Made by a program: the position numbers and the translations under genes. Below, piece after piece: positions 1 to 64,000 of a stretch of 64,000 nucleotides of DNA (within the stretch, counting starts at the first letter, position 1; each line of letters opens with the position of its first letter). A model generated the notes under the pieces. The model had not been told where the DNA came from and searched no databases. It was given only the letters and a program-made list of their open reading frames with translations. Origin of the DNA: an uncultured Actinomycetota bacterium (GTDB taxonomy: Bacteria > Actinomycetota > Actinomycetes > Mycobacteriales > SCTD01); contig CAWDYD010000003.1 in the NCBI GenBank assembly GCA_963806415.1, positions 3,324-67,323 of the forward strand, written 5' to 3'.

Positions 1-3
1 AGA

Positions 4-121
4 GTTACGGCGGTCATAGCGAGAGGGAAACGCCCGGCTCCATTCCGAACCCGGAAGCTAAGCCTTTCAGCGCCGATGGTACTGCACGGGAGACTGTGTG
101 GGAGAGTAGGACGCCGCCGGA
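4..121 (+). rRNA. rrf: 5S rRNA
   Basis: Typical actinobacterial 5S sequence (GTTACGGCGGTCATAGC...CCATTCCGAACCCGGAAGCTAAG...GCCGATGGTACT...GGGAGAGTAGGACGCCGCCG); ends approximate. Confidence 0.97.
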
Positions 122-130
122 CACATTGTT

Positions 131-177
131 CACGACGAGGGTCATCCGTTTTCCGGATGACCCTCGTCGTGCTTTCT
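131..177 (+). terminator. rRNA operon terminator
   Basis: Perfect 18-bp stem CACGACGAGGGTCATCCG (131-148) / CGGATGACCCTCGTCGTG (154-171), followed by CTTTCT. Confidence 0.85.
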
Positions 178-579
178 GGGTTCAGGTGCCCTCCGGCGGC
201 TGGCACCCGCACGGCCGGGTCGGCCGTGAGTTGCGCGGCCCCGGCGACACCCTGCGGACCATCACCTCGGGCGGTCGCGCCGGACTGATTCTGCCAAGGT
301 CGTAGCGCGCCGGCCCGGGCGAGGCCGGGTGACGACGTGCCTTGCGGCTGCACGCGCGAGACCGCCCCGTCGGCGGATCTGATCGGCGCCGCGGGACGAC
401 CCGCTGCGCAGCCGGCCCCGGAGCGGCGGTAGGCGGTGCTGCCCAGGGCCGCGGGCGGTCCCGGGCGCTCTCCGGCGCCCGGCCTGTCCGGCCCCGCCGC
501 CGGGCGTCGGGACGGGGTGGCCGTCGCCGGGCGGCTGCACGAGACCCGACACGCGGCACCGTGCGTTCAGGGCCTGCCG

Positions 580-1563
580 TCAGGCGCCGGAGCGGAGCTG
601 GTCCGCTCGTCGCCTGCGGCGCCGGTCGAGGCGGGGGAGCAGGACCCCGACGGCGGTGACGGCCGCGACGGCGTACGCCCAGCCGATCAGGACGTCGACG
701 ACGTAGTGCTCACCGCCGTACACCAGCGTGAAGGTCATGGCGGCCAGGTACCCCACGAGCAGGGTGCGGCCCAGGCGACGGCAGTACGGCCAGGCCAGCA
801 GCACGATGAGCATCGGGACGGCGCTGTGCAGGGACGGGATGGCGGCGACCGGGTTGGCGTAGGCCTCGCCCCGTTGCAGGGCGTTGTGGATCGTGGGGAT
901 GCCACTGACCTGCAGGGTGTGCGGCGTGACCCGCTCGACGAACGGCAGCAGGTCGGTCGTGCGGCTGGTCAGCCAGGGCGGCGCCGCGGGAAAGGCGGCG
1001 TAGGTGGCCAGAGTGGCGCCGGTCAGCACCACCAGGCTCCACACGTAATTCCGGAACCGTGCGTACGAGACCGCCCACAGTCCGGCGGCGACAGCCGTCG
1101 GCACGAGAAAGTGGCTCATGTAGACGGGAACGATGACGTAGTCGTACCAGGCGGGATCCGGTGTGTAGAGCCGCTCCTGCAGCCAGACCGTCGGCACTGT
1201 GCCGCCGAACAGGATCTCGTCCGCCCGCAGCTGGGGCAGGACGTGGGCGCGGGCCGACAGCTCGTCGGCGAAGCCGCGCAGCGTGTCGTAGCCGAACAGC
1301 ACGGCGAGCAACGGGGCCCAGTCGTGCAGCACCGCCCGGCGCCAGGCGGCGGCGTTGCCACCCACGACGGCGTACAGCAGGAAGAGCAGCCAGGCGGTCA
1401 CCACCTCCCGGCCGGTGGGGAACCCGAAGAACGCCGAGACGCCCAGAAAGGCCACCCCACCGCCGAGGAGCAGGCGCCGCCGGCGGACCGGGGCGCCGCT
1501 GCCGACAGCCCACGGCGACACCCGGGGCACTGCCGGGGCGGCCGGCTCCAGCAGGTCGGTCAC
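580..1563 (-). CDS. PAP2-superfamily membrane protein (inositol phosphorylceramide synthase-like)
   Basis: Several TM segments; motifs FPAAPPW, AIPSLHSA, GEHYVVD; GTG start 7 nt after TACGCT. Confidence 0.8.
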   Translation of the reverse strand: MTDLLEPAAPAVPRVSPWAVGSGAPVRRRRLLLGGGVAFLGVSAFFGFPTGREVVTAWLLFLLYAVVGGNAAAWRRAVLHDWAPLLAVLFGYDTLRGFADELSARAHVLPQLRADEILFGGTVPTVWLQERLYTPDPAWYDYVIVPVYMSHFLVPTAVAAGLWAVSYARFRNYVWSLVVLTGATLATYAAFPAAPPWLTSRTTDLLPFVERVTPHTLQVSGIPTIHNALQRGEAYANPVAAIPSLHSAVPMLIVLLAWPYCRRLGRTLLVGYLAAMTFTLVYGGEHYVVDVLIGWAYAVAAVTAVGVLLPRLDRRRRRRADQLRSGA

Positions 1564-1721
1564 GCCGTCGAGCGTAGGCGGCCGGCGGGCGGACACGCCC
1601 GCGTAGGATCGGCGGGTGGGCCGGTAGGCGCCGGGCGGTCGCGGGCGCCGGGCGGCGCCCCGGTTGGACCGGGCGGCCCGCGCTCCCGGACCGGTGTGCC
1701 CGCTGCTGTGGAAGGACGACT

Positions 1722-4196
1722 GTGACCGAGGCTCCGGCCGAGAAGGACGAGCGCTCCTACGACCCGCATGCGGTCCAGGAACGCTGGTTGCCGGTCTGGG
1801 ACCGGCTCGACCTCTACCGCGCGGGCCGCCGCGAGGGGGCGCCGAAGAAGTACGTGCTGGACATGTTCCCGTACCCCAGCGGCGACCTGCACATGGGCCA
1901 TGCCGAGGCGTACGGCCTGTGTGACGTCCTGGCGCGCTACTGGATGCGGCGCGGGTTCGACGTCCTGCACCCGATCGGCTGGGACTCCTTCGGGCTGCCG
2001 GCCGAGAACGCCGCGATCAAGCGGAACGAGCACCCGGCGACCTACACCTACGCCAACATCGAGACGCAGGCCGAGTCCTTCCGGCGGTACGCCATCAGCT
2101 TCGACTGGTCGCGGCGCCTGCACACCAGCGACCCGGAGTACTACCGCTGGACCCAGTGGCTGTTCCTGCGCTTCCGCGAGCAGGGCCTGGCGTACCGCAA
2201 GAGCAGCGCCGTCAACTGGTGCCCGAAGGACCAGACGGTGCTCGCGAACGAGCAGGTCGTGCAGGGCGCCTGCGAACGGTGCGGCACGCAGGTCACCAAG
2301 CGCGAGCTGACGCAGTGGTTCTTCAAGGTGACGGACTACGCCGACCGCCTGCTGGACGACATGGAGCAGCTGCGGGGCACCTGGCCCGACCGGGTCCTGC
2401 TCATGCAGAAGAACTGGATCGGCCGTTCGCAGGGAGCGCACGTCGACTTCCGCATCGACGGCCGGGACGTCACCGTGTTCACGACCCGGCCGGACACGCT
2501 CTACGGCGCGACGTTCTTCGTCGTGGCCGCAGACGCCCCGCTCGCCATGGAGCTGTGCGCGCCGGACCGGCGCGAGGCCCTCGCGACGTACCGCGAGCAG
2601 GTCCGGATGCTCTCCGACATCGACCGGCAGTCCACCGACCGGGAGAAGACCGGCGTCGACCTCGGCGTCACGGCCCTGAACCCGGTGAACGGCGAGCGGC
2701 TGCCGGTCTTCGCGGCCGACTACGTCCTCGCCGACTACGGCACCGGCGCCATCATGGCCGTGCCCGCGCACGACCAGCGCGACCTGGACTTCGCCCGCGC
2801 CTTCGACCTGCCGGTCCGCGTCGTGGTCGACACCGGCGCGGACGACCCGGCAGCCACCGGGCTGGCGACCGCCGGCGATGGCGTGCTGGTCAACAGCGGA
2901 CCGTACGACGGTCTCCGCAAGGACGAGGCCATCGCCCGGGTCGTCGCCGACCTGGAGCAGCGCGGCGGTGGGAAGGGCGCCATCAACTACCGCCTGCGGG
3001 ACTGGCTGCTGTCCCGGCAGCGGTTCTGGGGCACCCCGATCCCGATCGTGCACTGCCCGTCCTGCGGGGAGGTGGCGGTCCCGGACGACCAGCTGCCCGT
3101 GCAGCTGCCCGACCTGCGTGGCGCCGCGCTGAAGCCCGCCGGCACGTCGCCCCTCGGCGCGGCGACGGACTGGGTGCAGACGAGCTGCCCGTCCTGTGGC
3201 GGCGACGCGACCCGCGACACCGACACGATGGACACGTTCGTCGACTCCTCCTGGTACTACCTGCGCTACTGCTCGCCGGACTACCAGGACGGCCCGTTCG
3301 ACCCGCAGGCCGTGCGCTCGTGGATGCCCGTGGCGCAGTACGTCGGCGGCGTCGAGCACGCGATCCTGCACCTGCTCTACAGCCGGTTCTTCACCAAGGT
3401 GCTGCACGACCTCGGCATGATCGACGCCGTCGAGCCGTTCGCGGCGCTGATGAACCAGGGCCAGGTCATCAACCAGGGCAAGGCGATGAGCAAGTCGCTG
3501 GGCAACGGCGTGGACCTGGGCGAGCAGCTGTCGGCGTACGGCGTGGACGCGGTGCGCCTGACGGTCGTGTTCGCCGGACCGCCCGAGGACGACATCGACT
3601 GGGCCGACGTCTCGCCGTCGGGGGCGGTGAAGTACCTCAGCCGGGTGCTCCGGCTGGCGGGTGACGTCGCCGCGCTGCCCGTGACCGAGGACCGGGACGA
3701 GGCCGTCGACCGCGCCGTCGCCCGGTCGGTCGACGAGGTCACCCGCCTGGTGGAGGGGCAGCGCCTCAACGTCGGCATCGCCCGGCTGATGGAGCTCACC
3801 ACCGCCCTGCGTCGCGGCCTGGACGGGGCGGCCCCGGCGGCGGCCTCGTTGCGTGCCGGCGTCGAGGCGCTCGCCACGATGCTGGGCTGCTACGTGCCGT
3901 ACACGGCCGAGGAGGTCTGGTCGCGGCTGGGCCACGACGTCGAGGCCGGGGACTCGGTGCACGACAGCGACTGGCCGACCGCGGACCCGGCGCTGCTGGT
4001 CGAGGCGTCGGTCACCTGCGTCGTGCAGGTGGCCGGCAAGGTGCGGGACCGGCTCGACGTGCCGCCGGCCATCGCCCCGGCCGACCTGGAGGCGCTCGCT
4101 CTCGCCTCGGACGCGGTGAAACGCGCCCTGGACGGTCGGGACGTGCGGACCGTCATCGTCCGCGCACCCAAGCTCGTCAACGTCGTGCCCGCCTGA
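1722..4196 (+). CDS. leuS: Leucine--tRNA ligase
   Basis: [11 protein letters not shown] (HIGH), KAMSKS (KMSKS), editing motifs FTTRPDT and [12 protein letters not shown]. Confidence 0.98.
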
Positions 4197-4205
4197 GGGA
4201 GCCCG

Positions 4206-5075
4206 GTGCCGCACTCCGAGCCCGACGCGGGTGGGCGGGTCGCCGTCGTCACCGACAGCACGGCCTACCTGCCGGAGGGCGAAGCGGAACGGCGGTCGAT
4301 CACCGTCGTGCCGCTGCACGTGGTGCTTGGCAGGCGCACCGGCGCCGAGGGGGTCCAGGTGCGACCCGCCGACGTGGCACGCGCGCTCGCGGAACGACGC
4401 GTCGAGGTCAGCACGTCCCGCCCCACGCCCGCGGAGCTCACCGCGGCCTACCGAGCCACCGGCGCCACGCAGATCGTCTCGGTGCACCTGTCGTCGGCGC
4501 TGTCCGGAACCGTCGACGCGGCCCGGCTGGCCGCGTCGACGGTCGCAGCCGACGGACTGGCGGTCCGGGTGCTCGACTCCCGCACGCTCGCCATGGGGCT
4601 GGGCTTCGCCGTGCTCGCCGCCGCTCGTTCCGCCGGTGCCGGTGCCGGGCTGGACGACGTCGCCGCGGCGGCCCGCGAGACCGCACGGCGCACGACCCTG
4701 CTGTTCTACGTCGACACGCTGGAGCACCTGCGGCGCGGAGGCCGGATCGGTGCCGCGGCGGCGATGGTCGGGACCGCGCTGGCCGTCAAGCCGCTGCTGC
4801 TCGTCGAGGACGGCACGATCCGTCCGCTCGAGCGGGTGCGGACGGCGTCCCGTGCCCTCTCGCGCCTGGAGGAACGGGCCGTGGAGGCGGCCCAGGACGG
4901 CCCGGTCGACGTCGCGGTGCACCACCTCGCCGCGCCGGAGGCTGCGCTCGCGATGGCGGAGCGCCTGCGCCCCCTCCTGCCGAGGCTGGGATCGCTGTAC
5001 GTCTCGGAGATCGGCGCCGTCGTGGGGGCTCATGTCGGGCCCGGGGCGCTCGGCGTCGTCGTGGCGCGACGATGA
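4206..5075 (+). CDS. DegV family fatty-acid-binding protein
   Basis: VVTDST, STSRP, SSALSGT, HLRRGGRIG, GAHVGPG motifs. Confidence 0.93.
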   Translation: MPHSEPDAGGRVAVVTDSTAYLPEGEAERRSITVVPLHVVLGRRTGAEGVQVRPADVARALAERRVEVSTSRPTPAELTAAYRATGATQIVSVHLSSALSGTVDAARLAASTVAADGLAVRVLDSRTLAMGLGFAVLAAARSAGAGAGLDDVAAAARETARRTTLLFYVDTLEHLRRGGRIGAAAAMVGTALAVKPLLLVEDGTIRPLERVRTASRALSRLEERAVEAAQDGPVDVAVHHLAAPEAALAMAERLRPLLPRLGSLYVSEIGAVVGAHVGPGALGVVVARR

Positions 5076-5623
5076 ACGGCCTGCTGCTGGCCGCGGCGGC
5101 CGTCGGCTACCTGACCGGCTCGGTCTCGCCGGCGATCCTGGTGACCCGGGCCCGCGGCATCGACCTGCGGGGAGTCGGCTCGGGCAACCCGGGCGCCGCC
5201 AACACCGGTCGCGCGCTGGGACGGCGCTGGGGGGTGCTGGTCGCGCTGCTGGACGCCGTCAAGGGACTGCTGCCGGCGGCCCTGTTCGGTCTCGCCGGGC
5301 ACGACGCGGGCCTGGTCGCCGGCGCCGCTGCGGTGCTCGGGCACGTCACGTCCCCCCTGCTGCGGGGGCGGGGCGGCAAGGGGGTGGCCACCGCGGCGGG
5401 AGCCGTGCTCGGTTCGCACCCGCTGTGGTTCCCCGTCATGCTGCTCAGCTGGCTGATCGTGCTGGGGGCGTCGCGCTGGATCGCGCTGGCGTCGGTCAGC
5501 GCCGCGCTCGTCCTGGTCGCCCTGGCAGTGGTCACCGGGGAGGACCGGCTGTGGGCCGGCGTGCTCTTCGCCGTCATCGCTGTTCGTCACCGCCGCAACT
5601 TCGCGCGACGGGCTGCCGGCTGA
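5072..5623 (+). CDS. plsY: Glycerol-3-phosphate acyltransferase PlsY
   Basis: [16 protein letters not shown]...GGKGVAT, C-terminal HRRN; hydrophobic; ATGA overlap with DegV. Confidence 0.88.
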
Positions 5624-5708
5624 CGTTCGGCGCCCACAGCAGCCGTCGTCGTCCACAGCTTTCCCGGGCCGCTCCGCCGGGCCCCACCTGGTGCCCCACG
5701 GTCGGCGC

Positions 5709-6614
5709 ATGCCCGCTCTGCGCCGCCCCGTCCCGGCCGACCCCCTGGTCCTGGCGCGGTTCGCCGCGCTGACACCGCCCCCTCGGGGCTGGGTGCCTCC
5801 GCAACCGGACCTCGGCGCACCCGCCTTCCCGCCCGGCGACGGCCCGCCGTCCGCCCCGCCACACCCGGTGCCTCCCCAGCCGTGGCCCGACGACCCCGCC
5901 CACCCTGACGACCCGCGCGCGGAGACGACGACGCCATGGCACGAGCCCTCCGGCGACGGCGACGGCGAGACGACACCGGCCGCGCCCGAGGCGGCCGGCG
6001 CGTGGGTGCACTGGCGGGGCAGCCGTCTCGACCCGGGCCGGCGCGGGGTGGCCGCCCTGCTGCTGGTCGCGGTGCTCGCCGCCGCGCTGTCGGCCGGCGT
6101 CGTGCTGCGGTCCCGGCCGCAGGCGGTGACAGCACCACCGGTGGTGACCGCTGACCCGCTGCTGCCCGGCGACCCGCTGCTGCCCGGCGGCGGTCCCGCA
6201 CCGCAGTCCGCCGAGGTCGTGGTGTCGGTGGCCGGGAAGGTCGCCTCGCCCGCCGTGCTGCGACTACCGCCCGGCAGCCGCGTCGAGGACGCGCTGCGGG
6301 CGGCCGGTGGGGCGCTGCCCGGAGCGGACCTGACCGGCCTGAACCCCGCCCGCCGCGTGGTCGACGGCGAGCAGGTGCTGGTGGGGATCCCCCAGCCGAC
6401 CGGCGCCGGGGCGGCGGCCGGCGGGCTGCTGGATCTCAACACCGCGACCGCCGAGCAGCTCGACGCCCTGCCGGGCATCGGCCCGGTGCTCGCGACGCGC
6501 ATCGTCGACTGGCGCGTGGAGCACGGCCCGTTCCGCAGTGTCGAGCAGCTGCGGGAGGTCGGTGGGATCGGCGCGAGCAAGTTCGGCCAGCTCCGGGCCA
6601 AGGTGCGGGTGTGA
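5709..6614 (+). CDS. comEA: ComEA family DNA-binding protein (SLBB + HhH)
   Basis: Pro-rich N-terminus, TM helix, VSVAGKV...[27 protein letters not shown]. Confidence 0.92.
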
Positions 6615-9001
6615 CACCGGCCGCGGGGGGACCGCCGGACCTGCGGTTGGCGCTGCCCGCGACCGCCGCCTGGCTGGTGGCGTGGCAGGGCCGGCTGCTG
6701 TCGGTACCCCTCCTGGTGGGTCTCAGCCTGGGAGCCGCCGTCGCGGTCACCGGGCTGGTCTGGAGAGGTCGGCACCGACCGTGGGCGCTGGTCGCCGCGG
6801 CCACCCTGCTGTGCGCCGCTGCGGCAGGACTCGTCACCGCCGCGCACGGTCAGGTACGCAGCGCGGAACCGCTGCGCTCCCTGGCCGAGCGGCGGGCCGC
6901 CGTCCGGGTGCTGGCGGTCCTCACCGACGACCCCCGGCTCGCCCAGGGCCGCGCCGGCCGGGACCCGCTGGTGGTGGTTCGGGTGCGGGTCCAACGCGTC
7001 GAGGCCGGCGCACGGACCGTCCACCTGCGGGCTCCGCTGCTGGTGCTCTCGTCGGACCCGGCGTGGCTGGCGCTCCTGCCCTCGCAGGACGTGCAGGTGA
7101 GCGGGCGGCTGCAGAGGGCCGAGCGGGGCGACGACGTGGCCGCGGTGCTGTCCGGACGCGGACCGCCCGAGGTGCTGACGGCACCGAGCCCGGTGCAGGC
7201 GGTGGCCGGGCACCTGCGCGCCGGCCTGCGGGCTGCCGTGCGTCCGCTGCCCGCCGCCGAGCGGGGGTTGCTACCGGGCCTGGTCGTGGGGGACACCAGC
7301 CGGCTGACGGACGACGTCCGGCGGAACTTCCGCACCGTCGGGCTGACCCACCTCACGGCCGTGTCCGGCACGAACGTCGCCATCGTGGTGGCGGCGGCCC
7401 TCGCGCTCGCCACCCGCGCCGGGCTGGGCCTGCGCTGGCGGCCATTGCTGGCCGCGCTGGCGCTTGCCGGCTTCGTCGTGCTGGCACGCCCCAGCCCGAG
7501 CGTCCTGCGGGCCGCCCTGATGGGGGTGATCGGCCTGCTGGCCCTGCTGACGGGGGGTCGGCGGCACGCGGTCGCCAGCCTGTCCGCGGCCGTGCTGGTC
7601 CTGGTGCTGCTGTCTCCCGGGCTCGCTGCCAGCCCCGGCTTCGCGCTGTCGGTGCTGGCGACCGCCGGACTGCTCGTGCTCGCGCCGCCGTGGCGCGCCG
7701 GCCTGTCCCGCTGGCTCCCGGTCTGGCTGGCCGAGGCGGTCGCGGTACCCGCCGCCGCGCAGGCGGCGTGCGGTCCGATCGTGGTGGCGCTGGCGGGGAC
7801 GCTGGGGCTGCTGTCGGTGCCGGCGAACCTGCTGGCCGTCCCCGCCGTCGCGCCCGCCACGGTTCTCGGCGTGCTCGCGGCCCTGCTCGCGCCGGTGAGC
7901 CTTCCGCTCGCGCAGGGGGTCGCCTGGCTGGCCTACCCGCCGACGGCCTGGCTCGTGCTGGTCTCGCGGACCGGGGCGACGCTGCCCCTGGCAGAGCTGC
8001 CGTGGCCCGACGGCAGCGCCGGGGCAGCGCTGCTGGCGGCCCTCACCGTCGCGGCCGTGCCGCTGCTGAGGCGTCGGGCCGGCCGTCGGGTCGCGCTCGC
8101 GGGTGCGCTCGGCGCGGTCAGCGCGGCCGCCACGCTGACCGCGCTGACGCCGTCCTGGCCACCGCGGGGATGGCTGGTCACCATGTGCGACGTCGGTCAG
8201 GGCGACGCGCTGGCCGTCCGGACCGGACCGGACGCGGCGCTGGTCGTCGACGCCGGACCCGATCCGGAGGCTGTCGACCGTTGCCTGCGGCGGCTCGGCG
8301 TGCGCCGGGTCCCGCTCGTGGTGCTCACCCACCCGCATGCCGACCATGTGGCAGGCCTGCCCGGGGTCCTGCGCGGGCGCCGCGTCGGTGCCGTCGAGGT
8401 CGGGCCCGGCGCCGAACCGGCGGAGCAGCTCGCCCGGGTGGCGTCCTCGTCGCGGACCGCCGGTGTGCCACTGCGGCGGGCGGTCGTGGGCCAGACCCGC
8501 GAGGCGGGCCCCGTCCGGTGGTCGGTGCTCGGCCCTCGGAGCGTGCATCGGGGGACCAGGTCGGATCCCAACAACGACAGCATCGTCCTGCGGGTCGAGA
8601 CCGGCGGGATGGCGCTGCTGCTCAGCGGGGACGTCGAACCCGAGGCGCAGGCCGAGCTGGTGTCGAGCGGCGTCGTGCTGCGGGCCGACGTGCTCAAGGT
8701 CCCGCACCACGGCAGCGCGCATCAGCACCCGGCGTTCCTGGCGGCCGTCGCCGCCCGGGTCGGGTTGACCAGCGTGGGGGCCGGCAACACGTACGGCCAT
8801 CCGGCGGCGACGACGATGAGAGCGCTGCAGGCACGTGGCGCCGCGCTCTACCGCACCGACCTGCACGGGGACGTGGCCCTGACGACCCGGCACGGCGCGG
8901 TGGTCGTGGTCCCGCAGAAGGGACGGCTCACCGGGGCGCGGTCGCCGCCCGCCGTGCGTGGGACGATGGGGTCGTGGCAGCCACCTCTCCCCCCACGCTG
9001 A
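6611..9001 (+). CDS. comEC: ComEC/Rec2 competence protein
   Basis: [18 protein letters not shown]; MBL domain motifs DVGQGD, THPHADH, KVPHHGS. Confidence 0.95.
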
Positions 9002-9939
9002 CGCTGGTCGTGGGGGAGGAGGACCTGCTCGTCGGACGGGCGGTCGGAGCCGTGCTGCAGGCGGCGCGGTCGACCGATCCACAGGTCGACGTCCGGGACC
9101 TGCCCGCTGTCGAGCTGCAGCCCGGAGACCTCCCGGAGCTGGTCAGCCCGTCGCTGTTCGGCGAGCGCCGGGTGCTCGTCGTGCGGGCGGCGCAGGACCT
9201 GTCCGAGCCGGTGGCCCGCGAGCTGCTGGCGTACGCCGAGCACCTGCTGCCCGAGATCAGCCTCGTCGTCTGCCACGCCGGCGGCGCGAAGGGCAAGAAG
9301 CTGCTGACCGCGCTGGGCGCGCTGGGTGCGGAGCGGGTCGAGGCGCCGAAGATGACCCGGCTGTCGGACCGGCGTGACTTCCTCCGCCGGGAGCTGCGCA
9401 GCGGAGGACGGCGGGTGACCGAGGGCGCGGTGACGATGCTGCTGGACTCCGTCGGCAGCGACCTGCGGGAGCTGTGCTCGGCGGCCGGGCAGCTGCTGGC
9501 CGACACGACCGGCCCGCTGGACGAGGACGTCGTCGGCCGCTACCACCGGGGCCGGGCCGAGCTCACCGGCTTCGCCGTCGCCGACCGGACCATCGACGGC
9601 GACCTGGCCGGCGCCCTCGAGCTCGCCCGGTACGGCGAGACCACGGGCCTGGCGCCCGTCCTCGTCACGAGCGCTCTCGCCGGGTCGCTCCGCTCGATCG
9701 CGCTGGTGCGGTCCTCCGGCGGCGCGCCGGCCGGCCAGATCGCCGCCGACCTGAAGATGCCGCCCTGGCGGGTCGACAAGGTCCGCCGGCAGGGCCACGG
9801 CTGGGGGCCGGTGGGACTGTCAGAGGCCCTGCGGCTGGTCGCCGCCGCGGACGCCGAGGTCAAGGGCGCTGCCGCCGACGCCCAGTACGCGCTCGAGCGG
9901 GCGCTCCTGGGCGTCGTCCAGGCGCGACACGGCCGGTGA
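8974..9939 (+). CDS. holA: DNA polymerase III delta subunit
   Basis: C-terminal part of ORF 6538..9939: LVVGEEDLL, SPSLFG, ADAEVKG; position after comEC. Confidence 0.92.
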   Translation: MAATSPPTLTLVVGEEDLLVGRAVGAVLQAARSTDPQVDVRDLPAVELQPGDLPELVSPSLFGERRVLVVRAAQDLSEPVARELLAYAEHLLPEISLVVCHAGGAKGKKLLTALGALGAERVEAPKMTRLSDRRDFLRRELRSGGRRVTEGAVTMLLDSVGSDLRELCSAAGQLLADTTGPLDEDVVGRYHRGRAELTGFAVADRTIDGDLAGALELARYGETTGLAPVLVTSALAGSLRSIALVRSSGGAPAGQIAADLKMPPWRVDKVRRQGHGWGPVGLSEALRLVAAADAEVKGAAADAQYALERALLGVVQARHGR

Positions 9940-9946
9940 CCCGCCC

Positions 9947-10363
9947 ATGACCCGGCGCCCGCTGTCGGCGCGGGTGCTCGGTCTCAAGCACCTGCCGTGG
10001 GCGCCGTGGCAGCGAGCGCTGCTGCTGGACGGCCCGCTGGTCATCGCCGTCCTGCTCGTGCTGGCCGACCTGGCCAGCGCCTGGGTCCTGGTCGTCCTGC
10101 CGCTGGCCGTCGCCGTCGTGGTCAAGGCGAACGACGTCCTGGCGGGTCGGCTGCACGCTTCCCGGCACCCGCCGACCGGGACCCGGTCAGCCGACCAGCC
10201 GGCGGGGGCTGCACTTCCCGGCCCGGCCGACGCACGCGAGGACAGCATCGCCCAGCCCGCCGTTCCCACCCAACCCCCGGGCCTCGACCAGCCAACCGGC
10301 CCCGAGCAGCCGGGCTCTCCCGGCCCGGACCCCGAGGCCCCGGCCGGCCCGCCCGCCCGGTGA
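9947..10363 (+). CDS. Hypothetical membrane protein with Pro-rich tail
   Basis: Two hydrophobic stretches then a P/Q-rich tail; fills the gap after holA. Confidence 0.55.
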
Positions 10364-10416
10364 GACGCGCCCGGGCGGGCGAGCACCCGACCGGCGGCCC
10401 CGGCTCGGAACGCCGA

Positions 10417-10446
10417 ACGGCGCCGACCCGCAGGGGTCGACGCCGT
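10417..10446. terminator. Hairpin between convergent genes, downstream of rpsT
   Basis: ACGGCGCCGACCC-gcag-GGGTCGACGCCGT imperfect stem. Confidence 0.55.
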
Positions 10447-10461
10447 CGGGTGTGCGGTCGA

Positions 10462-10744
10462 TCAGGCCGAGGGAGAGGTCTCCGCGAGCTTGGCGGTCCG
10501 CTGGGCCATCGCCGACTTGCGGTTGGCGGCCTGGTTCGCGTGGATGACGCCCTTGCTCGCGGCCTTGTCGAGCTGCGCGGCTCGCGGCCTGCATCTGCGT
10601 GGTCGCCGTGCCGACGTCGCCGGCGTCGGCGGCCTCGCGGAACTTGCGGATGGCGGTCTTGAGCGAGCTCTTGACCGACTTGTTGCGCAGGCGGGCCTTC
10701 TCGTTCGTCTTGATCCGCTTGATCTGGGACTTGATGTTGGCCAC
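10462..10744 (-). CDS. rpsT: 30S ribosomal protein S20 (one frameshift near 10575, probable sequence error)
   Basis: [22 protein letters not shown]... continues in another frame as [21 protein letters not shown]; span 283 nt = 94 codons + 1. Confidence 0.95.
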
Positions 10745-10924
10745 GCGCGAGGGTCCTCGTCAGTTCGGTGTCAGCAGGCGTGCGGCAGCGCGGCACGCGG
10801 TCCCAGCGAGCCTAGCAGCCGTCGTCCCGGCCCCTGCTCCGGGCGGCCGCGCCGGGCCGGTGCGCGGGGCCGGACCGCCCAGGCCGCGGCCGCCACCGGT
10901 CCCCGATCCGCGCCCCCACAGGCG

Positions 10925-10951
10925 GAAACCTGCACGGAACCGTTCTGACAC
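10925..10951 (+). promoter_or_regulatory. GlnR-box-like array
   Basis: GAAAC-n6-GGAAC-n6-GACAC, upstream of TACGTT (-10) at 10962-10967. Confidence 0.55.
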
Positions 10952-10973
10952 GGGCAGGGCGTACGTTCCGCCC

Positions 10974-12579
10974 GTGGGCGACCTCTTCGACGGCTACCAG
11001 CTCGACAGCGGCGGTGCCTACGACGAGGTCTTCGACCGCAGCGGGCGCCCGCACGAGGCCAGCGCCGCCCTGCACGCCGCGCTCCAGCAGCTCTCGACGA
11101 CCGACCTCGACAGCCGCACCGCCGCGCTCGCGCGGGCCTTCCGCGACCAGGGCGTCACCTTCAGCCTGTCCGGTGAGGAGCGGCCGTTCCCGCTCGACCT
11201 CGTGCCCCGGGTCGTCGCCGCCGACGGAGTGGGACGGTCGTCGAGCGCGGCGTCGCGCCAGCGGGTCCGCGCGCTCGAGGCGTTCCTCGCCGACGTGTAC
11301 GGCGCGCAGGCAGGTCCTGCGGCGACGGGGTCGTGCCGCGCCGCGTCGTGCGTCAGCAGCACGCGCCCACACCCGCGGCGGCGCTACGGCATCGCAGCCG
11401 CCCAACGGCGTGCGCGTCCACGTCACCGGCATCGACCTGATCCGCGACGAGCAGGGCCGCGTTCCGGGTGCTCGAGGACAACCTGCGCACGCCCAGTCGG
11501 GCGTCAGCTACGTGCATGGAGAACCGCCGGGCGATGACGCGGGTGTTCCCGGAGCTGTTCGCCACGCACCGGGTCCGGCCGGTCGCCGACTACCCGGCCC
11601 GGCTGCTGCGCGGCGCTGCAGGCGGCGGCCCCGGCCGGCGTCGACGACCCGACCGTCGTCGTGCTCACCCCGGGCGTCTACAACAGCGCCTACTTCGAGC
11701 ACTCGCTGCTGGCCCGGCTGATGGGCGTCGAGCTCGTCGAGGGCCGCGACCTGGTCTGCCGCGACGGCACCGTCTGGATGCGCACCACCGAGGGCGAGCG
11801 CCGCGTCGACGTCGTCTACCGGCGGATCGACGACGAGTTCCTCGACCCGCTGCACTTCCGCCCCGACTCGCTGGTCGGCTGCCCGGGCCTGCTCAACGCC
11901 GCCCGGGCCGGCCGGCGTCACGATCGCCAACGCGGTCGGCAACGGCGTCGCCGACGACAAGCTGCTCTACACCTACGTCCCGGAGCTCGATCCGCTACTA
12001 CCTGGGCGAGGAGCCGGTGCTGCCGAACGTCGACACCTACCGCCTGCGAGGACCCCGACGCAGCTGGCCTAGGTGCTCGACCGCCTCGACGAGCTGGTGC
12101 TCAAGCCCGTCGACGGCTCCGGCGGCAAGGGCCTGGTCATCGGACCGCAGGCCACCGACGAGCGAGCTGGCGCGCGCTGCGCGCCGCGGTCGCAGGCCGA
12201 CCCGCGCGGCTGGATCGCGCAGCGGGTGGTGCGCCTGTCGACCGGCCCGACCCAGATCGGCGACCGGCTCGCGCCGCGCCACGTCGACCTGCGCCCGTTC
12301 GCGGTGAACGACGGCGAGCGACGTCTGGGTGCTGCCCGGGCGGGCTGACCCGGGTGGCGCTGCCGGAGGGCTCGCTGGTCGTCAACTCCAGCCAGGGCGG
12401 CGGCACCAAGGACACCTGGGTGCTGGCCGACGGCGAGCGCCGACGCCGAGAGCGCGCGCCGGGCGGCCGCCGCTGCTGCCGCGGCCCGGCCCGGCGCCGG
12501 CACGCCGCTCGACGCCGGCCGCCGGCGCTGGCCGGCCAGCAGCAGCAGCAGCAGCAGCACGGAGGGACCGCCGTGCTGA
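10974..12579 (+). CDS. Circularly permuted type 2 ATP-grasp protein (multiple frameshifts)
   Basis: Fragments [93 protein letters not shown]; poly-Q tail. Confidence 0.9.
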
Positions 12580-13528
12580 GCCGGGTCGCCGAGTCGCTGT
12601 ACTGGATCGGGCGCTACGTCGAGCGGGCCGAGGACACCGCCCGCCTGCTCGACGTGCACGTGCACGCGCTGCTCGAGGACCCGTGGGTCGACGAGGCAGC
12701 AGGCCTGCCGCGACGCTGCTCCGGGTCATGGGGCGAGCCGGTGCCCGAGGGCCGCTCGACGCCCGCGGCACCGACCGAGCTGCTGGCGCTTCGCCGCGCA
12801 GCGAGCCGAGCACGATCGTCGGCGCGCTGGCCGCGGCCCGGGAGAACGCCCGCGGGGTCCGCGAGGCGCTGTCCAGCGAGCTGTGGGAGTGCCTCAACAC
12901 CACGTACCACGCCCTGCCGGCGCAGGAGGTCGGCCGCGAGCGCGCTCGGCCCGCACGGCTTCTTCCGCTACGTGCGCGAGCGCGGCGGCGGTGGTCGCCG
13001 GGCCTGCTCGACGCCACGATGCCGCGCGACGACGGCTGGCGGTTCCTCGTGCTGGGCCGCTCGCTGGAGCGGGTCGACATGACCGCCCGGCTGCTGCGGC
13101 TCGCGGGTCGGCCGGTCCAGCGCCAGCGCCGGCTGGGTGGACGCTGCTCAAGCGCTGCAGCGCGCACGAGGCCTACCTGCGCACCTACCGGGCGGCGGTC
13201 GAGCCGGACCGGGTCGTCGAGTTCCTCGTGCTGGACCGGCTGTTCCCGCGCTCGGTCTACGCGGCGCTGGTCGCAGGCCGAGACCGTGCCTGGACGAGCT
13301 GGACCCCGAGCGCCGGCCGCGCCGGGCGTCGACGACGCGGCCCGCCGGCTGCTCGGCCGGGCCCGCACCGACCTGGAGTTCCGGACCCGCGACGAGCTGC
13401 TCGCCGACCTGCCGTCGCAGCTGGACATGCTGCAGCGCACCGTGCTCGCGAGGCCGGCGACGCGCGTCGGCCGCGCTACTTCCGCGCGCGGCACGGCGCT
13501 GGCCTGGACCGCGGAGGCGCAGGCGTGA
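12573..13528 (+). CDS. Alpha-E domain protein (multiple frameshifts)
   Basis: [51 protein letters not shown]; GGAGG RBS. Confidence 0.88.
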
Positions 13529-14386
13529 CCTGGCGGCTGCAGGTCCGGCACACCACCGGCTACCGCTACGACAGCGCGGTGACCGCCTCCTACAACGAGG
13601 CCCGGCTGACGCCGCAGACCGACGCCGGCGCAGCTCACCCTCGAGTCGACGGTCGTCACCACCCCGTCGGCGCGCCAGCAGCGCTACTGGGACTACTGGG
13701 GCACCCAGGTCACGTCCTTCGACGTGCACGCGCCGCACACCGAGCTCGAGGTCACCGCGACCTCGGTCGTCGAGACGGCCGACGCCGAGCCGCCGCCGCA
13801 GGACGCGACCGGCTGGGACGCTGCTCGCGCTCGGCGACGGTGCGCGACCGCTACGTCGAGCTGCTGTCGCCGACGCGGCCGGCACCGCCCGGACGCCGAC
13901 CTGCTGGCGGTGGCGCGCGCAGGTCGCCGGCGCCCTGCCGCCGTACGAGCGGCCGTGCGCGCGCTCGTGCGACCGGGTCGCACGACACGGTCGCCTACCG
14001 GCCGGGCACCACCGGCGTGCCGACCAGCGCCGTGGAGGCCTGGCGGCTCGGCGCCGGGCGTCTGCCAGGACATCGCGCACGTCAGCCTCGCGCTGCTGCG
14101 GGCCGCCGGACGTGCCGGCCCGCTACGTCTCCGGCTACCTGCACCCCGGCGGGCCGGACGCCGCCGATCGGCGAGCTGGTCCGCGGCGAGAGCCACGCCT
14201 GGGTCGAGGTGTGGCTGGGCCGGTGGTGGGCCTACGACCCGACCAACGCCGAGCCCGGCCGGGCAGCGGCACGTCGTCGTGGCGCGCGGCCGCGACTACG
14301 GCGACGTCCCGCCGCTCAAGGGCGTCTACGCCGGCGGCGGCTCGCAGTCGCTGGGCGTGGTGGTCGAGGTGACCCGCCTGGCGTAG
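13525..14386 (+). CDS. Transglutaminase family protein (multiple frameshifts)
   Basis: [53 protein letters not shown]. Confidence 0.88.
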
Positions 14387-14424
14387 CCGTCGGGCGCCGC
14401 GCCGCCGGCTCCGTACGATGGGGC

Positions 14425-16249
14425 GTGCCCACGACGGACCCGGCGGTCATCCGGAACTTCTGCATCATCGCCCACATCGACCACGGCAAGTCGACGCTGG
14501 CCGACCGGATGCTGCAGCTCACGGGTGTCGTCGACGCCCGGGCCATGCGGGCGCAGTACCTCGACAAGATGGACATCGAGCGCGAGCGCGGCATCACCAT
14601 CAAGGCGCAGAACGTGCGGATGCCGTGGACGGCCGACGACGGCCGCGACTACGTCCTCAACATGATCGACACGCCCGGGCACGTCGACTTCACCTACGAG
14701 GTGTGCCGCAGTCGCTGGCCGCCTGCGAGGGCACGGTGCTGCTCGTCGACGCCGCGCAGGGCATCGAGGCGCAGACGCTGGCCAACCTCTACCTGGCGCT
14801 CGAGAACGACCTGCACATCATCCCGGTGCTCAACAAGATCGACCTGCCCGCGGCGCAGCCCGAGAAGTACGCCGAGGAGGTCGCGAAGATCATCGGCTGC
14901 GAGCCGGACGACGTGCTGCGGATCAGCGCCAAGACCGGGGAGGGCGTCGAGGACGTGCTGAACGCGATCGTGCCGCGACGTGCCCGCGCCGATCGGCGAC
15001 GTCGACGCCCCCGCCCGGGCGATGATCTTCGACTCGGTCTACGACACCTACCGCGGCGTCATCACCTACGTCCGGGTGTTCGACGGCCAGCTGACCACCA
15101 AGGACCGCGGCCTGATGATGTCGCACCCGGAACGCCCACGAGATCCTCGAGGTCGGCGTCATCTCCCCGGAGATGATGCCCACCGAGGGCTCTCGGCCGG
15201 CGAGGTCGGCTACCTCATCCCCGGCGTGAAGAACGTCCGCCAGGCCCGGGTCGGCGACACCGCTCACCACGGTCCGCAACGCCGCGACCGCCTCGCTCGG
15301 CGGCTACCGCGACCCCCGGCCGATGGTGTTCTCCGGCCTGTACCCGCTCGACGGCACCGACTACCCGGCGCTGCGCGAGGCCCTGGACAAGCTGCAGCTC
15401 AACGACGCCGCGCTGGTCTACGAGCCGGAGACCTCCGCCGCGCTCGGCTTCGGCTTCCGCGTCGGCTTCCTCGGCCTGCTGCACCTGGAGATCGTCCGGG
15501 AGCGCCTCGAGCGCGAGCACGGCCTGTCGCTGATCTCGACCGCGCCCAACGTGGTCTACCGGGTGACGCTGGAGTCCGGCGAGGAGGTGGTCGTCACCAA
15601 CCCGAGCGACTGGCCGACCGGCGGCAAGATCGCGGAGATCTCCGAGCCGGTGGTCAAGGCGATGCTGCTGCTGCCGAGCGACTTCGTCGGCGCCGTGATG
15701 GAGCTGTGCCAGGGCCGCCGCGGCGTGCTGCAGGGCATGGACTACCTGTCCGAGGACCGGGTCGAGCTGCGCTACACGCTGCCGCTCGGCGAGATCATCT
15801 TCGACTTCTTCGACCAGCTGAAGTCCCGGACCCGCGGCTACGCCAGCCTGGACTACGAGCCGGCCGGCGACCAGGTCAGCGACCTCGTCAAGGTCGACAT
15901 CCTGCTGCAGGGCGAGGCGGTCGACGCGTTCAGCGCGATCGTGCACAAGGACAAGGCGTACGCCTACGGCACGTCGATGGCGACCAAGCTGCGCGAGCTC
16001 ATCCCACGCCAGCAGTTCGAGGTGCCGATCCAGGCCGCCATCGGCGCCCGGGTCATCGCCCGCGAGAACATCCGCGCGATCCGCAAGGACGTGCTCGCGA
16101 AGTGCTACGGCGGTGACATCACCCGCAAGCGCAAGCTGCTGGAGAAGCAGAAGGAGGGCAAGAAGCGGATGAAGATGGTCGGCCGGGTCGAGGTGCCGCA
16201 GGAGGCCTTCATCGCCGCGCTGTCCACCGGTGAGGGCGGCCCGTCCTGA
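14425..16249 (+). CDS. lepA: Elongation factor 4 (frameshifted in this sequence)
   Basis: [57 protein letters not shown]. Confidence 0.96.
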
Positions 16250-16272
16250 CCGCCGTGCGGTAGGCACGGGGC

Positions 16273-18289
16273 GTGACGACCCCCTTCGCCGATCTCGACA
16301 CCTACCTCGCGCTGCCCCGGCTGTCCGGCCTGGCGCTGAGCCCGGACGGCCGCCGGCTGGTGACCTCGGTGGCGACGCTGCGCCCCGACGGCACCCGGTA
16401 CGTCAGCGCCCTGTGGGAGGTCGACCCGGCCGGCGAGCGGCCGGCCCGCCGGCTCACCCGCAGCCGCGACGGCGAGACCGCTGCCGGTGTTCGCCGCCGA
16501 CGGCGCGCTGCTGTTCACCTCCCGGCGGGCCGACCCCGACGCCGACACCGGCGACGCGGCAGCGGTCGCTGCGCTGTGGCACCTGCCCGACGGCGGCGAG
16601 GCCCGGGTGGTCGGCACCCGGCCCGGCGGGGTCGGCGCGGTGGTGGCGGCCCGGACCGGCGGCACGGTCGTCGCGCTGTCACCCACGCTGCCCGGCTCGG
16701 GCACCGGGGACGACGACGGCGAGCGGCGCGGGCGCCGCACTCGGCGCGGCGTCACCGCCGTGCTGCACGAGGGCTACCCGGTCCGGCACTGGGACGCCGA
16801 CCTCGGCCCGGCGCAGCCGCGGCTGCTGGCGGCCGACCTGACGGCCGACCTGACGGCGGAGGCGTCCGCGGTCTGGCGGGACCTGACCCCGGCCCCCGGC
16901 CGGGCGCTCGACGAGGCGGCGCTCGACCTGACGCCCGACGGGTCGACGGCCGTGAGCACCTGGCGCACCCCGGACGCCGCCGGAGCGCTGCGCACCGGGC
17001 TGGTCGCCGTCGACACCGCCACCGGCGCACGCCGGGTGCTCGACGACGGCGCCGCCGGGGACGCGAGCGAGCCGCAGGTGTCGCCGGACGGGCGGACGGT
17101 CGCCTTCGTCCGGGAGCTGCGCGCCGGCCCGGACGAGCCGGTCGACCTGCGGCTGTGCCTGGTCCCGCTGGACGGCGCGGCGGCCCCCGCGGAGCTCGCC
17201 GCCGGCTGGGACCGCTGGCCCGCGGGCCCGCGCTGGACGCCGGACGGCTCGGCGGTGCTGGTGACCGCCGACGAGCAGGGTGCCCGGCCGGTGTTCCGGG
17301 TCGACGTGCGGACCGGCGAGGTGCGCCGGCTGACCGGGGACCGCGGGCACTACACGGACCTGCTGGTGGGCCCCGACGGCACCCTGTACGCGCTGCGCGA
17401 CGCCGTGGACGCCCCGCCGGCCCCGGTGCGGCTGTCGCCGGACGCCGCCGACCAGCGACCTGTCGCGCTGCCCGGGCCGACCGCCGACCCGGAGCTGCCC
17501 GGCACGCTGGCCGAGGTCCGGACCCGCGCCGCGGACGGCACGTCGCTGCGCGCGTGGCTGGTGCTGCCCGAGGGCGACGGCCCGCACCCGCTGCTGCTGT
17601 GGGCGCACGGCGGCCCGCTGGGCTCGTGGAACGGCTGGTCCTGGCGATGGCAGCCGTGGCGGCTCGCCGCGCAGGGCTACGCCGTGCTGCTGCCCGACCC
17701 GGCGCTGTCGACCGGCTACGGCCGGCAGATGGTCCGCCGCGGCTGGGGGGACTGGGGCGGCGCACCGTACGACGACGTGCTGGCGCTGCTCGACGCGGCG
17801 CTGCAGCGGTCCGACCTCGACGCCGGGCGGACCGCCGCGATGGGCGGTTCCTACGGCGGCTACCTCGTCAACTGGATCGCCGGGCACACCGACCGGTTCC
17901 GGGCCATCGTCAGCCACGCCGGGCTCTGGGACCTGACGCAGTTCCGCGGCACCACCGACGTGTCGTACTACTGGGTCCGCGAGATGACCCCGGAGCGGGC
18001 CCGGGCGTGCTCCCCGAGCGCTCACGCCGACGCCGTCCGGACGCCGATGCTCGTCGTGCACGGCGACAAGGACTACCGGGTGCCGGTCGGCGAGGGGCTG
18101 CGGCTGTGGTGGGACCTGGTCTCCCGGCACCGGGACGGCGACCTGCCGCACCGCTTCCTGCTGTTCCCGGACGAGGGGCACTGGGTGCTGTCCCCGCAGA
18201 ACGCTCGGACCTGGTACGAGACCGTCGAGGCCTTCCTCGCCTGGCACGTGCTCGGCGAGCCGTGGGCCGTTCCGGACGTGCTGCGCTGA
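16273..18289 (+). CDS. S9 family peptidase (one frameshift near 16480)
   Basis: SPDG propeller repeats, HGGP, GGSYGG, DYRV, DEGH. Confidence 0.9.
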
Positions 18290-18299
18290 CCGCCCGGGG

Positions 18300-19007
18300 T
18301 CAGCGGGTGTCGACGACCTGGTACCCCTCGGCGAGCCGGCCCTCGGGCAGGCCGTGCTCGCGCGCGGTCCGTCCCAGGAAGTCGCGCAGCTCCTCCTCGA
18401 CGCTGCGCTGCAGCATCGGGGTCTGGCTGCCGTGCGCCGCACATGCCTTGACCTTGGCGTCGAACACGTCGGTGACGTCGAAGGCGGTGTTGTCCGCGGG
18501 GCCGCCGAACAGCCAGACCTGCGGCACCTCCCACGGCGGCAGCTCCAGCTCGTCCGGCGGGAAGGCGAACGCGTTGCGGGCGTCCGGGTAGACCGCCGCC
18601 AGCACCGCGGCGCCGGTCGCCAGGTGGTCCGGGTGGTACAGGTAGACGAAGCGCAGGTCGCGGTCGGGGGAGTGGGTGACCACCGCCTCCGGGCGCACCT
18701 CCCGCAGGACGCGGGCCAGGTCGCGGCGCAGGTCCCGGTCCACGGTCACCCAGCCGTCCGGGCGGCCCAGGAAGCGCACGTCGTGCACCCCCAGCGCGTC
18801 GGCGGCGGCGCGCTGCTCGTCCCGGCGGATGCCGGGGACGTCGGCGCGGGCGACGTCGGCGTCGAACCCGCCGCTGTCGCCGTCGGTGACGCAGACGATG
18901 GTGACCGCGCAGCCCGCGGCCGCCCAGGCGGCGACCAGGCCGCCCGCGCCGAAGTCGACGTCGTCGGGGTGCGCGCCGATGACGACGGCTCGGGTCGGGG
19001 TGCTCAT
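18300..19007 (-). CDS. PIG-L family deacetylase
   Basis: AHPDD, VTDGD, RRDEQ, HPDH, HGSQ. Confidence 0.9.
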   Translation of the reverse strand: MSTPTRAVVIGAHPDDVDFGAGGLVAAWAAAGCAVTIVCVTDGDSGGFDADVARADVPGIRRDEQRAAADALGVHDVRFLGRPDGWVTVDRDLRRDLARVLREVRPEAVVTHSPDRDLRFVYLYHPDHLATGAAVLAAVYPDARNAFAFPPDELELPPWEVPQVWLFGGPADNTAFDVTDVFDAKVKACAAHGSQTPMLQRSVEEELRDFLGRTAREHGLPEGRLAEGYQVVDTR

Positions 19008-19624
19008 GACCGCGGTGTGCCCAGAAGCGAGCGCACGTGACCGGTCTCGTTCAGACTGATCACGCCGCGCCGGCCGTCCCGGGCCGCCCCGACCCGGGAC
19101 AGCGAGCAGTACGCCGGCGCGAACCAGATCGCCCGGTCCTGCCCCAGCAGGTGCCCGAGGTAGGCGTTGCAGGCGCCGGCGTGGGTGAACAGCACCGCCC
19201 TGCCGCCCGGGTGCGCCGCCGCGACCGCCTCGACCGCCGCGACGACCCGGCGCCGGAAGGCGTCCGGGTCGACCCCCGGTGCGTACAGCTCGCCCCGTTG
19301 CAGCGCGTGCCAACGCGGGTCGTCCGCCGCCCGCAGCTCCTCGACCGGGACGTAGGAGGACTCGCCGCTGTCGAACTCGGCCAGCCCGTCCGCGACGACG
19401 GGCGTCAGGCCTCGCGCGTCGGCGAGCGGCTGCGCGGTCTGCCGGGCGCGGGCCAGCGGGGAGGTGTAGACGGCCGTCACGTCCTCGCCGGCCAGCGCCG
19501 CGACCACCGCCCGGGCCTGCTCGACGCCGCGCGGCGCGAGACCCGGGTCGGCGGGGCCGGCGTGCGGGCCGTCGCCCGCGTCGATGCGCAGCGGAAGGGC
19601 GTGCCGGACGAGGACGAGCTCCAT
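19004..19624 (-). CDS. Histidine phosphatase family protein
   Basis: LVRHA, SPLARARQTA, LAEFD, FTHAG, LNETGH; ATG 7 nt after TAGGGT. Confidence 0.9.
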   Translation of the reverse strand: MELVLVRHALPLRIDAGDGPHAGPADPGLAPRGVEQARAVVAALAGEDVTAVYTSPLARARQTAQPLADARGLTPVVADGLAEFDSGESSYVPVEELRAADDPRWHALQRGELYAPGVDPDAFRRRVVAAVEAVAAAHPGGRAVLFTHAGACNAYLGHLLGQDRAIWFAPAYCSLSRVGAARDGRRGVISLNETGHVRSLLGTPRS

Positions 19625-19663
19625 CCGGGCGACCCTAGGCGAGCCGGTGCCCGACACTGGAGC

Positions 19664-20836
19664 GTGCCCAGTGCCCTGCCCTCCGGCGAACCCGTCCCGG
19701 CCGACGGCGCGCTGCCCGACGGCGTGCGGGTGAGCCAGCCGTTCGGGATGTACGTCCACGTGCCGTTCTGTGCCAGCCGCTGCGGCTACTGCGACTTCAA
19801 CACCTACACCGGGCTGGACGCGCTGCACGGCTCGTGGGCCGACGCGGCGGTGCGGGAGGTCCGCCTCGCCCGGGCGGTGCTCGGGCCGACGCCGGTGCAG
19901 ACCGTGTTCGTCGGCGGCGGCACCCCGACGCTGCTGCCCCCGGCCGACCTGGTGCGGGTGCTGCAAGAGATCGACGCCTGCTTCGGGCTCGCCCCCGGCG
20001 CCGAGGTGACCACCGAGGCCAACCCCGACTCGGTCGACCCGGCGTCGCTCGCGGCGCTGCGCGAGGGCGGCTTCACCCGCGTCTCGTTCGGGATGCAGTC
20101 GGCGGCGGCGCACGTGCTGCAGGTGCTGGACCGCACGCACACCCCGGGCCGGCCGCAGGCGGCCGCCCGGGAGGCGCTGCAGGCCGGCTTCGACGAGGTC
20201 TCGCTCGACCTCATCTACGGCACGCCGGGCGAGACCGACGACGACTGGAAGCGGTCGCTGGCCGCCGCCCGACAGGCCGGGCCGACGCACGTCTCGGCGT
20301 ACGCGCTGATCGTCGAGGACGGCACCGCGCTCGGCCGGGCGGTCGCCCGCGGCGCGCTCCCCGCCCCCGACGACGACGTGCTCGCCGACCGGTACCTGCT
20401 CGCCGAGGCGGCGCTCGGCGACCTCGGCTGGTACGAGGTGAGCAACTGGGGCCGGCCGTGCCGGCACAACCTGGGCTACTGGCGCGGGGCCGACTGGTGG
20501 GGGATCGGCCCGGGGGCGCACAGCCACGTCGGCGGGGTCCGCTGGTGGAACGCCAAGCACCCGACGACCTGGGCGGCCGCGCTGGAGGACGGCTCACCCG
20601 GCGCCGGCCGGGAGCTGCTGACCGCCGAGGACCGCCGGGTCGAGCGGGTGCTGCTGGAGGTCCGGCTGCGGGAGGGCCTGGCGCTGGACGTCCTGCGGCC
20701 GGCCGGCCGGACGGCCGCGCAGCGCTTCGCCGCCGAGGGGCTGCTGGAGGCCGGCGCGCTGGCCGCCGGTCGGGCGGTGCTGACCCTGCGGGGGCGGCTG
20801 CTGGCCGACGCCGTGGTGCGCGACCTCGTCGACTGA
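19664..20836 (+). CDS. hemW: Radical SAM heme chaperone HemW
   Basis: YVHVPFCASRCGYCDF, GGGTP, EANP, YEVSNW. Confidence 0.93.
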   Translation: MPSALPSGEPVPADGALPDGVRVSQPFGMYVHVPFCASRCGYCDFNTYTGLDALHGSWADAAVREVRLARAVLGPTPVQTVFVGGGTPTLLPPADLVRVLQEIDACFGLAPGAEVTTEANPDSVDPASLAALREGGFTRVSFGMQSAAAHVLQVLDRTHTPGRPQAAAREALQAGFDEVSLDLIYGTPGETDDDWKRSLAAARQAGPTHVSAYALIVEDGTALGRAVARGALPAPDDDVLADRYLLAEAALGDLGWYEVSNWGRPCRHNLGYWRGADWWGIGPGAHSHVGGVRWWNAKHPTTWAAALEDGSPGAGRELLTAEDRRVERVLLEVRLREGLALDVLRPAGRTAAQRFAAEGLLEAGALAAGRAVLTLRGRLLADAVVRDLVD

Positions 20837-20846
20837 ACCGCCGGCC

Positions 20847-21179
20847 TCAGCGCAGCAGGTGCAGCGTCAGCGGGTAGCGGAACGGCCGGCCCTGCCAGGC
20901 GGCCACCGCCGCCAGGACGCTGGCGACGAGGAAGAACACGCCCAGCAGCGGGAGCAGCACGAACCCGATCAGCACGAGCAGCAGCAGCGCCGAGATGAAG
21001 GCGTAGACCGCCGTCGTGAGGTGGAAGTTCAGCGCCTCGGCGGCGTGCGCCCGGACGAAGGGGCGGTCCGCGCGCAGCAGGTAGACGATCAGCGGGACGA
21101 GGATGGGCAGGCCCACCACCCAGGACAGGTGGCCGATCAGCGCCAGCACGGTGTCCTCGGAGCGCTCGGCCTGCGTCAT
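20847..21179 (-). CDS. DUF4870-like membrane protein
   Basis: FVRAHAAEALNFHLT...GRPFRYP pattern with 3 TM segments. Confidence 0.8.
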   Translation of the reverse strand: MTQAERSEDTVLALIGHLSWVVGLPILVPLIVYLLRADRPFVRAHAAEALNFHLTTAVYAFISALLLLVLIGFVLLPLLGVFFLVASVLAAVAAWQGRPFRYPLTLHLLR

Positions 21180-21438
21180 GGCCGCAGCGTAGGGACGGCA
21201 GGTCCGGCTGCCAACCGGTCCGTCGCCGTCGCGGACCGTGACCGAGGGCACACCCCCGGCCGACGCCCGGTGGCGATGCGGCCGCTAGACTGAGCCGTCG
21301 ACGGCCCGTGGTGCCGTCCACTCCCGCGGGCGAGCCGCCCGTCGGTCGTTGCGTACGCGCTCCTCCTCCGGCTTCCACCGGTCAGGCCCTCGCGCTGCAG
21401 CACTCGTCGCGACCCCTGAACTGTGATGGAGCCTTTCT

Positions 21439-22857
21439 GTGCCTGCCCCCCGGCAGCCCCGCCCGTACTCCGGGCGCCCCTCCCGCGGCGCGTCCTCGCG
21501 CCGCCCCGCCGGCCCTGCCGTCAAGAACGAGCTCGAGCTCGCCCTGGACGCGGCCGCGGAGATCCCTGCCCCCGAGGTCGTCCCCACCTTCGCCGAGCTC
21601 GGCCTGCCCGACGCCCTCGTCACCACGCTGGCCCGGCGCGGCATGTCCGCGCCGTTCGCCATCCAGGTCCGCGCGCTGCCCGACGCCCTCGCGGGCCGGG
21701 ACGTGCTGGGCCGCGGCCAGACCGGCTCGGGCAAGACGCTGGCCTTCGGCCTCCCGCTGCTGACCCGCCTGGTCGGCGGGCGCCGCGCCCCCGGTCGCCC
21801 GCGCGCCCTGGTGCTGGTGCCGACCCGTGAGCTCGCCCAGCAGGTGCACGACGCGCTCGCCCCGCTCAGCCAGCCGCTGGACCTGAAGATGTGCACCGTG
21901 TACGGCGGCGCCTCGATGGGCCGCCAGATCGACCAGCTGCGCCGCGGCATCGACGTCGTCGTCGCCACCCCGGGCCGCCTGCAGGACCTCATCGACCAGG
22001 GCGAGTGCGACCTCGGCCAGATCGAGATCACCGTGCTGGACGAGGCCGACCACATGGCCGACCTGGGCTTCCTGCCGGCCGTCACCGCCCTGCTGGACCG
22101 CACCCCCGCCGACAGCCAGCGGCTGCTGTTCTCGGCCACCCTGGACCGCGGCGTCGACCGGCTGGTGCGCACCTTCCTGCGCGACCCGGCGATGCACGCC
22201 GTCGCGTCCTCGGCCTCCCCGGTGGACGCGATGGACCACCAGGTCTTCGCCGTCACGCACTCCGCCAAGACCGACATCGCCGCGGAGATCGCCACCCGGC
22301 CGGCCCGCACGCTGTTCTTCGTGCGCACCAAGCACGGCGCCGACCGGCTCGCCACGCAGCTGCGGATGATGGGCGTCGAGGCGGCCGCGATCCACGGCAA
22401 CCTCACCCAGGGCGCCCGCAAGAAGGCCCTCGACGACTTCAGCACCGGGCACGCCCGGGTGCTGGTCGCCACCGACGTGGCGGCCCGGGGCATCCACGTC
22501 GACGACGTCGACCTGGTCGTGCACTACGACCCGCCGGCCGACCACAAGGACTACCTGCACCGCTCGGGGCGGACCGCCCGCGCCGGCAACACCGGCACGG
22601 TCATCTCCTTCGTGCTGTCCGACCAGGTCCGCGACCACCAGCGGATGCGCGAGCGCGCCGGTGTCGAGGCCAACGCCGTCGCCGTCGTGCCCGGCCACCC
22701 GGCGGTCCGCGCGGTCGCCGAGTCCGGCGAGCCGATCGTCGTGCTGCCGCGGATCCACAGCCCGCGCGGCCGGTCCGGCGGCGGACGGCCGCGCCGTCCC
22801 GGCACCGGGCGCCCGGCGGGCTCGTACGCCGGCCGCTCGAGCAGCGCCGCCCGCTAG
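21439..22857 (+). CDS. DEAD-box RNA helicase
   Basis: Q motif, GSGKT, PTRELA, DEAD, SAT, HRSGRTAR. Confidence 0.95.
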   Translation: MPAPRQPRPYSGRPSRGASSRRPAGPAVKNELELALDAAAEIPAPEVVPTFAELGLPDALVTTLARRGMSAPFAIQVRALPDALAGRDVLGRGQTGSGKTLAFGLPLLTRLVGGRRAPGRPRALVLVPTRELAQQVHDALAPLSQPLDLKMCTVYGGASMGRQIDQLRRGIDVVVATPGRLQDLIDQGECDLGQIEITVLDEADHMADLGFLPAVTALLDRTPADSQRLLFSATLDRGVDRLVRTFLRDPAMHAVASSASPVDAMDHQVFAVTHSAKTDIAAEIATRPARTLFFVRTKHGADRLATQLRMMGVEAAAIHGNLTQGARKKALDDFSTGHARVLVATDVAARGIHVDDVDLVVHYDPPADHKDYLHRSGRTARAGNTGTVISFVLSDQVRDHQRMRERAGVEANAVAVVPGHPAVRAVAESGEPIVVLPRIHSPRGRSGGGRPRRPGTGRPAGSYAGRSSSAAR

Positions 22858-22864
22858 TCCCCGT

Positions 22865-22892
22865 CCGGGCGTCCCGTGCGCGGGACGCCCGG
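22865..22892 (+). terminator. Hairpin after the helicase gene
   Basis: CCGGGCGTCCCG-tgcg-CGGGACGCCCGG. Confidence 0.6.
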
Positions 22893-22910
22893 GCTGGCAG
22901 GGTGGCGGGC

Positions 22911-24080
22911 ATGACCGGCCCGCTGTCCCTGCGCCTGCCGCCCGAGCTCGCCGAGCGGCTCGTCCAGCAGCTCCCGTCGCTCGCCGACGAGGTCGTCGCC
23001 GCGATCGCCGGTGAGGTCCCGGCGTACGCCCGGCCGCTCGAGGGCGGCTTCGGCGCCGGCGTCCGGCGGGGCGTGCAGCTCGCGCTGGCCCGCTTCCTGG
23101 CCCTGGCGGGCGAGGAGCCCGGCTCCGACGAGGCCCGGGCGGCCCGTGGGCGTGAGGTCTACATCGAGCTGGGCCGCGGCGAGGCCCGGGTCGGGCGCTC
23201 GCTGGACGCGCTGCTCGGCGCCTACCGGACCGGCGCGCGCGTCGCCTGGGCGCGGCTCGCCCAGATGGGCCTGGACGCCGGGCTGCCCGCCGACGCGCTG
23301 GTGCAGCTGGCGGCGGCGGTCTTCGCCTACATCGACGAGCTGTCGGCGGCCAGCGCCGAGGGCTTCACCGCCGAGCAGTCCGCGCTGGCCGGGGACCGCG
23401 AGCGCCGCCAGCGCACGCTCGCCCAGCTGCTGCTCACCGAGGTGCCGGCCTGGCAGGTCGAGGAGGCCGCGACGGTCGCCGGCTGGCCGCCCCCGGCCAC
23501 GCTGACAGCGGTGCTGGTCCCGGTGCGGGCCGGTCGCGAGGTGGCCGCCCGGTGGGACGCCCGGACGCTGCTCGCCGCCGAGGACGACCGCTCCGGCACC
23601 GCCCTGCTGCTGCTGCCCGACGTGGACGGCCCGGGCCAGCGGGACCGGCTCTCCCGCCTGCTGGCCGGCCGCCCGTCGGTGGTGGGCCTGCCCCGGCCGT
23701 GGCTGGAGGCCCGCTTGTCGGTCGCGCTGGTCCGCCGCGCCGTCGCCGGCGCGGAGCCCACGGGCGTGCAGCGGGTCGAGGACCGGCTGGCCGCGCTCGT
23801 CGTGACCGCCGACCCGTTGGCCCTGGCCGAGCTCACCGCCCGCCGGCTGGCGCCGTTCGCGGACCTCACGCCGCGCAGCCGGGAGCGTCTGCTGGACACC
23901 CTGCGCGTCTGGCTGGCGCACCACGGGGACCGGCAGGCCGTCGCGGCCGAGCTGGCGATCCACCCGCAGACCGTGCGCTACCGCGTCGGGCTGCTCCGGG
24001 ACCTGCTCGGCGACGACCTCGCCGACCCGCTGCGCCGGTTCGAGCTGACGCTGGTCCTGCACTCCCGGCCGAGCGGCTGA
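22911..24080 (+). CDS. PucR/CdaR family transcriptional regulator
   Basis: C-terminal HTH LLDTLRVWL...VAAELAIHPQTVRYR. Confidence 0.9.
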   Translation: MTGPLSLRLPPELAERLVQQLPSLADEVVAAIAGEVPAYARPLEGGFGAGVRRGVQLALARFLALAGEEPGSDEARAARGREVYIELGRGEARVGRSLDALLGAYRTGARVAWARLAQMGLDAGLPADALVQLAAAVFAYIDELSAASAEGFTAEQSALAGDRERRQRTLAQLLLTEVPAWQVEEAATVAGWPPPATLTAVLVPVRAGREVAARWDARTLLAAEDDRSGTALLLLPDVDGPGQRDRLSRLLAGRPSVVGLPRPWLEARLSVALVRRAVAGAEPTGVQRVEDRLAALVVTADPLALAELTARRLAPFADLTPRSRERLLDTLRVWLAHHGDRQAVAAELAIHPQTVRYRVGLLRDLLGDDLADPLRRFELTLVLHSRPSG

Positions 24081-24090
24081 GAGCGCCCGG

Positions 24091-25374
24091 TCAGGTGGCG
24101 CAGGCGGCGGCCGGTTCGGCTCGCGCGTCGAGCCGGCGCATCACCGGCCCCGCCGTCACGCCGTGCAGGACCACCGAGCCCGCGAGCGCCAGCCCCACCA
24201 CCGCCCACACGGTGTCGGCGCCGGGGAAGGGCGCCTCGTTGAGCGCGTAGGCCACGTAGAACACCGAGCCGATTCCGCGGACGCCGAAGAACGCCATCGC
24301 CGAGCGCTGCCCCTGCGTGCCGCAGGAGCCGCGCAACGCGAGCCCGCCGGACAGCGGCCGGACCACCAGCAGCAGCAGCGCGGCGACGGCCAGCTCCCGC
24401 CAGCCCACCCGGGCCAGCAGGCCGTCGGTGAGCGCCATCCCGAGCAGCAGCAGCACCAGCACGGTGAGCAGCCGCTCGACCTGCTCGACGAAGTGGTGCA
24501 GCTCGCGGTGGTAGTCGTGGAAGCGCTCGGAGCCGCGGACCACGACCGCGGCGACGAACACCGCAAGGAAGCCGTAGCCGTGCAGCACCTCGCCGACCCC
24601 GTACGCCAGGAAGGTCGCGGCGATCGCGACGAACCCCTCGCGGTGCTCCGACAGCCGCAGGCTGCGCGACGTGGCCGAGAAGACCAGCTTGCCGAGCAGC
24701 CAGCCGACGGCCACCCCGACCAGGAGGCCGACGGCGATCTTGTACGCGACGTCGACGGCGAGCCAGGAGCCGACCCAGCCGCCGACCCCGGGGCCCTCGG
24801 TGGCCATCAGCACCGCTGCTCCGACGAAGGGGAAGGCGAGCGCGTCGTTGAGGCCGGCCTCGCTGGTCAGCCCGAAGCGCACCTCGTCCTCGGCCGCGTC
24901 CAGCTCGGCGCCGTCCAGCGGCTCGGTGGCCGGCTCGCCGACCTGCACCTCGCCGGCCAGCACCGGGTCGGTGGGGGCCAGCGCGGCGCCGAGCAGCAGG
25001 GCGGTGGCCGGCGCCAGGCCGAGCAGCAGGTCGCCGAGAACGGCGACCGACGCGATGGTCAGCGGCATCGTGATGCCGAGCAGCCGCCACGTGGTGGCCC
25101 AGCGCCGCAGGCCGGGCGGCCGGTCGAGGCCGAGCCCCGCGCCCATCAGCGCCACCAGCACGGTCATCTCGGCGAGGTGCTCGACGACGACCGGGTGCCG
25201 GGCCGGGATCGCCTCGAACGGCAGGCCGGGCAGCAGGCCGAGCAGGGCGCCGGATCCCAGGAAGATCATCGGTAGCGACAGCGGCCGACCGGTGAGCAGC
25301 CGGGGGAGCAGGGCGGCGAGCAGCGCCCCGGCGCCGACGACGAGGAAGACGACGTCGGTCAGGCTCAGGGTCAC
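24091..25374 (-). CDS. Cation:proton antiporter (CPA1/NhaP-like)
   Basis: [25 protein letters not shown]; many TM segments. Confidence 0.9.
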
Positions 25375-25432
25375 GGGGGCGCGATGCCCGCTCCCGATCC
25401 CGCTCAAGCCGGCCCGGGGTGGCGGCTGTGGG

Positions 25433-26590
25433 TCAGAGCGCTGCGTACAGGGCCGTCTCGAGGTCGACGTAGACCTGGTAGACCTCCGGCGTCACGAACG
25501 GCAGCGTCTGGGTGTACACCGAGCAGGTGACCCCGGTCGTCCGGTCGACCCAGAAGTGCGTGTTGCACAGCCCGGCCCAGGCCCCGCTGCCGGCCCGGCG
25601 CCGGCCGGGTACGTCCGCGGTGTTGAGCAGCAGCCCGTAGCCCCAGGTGTGCCCGGGGCCGGCGGCGAAGTCGTGCGAGGAGGCCGGGTCGGCGGTGCGG
25701 ATCAGCGGGGGGAACTCCAGCGGGGCGATCTGGTCGGAGAAGGCCGCCTCGACCGTCTCCTCGGACAGGACCCGGGTGCCGTCCAGCTCGCCACCCCCGA
25801 GCAGCGCCCGCTGGAACCGCAGGTAGTCCCGTGGGGTCGAGTGCAGGCCGTGGCCGGCCGCCCAGTACTCCGGGTCGACGCGGAGCTCGACCTCGCTGGG
25901 CGCCCACGTGCCGTCCTCGCCCCGCAGGTGGACGGGCACCAGGTCGGCGCGCTGCGCGTCGCTCGGGGCGAACTCGGTCTCGCCCATCCCGAGCGGTCCG
26001 GTGACGCCCTCCTTGATCACGACGTCCAGCGTCGTCCCGGCGACGGCCTCGACCACCTGGCCGAGCCAGTCGGTGTTGGTGCCGTAGACGAAGGCGGTGC
26101 CGGGGTCGGCGACCAGCGGCGCGGTGAAGATCACCTTGGAGCCGGACAGGACGTTGGGGGTGCCGGTGACCGCCTCGAAGCGCCCCAGGTCGGCGTTCCA
26201 GAACCAGTAGCCCAGCCCGGCGGTGTGCGTCACGAGCTGCTTCACGGTGGCCCTGCTCGCCGGCGGCCGCAGCCGGGGGGTGTCGCCGTCGAAGCCGTCG
26301 AGCACCTGCAGGTCGGCGAAGGACGGGCAGTACTGCTCGATCGGGGCGTCGAGGTCGAGCCGGCCCTGCTCGACCTGCTGCAGCGCGGCGACGGTCGCCA
26401 CCATCTTCGTCATCGACATGATGCGGAAGTGGCTGTCCGGGGTCACCGGCTCGGGGGAGCCGACGGCGCGCGGACCGGCAGCGCCCTCGTAGATCACCCC
26501 GGAGCGGTCGGCCGCGACGGCGACGGCGTTGGGCACCGCGCCGCTGTCGACGGCGTCCTGCAGCACACGGTCCAGCGCAGCGGTGTCCAT
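25433..26590 (-). CDS. Serine hydrolase (beta-lactamase fold esterase)
   Basis: SMTK, THTAG, FVYGTN, WAG motifs. Confidence 0.88.
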
Positions 26591-26695
26591 CGGGGCTCCC
26601 AGGGGGTCAGGTCGGCGGGGCACCGAGACTCCTCTGCGGCCCAGGCCGCGTCAACGAGTGCCGACCCGGGCGAACCGGGCCCGTTCCCCGTACAC

Positions 26696-26722
26696 TTGGC
26701 ACTCCCGTGGAGAGAGTGCCAG
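26696..26722 (+). promoter_or_regulatory. CIRCE element (HrcA operator)
   Basis: TTGGCACTC-N9-GAGTGCCAG abutting a TACACT -10, directly upstream of hrcA. Confidence 0.9.
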
Positions 26723-26734
26723 GAGGAGGTGCCC

Positions 26735-27754
26735 GTGCTGGAAGACCGCAAGCTCGAGGTCCTCCGGGCGATCGTCACGGACTTCGTCTCCAACAACGAG
26801 CCGGTCGGCAGCAAGGCGCTGGCCGAGCGCCATGCCCTCGGGGTCAGCCCGGCCACCGTGCGCAACGACATGGCCGCCCTGGAGGACGAGGGGTACATCA
26901 CCCACCCGCACACCAGCGCGGGCCGGATCCCCACCGACAAGGGCTACCGGCTGTTCGTGGACCGGCTGTCGCAGGTCAAGCCGCTGTCGCAGGCCGAGCG
27001 GCGGGCCATCCAGAGCTTCCTGGAGGGCGCCGTCGACCTCGACGACGTCGTCCGGCGCACCGTCCGGCTGCTCGCCCAGCTCACCCATCAGGTGGCGATG
27101 GTGCAGTACCCGAGCCTGTCGCGCAGCGCCGTCCGGCACCTCGAGATCGTGCACCTGGCGCCGAACCGGCTGCTCATCGTGCTGATCACCGACACCGGGC
27201 GGGTCGAGCAGCGGGTGCTCGAGCTGCCGGCCGTGCTGACCGACGACGACGTCGCCCACCTGCGGGTGGCGTTCGGCGCGCGGCTGCACGGCGCCCGGCT
27301 GATGGACGCGCCGGCGGCGCTGTCCGACCTGCCGGACGCCGCCCCGGTGGCCATCCGCCCGGTCCTGACCAGCATCATGGCGGTGGTCCTGGAGACGCTC
27401 GTCGAGAAGCCCGAGGAGCGCATCGCGCTGGGCGGCACCGCGAACCTGACCCGGCACGCGATGGACTTCCCGCGGACCCTGCGGCCGGTCCTCGAGTCCC
27501 TCGAGGAGCAGGTCGTCCTGCTCAAGCTCATGGGCGAGGTCAACGACCCGGCCACCGTGCACGTGAAGATCGGCGAGGAGAACAGCGTGGAGGGCCTGCG
27601 ATCCACCTCGGTGGTGACGGTCGGCTACGGCCCCGAGGACGGCGCGTACGCCGGGCTCGGTGTCGTCGGACCGACCCGGATGGACTACGCGGGGAACATC
27701 AGCAGCGTGCGGGCGGTCGCCCGGTACGTCGGCGACCTGCTCGCGGGCAGCTGA
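26735..27754 (+). CDS. hrcA: Heat-inducible transcription repressor HrcA
   Basis: [36 protein letters not shown]. Confidence 0.97.
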
Positions 27755-27769
27755 CCGGATGGACATCTG

Positions 27770-28875
<1,106 letters not shown>

Positions 28876-28879
<4 letters not shown>

Positions 28880-29589
28880 GCCGGCCGGTCTTCCTCGCGG
28901 ACGACCTCGAGGACGACCGCATCCGGCTCGCCGGGGCCGAGGGGCGCCATGCCGCCGGTGCGCGGCGGCTGCAGCCCGGGGAGGCCGTGGACCTCGTCGA
29001 CGGCCGTGGCACCCGGGCGGACTGCCGGGTGCTGACCAGCGGCCGCGACGAGCTGCTGCTGGAGGTGCTCGGCCGGACCGTCGAGCCGGAGCCGGCCCCC
29101 CGGCTGGTCCTCGTCCAGGCGCTGCCCAAGGGCGATCGCGGTGAGCTGGCGGTCGAGCTCGCCACCGAGGTCGGCGTCGACGCCGTCATCCCGTGGGCGG
29201 CCGCCCGTTGCGTCATGCAGTGGAAGGGCGAACGCGGGGAGCGCCAGCGCGAGCGCTGGCAGGCGACCGCCCGGGAGGCGGCCAAGCAGTCCCGCCGGGC
29301 CTGGGTGCCGCAGGTCTCCGCGCTGCACAGCACGGCCGCCCTGCGCACCCGGCTGGCCGATGCCACCGTGCTCGTCCTGCACGAGCAGGCCTCAAGGCCG
29401 CTCACCGCCGTCGACCTGCCGGGATCGGGGGAGCTGGCCGTCGTCGTGGGCCCGGAGGGGGGCCTGACGGTGGAGGAGCTCGACGCGCTCGGCGGCACCG
29501 CCGTCCGGCTCGGGCCCACCGTGCTGCGCACCTCGACCGCCGGAGCCGCGGCCGCCGCCGTGCTGTCCGCCCGTACCGGTCGCTGGTGA
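28876..29589 (+). CDS. rsmE: 16S rRNA m3U1498 methyltransferase
   Basis: [31 protein letters not shown]. Confidence 0.95.
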
Positions 29590-29650
29590 CCGCACCGGGG
29601 CTGCGGTGCGTCGCACCGTCGCGCGACGTACGGCGTCCTACGCTCCGGCC

Positions 29651-30059
29651 GTGACCGCTTCGCCCCGCCCCGGCACCGGCCGCCGGTCGGTCGGAGCCGG
29701 CCTGCTCGCCCTGTGCCTCGCGCCGGTGCTGCTGTCCGCCTCGCCGGTGGCAGCCGCTCCGACCCCGCGCCCGACGGCGACCACGACGGGCACGCCCACG
29801 GCGGGCGCCGGCCGTGTCGAAGGCGCCGGCCGGGACGAAGGCGCCGGCCGGGACGACGGCGCCGGCGACCGGGACGCCGACCCCGGCGCCGACCCCGGCG
29901 CCGGCGGTCGCCCCGGCCCCGGTGCCGGCCGCGGCCCGGGCCGCCCCGGCCGACCCGCCGCTCGCCGGCATCGAGCTCGCGCTGCTGGGTACGGCGGCGC
30001 TGCTCGCCGTCGGCGGCGGTGCGGGACTGTGGCGGACACGGACCTCGAGAGGGAGCTGA
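29651..30059 (+). CDS. Small secreted/membrane-anchored Pro-Thr-Ala-rich protein (one frameshift)
   Basis: Signal-peptide-like N-terminus in the frame of ORF 29606; low-complexity linker, TM and basic tail in the frame of ORF 29814..30059. Confidence 0.55.
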
Positions 30060-30060
30060 G

Positions 30061-30402
30061 ATGGCGAACTGCCTGTTCTGCCGTGTGGTGGCCGGCGAGG
30101 TGCCGGCCGAGGTCGTGGCCGAGACCGAGCGCACGGTCGCGTTCCGCGACATCACGCCGCAGGCCCCGGTGCACGTGCTGGTCGTCCCGCGCGCGCACCA
30201 CCCGGACGTCGCGGCGGCGGTGGCCGCCGATCCCGCACTGGTGGCTGACGTGCTCGCCGCAGCGGTCGACGTGGCCCGGTCCGAGGAGCTGGCCGACGGC
30301 TACCGGCTGGTGCTCAACACCGGGCCGGACGGCGGGCAGACCGTGCACCACCTGCACGTGCACGTCCTGGGCGGCCGCGGGATGCGCTGGCCACCCGGCT
30401 GA
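30061..30402 (+). CDS. HIT family nucleotide-binding protein
   Basis: MANCLFC, FRDITPQAPVH, GQTVHHLHVH. Confidence 0.93.
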   Translation: MANCLFCRVVAGEVPAEVVAETERTVAFRDITPQAPVHVLVVPRAHHPDVAAAVAADPALVADVLAAAVDVARSEELADGYRLVLNTGPDGGQTVHHLHVHVLGGRGMRWPPG

Positions 30403-30468
30403 TCGGCGCCGCGCGGGTAGGCTGAGCAGGCCCCGACATCCCGGAGAGAGCAGGCGACGACCCGCATC

Positions 30469-31539
30469 GTGCCCGACATTCCCGCCACTCCCGCGTCCGG
30501 CAGCGGGGCGCCCGCGTCCAGGAACGTGACGACCCGGATCGTCGTCCCGGGCGGCCACTCGATGGTGAGCCTGCTCGGCAGCGGCGACGCCCTGCTGCGC
30601 GTCGTCGAGGGGCTGGTCCGCAGCGACGTCCACGTCCGGGGCAACGAGATCACCCTGACCGGTGCGCCGGCCGACAACGCCCTGGCGGCGGGCCTGTTCG
30701 AGCAGCTCCTGCTGCTGCTCGACCGCGGCGAGGTGCTCACCGCGGACGCCGTGGAGCGCAGCCTGGCGATGCTCACCAAGGACGACGGCGACAAGCCGGC
30801 CGACGTGCTCACCCTGAACATCCTGTCGAACCGCGGCCGCACGATCCGGCCGAAGACCGTCAACCAGAAGCGGTACGTCGAGGCGATCGACCGGCACACG
30901 ATCGTGTTCGGGATCGGGCCGGCCGGTACCGGCAAGACCTACCTGGCGATGGCGAAGGCCGTGCAGGCGCTGCAGGCCAAGCAGGTCAACCGGCTGATCC
31001 TCACCCGGCCGGCGGTGGAGGCGGGGGAGAAGCTCGGGTTCCTGCCCGGCACCCTGTACGACAAGATCGACCCGTACCTGCGGCCGTTGTACGACGCGCT
31101 GCACGACATGCTCGACCCGGAGTCGATTCCGCGGCTGATGGCGGCGGGCACGATCGAGGTGGCCCCGCTGGCGTACATGCGCGGCCGCACCCTCAACGAC
31201 GCCTTCATCATCCTGGACGAGGCCCAGAACACCTCGGCCGAGCAGATGAAGATGTTCCTGACCCGGCTGGGCTTCGGCAGCAAGATCGTCGTCACCGGGG
31301 ACGTCACGCAGGTCGACCTGCCGAGCGGCACGACCAGCGGGCTGCGCGTCGTCCGGGACATCCTGGAGGACGTCGAGGACGTGCACTTCGCCACTCTGAC
31401 CAGCACCGACGTGGTGCGGCACAAGCTGGTCAGCCGGATCGTCGACGCCTACGACCAGTACGACGCCGAGCAGGACTCGCTGCGCCCGCAGTCCCGCGCC
31501 GCCGGTCGCCGCGACGACGCCAAGCGCGGTCCCCGGTGA
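30469..31539 (+). CDS. phoH: PhoH family protein
   Basis: [27 protein letters not shown]. Confidence 0.95.
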
Positions 31540-32030
31540 GCGTCGAGGTCGCCAACGAGAGCGGCACCGAGGTCGACGAGTCCTCGCTCGTCGCGGTCGC
31601 CCGCCACGTGCTGGACCGGCTGGGCGTCTCGCCGCTGGCCGACCTGTCGCTGCTGCTCGTCGACGTCGTGGCGATGGAGGAGCTGCACGTCCGGTGGATG
31701 TCCGAGCCGGGCCCGACCGACGTCCTGGCCTTCCCGATGGACGAGCTGGACCTGCGCGGTTCGCGCGGCGTCGGACCGGACGGCTCCGACGAGCCGGACG
31801 ACGGCACCCCGGTGGTCCTCGGCGACGTCGTGCTCTGCCCCGAGGTCGCGGCCCGCCAGGCGGTCGAGGCCGGGCACTCGCCCGAGGCGGAGCTGCACCT
31901 GCTGTGCACGCACGGCGTGCTGCACCTGCTGGGCTACGACCACGGCGAGCCGGCGGAGCACGCCGAGATGTTCGGCCTGCAGGCCGAGCTGCTGTCGTCC
32001 TGGCGCGAGGCGCGTGCTGCCGGCTCGTGA
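31536..32030 (+). CDS. ybeY: rRNA maturation RNase YbeY
   Basis: [19 protein letters not shown]. Confidence 0.96.
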
Positions 32031-33295
32031 CCCGTACTGATATCGGACCGCTGCTGGTCGCCGCCCTGTTCGTCCTGGGCGCCGGCCTGCTCGCCGGCGT
32101 CGAGGTGGCGCTGGCCCGGGTCAGCCGTGTCCGCGTCGAGGAGCTGGTCCGGGAGGGCCGGGCCGGCGCGGGGCGCCTGCAGCGCGTGCTCGCCGACCCG
32201 CCGCGCACCCTCAACCTGCTGCTGCTGCTGCGGCTCACCGCCGAGCTGGCCGCCGCCGGCATCGTCACCTCCTACGCCGTGGACCGGATCAGCGGCTCGA
32301 AGGCGGTCGCCCTCGCGGTGCTCGTCATGGTGCTCGTCAGCTACGTGCTCATCGGGGTCGCGCCCCGCACGGTGGGGCGGCAGCAGGCCGAGCGCATCGC
32401 GCTGCTGGGGGCGCCGCTCGCGCTCGGGCTCACCCGGGTCTTCGGGCCGGTGCCGAAGCTGCTCATCCTGCTCGGGAACGCCCTCACCCCCGGGCGCGGG
32501 CTGCGCGAGGGGCCGTTCGCCTCCGAGGCCGAGCTGCGTGACCTCGTCGACCTCGCCCAGGAGCGGGGCGTCGTCGAGGAGGCCGAGCGCGACATGATCG
32601 ACAACGTCTTCGACCTCGGCGACACGATCGCGCGCGAGGTGATGGTCCCGCGCACCGACATGGTGGTCATCGAGCACAGCAAGACCGTCCGGCAGGCGCT
32701 GAACCTGGCGCTGCGCAGCGGCTTCAGCCGGGTCCCGGTGGTCGGCGACAGCACCGACGACATCCTCGGTGTGGCCTACCTCAAGGACCTGGTGCTCGCC
32801 GAGCGCGCCCCGGGCGGGGCGGACCGGCCGGTCGAGCGGGTGATGCGGGCACCGGTGTTCGTGCCGGACAGCAAGCCGGTCGACGACCTGCTGCGGGAGA
32901 TGCAGGCCTCGCTCGGCCACATCGCCGTCGTCGTGGACGAGTACGGCGGCACGGCCGGCCTGGTGACGATGGAGGACGTGATCGAGGAGATCGTCGGCGA
33001 GATCGTCGACGAGTACGACCAGGAGCGCCCACCGGTCGAGCAGCTGGACGAGGACACGTACCGGGTGACCGCCCGGCTCCCGGTCGAGGACCTCGAGGAG
33101 CTCTTCGAGGTCGAGCTGGGTCATGACGACGTGGAGACCGTCGGCGGCCTGCTCGCCAGCGCCCTGGGGCGCGTCCCGATCCCAGGGGCCACCGCGACCC
33201 TGGCGGGTGTCACGCTCGTCGCCGAGACGGCGGCCGGTCGGCGCAACCAGATCACGACGGTGCTGGCCAGCCGCACCGGAGAGCAGGAGGAGTAG
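32027..33295 (+). CDS. Hemolysin family (CNNM-CBS-CorC) protein
   Basis: TM N-terminus, [22 protein letters not shown]. Confidence 0.93.
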
Positions 33296-33297
33296 GC

Positions 33298-33645
33298 GTG
33301 GACCCCGAGGACACCAAGATCGTGACCCTGGCGCGGGGAGCCCGGCTGCGGGCGCACGCCCCGCACACCGGGTTGCGCGAGGGCGCGGCGGTCCGCGACA
33401 CCGACGGCCGGACGTACGCCGCCGGGACGGTGGAGAACCGGGACCCGGCGCTCACGACGTCGGCGCTGCGGGCGGCCGTGGCCGCCGGGGCGTCCAGCGG
33501 GGTGCGCACCTTCGAGGCGGCCGCGCTGGTCACCGAGGGCCTGGTCTCGACGGCCGACCTCGCGGTGCTCCGGGAGTTCGGGGTCGGGGTGCCGGTGCAC
33601 GTCGCCGGCACCGACGGCGTGGTGCGGGAGACCCTGCGCACCTGA
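33298..33645 (+). CDS. Cytidine deaminase-like protein (degenerate active site)
   Basis: GAAVRDTDGRTY..GTVEN; sits in the cdd position before era; no HxE or PCxxC. Confidence 0.75.
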   Translation: MDPEDTKIVTLARGARLRAHAPHTGLREGAAVRDTDGRTYAAGTVENRDPALTTSALRAAVAAGASSGVRTFEAAALVTEGLVSTADLAVLREFGVGVPVHVAGTDGVVRETLRT

Positions 33646-33688
33646 CCGCACCCGGCCCGAGTCGACCGTCCGGCAGACTGGTCGCACC

Positions 33689-34612
33689 ATGACTGCCACC
33701 TCCGGGCCCGCCGCGGCCGGTTTCCGTTCCGGGTTCGCCTGCTTCGTCGGCCGGCCGAACGCGGGCAAGTCCACCCTCACCAACGCCCTGACCGGCGCCA
33801 AGGTGGCGATCACGAGCAGCCGGCCGCAGACCACCCGGCACGCGGTGCGCGGCATCGTGCACCGGCCGGACGCCCAGCTCGTGCTGGTCGACACCCCCGG
33901 TCTGCACAAGCCGCGCACGCTGCTCGGCCAGCGCCTCAACGACCTCGTCCGGGAGACCTACGCCGGCGTCGACCTGATCTGCTTCTGCGTCACCGCTGAC
34001 GACAAGGTCGGTCCGGGGGACCGGTTCATCGCCGCCGAGCTCGCGCAGGTGAGCACCCCCGTGATCGCGGTGCTCACCAAGACCGACGCGGCGAGCAAGC
34101 AGCAGATCGGCGAGCAGCTGCTGGCGCTCGACCGGCTCGGCGACTGGGCGGAGATCGTGCCGGTCAGCGCGGTGGCCGGCACGCAGGTGGAGCTGCTGGC
34201 GGACCTGCTGGTCGCGCGGCTGCCGGAGGGGCCGGCGCTCTACCCCGACGGCGAGCTGACCGACGAGCCGGAGCAGGTGCTGGTCGGCGAGATGATCCGG
34301 GAGGCCGCCCTGGAGGGCGTCCGGGACGAGCTGCCGCACTCGATCGCGGTGACCATCGAGGAGATGCAGCCGCGCGAGGACCGGCCGGCCGACCGACCGC
34401 TGCTGGACGTCTACGCGACCTTGTGGGTCGAGCGGGACAGCCAGAAGGCCATCGTGCTGGGCATCGGTGGCGCCCGGCTGCGCGGGGTGGGCACGCAGGC
34501 GCGTCGGCAGATCGAGACGCTGCTCGGAACCCAGGTGTACCTCGACCTCAGGGTGACGGTCGCGAAGGACTGGCAGCGCGACCCGAAGCAGCTGCGCAAG
34601 CTCGGTTTCTGA
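33689..34612 (+). CDS. era: GTPase Era
   Basis: GRPNAGKS, PQTTR, DTPG, TKTD; KH domain. Confidence 0.97.
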   Translation: MTATSGPAAAGFRSGFACFVGRPNAGKSTLTNALTGAKVAITSSRPQTTRHAVRGIVHRPDAQLVLVDTPGLHKPRTLLGQRLNDLVRETYAGVDLICFCVTADDKVGPGDRFIAAELAQVSTPVIAVLTKTDAASKQQIGEQLLALDRLGDWAEIVPVSAVAGTQVELLADLLVARLPEGPALYPDGELTDEPEQVLVGEMIREAALEGVRDELPHSIAVTIEEMQPREDRPADRPLLDVYATLWVERDSQKAIVLGIGGARLRGVGTQARRQIETLLGTQVYLDLRVTVAKDWQRDPKQLRKLGF

Positions 34613-34661
34613 ACGGCCGGGCGGCACGCGACGCCGACCGGCTGCGGCCTAGGATCGGCGC

Positions 34662-35408
34662 GTGGCGCTCTACCGCGACGAGGGCGTCGTCCTCCGGGTG
34701 CACAAGCTCGGCGAGGCCGATCGGATCATCACCGTGCTCACCCGTACCCACGGCCGGGTGCGGGCCGTCGCCAAGGGCGTCCGGCGGACCCGGTCGCGCT
34801 TCGGTGCCTCCGTCGAGCCGTTCAGCCACGTGGACCTGCAGCTGTGGGAGGGCCGCGGCGGCCTCGACACGGTCACCCAGGCCGACAGCCTCACCGCGTA
34901 CGGCCGGGACATCGTCGCGGACTACGGCCGCTACACCGCCGGCACCGCCGTGCTGGAGACCGCCGAGCGGCTGACCGCCGAGGAGCGTGAGCCGTCGCTG
35001 CGGCTGTTCCTGCTGCTGGTCGGGGCGCTGCGCGCGCTGGTGGGCGGTCCGGAGGTGCCGGCCCGCGACCCGGGCCTGGTGCTGGACGCGTTCCTGCTCC
35101 GGGCGATGACCGTCGGCGGGTACGCCCCGGCGCTGGACGACTGCGCCCGGTGCGGGGCACCCGGGCCGCACCGGGCGTTCTCGGTCCCGGCCGGCGGCAC
35201 GGTCTGCCCGGTCTGCCGTCCGGCCGGGGCGGCCTCGCCGTCGCCGGCCGCGCTGGCGCTGATGACCGACCTGCTGCAGGGCTCCTGGCAGCCCGCCGAG
35301 GCGAGCGAGCCGTACACCCGGCGGGAGGCCAGCGGGCTGGTCGCGGCGCACCTGCAGTGGCACCTGGAGCGCGGGCTGCGCAGCCTGCCGCTGGTGGAGC
35401 GCACGTGA
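34662..35408 (+). CDS. recO: DNA repair protein RecO
   Basis: [14 protein letters not shown]; CxxC...CxxC zinc finger. Confidence 0.95.
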
Positions 35409-35421
35409 GGCCGGCGCGCGG

Positions 35422-36267
35422 ATGAGGCGACGCTCGACCCCCGTCCCGCCGGTCCCCGACCGGCCCGCCGGCGTGCGCCCGCCCAGCCCGCACCCGTCCG
35501 GCGCGGTCCCGCCGCCGATCCCGGCCGACCTCGTCCCCCGGCACGTGGCGGTCGTCATGGACGGCAACGGGCGGTGGGCCCAGGAGCGCGGGCTGCCCCG
35601 CACGGCCGGGCACGAGGCGGGCGAGAGCTCGCTGTTCGACCTGGTCGAGGGGGCCATCGAGCTGGGCGTCGGCTGGGTGTCGGCCTACGCCTTCTCGACC
35701 GAGAACTGGAAGCGCTCGCCCGACGAGGTGCGCTTCCTGATGGGCTTCAACCGCGACGTCATCCGGCGCCGCCGGGACGAGATGCACGCCCTCGGGGTGC
35801 GGGTGCGCTGGGCCGGCCGGCGGCCGCGGCTGTGGCCGTCGGTGGTGCGCGAGCTCGAGGCGGCCGAGGAGCTCACCCGCGGCAACACCGTCTGCACGCT
35901 GACCATGTGCGTGAACTACGGGGGGCGGGCGGAGATCGCCGACGCCGCCCGGCTGCTCGCGCTGGACGTCGCGGCCGGCCGGGTCGACCCCCGCCGCGTC
36001 GACGAGCGGGTACTGGCCCGCTACCTCGACGAGCCCGACATGCCGGACGTCGACCTGTTCCTGCGTACCTCGGGGGAGCAGCGGACCAGCAACTTCCTGC
36101 TCTGGCAGTCGGCCTACGCCGAGCTGGTCTTCCTCGACACGCTCTGGCCCGACGTCGACCGGCGGCACCTGTGGCAGGCCTGCCAGACGTACGCCGCCCG
36201 CGACCGCCGCTACGGCGGCGCGCTGCCCAACCCCGTGCCGGTACCCGCCCTGCAGGAGGAGCCGTGA
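35422..36267 (+). CDS. uppS: Cis-isoprenyl transferase (UppS family)
   Basis: [30 protein letters not shown]. Confidence 0.93.
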
Positions 36268-36629
36268 GGCTGCACCACGTCCAGGTGGTCGTCGCGCCCG
36301 GCCGTACCGAGGCCGTCGTCGGCTTCTACGAGCTGCTCGGCCTGACCCGGGTCGCCAAGCCGGCCGAGGGGGTCACCGCCAGCGGCGCCTGGTTCGACCT
36401 GCCGGACGGACGCACCCAGCTGCACGTCTCGGAGCGGCACGGCGCCCGGCACCCCGAGCAGCACTTCGCGCTCGCCGTCGACGACCTCGACGCGCTGGTC
36501 GTCGCGCTGACGGCCGCCGGGCACCGGTGGGCGGCTCGGCCGTCGATCGAGGGCGCCCGGCGGGGGATGACCGCCGATCCCGAGGGCAACGCGGTCGAGC
36601 TGGTGGAGGCCGTCGGCCGCTTCCGCTGA
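36264..36629 (+). CDS. VOC/glyoxalase family protein
   Basis: [24 protein letters not shown]. Confidence 0.85.
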
Positions 36630-36692
36630 GCCGTCCCCGGGTCCGCCTGCCTGGGTTGGCACGCCCGCCCCGCCCCCCGTAGCGTCGGCCCG

Positions 36693-38860
36693 GTGGATCG
36701 ACTCGCCCGCACCGTCCTGCACCACCGCCGGCTGGTCTACGGCATCTGGCTGGTGCTGTTCCTGGCCGGTGCGGCCGCCGCGAGCACCGTCACCAACCGA
36801 CTGACCTTCGACTTCTCGCTGCCCGGCCAGCCCGGGTTCGAGGCCGAGCAGCAGCTGGTCGCCGAGTTCGGGGCGGGCACCTTCGACACGCTCGTGCCGG
36901 TCGTCACGGTGCCGCCGGGCCAGAGCGCGACGGCCCGGGCCGACGACATCCAGGCCGTGTTCGACGCGGTCCGCGTGCAGGTGCCGCAGGCCCGCATCGT
37001 CGGCCCGGCGACCGGCGGGACGGCCGGCGGGCTCGCTCCGGCCTTCCTCACCGACGACGGGCGCAGCGCCTTCGCGCTCGTGCAGGGACCGCAGCCGGCG
37101 GGCTTCGGGCCGGGGATCGAGGCGGTCGTCGGGCCGGCCCTGGAGCAGGCTGCGGCGCAGACCGGCCTGGAGGCCGGCCTCACCTCGTACGGGCTGCTGT
37201 CGGCGGGTGGCGACACCGAGGGCCCGAGCGTGCTCGCCGAGACCCTGCTCGGCGCCACCGGCGCGCTCGCGGTGCTCGCCTTCGTCTTCGCCTCGTTGCT
37301 CGCCCTGGTGCCGCTGCTGATCGCCGCGGTCTCGATCCTGACGACCTTCCTGCTCGTGCTGGGCCTGACCTACGTCACCGACGTCAGCTTCGTCGTGCAG
37401 TTCCTCATCTCGCTGGTCGGTCTCGGCGTCGCGATCGACTACTCGCTGCTGCTGGTGTCCCGCTGGCGGGAGGAGCGCGCGCACGGCCGCCGCCAACGAG
37501 GAGGCGGTGGTCGTGGCGATGCAGACCGCCGGGCACGCCGTGCTGGCCTCCGGGGTGACCGTCGCGATCAGCCTGGTCGCGCTGGTCGTCGTGCCGGTGC
37601 CGTTCCTGCGCAGCATGGGCCTCGGCGGCATGCTCATCCCGCTGGTCAGCGTCGCGGTGGTCCTCACGCTGCTGCCGGCGCTGCTCGCCGGGATCGGCCC
37701 GCGCGTCGACTGGCCGCGGCTGCGCAAGGAGGGCGTCGCCGCGCGTGGGTGGTCGGCCTGGGCCCGCGCCATCGTCGGGCACCGCTGGATCGCCGCCGGC
37801 GTCGCGCTGCTGCTGCTCGGGCTGCTGGTCGCCCCGGTCGCCGGGCTGAAGATCGGGCAGTCCGACACCACGTCGCTGGCCCGCAGCGGACCGCCGTTCG
37901 AGGCGCTGGCGCAGCTGCAGGAGGCGGGGTGTCGGCACCGGCGTGCTCACCCCCATCGAGGTGCTCGTGCCGGCCGGGCAGGCGGCCGCCGCCGCGCAGG
38001 CCGCCGCCGGGGTGGACGGCGTCCGCACCGCGGTCGTCGGGGGCGTGAGCGACAGCGCGGCCGTCATCGACGTCATCCCGCTGCGCCGAGACGGTCGACA
38101 GCGAGAGCAACCGGGTGGTCGAGCAGGTCCGGGCGGCGGTCGAGGGGGCGGTCGAGGGCCCGGTCGGGATCACCGGCGCCGGCGCCGTCGTCGAGGACTA
38201 CTTCGGTGCGGTCTACAGCAACTTCCCGTACGTGCTGGCGCTCATCGCCTGGCATCACGTTCCTGCTGCTCGTGCGGACGTTCCGCTCGCTGCTGCTGCC
38301 GATCAAGGCGGTGCTGCTCAACCTCGTCTCGCTGGCGGCGGTCTTCGGCGCGGTCGTCTTCTTCTGGCAGCAGGGCAACGGCTCGGACGCGGTCTTCGGG
38401 GTCGTCGGCGACCGGCGCCATCACGTTCTGGCTACCGGTGGTGATCTTCGCCTTCCTGTTCGGGCTGTCGATGGACTACGAGGTGTTCATCCTGGCCCGG
38501 ATGCGCGAGGAGTACGACGCGACCGGCTCCACCGCGCAGGCCGTCGTCACCGGGCTCGGCCGCACCGGACGGCTGGTCACCTCCGCCGCGCTCATCCTGT
38601 TCTTCGCGTTCGCGGCGCTGGCCTCCGCGCCGGGCACCGACATCAAGGTGCTCGGCACCGCGCTCGGCGTCGGCATCCTCATCGACGCCACGATCGTGCG
38701 GGCCCTGCTGGTGCCGGCCCTGGTCAGCCTGTTCGGGCGGTGGAACTGGTGGCTGCCGGCCGGGCTGGCCCGGGTGCTGCGGGTGGAGCCCTCACCGGTG
38801 GCGCCGGCCGGCAGCGAGCCGCCGCTGCCGGCCCGGGAACCGGTGGCCGCGGCGCGCTAG
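36693..38860 (+). CDS. MMPL/RND family transporter (several frameshifts)
   Basis: GLGVAIDYSLL..SRWREE, FGLSMDYEVF, TGRLVTSAA, DATIVR spread over consecutive frames. Confidence 0.88.
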
Positions 38861-38869
38861 CCGGCGCCG

Positions 38870-39169
38870 TCAGCCGTTCAGCGACTGCGCGCCCAGCACC
38901 GCCAGCAGGGCCAGGCTCGCCAGCCGGAGCAGCTTGCCGCGGCCGTCGACGACCGGCCACGACAGGTAGGACAGCCAGCCGAGCAGCGCGAGCAGCGCGG
39001 CGAGGCAGCCGGCCGCGACCGGCGCCGGCGCGAAGACCACCGCGGCCAGCAGCAGGGCCGAGACCAGCGGCAGCGTCCAGCGCGGCCGCCGCGACAGCGC
39101 GCGCAGCGCCGGGGCGCTGCGGGTCTCGACGGCCGACCGCAGCGGGCTCGGGGCGGGGCGGGCGCTCAT
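38870..39169 (-). CDS. Small membrane protein (DUF6703-like)
   Basis: 3 TM segments, WLSYLSWP; family name recalled, not searched. Confidence 0.65.
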   Translation of the reverse strand: MSARPAPSPLRSAVETRSAPALRALSRRPRWTLPLVSALLLAAVVFAPAPVAAGCLAALLALLGWLSYLSWPVVDGRGKLLRLASLALLAVLGAQSLNG

Positions 39170-39188
39170 GCGCACTAGCGTGCCAGCC

Positions 39189-39560
39189 ATGCTGGTCGTG
39201 ACGAGGTTCGACGTGCCGGAGAGCGAGTCGGCTGCCTTCCTGCTGCAGGCGCGGGCGGCGCTGGCCGCGTTCGCGGCCCGGCCCGGCTACCTGCGCGGCC
39301 GGGTCGGGCGGGCCGCCGACGACCCGACCGCCTGGGTGCTGACGACCGAGTGGGAGGGCGTGGGCGCCTACCGCCGGTCGCTCGGGGCGTACGAGGTCAA
39401 GGTCGACGCGGCGCCGCTGCTGGCCCGCGGCCGGGACGAGCCGAGCGCGTTCGAGGTGCTGCTGTCCGAGGACGGCACGCTGCCGTCGCGCCGGGCCGCC
39501 GACGCGGCGCGCACCGCCGTCGGCGAGTCCTCCGGGCCCGCGCGCACCGACCTGCCCTGA
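39189..39560 (+). CDS. Antibiotic biosynthesis monooxygenase-like (ABM) protein
   Basis: [23 protein letters not shown]; position upstream of glyQS. Confidence 0.8.
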
Positions 39561-39619
39561 CGGCGGCGGGTAGCGTTCGGGCCTCACCCGACAGCCAGCC
39601 GGACACCAGGAGAGCAGCC

Positions 39620-40984
39620 ATGGCCAGCAAGCCCGACCGCATGGACACCATCGTCAGCCTCGCCAAGCGACGCGGCCTGGTGTTCCCGTCCTCGGAGATC
39701 TACGGCGGTCTGCGGGCGTCCTGGGACTACGGCCCGCTCGGCGTGGAGCTGAAGAACAACGTCAAGCGGCAGTGGTGGCGCTCGATGGTGCAGGAGCGCG
39801 AGGACGTCGTCGGGCTGGACAGCTGCGTCATCCTCGCCCGCGAGGTGTGGGAGACCAGCGGCCACGTCGCCACCTTCGTCGACCCGCTGGTCGAGTGCAC
39901 CTCGTGCCACAAGCGGTTCCGGGCCGACCACCTCGAGGAGGGCGCCGGCAAGCCGCTCGCCGAGCTGGCCTGCCCGAACTGCGGCAACCGCGGCACCTGG
40001 ACCGAGCCCAAGGACTTCAACGGGCTGCTGAAGACCTCGCTGGGCCCGGTCGACGACGGCACCGGGCTGGCGTACCTGCGCCCGGAGACCGCCCAGGGCA
40101 TCTTCATCAACTACCTCAACGTGCAGCAGAGCTCGCGCAAGAAGCCGCCGTTCGGCATCGGCCAGATCGGCAAGAGCTTCCGCAACGAGATCACTCCGGG
40201 CAACTTCATCTTCCGGACCCGCGAGTTCGAGCAGATGGAGATGGAGTTCTTCGTCAAGCCCGGCGAGGACGCCGAGTGGCACTCGTACTGGATCGACGAG
40301 CGGATGCGCTGGTACACCGACCTCGGCATCGCCCCGGACGCGCTGCGGCTGTTCGAGCACCCGAAGGAGAAGCTCAGCCACTACTCGACCCGCACCGTGG
40401 ACATCGAGTACCGGTTCGGCTTCCCGGGCAGCGAGTGGGGCGAGCTCGAGGGCATCGCGAACCGGACCGACTACGACCTCACGGTGCACAGCAAGGCCTC
40501 CGGCACGTCGCTGGACTACTTCGACCAGGAGTCCGGCGAGCGCTGGACGCCGTACGTCATCGAGCCGGCGGCCGGCGTCGACCGGGCCGCCCTGACGTTC
40601 CTGCTCGACGCCTACAGCGAGGACGAGGCCCCGAACGCCAAGGGCGGCGTCGACAAGCGGGTCGTGCTGCGGCTGGACCCGCGGCTGGCGCCGGTCAAGG
40701 CCGCCGTGCTGCCGCTGTCGCGCAACGCCGACCTGTCGCCGGTGGCCCGCTCGCTCGCGGCCGCGCTGCGCAAGCGCTTCCCGACCGACTTCGACGACGC
40801 CGGCGCGATCGGCCGCCGCTACCGCCGGCAGGACGAGGTCGGGACGCCGTTCTGCGTCACGGTCGACTTCGACAGCCTGCAGGACCAGGCCGTCACCGTC
40901 CGCTCGCGCGACGAGATGACCCAGGAGCGGGTCGGGCTCGACGCGGTGGAGCGCTACCTCAGCGACAAGCTCGGCCCGCTGTAG
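39620..40984 (+). CDS. glyQS: Glycine--tRNA ligase (alpha2 type)
   Basis: [34 protein letters not shown]. Confidence 0.97.
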
Positions 40985-40991
40985 GCGGCGC

Positions 40992-42308
40992 CTACCGCAC
41001 GAAGATGTCGCTGGTCCCGTTCGTGTCGCGAGGCACGAGGTTGCTGGCGTCGGAGTAGAAGCCGACCGCGCCGGTCGTGCTCACCGTGGCGTTCCCGGCG
41101 TCCAGGACGGCCGCGCTCGGCCCGTTGGCCTGCACACCGGCCGGGCCGACGCTGCTGCGCAGCAGCGTGCCGGTCTGCCGGTCGAGCCGGAACACGTCCA
41201 TCACGCCGTTCGTGTCGCCCGCGACCAGGTTCGACGCCGTCGAGGAGTACGCCAGGTAGCGGCCGTCCGCGCTGAACGCCGGCATCAGGCTGCGGCCGTT
41301 CGTCGCACCGCCCGCGGCCGAGCGGCTGACCTGGGTCGTCGTGCCGGTCGTCCGGTCGTGCAGGTAGATGTCGTCGTTGGCCTTGCCGTCGGTGGCCGCG
41401 AGCCTGCCCTTGGAGGAGAACGCCACGAGGCGGCCGTCACCGCTCAGCGTCGGACCGAAGCTGGGGCCGGTGGACTGCGCACCGGTCGAGGACACGCTGA
41501 CCCGCTGCGTGGTCGCGGTGCCGAGGTCGTGCACGAACACGTCGGAGACCCCGTTCGTGTCGCCGTCGACCAGGTCCGGCGCCAGCGAGTAGAAGGTGAC
41601 GACGCGGCCGTCGGCGCTGATCCAGGGGGAGTGGCTGTCGCCCCGGCCCTCCCGGCCCGCGCTGGACACGCTGACCCGCACGGTCGTGCCGGTGAGCGTG
41701 TCGTGCACGAAGGTGTCGGGCTGGCTGTTGCGGTCGTTCGGCACCAGCGTCGTGGCGTGCGAGGAGTAGGCCACGTACCGGCCGTCCGCGCTCAGCGACG
41801 CCTGGCTCGAGTACTTGTCGGTCTCGGCGCCCGTGCTGCTGACGGTGGCCCGGACCGTCGTGCCGGTGCTGCGGTCGTGCACGAAGACGTCCGACTGCCC
41901 GTTGCGGTCGCCCTCGACGAGGTTGGTGGCGTACGAGCTGTAGGCGACGAACCGGCCGTCGGCGCTGAGCGACGGCGAGAAGCTGGCCCGGTCGGCCTGC
42001 CGGCCCTGCGGCCCGACGCTGACCCGTTCCAGGGCGCCGGTCTGCAGGTCGCGCACGAAGATGTCGAACAGGCCGTTGGTGTCGCCCGGGACGAGGGTGC
42101 TCGCCCCGGAGCCGAAGGCGAGGAACCGGCCGTCGGCCGAGATCGCCGGCCGGGTGCTCTTGGCGTTGGCCTGCGCTCCCGCAGCGGACTCGCTGGCCCG
42201 GACGGTCTCCGGCTCGACAGCGCCGGCCGGGGTCGCGCCGAGCAGCAGCCCGACCGTCACGGCCCCGACGCCGTACCGCCGCCACGTACGGGTCTGCTCG
42301 CTGGCCAT
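40992..42308 (-). CDS. Secreted TolB-like beta-propeller repeat protein
   Basis: Signal peptide; seven repeats of about 57 aa, SADGRxVAxxSxAxNLVxGDxNGxxDVFV; GAGAG RBS. Confidence 0.85.
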   Translation of the reverse strand: MASEQTRTWRRYGVGAVTVGLLLGATPAGAVEPETVRASESAAGAQANAKSTRPAISADGRFLAFGSGASTLVPGDTNGLFDIFVRDLQTGALERVSVGPQGRQADRASFSPSLSADGRFVAYSSYATNLVEGDRNGQSDVFVHDRSTGTTVRATVSSTGAETDKYSSQASLSADGRYVAYSSHATTLVPNDRNSQPDTFVHDTLTGTTVRVSVSSAGREGRGDSHSPWISADGRVVTFYSLAPDLVDGDTNGVSDVFVHDLGTATTQRVSVSSTGAQSTGPSFGPTLSGDGRLVAFSSKGRLAATDGKANDDIYLHDRTTGTTTQVSRSAAGGATNGRSLMPAFSADGRYLAYSSTASNLVAGDTNGVMDVFRLDRQTGTLLRSSVGPAGVQANGPSAAVLDAGNATVSTTGAVGFYSDASNLVPRDTNGTSDIFVR

Positions 42309-42518
42309 GGGCTCTCCTCGGGTCGGTGGCGGCGCCGCCGCCGGCCGGGTGCTCGCCCGTGCCGGCGGCAGCATGGCCCGGGGAGGAGGGGTGCGTCCGA
42401 CAATCGGGCGTTCTCGAGTGCGTGCGCCGGGGCGGCGCGGCCGCGCGCGTCGCGCCCGCGGTGCGCGTCGCGCCGCGGTGCGCGTCGCTGTGCGCCGGTC
42501 GCTGTGCGTGCGAGTCCT

Positions 42519-42583
42519 CGCGCTTGTCTGCCCGCACCGTGCCTTCCGGGGCGGATTCGTGACGGTGGAGGCAGACAAGCGCG
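42519..42583. repeat. REP-like palindromic unit 1
   Basis: 14-bp inverted arms CGCGCTTGTCTGCC (42519-42532) / GGCAGACAAGCGCG (42570-42583), 37-nt spacer. Confidence 0.85.
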
Positions 42584-42680
42584 CCCGGGCCAGCGCCGGA
42601 TCCGGGTTGCTGCTGGGGACGGGGCCGCCCTCCTGTGGGCGGTCGGCGCACGTCCTGCCGGCGACGGTCACCCTCGCCCC

Positions 42681-43579
42681 GTGCCCGACGTCGTCTCCCG
42701 CGCCCAGGCCGTCGAGGCCGGGTACGGGCCGCGTGCCATCGACGAGCTGGTCCGGTCCGGCCGGTGGCGTGCGCTCCGGCGCGGCACCTACCTCACCGGT
42801 CCGTCGCTGCCGACGGATGCGGCGGAGCACGAGGCCGTGCGGGTGAGGGCGGCTGTCCTGGCCACCGGGGTGCCCTGCGTGGGCAGCCACGAGTCCGCTG
42901 CCCTCGTCCACCGGCTGCCGCTCGTCGTTCCGTACGCAGGACCGCCGGTCCTCACCAGGATCAGGCACCCGGGCGGGCCGCGGGCCGCGGCCCGGCGGGG
43001 CGCGCCGCTCGTGGCGCAGGTGCCGCCGGAGCACCGGGTGCGGGTTCTCGGGGCCGAGGTCACCGGCCCGGCACGGACGGCGGTGGACCTGGCGCGCGTC
43101 CGGTCCGACCTGGCCGGCGTCGCCGCCCTGGACGCCGTCCTGCGTCGCGGAGTGCGCGCGCACGGAGCTGCTGGCTGTCCTCGACGCGCAGCGCGGGTGG
43201 CCCGGCGTGGCCCGGGCCCGGTCGCGCGTCCGGTTCGCCGACGGTCGCGCCGAGTCGGCCCTCGAGTCCGTCGGCCGGCTGCGCTTCCACCAGCTGGGCC
43301 TGCCGGCGCCGACCCTGCAGGCGGTGCTGGGCGACGCCGGCGGCCCGGTCGGCCGGGTCGACTTCTACTGGCCGGACGTCCGCACGGTCGGCGAGGCCGA
43401 CGGGCGCGGCCAAGTACCTCACCCGGCACGACCTGCTGGCCGAGAAGGACCGGGAGGACCGGCTCCGGGACGCGGGCTTCGAGGTCTTCCGGTTCGGCTG
43501 GCACGAGGCCGTGCACGACCCGGCGGTGCTGGGCGCCCGCGCGCTACGGGCCTTCGCGCGCGGGCGCCGACGCTCGTAG
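42681..43579 (+). CDS. AbiEi-type wHTH / DUF559-like (Vsr-type) nuclease-domain protein (two frameshifts, near 43160 and 43405)
   Basis: VVSRAQA...GRWRALRRGTY, SHESAA, TGPARTAVDLAR, ESALES..R, RVDFYW, GEADG..KY, EKDREDRLR..G.EVFR. Confidence 0.82.
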
Positions 43580-43725
43580 GCCGCGCCGCGGCGGCCGGGC
43601 TCGTCTGCCGCGGCCGCTGCCGCTGCCGCGGCCGGCGCCCGCCCGCTTGTCTGCCGGTGCCGCGCCACGGCGGCAGCTCTGCCGCGGCCCGCTGCCGCGG
43701 CCCGCAGCCCGCGTCCGGCGGCCGC

Positions 43726-43929
43726 GCTTGTCTGCCGGTAACGGGTCGCAGGGGGCCGCGCGGCGTGCGTACGGGCAGACAAGCGCCCGAACTCAGGGGA
43801 GCGCCCGGCGGTCCGCCCCCGCTGCGCTGCGCCTGGCGCGGGCTTGTCTGCCGGTACCGGGTCGCAGAGGGCCGCGCGGCGGGCGTACGGGCAGACATGC
43901 GCCCGAAGCCAGGGGAGCGCCGGCGGTCC
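43726..43929. repeat. Tandem REP-like palindromic units 2 and 3 (116-bp period)
   Basis: GCTTGTCTGCC 43726-43736 / GGCAGACAAGC 43774-43784 and GCTTGTCTGCC 43842-43852 / GGCAGACATGC 43890-43900; both spacers 37 nt; spacers and tails similar between units. Confidence 0.88.
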
Positions 43930-43960
43930 CGCCGCACGAACTAAGGGGAACCGCACGAAC

Positions 43961-44004
43961 AAAGGGGAGGAGGAGGGGAGAGGAGGAGGGGGGAGGAGGA
44001 GGAG
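43961..44004 (+). repeat. Purine-only GGA-rich tract
   Basis: 44 consecutive purines. Confidence 0.85.
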
Positions 44005-44018
44005 CCACCCCCGGACGG

Positions 44019-45332
44019 TCAGCGGTCCAGCGCCGCCGTCGGCAGGTCGGACGGGCTGCTGGTGCTCGGCGCCCCGGTCGCCCGGCGCTGCAGCAGGCGC
44101 ATGACCCGGTAGGTCACGACCGCAGCGAGGGAGCCGATCGAGATGCCCTCGAAGGACAGCTCGCCGGCCTCGAAGGAGTAGTTCGCCGCCCCGATGATGA
44201 CGGCGATCGCGGCGGTCACCAGGTTGACCGGGTCGCGGAAGTCGATCCGGGACTCGATCCAGATCCGGGCGCCGAGGACGGCGATGAGGCCGTACAGCAC
44301 GGTGGTGACCCCGCCGAGCACGCCCACCGGGATGGCGGCGACGACCGCGCCGACCTTGGGGGACAGGCCGAGCAGGATCGCGAACACCCCGGCGACGTAG
44401 TACGGCGCGGTGGAGTAGACGCGGGTGGCGGCCATCACCCCGATGTTCTCGGCGTACGTCGTGGTGCCCGAGCCGCCGCCGAACCCGGCGACGACGGTGG
44501 CCAGGCCGTCGCCGATGTACGCCCGGCCCATCGTGTCGTCGAGCGACCGCTCGGTCATCGACGCGACGGCCTTGACGTGCCCGGTGTTCTCGGCGACGAG
44601 CACCAGCACCACCGGCAGGACGAGCACGACCGCGTGCAGCGTGAAGGTCGGCGTCGTGAACTCCGGCAGGCCGACCCAGCCGGCCTCGCGCACCGCGTCG
44701 AACGACACGTCGCCGCGCAGCGCGGTCAGCAGGTACCCGACCACGACTCCGAGCACGATCGACAGGCGCCCGAGCAGCCCGCGGGACGCGACCGTGACCA
44801 CGACGACCACGAGCAGCGTGACGAGCGCGACGAACGGGTCCTCGGCGAAGTTCGCCTTCGCGACCGGCGCCAGGTTCAGGCCGATGAGCAGCACGATCGC
44901 GCCGGTGACGACGGGCGGCAGCAGCCACTCCACCGGCCCGGTGCCGACCGCCTGCACGAGCACCCCGACCAGGGCCAGCAGCGCGCCGGCGGCGACGATC
45001 CCGCCGAGCGCCTCGGCCATCCCGCCGTCGGCCTGCGCCGCGGTGACCGGCGCGATGAACGCGAAGCTCGAGCCGAGGTAGCTGGGCAGCCGGTTGCGGG
45101 TCACCAGCAGGAACAGCAGCGTCCCGATCCCGGAGAACAGCAGCGTCGTGCTCGGCGGGAACCCGGTGAGCACCGGCACCAGGAAGGTCGCCCCGAACAT
45201 CGCCACGACGTGCTGCAGCCCGATCCCGATCGTGTACGGCCAGGCGAGGCGCTCGTCCGGGCGCACGACGGCGTCCGGCGCGACGGTCCGGCCGTCGCCG
45301 TGCAGGGTCCAGGGGGACACGGTGCTCCTCAT
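44019..45332 (-). CDS. Uracil/xanthine permease (NCS2)
   Basis: LQHVVAMFG, YLGSSFAFI, TTTYAENIG. Confidence 0.93.
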   Translation of the reverse strand: MRSTVSPWTLHGDGRTVAPDAVVRPDERLAWPYTIGIGLQHVVAMFGATFLVPVLTGFPPSTTLLFSGIGTLLFLLVTRNRLPSYLGSSFAFIAPVTAAQADGGMAEALGGIVAAGALLALVGVLVQAVGTGPVEWLLPPVVTGAIVLLIGLNLAPVAKANFAEDPFVALVTLLVVVVVTVASRGLLGRLSIVLGVVVGYLLTALRGDVSFDAVREAGWVGLPEFTTPTFTLHAVVLVLPVVLVLVAENTGHVKAVASMTERSLDDTMGRAYIGDGLATVVAGFGGGSGTTTYAENIGVMAATRVYSTAPYYVAGVFAILLGLSPKVGAVVAAIPVGVLGGVTTVLYGLIAVLGARIWIESRIDFRDPVNLVTAAIAVIIGAANYSFEAGELSFEGISIGSLAAVVTYRVMRLLQRRATGAPSTSSPSDLPTAALDR

Positions 45333-45463
45333 GCGCAGGGGAAGGGCGCGCGAGAGGGTAGCGGCGCGGACCGCTCGCCCCGGATTCCCCGAGGTGGCGG
45401 GGCCGGAGCGGGCGCGGGCCCGAGGTGGCCGGGCCCGAGGTGGCGGGGGCTAGCGTCGGGCAG

Positions 45464-46105
45464 GTGCGCACCCTCGTCGTCGACCACCCGCTCGTCGCCC
45501 ACAAGCTGACCGCGCTGCGCGATGTCCGGACCGACTCGCCGACCTTCCGCCGGCTGGCCGACGAGCTCGTGACGCTGCTGGCGTACGAGGCGACCCGGGC
45601 GATCCGCACCGAGCCGGTCGAGGTGAGCACCCCGGTCGCTCCGGCCGCCGGGGTGCGCCTGGCCCGGCCGCTGCCGCTGGTGGTGCCGGTGCTGCGGGCC
45701 GGTCTCGGCATGCTCGACGGGATGACCCGGCTGCTGCCGACCGCCGAGGTGGGCTTCCTCGGGATGGTGCGGGACGAGGGCTCGCTGGTCGCCACGACCT
45801 ACGCCACCCGGCTGCCCGAGGACCTGTCCCGGCGGGAGGTGTTCGTGCTCGACCCCATGCTCGCCACCGGCGGCACCCTGGTGGCGACCATCGACCTGCT
45901 GGTGCAGCGCGGTGCCAGCAGCGTCACGGCGATCTGCCTGCTGGCAGCCCCCGAGGGCCTGGCCCGGGTCGACGAGGCCTTCCGGGACGACGCGGGCTGC
46001 CCGGTGACGGTGGTCACGGCCGGGGTCGACGAGCGGCTCGACGAGCGGGGCTACATCACGCCCGGTCTCGGCGACGCCGGCGACCGGTTGTACGGCGTGG
46101 TCTGA
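45464..46105 (+). CDS. upp: Uracil phosphoribosyltransferase
   Basis: [28 protein letters not shown]. Confidence 0.96.
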
Positions 46106-46186
46106 CCCCCGGCGGGGGGCTCTCGCGTGACCCGGTAGGCGCCGGTAGCCTCCTGAAACTTTCCCTGTCGCCCCAGGAGGCACGCG

Positions 46187-48870
<2,684 letters not shown>

Positions 48871-49497
48871 GTGTTGCTGCTCTCTCTGTCCAAGACTCTG
48901 CGCCGGCTCGTCGCGCTGGTCGTGCTGGCCGGCCTCCTGCTCGTCGGCGGGACGGCCGGCGCGGTCTGGTGGGTGGCCCGGCAGGACGACCGGGCGGCCA
49001 GCGACGTGATCGCGGTGCTGGGCGCCAGCCAGTTCGACGGCCGGCCCAGCTCGGTGCTGGAGGCGCGGCTGGAGCACGCCAGGACGCTGTTCCGGGCCGG
49101 CGTCGCGCCCCGGGTGGTCACGCTCGGCGGGTCGGCGCCGGGCGACCGGTTCACCGAGGCCGACGCCGGGGCGCGCTACCTGCGGGACCGCGACGTCGGT
49201 GCGGTCGTCGGGGTCGGCGAGGGCCGGGACACCCTGCACAGCCTGCAGGCCCTGCAGCGCGAGATGGCCGACCGCGGCTGGCGGACCGCGGTGCTGGTCA
49301 CCGACCCGTGGCACATGATGCGCTCGCTGCGGATGGCGAGCGACCTCGGCATCGACGCGGTGGGCTCACCGACCCGGCGCGGGCCGTCGGTGCGCACCCG
49401 CGCGACGGAGGTGCGCTACATCGCCCGCGAGACCGCCGGCTACCTGTACTACCGCGTGTTCGGACACGGCAGCGGCGGCGGGCCGAGCGCTGTCTGA
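48871..49497 (+). CDS. YdcF/DUF218 family protein
   Basis: N-terminal [25 protein letters not shown]. Confidence 0.85.
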
Positions 49498-49519
49498 CCC
49501 CGCCCCTATCTTGGGCGGC

Positions 49520-50755
49520 GTGACCGACCGACAGGCCCGCGGGACCGGCGGCGACGGCTACCGCACCGCCGACCGCGCCCGGCTGGTCGGCGGCGAGGAG
49601 CGCGACGGACGCAGCTCCTTCCAGCGCGACCGCGCCCGCGTGCTGCACTCCGGCGCGCTGCGCCGGCTCGCCGGCAAGACCCAGGTCGTCGAGCCGATCA
49701 CGCCGTCCCCGGCGGCGCCGCGGACCCGGCTGACGCACTCGCTGGAGTGCGCGCAGGTGGGTCGCGAGCTGGGCGCCGCGCTCGGCTGCGACCCGGACCT
49801 GGTCGACGCCGCCTGCCTGGCCCACGACCTCGGGCACCCGCCGTACGGGCACAACGGCGAGGCGGCGCTGGACGAGGCGGCGCAGGGCTGCGGCGGGTTC
49901 GAGGGCAACGCGCAGTCGCTGCGGGTGCTCACCCGGCTGGAGGTCAAGGTGCCCGGGGCGGGCCTGGACCTGACCCGGGCGGCGCTGGACGCCGCCACCA
50001 AGTACCCCTGGCCGCGGCGGGACGGCAGCGCCAAGTTCGGCGTGTACGACGACGACCTGCCGGTCTTCCAGTGGTTGCGCGCCGGGGCGCCGGCCGGGGA
50101 GCGCTGCCTGGAGTCGCAGGTGATGGACTGGGCCGACGACGTCGCCTACTCGGTGCACGACCTGGAGGACGGCGTGCTGGCCGGGCTGGTCCGGCTGGAG
50201 GACGTCCGGTCCGAGCCCGAGCGCGAGGAGCTGGCCGAGCTCGCCGCGCAGGTGTACAGCCCGGAGAGCGCGGCCGACCTGCGCACGGTGCTGGACGACC
50301 TGCTCGCCCGGCCCTCCTGGCCGGCCGGCTACGACGGCGGGTCGGCGACCACGGCGGACCTCAAGGCCGCGGCGAGCGAGCTGATCGGGCGGTTCTGCGT
50401 CGCCGCGGAGGACGCCACCCGCGCCCGCTACGGCGACGGCCCGCTCACCCGGTACGCCGCCTCGCTCGTCGTGCCCCGCACCGAGCGCGCCGAGTGCGCG
50501 CTGCTCAAGGCGGTCGCCGCCCGGTACGTCATGGCCCGGGCGGGGGCCCGGGACGCGCAGGCCCGGGAGCGCTCGGTCGTGCGGACGCTCGTCGAGAGGC
50601 TCTGCGCGCGGCCCGAGGAGCTGGGCCCGCTGGCCCGGGAGGCCTACGACGCCGCCGGCGACGACGCCGGCCGTCTGCGGTCCGTCGTCGACCAGGTGGC
50701 CAGCCTCACCGACGCGTCCGCCCTGCACCTGCACGCCCGGCTCACGGCCTCCTGA
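49520..50755 (+). CDS. dgt: dGTP triphosphohydrolase (HD domain)
   Basis: [37 protein letters not shown]. Confidence 0.93.
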
Positions 50756-50890
50756 CGGCCGCCCGGGGCGAGTGTGCAGGACGCCCTGACAGACGGCGTC
50801 CCGGCCGTACAGTGGGCGCGGCAGCCCCCGGCCCCGGCGAGCCGCGGTCCGGCACGGGAACGGCCCGAGCGAGGCAGGACGGGGTGGACG

Positions 50891-52744
50891 ATGGCGGGAC
50901 GGATCCGTGACGCGGACGTCGTCCTCGTCCGCGAGCGCGCCCGCATCGACGAGGTCATCGGGGAGCGCCTGCAGCTGCGGCCGGCCGGCGGCGGCCGGCT
51001 CAAGGGGCTGTGCCCCTTTCACGACGAGAAGTCGCCGTCGTTCAACGTCAACCCGACGCTCGGCTTCTACCACTGCTTCGGCTGCGGGGTCTCCGGCGAC
51101 GTCATCACCTTCCTGCGCGAGTCCGAGCACCTGAGCTTCGTCGAGGCCGTCGAGATGCTCGCCGGCCGGTACGCGATCACCCTCACCTACGAGCAGGGGT
51201 CGGCGGCGCCCGGTCGGCAGAGCAGCCAGCGGACCCGGCTGGTCGAGGCCAACCGCGCCGCCGCGGCGTTCTTCGCCGAGCAGCTCTCCGGGCCGGCCGC
51301 CGGGACCGCCCGCACCTTCCTCGCCGAGCGCGGCTTCGACCGCGACGCCGCGGGAGCGTACGGGCTGGGCTACGCCCCCGAGGGCTGGGACGTGCTGGTC
51401 AAGCACCTGCGGGCCAAGGGCTTCTCCGGGGAGGAGCTGCTGGCGGTCGGGCTGGCCAGCGCCGGCAGGCAGGGGCCGATCGACCGGTTCCGCAACCGGC
51501 TGGTCTGGCCGATCCGTGACCTCACCGGCGAGGTGGTGGGCTTCGGTGCCCGCAAGCTGGCGACCGACCCCCGCGACGACAGCCCCAAGTACCTCAACAC
51601 CCCGGAGACCCCGCTCTACAAGAAGAGCGCGGTGCTGTACGGCCTGGAGGCCGCCAAGAAGGAGATCGCCAAGCGACGGCAGGCGGTGGTGGTCGAGGGC
51701 TACACCGACGTGATGGCCTGCCACCTGGCCGGGGTCCCGACCGCGGTCGCCACCTGCGGGACGGCCTTCGGCAGCGAGCACATCGGGGTCCTGCGCCGGC
51801 TGCTGATGGACTCCGGCGAGCTGCGCGGCGAGGTGGTGTTCCTGTTCGACGGCGACGCGGCCGGCCAGAAGGCCGCGCTCAAGGCCTTCGACAGCGACCA
51901 GGAGTTCGTCACGCAGACGTTCATCGCGGTCAGCCCGGGCGGCAGCGACCCGTGCGAGCTCCGGCTGGCCCGGGGCGACGCGGCGGTCCGCGACCTGGTG
52001 GCGAGCCGCGTGCCGCTGGTGGAGTTCGCGCTGCGCAAGGCGCTGGAGCGCTACGACCTGGAGACGGCGGAGGGGCGGGTCGGCGCGCTGGCCGCGGCGG
52101 CGCCGCTGGTCGCCAAGATCAAGGACCGCGCGCTGCGTCCCGAGTACGCCCGCCGCCTGGCCGGCTGGCTCGGCATGGACGTGGAGACCGTGCTGGGCCG
52201 GGTCTCCGAGCTCAGCGGGGACTCCGCCGGCCGGGGCCCGCGCCGGCCGGCGGCGCCCCGACCGGCCGCCGACGCGGCGGCGCTGGCGGTCGAGCGCGAG
52301 GCGGTCAAGCTCGCCGTCCAGCTGCCCGTCCTGGCCGGTCCGGTCTTCGACGGGATCGACGAGCAGGCCTGGACCGACCCGGGCCTGCGGGCCGTCCGGG
52401 CTCTGATCGCCAAGGCGGGCGGCGCGTCGGGCACGGCGGGCGGCGAGGCCTGGGTCGCGGCGCTGCGGGAAGCGGCCGACGACTCGGCGGTGCGCACGCT
52501 CGTCACCGTGCTGGCGGTCGAGTCGCTGCGCAGCGACGCGGCCGCCGACGAGCGGTACGCCGCGGCGGTGCTCAGCCGGCTGCAGGAGTTCGCGCTGAGC
52601 CGGCGGATCGCCGAGCTGAAGCCGCAGCTGCAACGGATCAACCCGGTGGAGGATCCCGAGCGGTACGGCCGGGCGTTCGCCGAACTGGTTCAGCTCGAGC
52701 AGAGCGTGCGAGCGCTCCGGGAGCGGGGGGCGGGGCAGCTGTGA
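50891..52744 (+). CDS. dnaG: DNA primase
   Basis: CPFH...CFGC zinc finger, PKYLN, EGYTD, FDGDAAG. Confidence 0.97.
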
Positions 52745-53979
52745 GTCCGGAGCAGGCAGGGTCCGTCGTGCAGACCTCCTCCCCGCCTGCTCCGGACGAC
52801 CTGTTCACCGCACCCGGGCTGCGGGAGCTGCTCGCCCGCGGCCGGGCGGCCGGGTCGTTGCGCACCGAGGAGATCGCACTCGCCGTCGGCGCCGCGGAGC
52901 TCCCGCTCGACCAGCTCGACGTCGTCCTGCGGGCGATCGCCGACGCCGGGGTCGAGGTGCTGGACGGTGAGCCGGACGAGCCGGGGGGAGGGTCGTCGCC
53001 CGACCCCGAGGAGGAGGCGCGGGACGCCCAGCTGGCCCGGCAGGAGGAGGCGGAGGCGCGCGCCGCGCCCACCAGCGACCCGGTGCGGCTGTACCTCAAG
53101 GAGATCGGCAAGGTCGCGCTGCTCACCGCCGAGCAGGAGGTCGACCTCGCCAAGCGCATCGAGGCCGGGCTGTTCGCCGCGGAGAAGCTGACCAACGGCG
53201 ACGTGCTGGCGGCGGCGATGCGCCGCGACCTGGCCGCGGTCGAGTGGGACGGCGCCATCGCCAAGCGGCAGCTGGTCGAGGCGAACCTGCGGCTGGTGGT
53301 CAGCATCGCCAAGCGCTACGTCGGTCGCGGCATGCTGTTCCTCGACCTCATCCAGGAGGGCAACCTGGGGCTGATCCGGGCGGTCGAGAAGTTCGACTAC
53401 ACCAAGGGCTTCAAGTTCTCCACGTACGCGACCTGGTGGATCCGCCAGGCGATCACCCGGGCCATCGCCGACCAGGCCCGGACGATCCGGATCCCGGTGC
53501 ACATGGTCGAGACCATCAACAAGCTGGTCCGGCTGCAGCGCCAGATGCTGCAGGAGCTGGGCCGGGAGCCGACTCCGGAGGAGCTCGGCGCGGCGCTGGA
53601 GCTGACCCCGCAGAAGGTGCTGGAGATCCAGAAGCTGGCCCAGGAGCCGGTGTCGCTGGACACCCCGATCGGCACCGAGGAGGACTCCCACCTGGGGGAC
53701 TTCATCGAGGACAGCGACGCGGTCGTGCCGGCCGACGCGGCGTCGTTCATCCTGCTGCAGGAGCAGCTGGAGAGGGTGCTGCACAGCCTGTCCGAGCGCG
53801 AGCAGAAGGTCATCTCGCTGCGCTTCGGGCTCGACGACGGGCATCCGCGCACGCTGGAGGAGGTCGGCCGGGAGTTCGGTGTCACCCGCGAGCGGATCCG
53901 GCAGATCGAGAGCAAGACGCTGTCCAAGCTGCGGCACCCGTCGCGGTCGGACAAGCTGCGCGACTACCTGGACGAGTGA
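52741..53979 (+). CDS. rpoD: RNA polymerase sigma-70 factor (RpoD/Hrd-like)
   Basis: [41 protein letters not shown]; could be a paralog rather than the primary sigma. Confidence 0.85.
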
Positions 53980-53998
53980 TCGGCTCTAGGCTCGGCCC

Positions 53999-54490
53999 AT
54001 GCGCCTGCTGCGTCGTCGTGCCCTGCCGGACGCCGTCCGGAGCGTCCGGCTGCCGCCGGGTGAGCGCCGGGTCGCCTGGGCGGTGACCGCCGCGGGGGAG
54101 GGCGTCGTCGCCACCGACTGGGCGCTCGTGCTGCCCGGGACGGGCCGGCTGGAGTGGGCGCAGGTGGAGCGGGCGTCCTGGCAGCCGCCCCGGATGACCG
54201 TGCGGGAGGTCGCCGAGACCGACGGCGCCGGGGTGGCGCACGTGCTGGAGCTGGCTCAGGAGGGGGACCTGCCGGCGGCGGTCCGGGCCCGGGTGACCGG
54301 CAGCGTGGCCTGGTCGGCGCACGAGCGGCTCCCCTCGGGCGGCGGTGTGCGCATCGTCGGGCGCCGGGTGCTGGGCCAGGAGCTGCTCAGCTGGCAGCTG
54401 GTCTTCGACGCCGGTACCGACCCCGCGGACCCGGCAGCCCGGGAGCAGGCGCAGGCGCTGCTGGAGGCGGCCCGCCGGTCGGTGGGCTGA
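53999..54490 (+). CDS. Hypothetical protein
   Basis: Coding-like composition; ATG 6 nt after TAGGCT. Confidence 0.7.
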   Translation: MRLLRRRALPDAVRSVRLPPGERRVAWAVTAAGEGVVATDWALVLPGTGRLEWAQVERASWQPPRMTVREVAETDGAGVAHVLELAQEGDLPAAVRARVTGSVAWSAHERLPSGGGVRIVGRRVLGQELLSWQLVFDAGTDPADPAAREQAQALLEAARRSVG

Positions 54491-54504
54491 GCCGGGCCGC
54501 GGGT

Positions 54505-55606
54505 TCAGCCGGCCAGCAGCGCGGCCGGGCCGGCCAGGCTGGCCGGCGCCGCGGGACCGGCCAGGCCGATCGGTGCGGCTGCGTCGGCCGGTGCGCGCAG
54601 CAGCCGCAGCACGGCCGCCTCCAGGGTGCCCTGGACCGCCGGCTGCCCGAAGACGGTGTCCAGTCCCAGGTCGGGCAGCTCGTCGGCCACGGTGACGCCG
54701 TGCTCGTACAGGTCGAGAACCCGGGGGTCGATGTAGGAGGCCCGGCAGACCGCCGGGGTGTTGCCCAGGTAGCGCGCCACCTCCTGCACCACCCGGGTGA
54801 CGGCGCGCCTGCGGGCGGTGGGGCTGGTGGCCTCGGTGGACACCGCCAGCCCCACCGCGGCGAAGACGGTGGCGTTCCAGGTGCGGAAGTCCTTCGCCGT
54901 GTACTCGCCCGCCGGTCACCGCCTGCAGGTGGGCGTTGATGTCGTTGCTCTTCACGTCGACCCAGCGGTCGCCGTCCTTCCACGCCAGCAGCTCCTCGTC
55001 GCCGCCACGCCGGCGCTTCATCGCCGTCACCACCCGGACGACGTCGGCGTCGGCGACGGCCTGCACCCGGTGCTTGCCGCTCTTGGCGGTGTAGTCGAAC
55101 GTGATCACCCCGGCACGGGACACCGTCACGTGCTCGCGGCGCAGCGTCGCGAGGCCGAAGGTGCCGTTCTGCTCGGCGTACTGCTCGCTGCCGACCCGGA
55201 AGAAGCCCAGGTCCAGCAGCCGGACCGCGCAGGCCAGCACGCGCCGCCGGGTGAGCTGCCGGTCGGCGAGGTGCTCGGCGATCTGCGCACGCGCCGCGGG
55301 CAGGGCGGTCGCGAAGTCCAGGATGCGCTCGTGCTTGGCGAGGTCGCGGGTGACCCGCCACTGGTCGTGGTAGCGGTACTGCCGGCGGCCGCGGGCATCC
55401 ACTCCGGTGGCCTGGATGTGGCCCGAGGCGGTCGGGCAGATCCACACGTCCTGCCAGGCCGGCGGCAGCACCAGCGCCTCGATGCGGGCGAGCACGGCCG
55501 GGTCGGTGACCCGCCGACCGGCCGCGTCGACGTACGCGAACCCGCTGCCGAGGCGTCGTCGGGCCAGGCCCGGCCCGGAGCAGCTGACGCGGGTGAGGCG
55601 GGGCAC
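54505..55606 (-). CDS. Bacterial DNA topoisomerase IB (one frameshift near 54910)
   Basis: LPPAW, GRRQYRY, GFFRVGS, AKSG, AKDFRTW, LGNTPAVCRASY. Confidence 0.9.
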
Positions 55607-55634
55607 GGCCGGCGTGTACCCGCTTCCGGACGCG

Positions 55635-55669
55635 CCGACGCCCCCGACCGCGGGGGTCGGGGGCGTCGG
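55635..55669. terminator. 15-bp hairpin
   Basis: CCGACGCCCCCGACC-gcggg-GGTCGGGGGCGTCGG. Confidence 0.65.
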
Positions 55670-55689
55670 GGGCGCCAGGGGCCGGGAGG

Positions 55690-56127
55690 TCAGGCCTCCG
55701 GCTCGAGGTGCATCGCGGACTCCTCGGCGCTGTAGCCGCCGAGGTCGGTGCCGACGTCCGCTGCGACGAGGTCGCTCTCGGTGTCACTGCGGCTGCCCTC
55801 GTCGGGCTCGACGATCCGGCCGACGCCCTGGCCGGCCCGCTCGTCGAAGGGGGTGTCGGTACCGGCCGACTCGTCCGCCGGGACGGCGGCCTCGTCGAGC
55901 ACGTCCGGCTGCTCCCGGGCGAGCCGGGTGTCCAGGGACTCGCCGTCGTGCTGCTCCTGGGCGGTGGTGCCCACGTCGTCGACGGCGAGAGCGGTGTCGT
56001 GCGGCGGCTCCTCGCCGTAGCCGGCGCCCGCCTCCCCGGTGGCGTCCTGGCCGGGCCCGGTCTCGCCCGGGTCCGGCAGGCCCTCGGCCTCGAACTCCGA
56101 GGGTCGTTCCGGGATGCGGGATGTCAT
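55690..56127 (-). CDS. Acidic DUF5709-like protein
   Basis: GTTAQEQHDGESLDTRLAREQPD, GRIV, SAEESAMH; AAGGA RBS. Confidence 0.8.
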   Translation of the reverse strand: MTSRIPERPSEFEAEGLPDPGETGPGQDATGEAGAGYGEEPPHDTALAVDDVGTTAQEQHDGESLDTRLAREQPDVLDEAAVPADESAGTDTPFDERAGQGVGRIVEPDEGSRSDTESDLVAADVGTDLGGYSAEESAMHLEPEA

Positions 56128-56158
56128 CTGGTGGTCCTTCCGTGGGGGACGCGAGCGG

Positions 56159-56617
56159 TCAGTAGCTGGCGGCCGGCGGCGTCGCGGACTCGATGGTGGT
56201 CTTGAAGGCCTCCAGCGCGCGCTCGACCTTGTCCTGCGGGTCGGCGAACAGCGAGGCGACCGCGTCACCCAGGACGCCGCCGGGCGGGTCGTACTGCAGG
56301 CTGACCTCGACCCCGGTGCTGGCTCCGTGGTCGTCGAAGCGGACGGCGCCGGCGTTCTTGACGTCCAGGCCGCTGCTGTCCTCGGTCGCCCAGGCGATCC
56401 GGGTGTTCTCGACGTCCTCCACGATCCGCGCGTCCCACTCCACGGTCTTGCCGAGCGGACCACGCACCTTCCAGTGCGTGACCGCCGTGCTGCCGCCGTG
56501 CGCCTCGACGGACTCCACGTCCGGCAGGATCTGGGGCAGGTTCGTCAGGCCCCGCCACCACGCGTAGCACTGCGCGGCGGAAGCGTTGACCTCGAGGTAG
56601 TGCGCGACGGTTCCCAT
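56159..56617 (-). CDS. SRPBCC (cyclase-like) family protein
   Basis: WRGLTNLP, THWKV, WDARI, IAW, GAVRF, YDPP. Confidence 0.88.
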   Translation of the reverse strand: MGTVAHYLEVNASAAQCYAWWRGLTNLPQILPDVESVEAHGGSTAVTHWKVRGPLGKTVEWDARIVEDVENTRIAWATEDSSGLDVKNAGAVRFDDHGASTGVEVSLQYDPPGGVLGDAVASLFADPQDKVERALEAFKTTIESATPPAASY

Positions 56618-56650
56618 GCTGTCCTCTCGATGGATGTACGGGGGCGTGCG

Positions 56651-56683
56651 GGTCCCGCCGGCAGGCGACCTGCCGGCGGGACC
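56651..56683. terminator. 15-bp intergenic hairpin
   Basis: GGTCCCGCCGGCAGG-cga-CCTGCCGGCGGGACC. Confidence 0.6.
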
Positions 56684-56700
56684 GGGGTGTCCTGCGGGGG

Positions 56701-57150
56701 CTACGGGTTGGGGGCCGTGGCGCTCGGCGCCGCGCCGACGATCGGACCGGTCGGGGTGCCCGACGTCGTGCCGGTCGGCGTGCTGCCGGGGGCCCCGGCC
56801 GTGGTGCCGCCGACCGCCCCTGCCGCCGTGCCGCCCGACGCCGTGCCGCCGGACGCCGCGCCGCCGGAGCCGGCCGCCTCGCGGGCCTTGTCCGAGGCCT
56901 CGTCGACCTTGTCCGCCACCGCGCTCACCGTCTCGTTGACCGACGCCTTCGCGTCCGCGGCGGCGGCCCTGGCCTTGTCGGCCGCCACCTCCGCGGTCGA
57001 GCTGGCCCGGTCGGTGAGGTCACGGACTGCGGGCTTGCCCATCAGCTGACGCGCCTGGCGCTCGATCTGGGCGTAGCGCTCCTTGCCGGCCCGCGCGCCG
57101 AGGACGTAGCCGGCGGCGAAGCCGATGCCGAGAGTGAGCTTGCGAATCAC
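56701..57150 (-). CDS. YtxH-like protein
   Basis: GFAAGYVLGARAGKERYAQI followed by an Ala/Lys-rich helix; AGGAGG RBS. Confidence 0.8.
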   Translation of the reverse strand: MIRKLTLGIGFAAGYVLGARAGKERYAQIERQARQLMGKPAVRDLTDRASSTAEVAADKARAAAADAKASVNETVSAVADKVDEASDKAREAAGSGGAASGGTASGGTAAGAVGGTTAGAPGSTPTGTTSGTPTGPIVGAAPSATAPNP

Positions 57151-57275
57151 GCTGTCCTCCTGAGGTGGGTGGATCGTCGACGGGCCCCTACCCCACGCCC
57201 GCCCGCACTCACCCGTTCCGGGCAGCCGGTGCCGGTGCGCTAGTCTGGCGCGGCCCGCCGGGGAACCGGCGACCG

Positions 57276-57348
57276 TCCCGCGTAGCTCAATTGGCAGAGC
57301 ATGCGACTGTTAATCGCAGGGTTCCTGGTTCAAGTCCAGGCGCGGGAG
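57276..57348 (+). tRNA. tRNA-Asn(GTT)
   Basis: Acceptor stem TCCCGCG/CGCGGGA, D arm, anticodon GTT at 57309-57311, GGTTCAAGTCC T loop; CCA not encoded. Confidence 0.96.
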
Positions 57349-57538
57349 CTCGAATGGCCCGGACCCGGCCGCGGTCCGTCGGTCGGCCGGTCGGCGCTGT
57401 GCTGCCGGGCCGCGGAGCCGGACGCTCCGGGAGCCGGCAGGTGACGACGTGCAGCTCGGCGGCGTGGTTCAGCCGCACGCCGGGCGGAGCCGGTCCGGCC
57501 GTGGTTCGGGCAGGTCGCAGGGGGCGGCCGGGTCGTCC

Positions 57539-57567
57539 TTGACGACTGAATGAACGACATACAAACT
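57539..57567 (+). promoter_or_regulatory. Sigma70-type promoter overlapping a palindromic operator
   Basis: TTGACG-N17-CAAACT containing TGAATG-N5-CATACA (57547-57563). Confidence 0.6.
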
Positions 57568-57573
57568 CCGGGG

Positions 57574-58197
57574 ATGGCAGCCCCGCAGCCCCGGCACGCG
57601 GCCCGGGCCAGCCGGAACGAGGGCCGGGCCCGGCGCGCGGCGCTGCTCGACGCCGGCGCCGAGCTGTTCGCCCGTCGCGGGCTGTCCGGCGTCGCGCTCA
57701 CCGACATCGCCGCGGCGGCCGACGCGTTCCCCAGCCAGGTGACGTACTACTTCGGCGGCAAGGAGCAGCTGTTCGTCGAGGTGGCCTGCCGGGAGCTGCT
57801 CCGGGTCGCCCGGACCGTCGAGCAGGCAGGCGCGGCCGCCGAGACCCCCGAGGAGTACGTCCGAGCCCTGGTCGGCGCCGCGGTCGGCGCGCCCGGCCTG
57901 CTCACCTTCGTCGAGGCGATGCTGCTCGCCCGCCGCCGCCGGGACCTGGCACCGACGATCGTGGCCACCTTCGCGCGCCTGCACGCCGAAGGGGAGCGGG
58001 CCGTGGCCGAGACGCTGGTCCGCCGCGGCTGGGCGCTGCGCACCTCGCCGGCCGTGGAGGCGCGGGCGTTCTGGGCCACCGTCCTCGGCGTCGCCCTCGA
58101 ACGGGCCGTCACCGGTGAGGACAGCACCGAGACCGCCGAGGCCGCCGTCCTGCTCGTCCTGAACCTGCACCCGACTCCCACCGGAGGAGCCCGATGA
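57574..58197 (+). CDS. TetR family regulator
   Basis: LLDAGAELF...DIAAAA...YYFGGKEQL; alternative start at 57550. Confidence 0.9.
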   Translation: MAAPQPRHAARASRNEGRARRAALLDAGAELFARRGLSGVALTDIAAAADAFPSQVTYYFGGKEQLFVEVACRELLRVARTVEQAGAAAETPEEYVRALVGAAVGAPGLLTFVEAMLLARRRRDLAPTIVATFARLHAEGERAVAETLVRRGWALRTSPAVEARAFWATVLGVALERAVTGEDSTETAEAAVLLVLNLHPTPTGGAR

Positions 58198-60026
58198 CCA
58201 CGCCCAGCCGCCCGCGCCCTGGAGCGCCCGTCTACCCCGACTTCTCGCTCGACGGCACCGGCAGCCCCAGTCGCTACCGGGCGTACGAGTCCGGGCGCGG
58301 GCTCAACTACTACACCGCCGACCCGGACCTCGCGGACACCCTGGACACCTACCTCGACCCGACCACCCGCGCCTGGGCGCAGGAGGTGCTCGTCGAGCTC
58401 GGCGAGCGGGCCGGCACCGAGCTGGTCCGGCGGGCCGACGTCTACGACGCGGCGGGGCACGAGCTGGAGCGCTACGACCGGCTCGGCCGCGACGTCAGCC
58501 GGGTCGCCTACCACCCCGACTGGCTGACCAGCCTGGACGAGGTGTTCGACTTCGGGCTGGTCGGCTGGAACCACGACCCGGACCGGCTGGCGCGCTACGG
58601 GGCGGCGCCCACCACGCTGCTCACCGCCTTCGACTACCTCGTCGGGCAGGCCGACATGGCGCTGTGCTGCCCGCTGGAGCTGGCGCACGGCACGGTCGTG
58701 GTGCTCGAGCAGTTCGCCACCCCCGAGCAGCGCGACCGGTTCCTGCCTGCGGTGGTGGCGACCGACGCCGCGCGGCGCCTGCAGGTCGCGCAGGTGGCCA
58801 CCGAGATCACCGGCGGCAGCGACGTCGGCGCCACCCGCACCGAGGCGGTGCGCACCGCCGACGGCGGCTGGGAGCTGACCGGCGAGAAGTGGTTCGCCTC
58901 CAACGTCGGCGCCGACCTCATCGTGACGATGGGCCGGGTCGACGCGGACGTCGCCGGGACCCGCGGGCTCGCGCTGTTCGTCGTCCCGCGCACCCGCGCC
59001 GACGGCACGCCGAACGGCGTGAGCATCCGCCGGCTCAAGGACAAGATGGGCACCATCGGCGTCCCGACCGGCGAGCTGATCCTGACCGGGGCCGAGGCGC
59101 ACCTGGTCGGCGAGGCCGACAGCGGCTTCCGCTACATGGCCGAGATGCTCAACCACACCCGCTACTGGAACGCCGTCGGCTCGGTGGGGATCATGCGCCG
59201 GGCGTACCTGGAGGCGGCGACGTACACCTCCCGGCGGGCCAGCTTCGGCACCACCCTCGACGCCTTCCCGATGATGCGCGAGCGCCTGGTCTGGCTGCAG
59301 GTCGACCTGGCCGCGACGACCGCGCTGATGTTCCACACCGGGGCGGCGCTGGACGCGTACCGCGACGGCGGGGACGACCGGGACGCGCTGCGGTTCCGGA
59401 CCCTGGCCCCGGTGATCAAGTACCGGGCGGGGGAGCAGAACGTCGACTTCGCGCGGGCCGCCGTCGAGATGCTCGGCGCCAACGGCTACATCAACACCTT
59501 CGGCACGCCGCGGCTCTACCGCGACGCACAGGTCAACCCGATCTGGGAGGGCACCAGCAACATCTGCGCGCTGGACCTGTGGCGCGCGGTGTCCAAGCAG
59601 CGCGGCGCCGAGCCGGTGCTGGCGGCCTGCGAGGCGATCGTCGCGGCGCTGCAGACCGAGCCGGCCCGCCGGCTGGGCGAGGCGGCGCTGGCCGGCGGCA
59701 AGGACGTCCGGGAGGCGATCGGGGCGCTGGCGGACGCGCCGCGGGCGCGGCAGGACCAGCAGGTACGCCGGCTCGCCGACCTGGTCGGCGACGTCGTGGC
59801 GCTCGCGGCGCTGGCCGCCGAGGTGGACACCGACGTACGGCTGCGCGGCGACCACCGGCGGGCCCTGCTCGCCGAGCTGCACGCCCGGCGGCTGACCCAG
59901 GCGCACACCCGGCTCGGGGCGGTGCTGGACGCCGGCGTCGGCGTGCCGGAGCTCTACCCGCTGCTGGTCGGCGAGGCGCCGGTCGACGCGGCCGCGTACG
60001 CGTCGGCGCTGGCCTCGCTCGGCTGA
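58194..60026 (+). CDS. Acyl-CoA dehydrogenase (AidB-like)
   Basis: TEITGGSDV, GEKWFASN, LKDKMG, RLYRDAQVNPIWEGTSN. Confidence 0.9.
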   Translation: MTTPSRPRPGAPVYPDFSLDGTGSPSRYRAYESGRGLNYYTADPDLADTLDTYLDPTTRAWAQEVLVELGERAGTELVRRADVYDAAGHELERYDRLGRDVSRVAYHPDWLTSLDEVFDFGLVGWNHDPDRLARYGAAPTTLLTAFDYLVGQADMALCCPLELAHGTVVVLEQFATPEQRDRFLPAVVATDAARRLQVAQVATEITGGSDVGATRTEAVRTADGGWELTGEKWFASNVGADLIVTMGRVDADVAGTRGLALFVVPRTRADGTPNGVSIRRLKDKMGTIGVPTGELILTGAEAHLVGEADSGFRYMAEMLNHTRYWNAVGSVGIMRRAYLEAATYTSRRASFGTTLDAFPMMRERLVWLQVDLAATTALMFHTGAALDAYRDGGDDRDALRFRTLAPVIKYRAGEQNVDFARAAVEMLGANGYINTFGTPRLYRDAQVNPIWEGTSNICALDLWRAVSKQRGAEPVLAACEAIVAALQTEPARRLGEAALAGGKDVREAIGALADAPRARQDQQVRRLADLVGDVVALAALAAEVDTDVRLRGDHRRALLAELHARRLTQAHTRLGAVLDAGVGVPELYPLLVGEAPVDAAAYASALASLG

Positions 60027-60072
60027 CCGCCGGCGGGCGGTTAGGGCCGTCCTGGGCGGAGAGAGCCGGGGA

Positions 60073-61080
60073 GTGCCCGATCCCCGCCCGTCCTGGCTCG
60101 CCGGCGCCGCGCTGCCGGTCACGGCCGCGACGGTCGGGCCGCTGCTGCGCGCGGCCAGGGCGGCCGGCGCGCTCGACCTGCCGCTGCCCGGCTCCGGCCG
60201 GCACGCTGCAGCGCTGGCGACGCGCTGGCCGAGCTGTCGGCCGTCGACCTCGTCGCTCGGACCGGCTCGCCGAGGCGCACGCCGACGCGGTCGCGATCCT
60301 GGCCGAGCTCGGCGGTCCGGCGCCCGACGGGGCTGTGGGGGGTGTGGGCCGCCGAGCCGCCGTCGGCCCGGGTCGAGGCGCGGCGCACCGACGGCGGCTG
60401 GACGCTGACCGGGCGCAAGGCGCTGGTGCTCGGGCGCCCGGCGTGCTCGACCGCGGCGCTCGTCACGGCGCACGCCGACGACGGCCGGCGGCTGTTCGCC
60501 GTCGACCTCGCCGACGTCGGAGACCGCGCCCGGGCACCTGGCCGGCCGTCGGGATGGCCGCCAGCGACTCGCGTCGACCGTCGAGCTCGCCGGCGTCCCG
60601 GCCGCGCCGGTCGGCGGCGCCCGGCGCGCTACCTCGACCGGCCCGGCTTCTGGCACGGCGGAGCGGGCGTGGCGGCCTGCTGGTACGGCGGCGCGCTCGG
60701 CGCGGCGCGGGTCCTGCTCGCGGCGGTGCGCGCCGGCGCCGCCGACCCGCACGCACTGGCCCACCTCGGCGCGGTGGACGCGCGCTCGTCGCGGGGCTCG
60801 GCGCCGCACCTCGCCGTCGCGGCCGCGCGAGGTCGACGCCGACCCGGCCGGCGACCGGCGCGCGGCTGCCGCGCGCCGCGGCTGCGCGCGCGGGTCGAGG
60901 CCGGCGCCACCGAGGTCCTCGACCGGGTCGGCCGGGCGCTCGGCGCCGGGCCGCTCTGCCTCGACCCGGTGCAGGCCCAGCGCGCCGCCGACCTGCCGGT
61001 CTACCTGCGCCAGTCGCACGCCGAGCGCGACCTCGCCGGCTGCTCGGCGCGCTGGCCGCGCTCGAGGCGCGCCGTGGTGA
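60073..61080 (+). CDS. Acyl-CoA dehydrogenase-like protein (many frameshifts)
   Basis: LPLPGSG, RLAEAHADA.AILAEL, WAAEPP, YLDRPGFWHGG.GVAACW, RALGAGPL, DLPVYLRQSHAERD. Confidence 0.8.
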
Positions 61081-61824
61081 CCGCGATCGACGGCGGACCG
61101 GGACGCCCGAGACGCGCCTGGCTGCCGTTCCTGGCCGGCTCGGACTGCCCGCCCTGGTCCTGGACCCGGCGCCGCACCGCGCGGTCGTCGTCGCGCCGCA
61201 CCCCGACGACGAGGTGCTCGGCGTCGGCGGCCTGCTGGCGCTGCTGGCCGCGGCCGGCACGCGCGTCGCAGGTGCGTCGCCGTGACCGACGGCGAGGCGA
61301 GCCACCCCGGCGGCTCGGTGCCGGCCCGGCCGAGCTCGCGCCGCGCCGGGTCGCCGAGACCGCGCGCGGCCCTCGCCGCCCTGGGCCTGCCGCCGGCCGT
61401 CACGCCGGCTCGGCCTGCCCGACGGCGGCCGCGCCGCGCTGCGAGGCGCCGGTGCGCGGAGGCGCTCGCCGCGCTGGACCCCGGCAGCTGGCTGCTCGGG
61501 CCGTGGTCCGGCGACGGTCACCCGGACCACGAGGCGGTCGGCCGGGCCTGCGTCGAGGCGGCGGCCCGGACCGGGGCGCCGGCTGCTCGCGTACCCGGTG
61601 TGGGCCTGGCACTGGGCCCGGCCCGGACGACCCGCGGGTGCCGTGGCGCCGGGCGCGGGCGGTGCCGCTGCCGGCGCCGGTGCGCGCGGCCAAGGCGCCG
61701 CGCGGTCGCCGGCCTTCGCGCACCCAGGTGGCGCCGCTCGGGCCGGGGCCGGCCGACGCGCCGGTGCTGCCGCCGACGCGTGCTCGCCCGCTTCGCCCGG
61801 CCCTACGAGGTGGTGTTCGCGTGA
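61077..61824 (+). CDS. PIG-L family deacetylase (frameshifts)
   Basis: VAPHPDDEVLG, TDGEASHP, DGHPDHEA, YPVWAWHW. Confidence 0.82.
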
Positions 61825-62415
61825 GCCTGCCGCCGGACTACTTCGACCGGATGTACGCGGCGGACGCCGACCCGTGGGGCTTCGCCAGCCGCTGGTACGA
61901 GCAGCGCAAGTACGCCCTGACGCTCGCCGCGCTGCCGCGCGCCGCGCTTCGCCGCCGGCGCTCGAGGTGGGCTGCTCGATCGGCGTGCTCACCGCCGCGC
62001 TGGCCGCGGCGCTGCGCCGCGCTGATCGCGCTCGACCCGAGCCGGGCGGCGCTGGAGGCCGCCCGCGGACCGCGTCCCGCCGTCGCGTCCGGCTGGTCCA
62101 GGGGTCGGTGCCGGACGGACTGGCCGGCCGGGCGCGTACGACCTCGTGGTGCTGTCCGAGGTGGGCTACTACCTCGACGCCGCCGACCTGGACCGGCTGC
62201 TCGGGCTGGTCGAGCGCGACCTGGCGCCGGGCGGCGACGGTCGTGGCCTGCCACTGGCGGCACCCGGTCGCGGACTACCCGCTGACCGGCGACGCGGTGC
62301 ACGCGGCGCTGGCGCGCTGGCCGCGGCTGAGCCGGGTCGAGGAGGAGGACTTCCTGCTCGACGTGCTGGTGCCGGGCGGCGCCGTCAGCGTGGCCCGGCG
62401 GAGGGGCTGCTCTGA
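61821..62415 (+). CDS. SAM-dependent methyltransferase, NodS-like (frameshifts)
   Basis: YFDRMY..DPW...WYEQRK, LEVGCSIG, VVLSEVGYY, CHWRH. Confidence 0.82.
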
Positions 62416-62438
62416 CGACGCCGGGCCGGCGCCCGACG

Positions 62439-63115
62439 GTGCGGCGCGGTCGGCGTCGTGGTGCCCGCGCACGACGAGCGGCTGCTGCTGCCGGCCTGCC
62501 TCGCCGCGCTCGCGGGTCGCCGCGGCGCACCCGGCGCTGCGCGGCCTCGCGGTGCACGTGGTGCCGGTGCTGGACGCGTGCAGCGACGACAGCGGCGAGG
62601 TCGCCCCGGGAGCGCTGGAGGTCACGGCCCGCAACGTCGGGATCGCCCGGGCGGCGGGCTTCGCCGAGGTGCTGCGGCGCGAGGCCGGCCGGCCGCCGGG
62701 CGAGCTGTGGCTCGCCACGACCGACGCCGACTCGACGGTGCCCGCCGACTGGCTCGCCGAGCAGCTGCGGCTGGCCCGGGGCGGGGCCGAGGTCGTCGCG
62801 GGCACGGTGCGGGTCGCGGACTGGTCCGAGCAGCCCGGCCGCGGTCCGGGCGCGGTTCGCCGCGCACGCTACGGCGCGCCGGGGGCCGGGCACGTGCACG
62901 TGCACGGCGCGAACCTGGGCCTGTCCGCGGCGGCGTACCTCGACGCCGGCGGCGTGCCGCCGCTGGCGCTGGCCGAGGACCAGGCGCTGGTGGACACGCT
63001 GCGCGCCCGGGCGAGGCGGCTGGTCGCGACCGGGCGGATCCCGGTCACCACCAGCGCCCGGCGGGAGAGCCGCACGACCGGGGGGTTCGCCGACCACCTG
63101 CGCGCGCTGCACTGA
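62439..63115 (+). CDS. Glycosyltransferase family 2 (frameshifts; start uncertain)
   Basis: VVVPAHDE, LDACSD, NVGIAR, TTDADS, HVHGANLG, AEDQAL, TSARR. Confidence 0.82.
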
Positions 63116-63697
63116 CCCGGCGGGGCTTCCCCTTGGTTGCGTCGGGGCCTCCCCATTGTTGCGACGGGAGCCTCGGCCTGCTGCGCGCCCGGTGCCGGCT
63201 CGGCCCGCACCCGGCCCGGTCCCAGCCGCACATCCGGCTCCCGCCCGCTGCGCGCCCGCATGCTCGCGGGGTTTCGGCGTCCACCTCACGCCTGCTCCGA
63301 GACGGTCACGCTGCGGCCGCGCCTTCGCCGCCGGGGTGGACGCCGAGACCACCAGCTCGGCGACACGGGCACGAGCCGGGTCGCCGGTGGCCGGGCCGAG
63401 CTCGCCGGCGGTCACGCTTCACGCCCCGCGGGGGCCGCCCGGGCACCCCTAGTGGTCGCGGCGTCCGCCGTCCGGCCCCTGGGTCATGCCGTCAGCGTGA
63501 CCGGGGCACCCGCGCCCCGAGGTGGACGTCGACACCACTGGAGGGGACGGCGGCCCGGCCCGAACCGGGGCGAACCGCACCTCGGCCCGGACCGGCCGTG
63601 GACACGTCCAGCCCTGCCTGGCCCGCCGAATGACCGGCGCGCGCCGCCGGGCGTGGGATCATCTGCTCCGCAACGGGGTCGAGGCGAGGAGACCGGG

Positions 63698-64000
63698 GTG
63701 AGGGGACCAGCGGACTGGTGGCGCTCGTTCCGGCTGCCCTGGGCCGGCGCCGGCCGGCACGACCCCCGGGTGCACGCCGAGGCAGTCCTCCGCGAGACCC
63801 GGCAGTTCTACATCGCGCTCGACGAGGACGGCGTCGTACGGGCCTGGAACCAGGCGGCCACCCGGATCTTCGGCTGGACGCAGGAGCAGGCGCTCGGCGT
63901 CGACCTGGAGTCGCTGGTGGTGCCACCCGAGCACCGGCCGGCGCACTCGGACGGCATCCGCGCGTTCGTCCGGACCGGCCGGGGTCGTGGCATCGACGGG
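63698..64000 (+). CDS. PAS-domain sensor protein, N-terminal part (runs off the window)
   Basis: Own translation after GAGGAG RBS: ...FYIALDEDGVVRAWNQAATRIFGWTQEQALG..L..LVVP; absent from the ORF track because there is no stop. Confidence 0.8.
   Translation, partial: MRGPADWWRSFRLPWAGAGRHDPRVHAEAVLRETRQFYIALDEDGVVRAWNQAATRIFGWTQEQALGVDLESLVVPPEHRPAHSDGIRAFVRTGRGRGIDG

Follow-up and report, generated by a model that had tools for sequence, protein, structure and literature searches.

The window, that is, the whole 64-kb stretch of DNA analysed here, carries a 0.9-kb nuclease gene (42681..43579, + strand) flanked by three palindromic units of the form GCTTGTCTGCC-N37-GGCAGACA(A/T)GC and by two lone arms. 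The gene lies between a PD40 beta-propeller gene and a xanthine/uracil permease gene (44019..45332, − strand), and the absence of an adjacent AbiEii toxin gene, already stated in the preliminary description of the locus, was confirmed. A class II aminoacyl-tRNA synthetase gene (39560..40984, + strand; Pfam tRNA-synt_2b and HGTP_anticodon), which we take to be of the glycyl type, is the conserved left neighbour in relatives. The permease gene is the conserved right neighbour and is followed by a gene for uracil phosphoribosyltransferase (45425-46105, + strand).

The units and lone arms of the preliminary description proved to be real, with unit start coordinates that had been off by 1 nt. All three full units (42522-42580, 43726-43784 and 43842-43900; no strand assigned to these or to the lone arms) are 59 nt long with a spacer of exactly 37 nt, and they are referred to here as family A. 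The upstream unit (GCTTGTCTGCC-N37-GGCAGACAAGC) ends 100 nt before the start of the gene and folds as DNA at −20.2 kcal/mol (z −4.5). The first downstream unit folds at −20.8 kcal/mol (z −4.2), and the second, with one arm mismatch (GGCAGACATGC), has a z of −2.1. These two downstream units correspond to a tandem duplication of one 95-nt segment (87% identical, 116 nt apart), so they do not count as independent. Of the lone arms, the degenerate one (GCTCGTCTGCC, 1 mismatch, 43599..43609) begins 20 nt past the stop codon, and the exact one (GCTTGTCTGCC, 43645..43655) has no partner arm at N37. With up to 1 mismatch, the arm GCTTGTCTGCC occurs at 8 sites in the 64-kb window, every one inside 42522-43900; shuffled sequences gave a mean of 1.38 sites, and 8 was reached in 0 of 100 shuffles.

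The preliminary description had also considered the sequence of the spacer to be free. This was wrong, since in the better-preserved copies of relatives the spacer consists of a 12-bp inner stem and a loop of about 13 nt, giving a stem of about 23 bp. The units of the window fold worse than those of the related genomes G009 and G076. Four copies of a direct motif of about 19 nt ending in AGGGGA(G/A) were found at 43783..43969 (+ strand), one after each downstream unit and two further on; they may be subterminal repeats of the element. Motifs like this one also adjoin family A units elsewhere in the genome of the window (G000). A scan of 41500-45000 against Rfam (E ≤1) gave only two sub-threshold matches, both off the units, and no known RNA family.

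The gene was assigned, by its AbiEi_4 match and by the fold of its relatives, to a protein with an AbiEi-type DNA-binding module, made up of a winged helix-turn-helix and an AbiEi C-domain, fused to a Vsr/DUF559-like PD-(D/E)XK nuclease domain. Its N-terminus matches AbiEi_4 (E 4.4e-7, 30.3 bits, cut-off 25). None of the three pieces in which it is read gave any match in NCBIfam, and the C-terminal pieces, taken alone, had none in Pfam either. The Vsr/DUF559 fold was seen in intact relatives, among them the G009 orthologue (58% identical), whose predicted structure has a pLDDT of 84.7. Residues 1-170 match AbiEi models, and the model of the C-terminal domain resembles Vsr (1cw0), the homing endonuclease I-Bth0305I (3r3p; TM 0.74, target-normalised) and NGO0050 (3hrl), with Foldseek probabilities of 0.99-1.0 for 1cw0 and 3r3p and 0.92 for 3hrl and weak whole-chain E-values (0.14-0.8). 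Residues D227, E238, D240 and K244 were invariant in 9/9 aligned sequences and are candidate catalytic residues. Three paralogues in G000 reach the PF04480 cut-off; the window clade stays under it, the G017 orthologue scoring 15.4 bits against 20.6. A search of PDB sequences with a profile of the protein alignment A1 (E ≤1) returned no match. Only AbiEi and DUF559 were found with Pfam, NCBIfam and PADLOC, and the enzyme is neither of the HUH, DDE, serine nor tyrosine transposase type. Members of this protein family are nearly always annotated as 'hypothetical protein'.

The gene, whose start is inferred to be the GTG at 42681, has frame breaks near 43155 and 43405 and is read in three frames (42681-43154, 43156-43407 and 43403-43579). 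It was not called a pseudogene, since such breaks are frequent in the G000 assembly: the neighbour at 36693-38839 changes frame at least four times and is one open frame in G009. A DUF1059/SnoaL gene and the fourth paralogue of G000 also have frame breaks. Real decay of the gene is nevertheless possible, and the G076 orthologue and one copy in genome G127 are likewise broken. Only three soil/sediment sequencing runs, all of one study, share 0.05-0.10 of the stretch, and their contigs over 42300-44100 miss the sites near 43155 and 43405 and gave no informative joints; no RNA run was among those matching the stretch.

The suggestion that the unit would have copies elsewhere in the genome was borne out by a genome-wide search. 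Family A has 12 units at 7 loci in the 3.2 Mb of G000, an assembly that is 70% complete, and units without the gene are dispersed in intergenic regions. A strict scan of G000 for hairpin pairs with the same arms 400-3000 nt apart gave only three places: the window gene, one other small gene and a GC-only pair which is probably due to chance. A paralogue of the gene (contig C5, 1787188-1788066; 34% identical) is bracketed by another 59-nt family, CGATCATGGA-N39-TCCATGATCG, which has 8 exact units across the genome. No other hairpin family of G000 is as common as family A and this one (family B). The genome has at least five such families, and no gene partner was found for families D, E and F in this 70%-complete assembly. 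The fourth paralogue has no clear hairpin, and around 19 other unit loci no homologue of the protein family was found at a distance of up to 3 kb. No match to the Y1 transposase (PF01797) was found in the same 70%-complete assembly, and control genomes did give matches.

Units also often form gene-less tandem arrays with a spacing of about 100 nt, as at C5:71531-71869 in G000 and on contigs C465 and C1 of G076. Solo units sit between convergent genes. For one of those in G000 a filled and an empty site could be compared, the orthologous spacer in G009 being 42 nt long and lacking the unit. At C5:94263-95300 of G000 the flanks are not adjacent in relatives, so no such comparison could be made there.

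Within the family of genomes to which G000 belongs, and counting units with up to 2 arm mismatches, family A was present in G000 (10 units), G009 (26) and G076 (21, in an oversized bin that is 6% contaminated, so that the co-occurrence there may come from the mixed bin) versus 0 in the 58 other genomes. G009 and G076 are the two other genomes in which the orthologue has the arms seen in the window. The orthologues in G009, G076 and G002 carry units of family A type with spacers of exactly 37 nt. That in G017 has 59-nt units of the form GCT(C/T)GTCCGAG...GGACAAGC, and that in G049 (61% identical) is accompanied by GCTCCTGCGGG-N37-CCCGCAGGAGC. The geometry of 11+37+11 is kept within the window clade while the arms change with the gene. 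The fixed geometry described at first holds for the 59-nt form within this clade, but not beyond it, where units are 57-93 nt long or plain terminal inverted repeats take their place.

The protein family was detected in 113 of the 151 genomes of the order and in 137/201 of the class. Throughout both, palindromes or inverted repeats were found around homologues, as would be expected from the initial proposal: the two flanks share a word of at least 13 nt at 21/30 loci in the order, compared with 29/870 pairs of mismatched loci, and at 21/29 loci in other orders, compared with 52/812. Taken together, 42 of 59 loci share such words, against 3-6% of mismatched controls, which demonstrates the association of gene and repeats; 9/30 loci in the order and 8/29 in other orders fell under the 13-nt threshold. 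In genomes with several paralogues, flanked copies were 2/6 in G098, 1/2 in G283 and 5/5 in G342. Many genes of the family are found on isolated contigs of about 1-1.7 kb, which are probably the result of assembly breaks at the flanking repeats. Of 72,556 plasmid records only 4 contain the family, and of 50,697 phage records none does.

It had also been proposed that the arms co-vary with the gene, and this is what the G049 orthologue and the paralogue with N39 units indicate. All three checks put forward in the preliminary description came out in its favour. When arms were searched in their own and in other genomes, G127 gave 388 cognate matches versus 0-3 in four other genomes, and two further comparisons gave 14 versus 0 and 21 versus 0. 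The similarity of the flanking repeats tracks protein identity, a count that is inflated by pairs of close proteins, often at orthologous loci. Related genomes, moreover, are not independent samples. Genomes G127 and G098 are exceptions to lineage-specific arms or flanking. In G127, two paralogues that are 64-72% identical have the same outer arms, which shows that divergence of the protein is not always accompanied by divergence of the arms. One G127 copy has nearly identical units to its left and right, inner stems differ from copy to copy, and unit pairs in high-copy genomes such as this one bracket ordinary genes too.

The element has persisted vertically at one place. It is syntenic in G000, G009, G076 and G017, lying in G009 between the aminoacyl-tRNA synthetase and permease genes, and its orientation in G009 is inverted relative to the other three. 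In several genera the position downstream of the tRNA synthetase gene is occupied by diverged members of the family, whose arms differ, and in 7 genomes that position is empty. The whole cassette can be present or absent within genera.

A further case was found in another order, in genus g120, where one element of 1.24 kb consists of an inverted repeat, the gene and an inverted repeat, with terminal inverted repeats of 55 nt. Copies of its tips number 54-72 per genome (control, 0), and gene-less two-tip elements of 164-206 bp (about 185 bp) are scattered through the genome; all those retrieved (9/9) can be aligned with the gene element at both of its ends. The MITE-like elements of G283 carry about 80 nt of each end of the gene element, subterminal motifs included. 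Among 54 places listed for G283, the sole pair of tips in opposite orientation more than about 210 nt apart bounds this gene. Three g120 species have the element at one and the same locus, with flanks that are 86-92% identical, and in one of the three its orientation is reversed. The three genes are intact with a dN/dS of 0.15-0.34, evidencing purifying selection. By eye, no target-site duplication was evident at the ends of 4 gene elements and of 9 MITE-like elements; just outside the tips the sequence itself belongs to the palindrome.

We consider, with a probability of roughly 0.6, that what lies in the window is the resident, gene-bearing copy of a nuclease element bounded by repeats, similar to RAYT/REPIN or IS/MITE systems and working as follows. 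The winged-helix module would read the inverted arms, the nuclease would nick or cut at the arms or at the extruded hairpin, and host repair and recombination would copy, homogenise, delete or invert the bounded DNA. Such copying, deletion and inversion would explain the gene-less units, their differing positions among relatives and the flips in place. AbiEi antitoxins read inverted repeats and are autorepressors, and we know of no strand transfer by a lone PD-(D/E)XK nuclease. On this reading it would be this protein, rather than another, that binds and cleaves the arms and moves the repeats.

A different enzyme could move the repeats, the AbiEi-nuclease gene being a selfish passenger that inserts, or homes by cleavage and repair, between neighbouring copies of any repeat present in the genome. 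This is unlikely, yet it is the strongest of the competing explanations. Insertion into the gene-less tandem arrays spaced about 100 nt apart would yield matching flanks, and the G127 copy with near-identical units on both sides and inner stems unlike those of other copies fits with it. The same can be said of the presence of a homing endonuclease among the closest solved folds of the C-terminal domain, of families D, E and F without gene partner, and of the tRNA synthetase site, where diverged members and empty genomes could reflect repeated insertion at a favoured site. However, no candidate mover was seen, neither a Y1 transposase in G000 nor another tip pair more than about 210 nt apart among the places listed for G283, and the MITE-like elements of G283 with both ends of the gene element look like derivatives of it by internal deletion. 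Multiple copies would be expected of a homing gene that spreads into arrays, whereas the gene-bearing copy is single per repeat family, syntenic and vertically kept. In addition, the association recurs class-wide with unrelated termini, which capture or insertion could produce only by happening many times.

Somewhat less probable still is a domesticated, non-mobile module, whose repeats would be operators, terminators or insulators, or arms for inversion, the scattered units being sites of a regulon or REP-like terminators. The autorepression of AbiEi at inverted repeats agrees with this, as do purifying selection, persistence at a single locus and the terminator position of solo units between convergent genes. 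An invertible switch would be in line with the presence of inverted repeats, with the two orientations seen between species and with an element that has flipped in place at least twice; in a table of PMC9881135, 'DUF559 domain-containing protein' is enriched (odds ratio 14.3) among predicted targets of programmed inversion, which counts in the same direction. Nevertheless, the genes directly next to the window element do not include an invertase, and presence or absence of the cassette within genera is more easily reconciled with an element that moves or can be excised than with a fixed regulator. A role as operator leaves unexplained the full units downstream of the gene, the 10 to about 190 gene-less copies at differing positions and the 185-bp two-end derivatives. 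Finally, the gene might just happen to sit in intergenic DNA rich in repeats, as the unit pairs around unrelated genes in G127 and the five or more hairpin families of G000 could suggest. Such a coincidence is very improbable, since the only 7 family A loci in 3.2 Mb include units on both flanks of the gene, the paralogue with a different family and the orthologues in other genera are likewise flanked, and flank words are shared far above the mismatched controls.

The repeat-bounded nuclease element resembles the RAYT-REP/REPIN systems (PMC2817692, PMC3116915 and PMC5581495) in having a gene flanked by its own palindromes, which recur as dispersed gene-less intergenic hairpins. Also common to both are several repeat families per genome, each with its own gene copy, and one or few copies inherited vertically at a fixed locus with a repeat that changes with the gene lineage. 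The element differs from them in its protein, an AbiEi winged helix with a Vsr/DUF559-like PD-(D/E)XK nuclease instead of a HUH Y1 transposase, in its hosts, which are Actinomycetia, in copies that are mostly tens rather than hundreds (G127 having about 190), and in clades with plain long terminal inverted repeats instead of hairpins. With IS and their MITEs it shares the arrangement inverted repeat, single gene, inverted repeat, as well as conserved tips, subterminal motifs and short two-end derivatives in tens. Terminal inverted repeats common to the gene element and its short derivatives were seen in g120, whereas the ends in the window are whole hairpin units. Unlike IS, it has no DDE, HUH, serine or tyrosine transposase and no evident target-site duplication, it has a single gene-bearing copy that is syntenic between species, and not many copies in a patchy distribution, and it is almost absent from plasmids and absent from the phage records searched. 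An integron attC cassette was rejected, as one unit type stands on both sides of the gene and at 7 dispersed loci, some of them gene-less tandem arrays.

At the protein level, the N-terminal 170 residues are AbiEi-like in models and fold (AbiEi of the AbiE type IV toxin-antitoxin system, PDB 6y8q; Rv2827c, 1zel), but the adjacent AbiEii nucleotidyltransferase gene is missing and the AbiEi module continues instead into a fused nuclease domain. This domain has a fold like that of the Vsr/DUF559 nucleases, a group which includes the homing endonuclease I-Bth0305I (PMC3424549; PMC3239194) and so has a precedent for a selfish nuclease. In contrast to these, the gene lies outside any intron or intein and not beside a cytosine methyltransferase gene, its product is fused to AbiEi, and the gene is bounded by repeats. 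Our literature search found no paper in which genes for DUF559 proteins or AbiEi-nucleases are connected with repeats, whether flanking or dispersed, and an AbiEi-nuclease with its own repeats points to an apparently undescribed kind of repeat-spreading element. More tentatively, at somewhat under even odds, there may be a new superfamily of mobile elements in most Actinomycetia, in which an AbiEi-Vsr-like protein recognises the termini and drives REP/MITE-like spread, homogenisation and inversion of repeats, and which would be the source of much intergenic hairpin DNA. This protein, the only one of the element, would then be a mobilising enzyme without relationship to those of the DDE, HUH, serine or tyrosine classes.

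Repeats of REP and MITE type are common in bacterial genomes. To our knowledge, no enzyme family other than the HUH-type RAYT proteins has been firmly linked to REPs, and these proteins have been described mainly in proteobacteria. Here a very widespread gene family, present in more than two thirds of the sampled Actinomycetia genomes, shows a RAYT-like signature with a different enzyme. The flanking repeats would also account for a practical nuisance, the stranding of genes of this family on short contigs. If the nuclease acts on the repeats, a large family of genes of unknown role would gain a function, the origin of actinobacterial intergenic hairpins would be explained, and there would be a new enzymatic route to the spread of repeats and to local inversion.

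The region 42300-44020 of the window is delimited by a PD40 beta-propeller gene on the left (40992-42308, minus strand) and by a xanthine/uracil permease gene on the right (44019-45332, minus strand), and its sole gene is that of the nuclease (42681-43579, plus strand). The first 158 codons of this gene matched AbiEi_4 (E-value 4.4e-7, 30.3 bits; cut-off 25). The arm GCTTGTCTGCC, allowing at most one mismatch, occurs eight times in the 64-kb window, always inside 42522-43900, and this number was reached in none of 100 shuffles (mean 1.38). These arms build three hairpin units, hereafter family A, with exactly 37 nt between arms (42522-42580, 43726-43784 and 43842-43900), and two lone arms are also present. 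The downstream units are one tandem duplication (95 nt, 87% identical, 116 nt apart). As DNA hairpins the three units folded better than their shuffles (z of -4.5, -4.2 and -2.1), and no Rfam family matched them. Directly upstream of the first unit, at 42456-42508, there are short direct repeats in tandem (one of 16 nt and one of 11 nt, each present twice), and a purine-rich tract with GGAGG-type repeats and AAGGGGA motifs (43932-44005) is located between the last unit and the permease stop codon; a motif related to this tract, TCCCCTTCG/CGAAGGGGA, occurs 110 times in the source genome, G000.

The window gene has two frame shifts, near 43155 and 43405, each caused by a single additional base within a run of G/C. 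Given both breaks and its less perfect hairpins, this copy may be decaying; it was not called a pseudogene because frame breaks are frequent in the G000 assembly (3.2 Mb, 5 contigs, 75% G+C, rated 70% complete). Elsewhere in the window, positions 36693-38839 showed at least four frame changes against a single open frame in the compared genome G009, which suggests an indel-rich assembly or else another broken gene. The former would fit the five contigs and the rating of only 70% completeness.

At the protein level, AbiEi models matched residues 1-170 (E-values down to 1e-16), and the AlphaFold model of the G009 orthologue had a pLDDT of 84.7. For the N-terminal half, Foldseek against the PDB gave AbiEi (6y8q) and Rv2827c (1zel), and for the C-terminal domain Vsr (1cw0), NGO0050 (3hrl) and the homing endonuclease I-Bth0305I (3r3p; TM 0.74 on target), in both cases with weak whole-chain E-values. 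PMC3424549 assigns Vsr and DUF559 to the same clade as a homing endonuclease. Residues D227, E238, D240 and K244 were invariant in an alignment of nine sequences. Pfam DUF559 was reached by three G000 paralogues, the window clade staying below its cut-off (15.4 vs 20.6 bits). Relatives are publicly annotated as 'hypothetical protein' and once as 'very-short-patch-repair endonuclease'; among 8000 candidates scored, 1747 passed an E-value of 1e-10.

The preliminary description had named a lack of other genomic copies as a reason to reject its proposal, and such copies exist: G000 contains 22 exact family A arms, 11 per strand, which build 12 units over seven loci. One locus consists of four units in tandem without a gene (C5:71531-71869), and solo units were found between convergent genes. 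G000 has at least four more hairpin families (57-68 nt), including CCACAGCTGA...TCAGCTGTGG (C1:100447-100742), CCACAGCCGATC...GATCGGCTGTGG (C2:41449-41791) and GCGTCCACCT...AGGTGGACGC (C1:43158, 100118 and 315821); some of these three form tandem arrays, and no partner gene for them was found in the assembly. Nineteen other unit loci had no homologue of the window gene within 3 kb.

Same-arm hairpin pairs spaced 400-3000 nt were sought strictly across G000, which gave three places, namely the window gene, a DUF1059/SnoaL-like gene (C5:94263-95300) and a GC-only pair that chance probably explains. The gene-repeat link itself is not explained by chance. The small DUF1059/SnoaL-like gene (522-1559 of locus L008) has one frame break and lies between family A units; the enclosed piece is without counterpart in relatives, where its flanks are not adjacent, and the gene may be cargo carried between the two units. 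Paralogues of the window gene were examined as well. One (C5:1787188-1788066, intact, 34% identical) is bracketed by a different 59-nt hairpin family, with an exact CGATCATGGA-N39-TCCATGATCG unit upstream and a degenerate copy downstream; this family has eight exact units in G000. Another (C5:1640925-1642034, intact, 46% identical) is flanked on each side by arrays of the motif TCCCCT(T/G)CG / CGAAGGGGA, which has 110 occurrences in G000. A fourth paralogue is frameshifted, and no clear hairpin was seen at it.

Orthologues, with identities referred to the first 158 residues of the window gene, carry their own units. That of G009 (58%, intact, 305 aa) has two family A units per side and that of G076 (52%, one frameshift) has two upstream and one downstream, all with N37. 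The G017 orthologue (51%) is associated with 59-nt units reading GCT(C/T)GTCCGAG...GGACAAGC, and that of G049 (61%) has GCTCCTGCGGG-N37-CCCGCAGGAGC on each side. The arms change with the gene, the kind of co-variation that the preliminary description had asked to be checked, G049 having new arms with the 11+37+11 geometry retained. The unpublished genome G002 (62%, gene at a contig end) has a single upstream unit with arms GCTTGTCCGCC / GACGGACAAGC; it is used for this variant unit and for an occupied site described below, and the conclusions are independent of it. Allowing at most two arm mismatches, family A units number 10 in G000, 26 in G009 and 21 in G076 (6% contaminated and oversized), against none in 58 other genomes of the family; related genomes are not independent samples, and the reversed-pattern control gave none. 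The spacer had been considered free in sequence. This view was not sustained, since in G009 and G076 the consensus unit pairs over about 23 bp and ends in a loop of roughly 13 nt; the spacer is thus structured and supplies the inner part of the stem as well as the loop.

In G009, G076 and G017 the cassette immediately follows one and the same class II aminoacyl-tRNA synthetase gene and precedes permease and/or uracil phosphoribosyltransferase genes, and the G009 gene is inverted with respect to those of G000, G076 and G017. The PD40 gene (40992-42308) stands between synthetase gene and cassette in G000 and is absent there in the other three. The same site holds family members 45-57% identical, with other arms, in G010 (CACTTCCCCTGC, 61 nt), G014, G002 and G023 (a fragment; ACTTCCCCAGGG, 66 nt). 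In G004, G013, G043, G045, G024, G056 and G046 the flanking genes are 0-143 nt apart and the site is empty. Since occupied and empty states coexist inside genera g6, g11, g14 and g15 and the arms differ, this site undergoes gain, replacement or clean loss of the cassette. The empty spacer of G004 (L127, C2:50080-50320) contains three direct copies of GTCCGGGCAGCG; their CGGGCAG is also part of the family A arm, and they could represent a remnant. One clean filled-versus-empty comparison was obtained for a solo unit: the intergenic region at G000 C5:588431 has about 200 nt, and its G009 counterpart, without the unit, 42 nt, even though 27 units are present elsewhere in G009.

Cognate repeats were dispersed in other genomes. 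The arm flanking the copy of G127, a complete 5.4-Mb genome, occurs 388 times in it (about 190 units of 70 nt, GTTCCCGCGCAC...GTGCGCGGGAAC) versus 0-3 times in four other genomes, a REP-like density (e.g., L046, L058-L065), and, as with REPs, unit pairs likewise bracket ordinary genes. Two G127 paralogues (64-72% identical) have common outer arms and copy-specific inner stems. Arm counts were 14 versus 0 for G172 and 21 versus 0 for G048. In genus g120 (family f28), which belongs to another order, the arrangement resembles that of autonomous and non-autonomous elements. The gene is enclosed there by terminal inverted repeats of 49-55 nt; their tips read (A)ATGATCACGTT...AACGTGATCAT(T), and subterminal motifs are repeated. 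The elements of G374 and G248 end in similar tips. The g120 tip (at most one mismatch) has 54, 72 and 67 copies in three g120 genomes (control, 0). One tip pair of G283 bounds a 1.24-kb gene element and many others bound elements of 164-206 bp, of which 9/9 examined aligned with about 80 nt of each gene-element end. The gene element occupies the same locus in all three g120 species (flanks 86-92% identical), inverted in G283. Its gene is intact in each of them (305-307 aa), with identities of 63-83% among the three copies and dN/dS of 0.15-0.34.

A profile built from nine members detected the family in 113/151 genomes of the order and in 137/201 genomes of the class, a genome having as many as 10 copies. 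The longest word common to the 350-nt upstream and downstream flanks reached the 13-nt threshold at 21 of the order's 30 best loci versus 29/870 cross-locus flank pairs, and at 21 of 29 loci of other orders versus 52/812; palindromes or inverted repeats comparable to those of the window flank homologues in the order and the class. Many flank pairs are hairpins of 57-93 nt with locus-specific arms. The nine order loci below threshold include L054, from the unpublished genome G197, on which no claim rests; eight loci of other orders were also below. Considering all 59 loci, such a word was shared by 15/16 protein pairs at least 55% identical, a count inflated by syntenic close pairs, and by 277/1562 pairs below 45%. 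Paralogues passing the threshold were 2/6 in G098, 1/2 in G283 and 5/5 in G342. The family was found in 4/72,556 plasmid and 0/50,697 phage records. Metagenome-derived close relatives (P0002-P0120) are mostly on contigs of about 1.0-1.7 kb, about the cassette size, which would fit assembly breaks at flanking repeats; contigs in that collection are usually short in any case.

Searches of full-text literature gave no description of this gene-repeat association. It is unlikely that the nuclease is a passenger or homing gene within repeats moved by another enzyme; a Y1 (RAYT-type) transposase was not found in G000, at 70% completeness. Still less probable is a domesticated regulatory or invertible module; the nearest literature hint is a table row of PMC9881135 in which DUF559 proteins appear as enriched among predicted inversion targets. 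Chance as an overall explanation is hardly credible. The comparative facts fit best, with a probability of roughly 0.6 judged from sequence comparisons, a RAYT/REPIN- or IS/MITE-like system with a winged-helix/Vsr-like nuclease as the enzyme, because the gene is bounded by its own repeats, there are gene-less derivatives, the termini are lineage-specific, the gene persists vertically with in-place inversion and it is under purifying selection. We infer that within such a system the nuclease would carry out binding, cutting and mobilisation.
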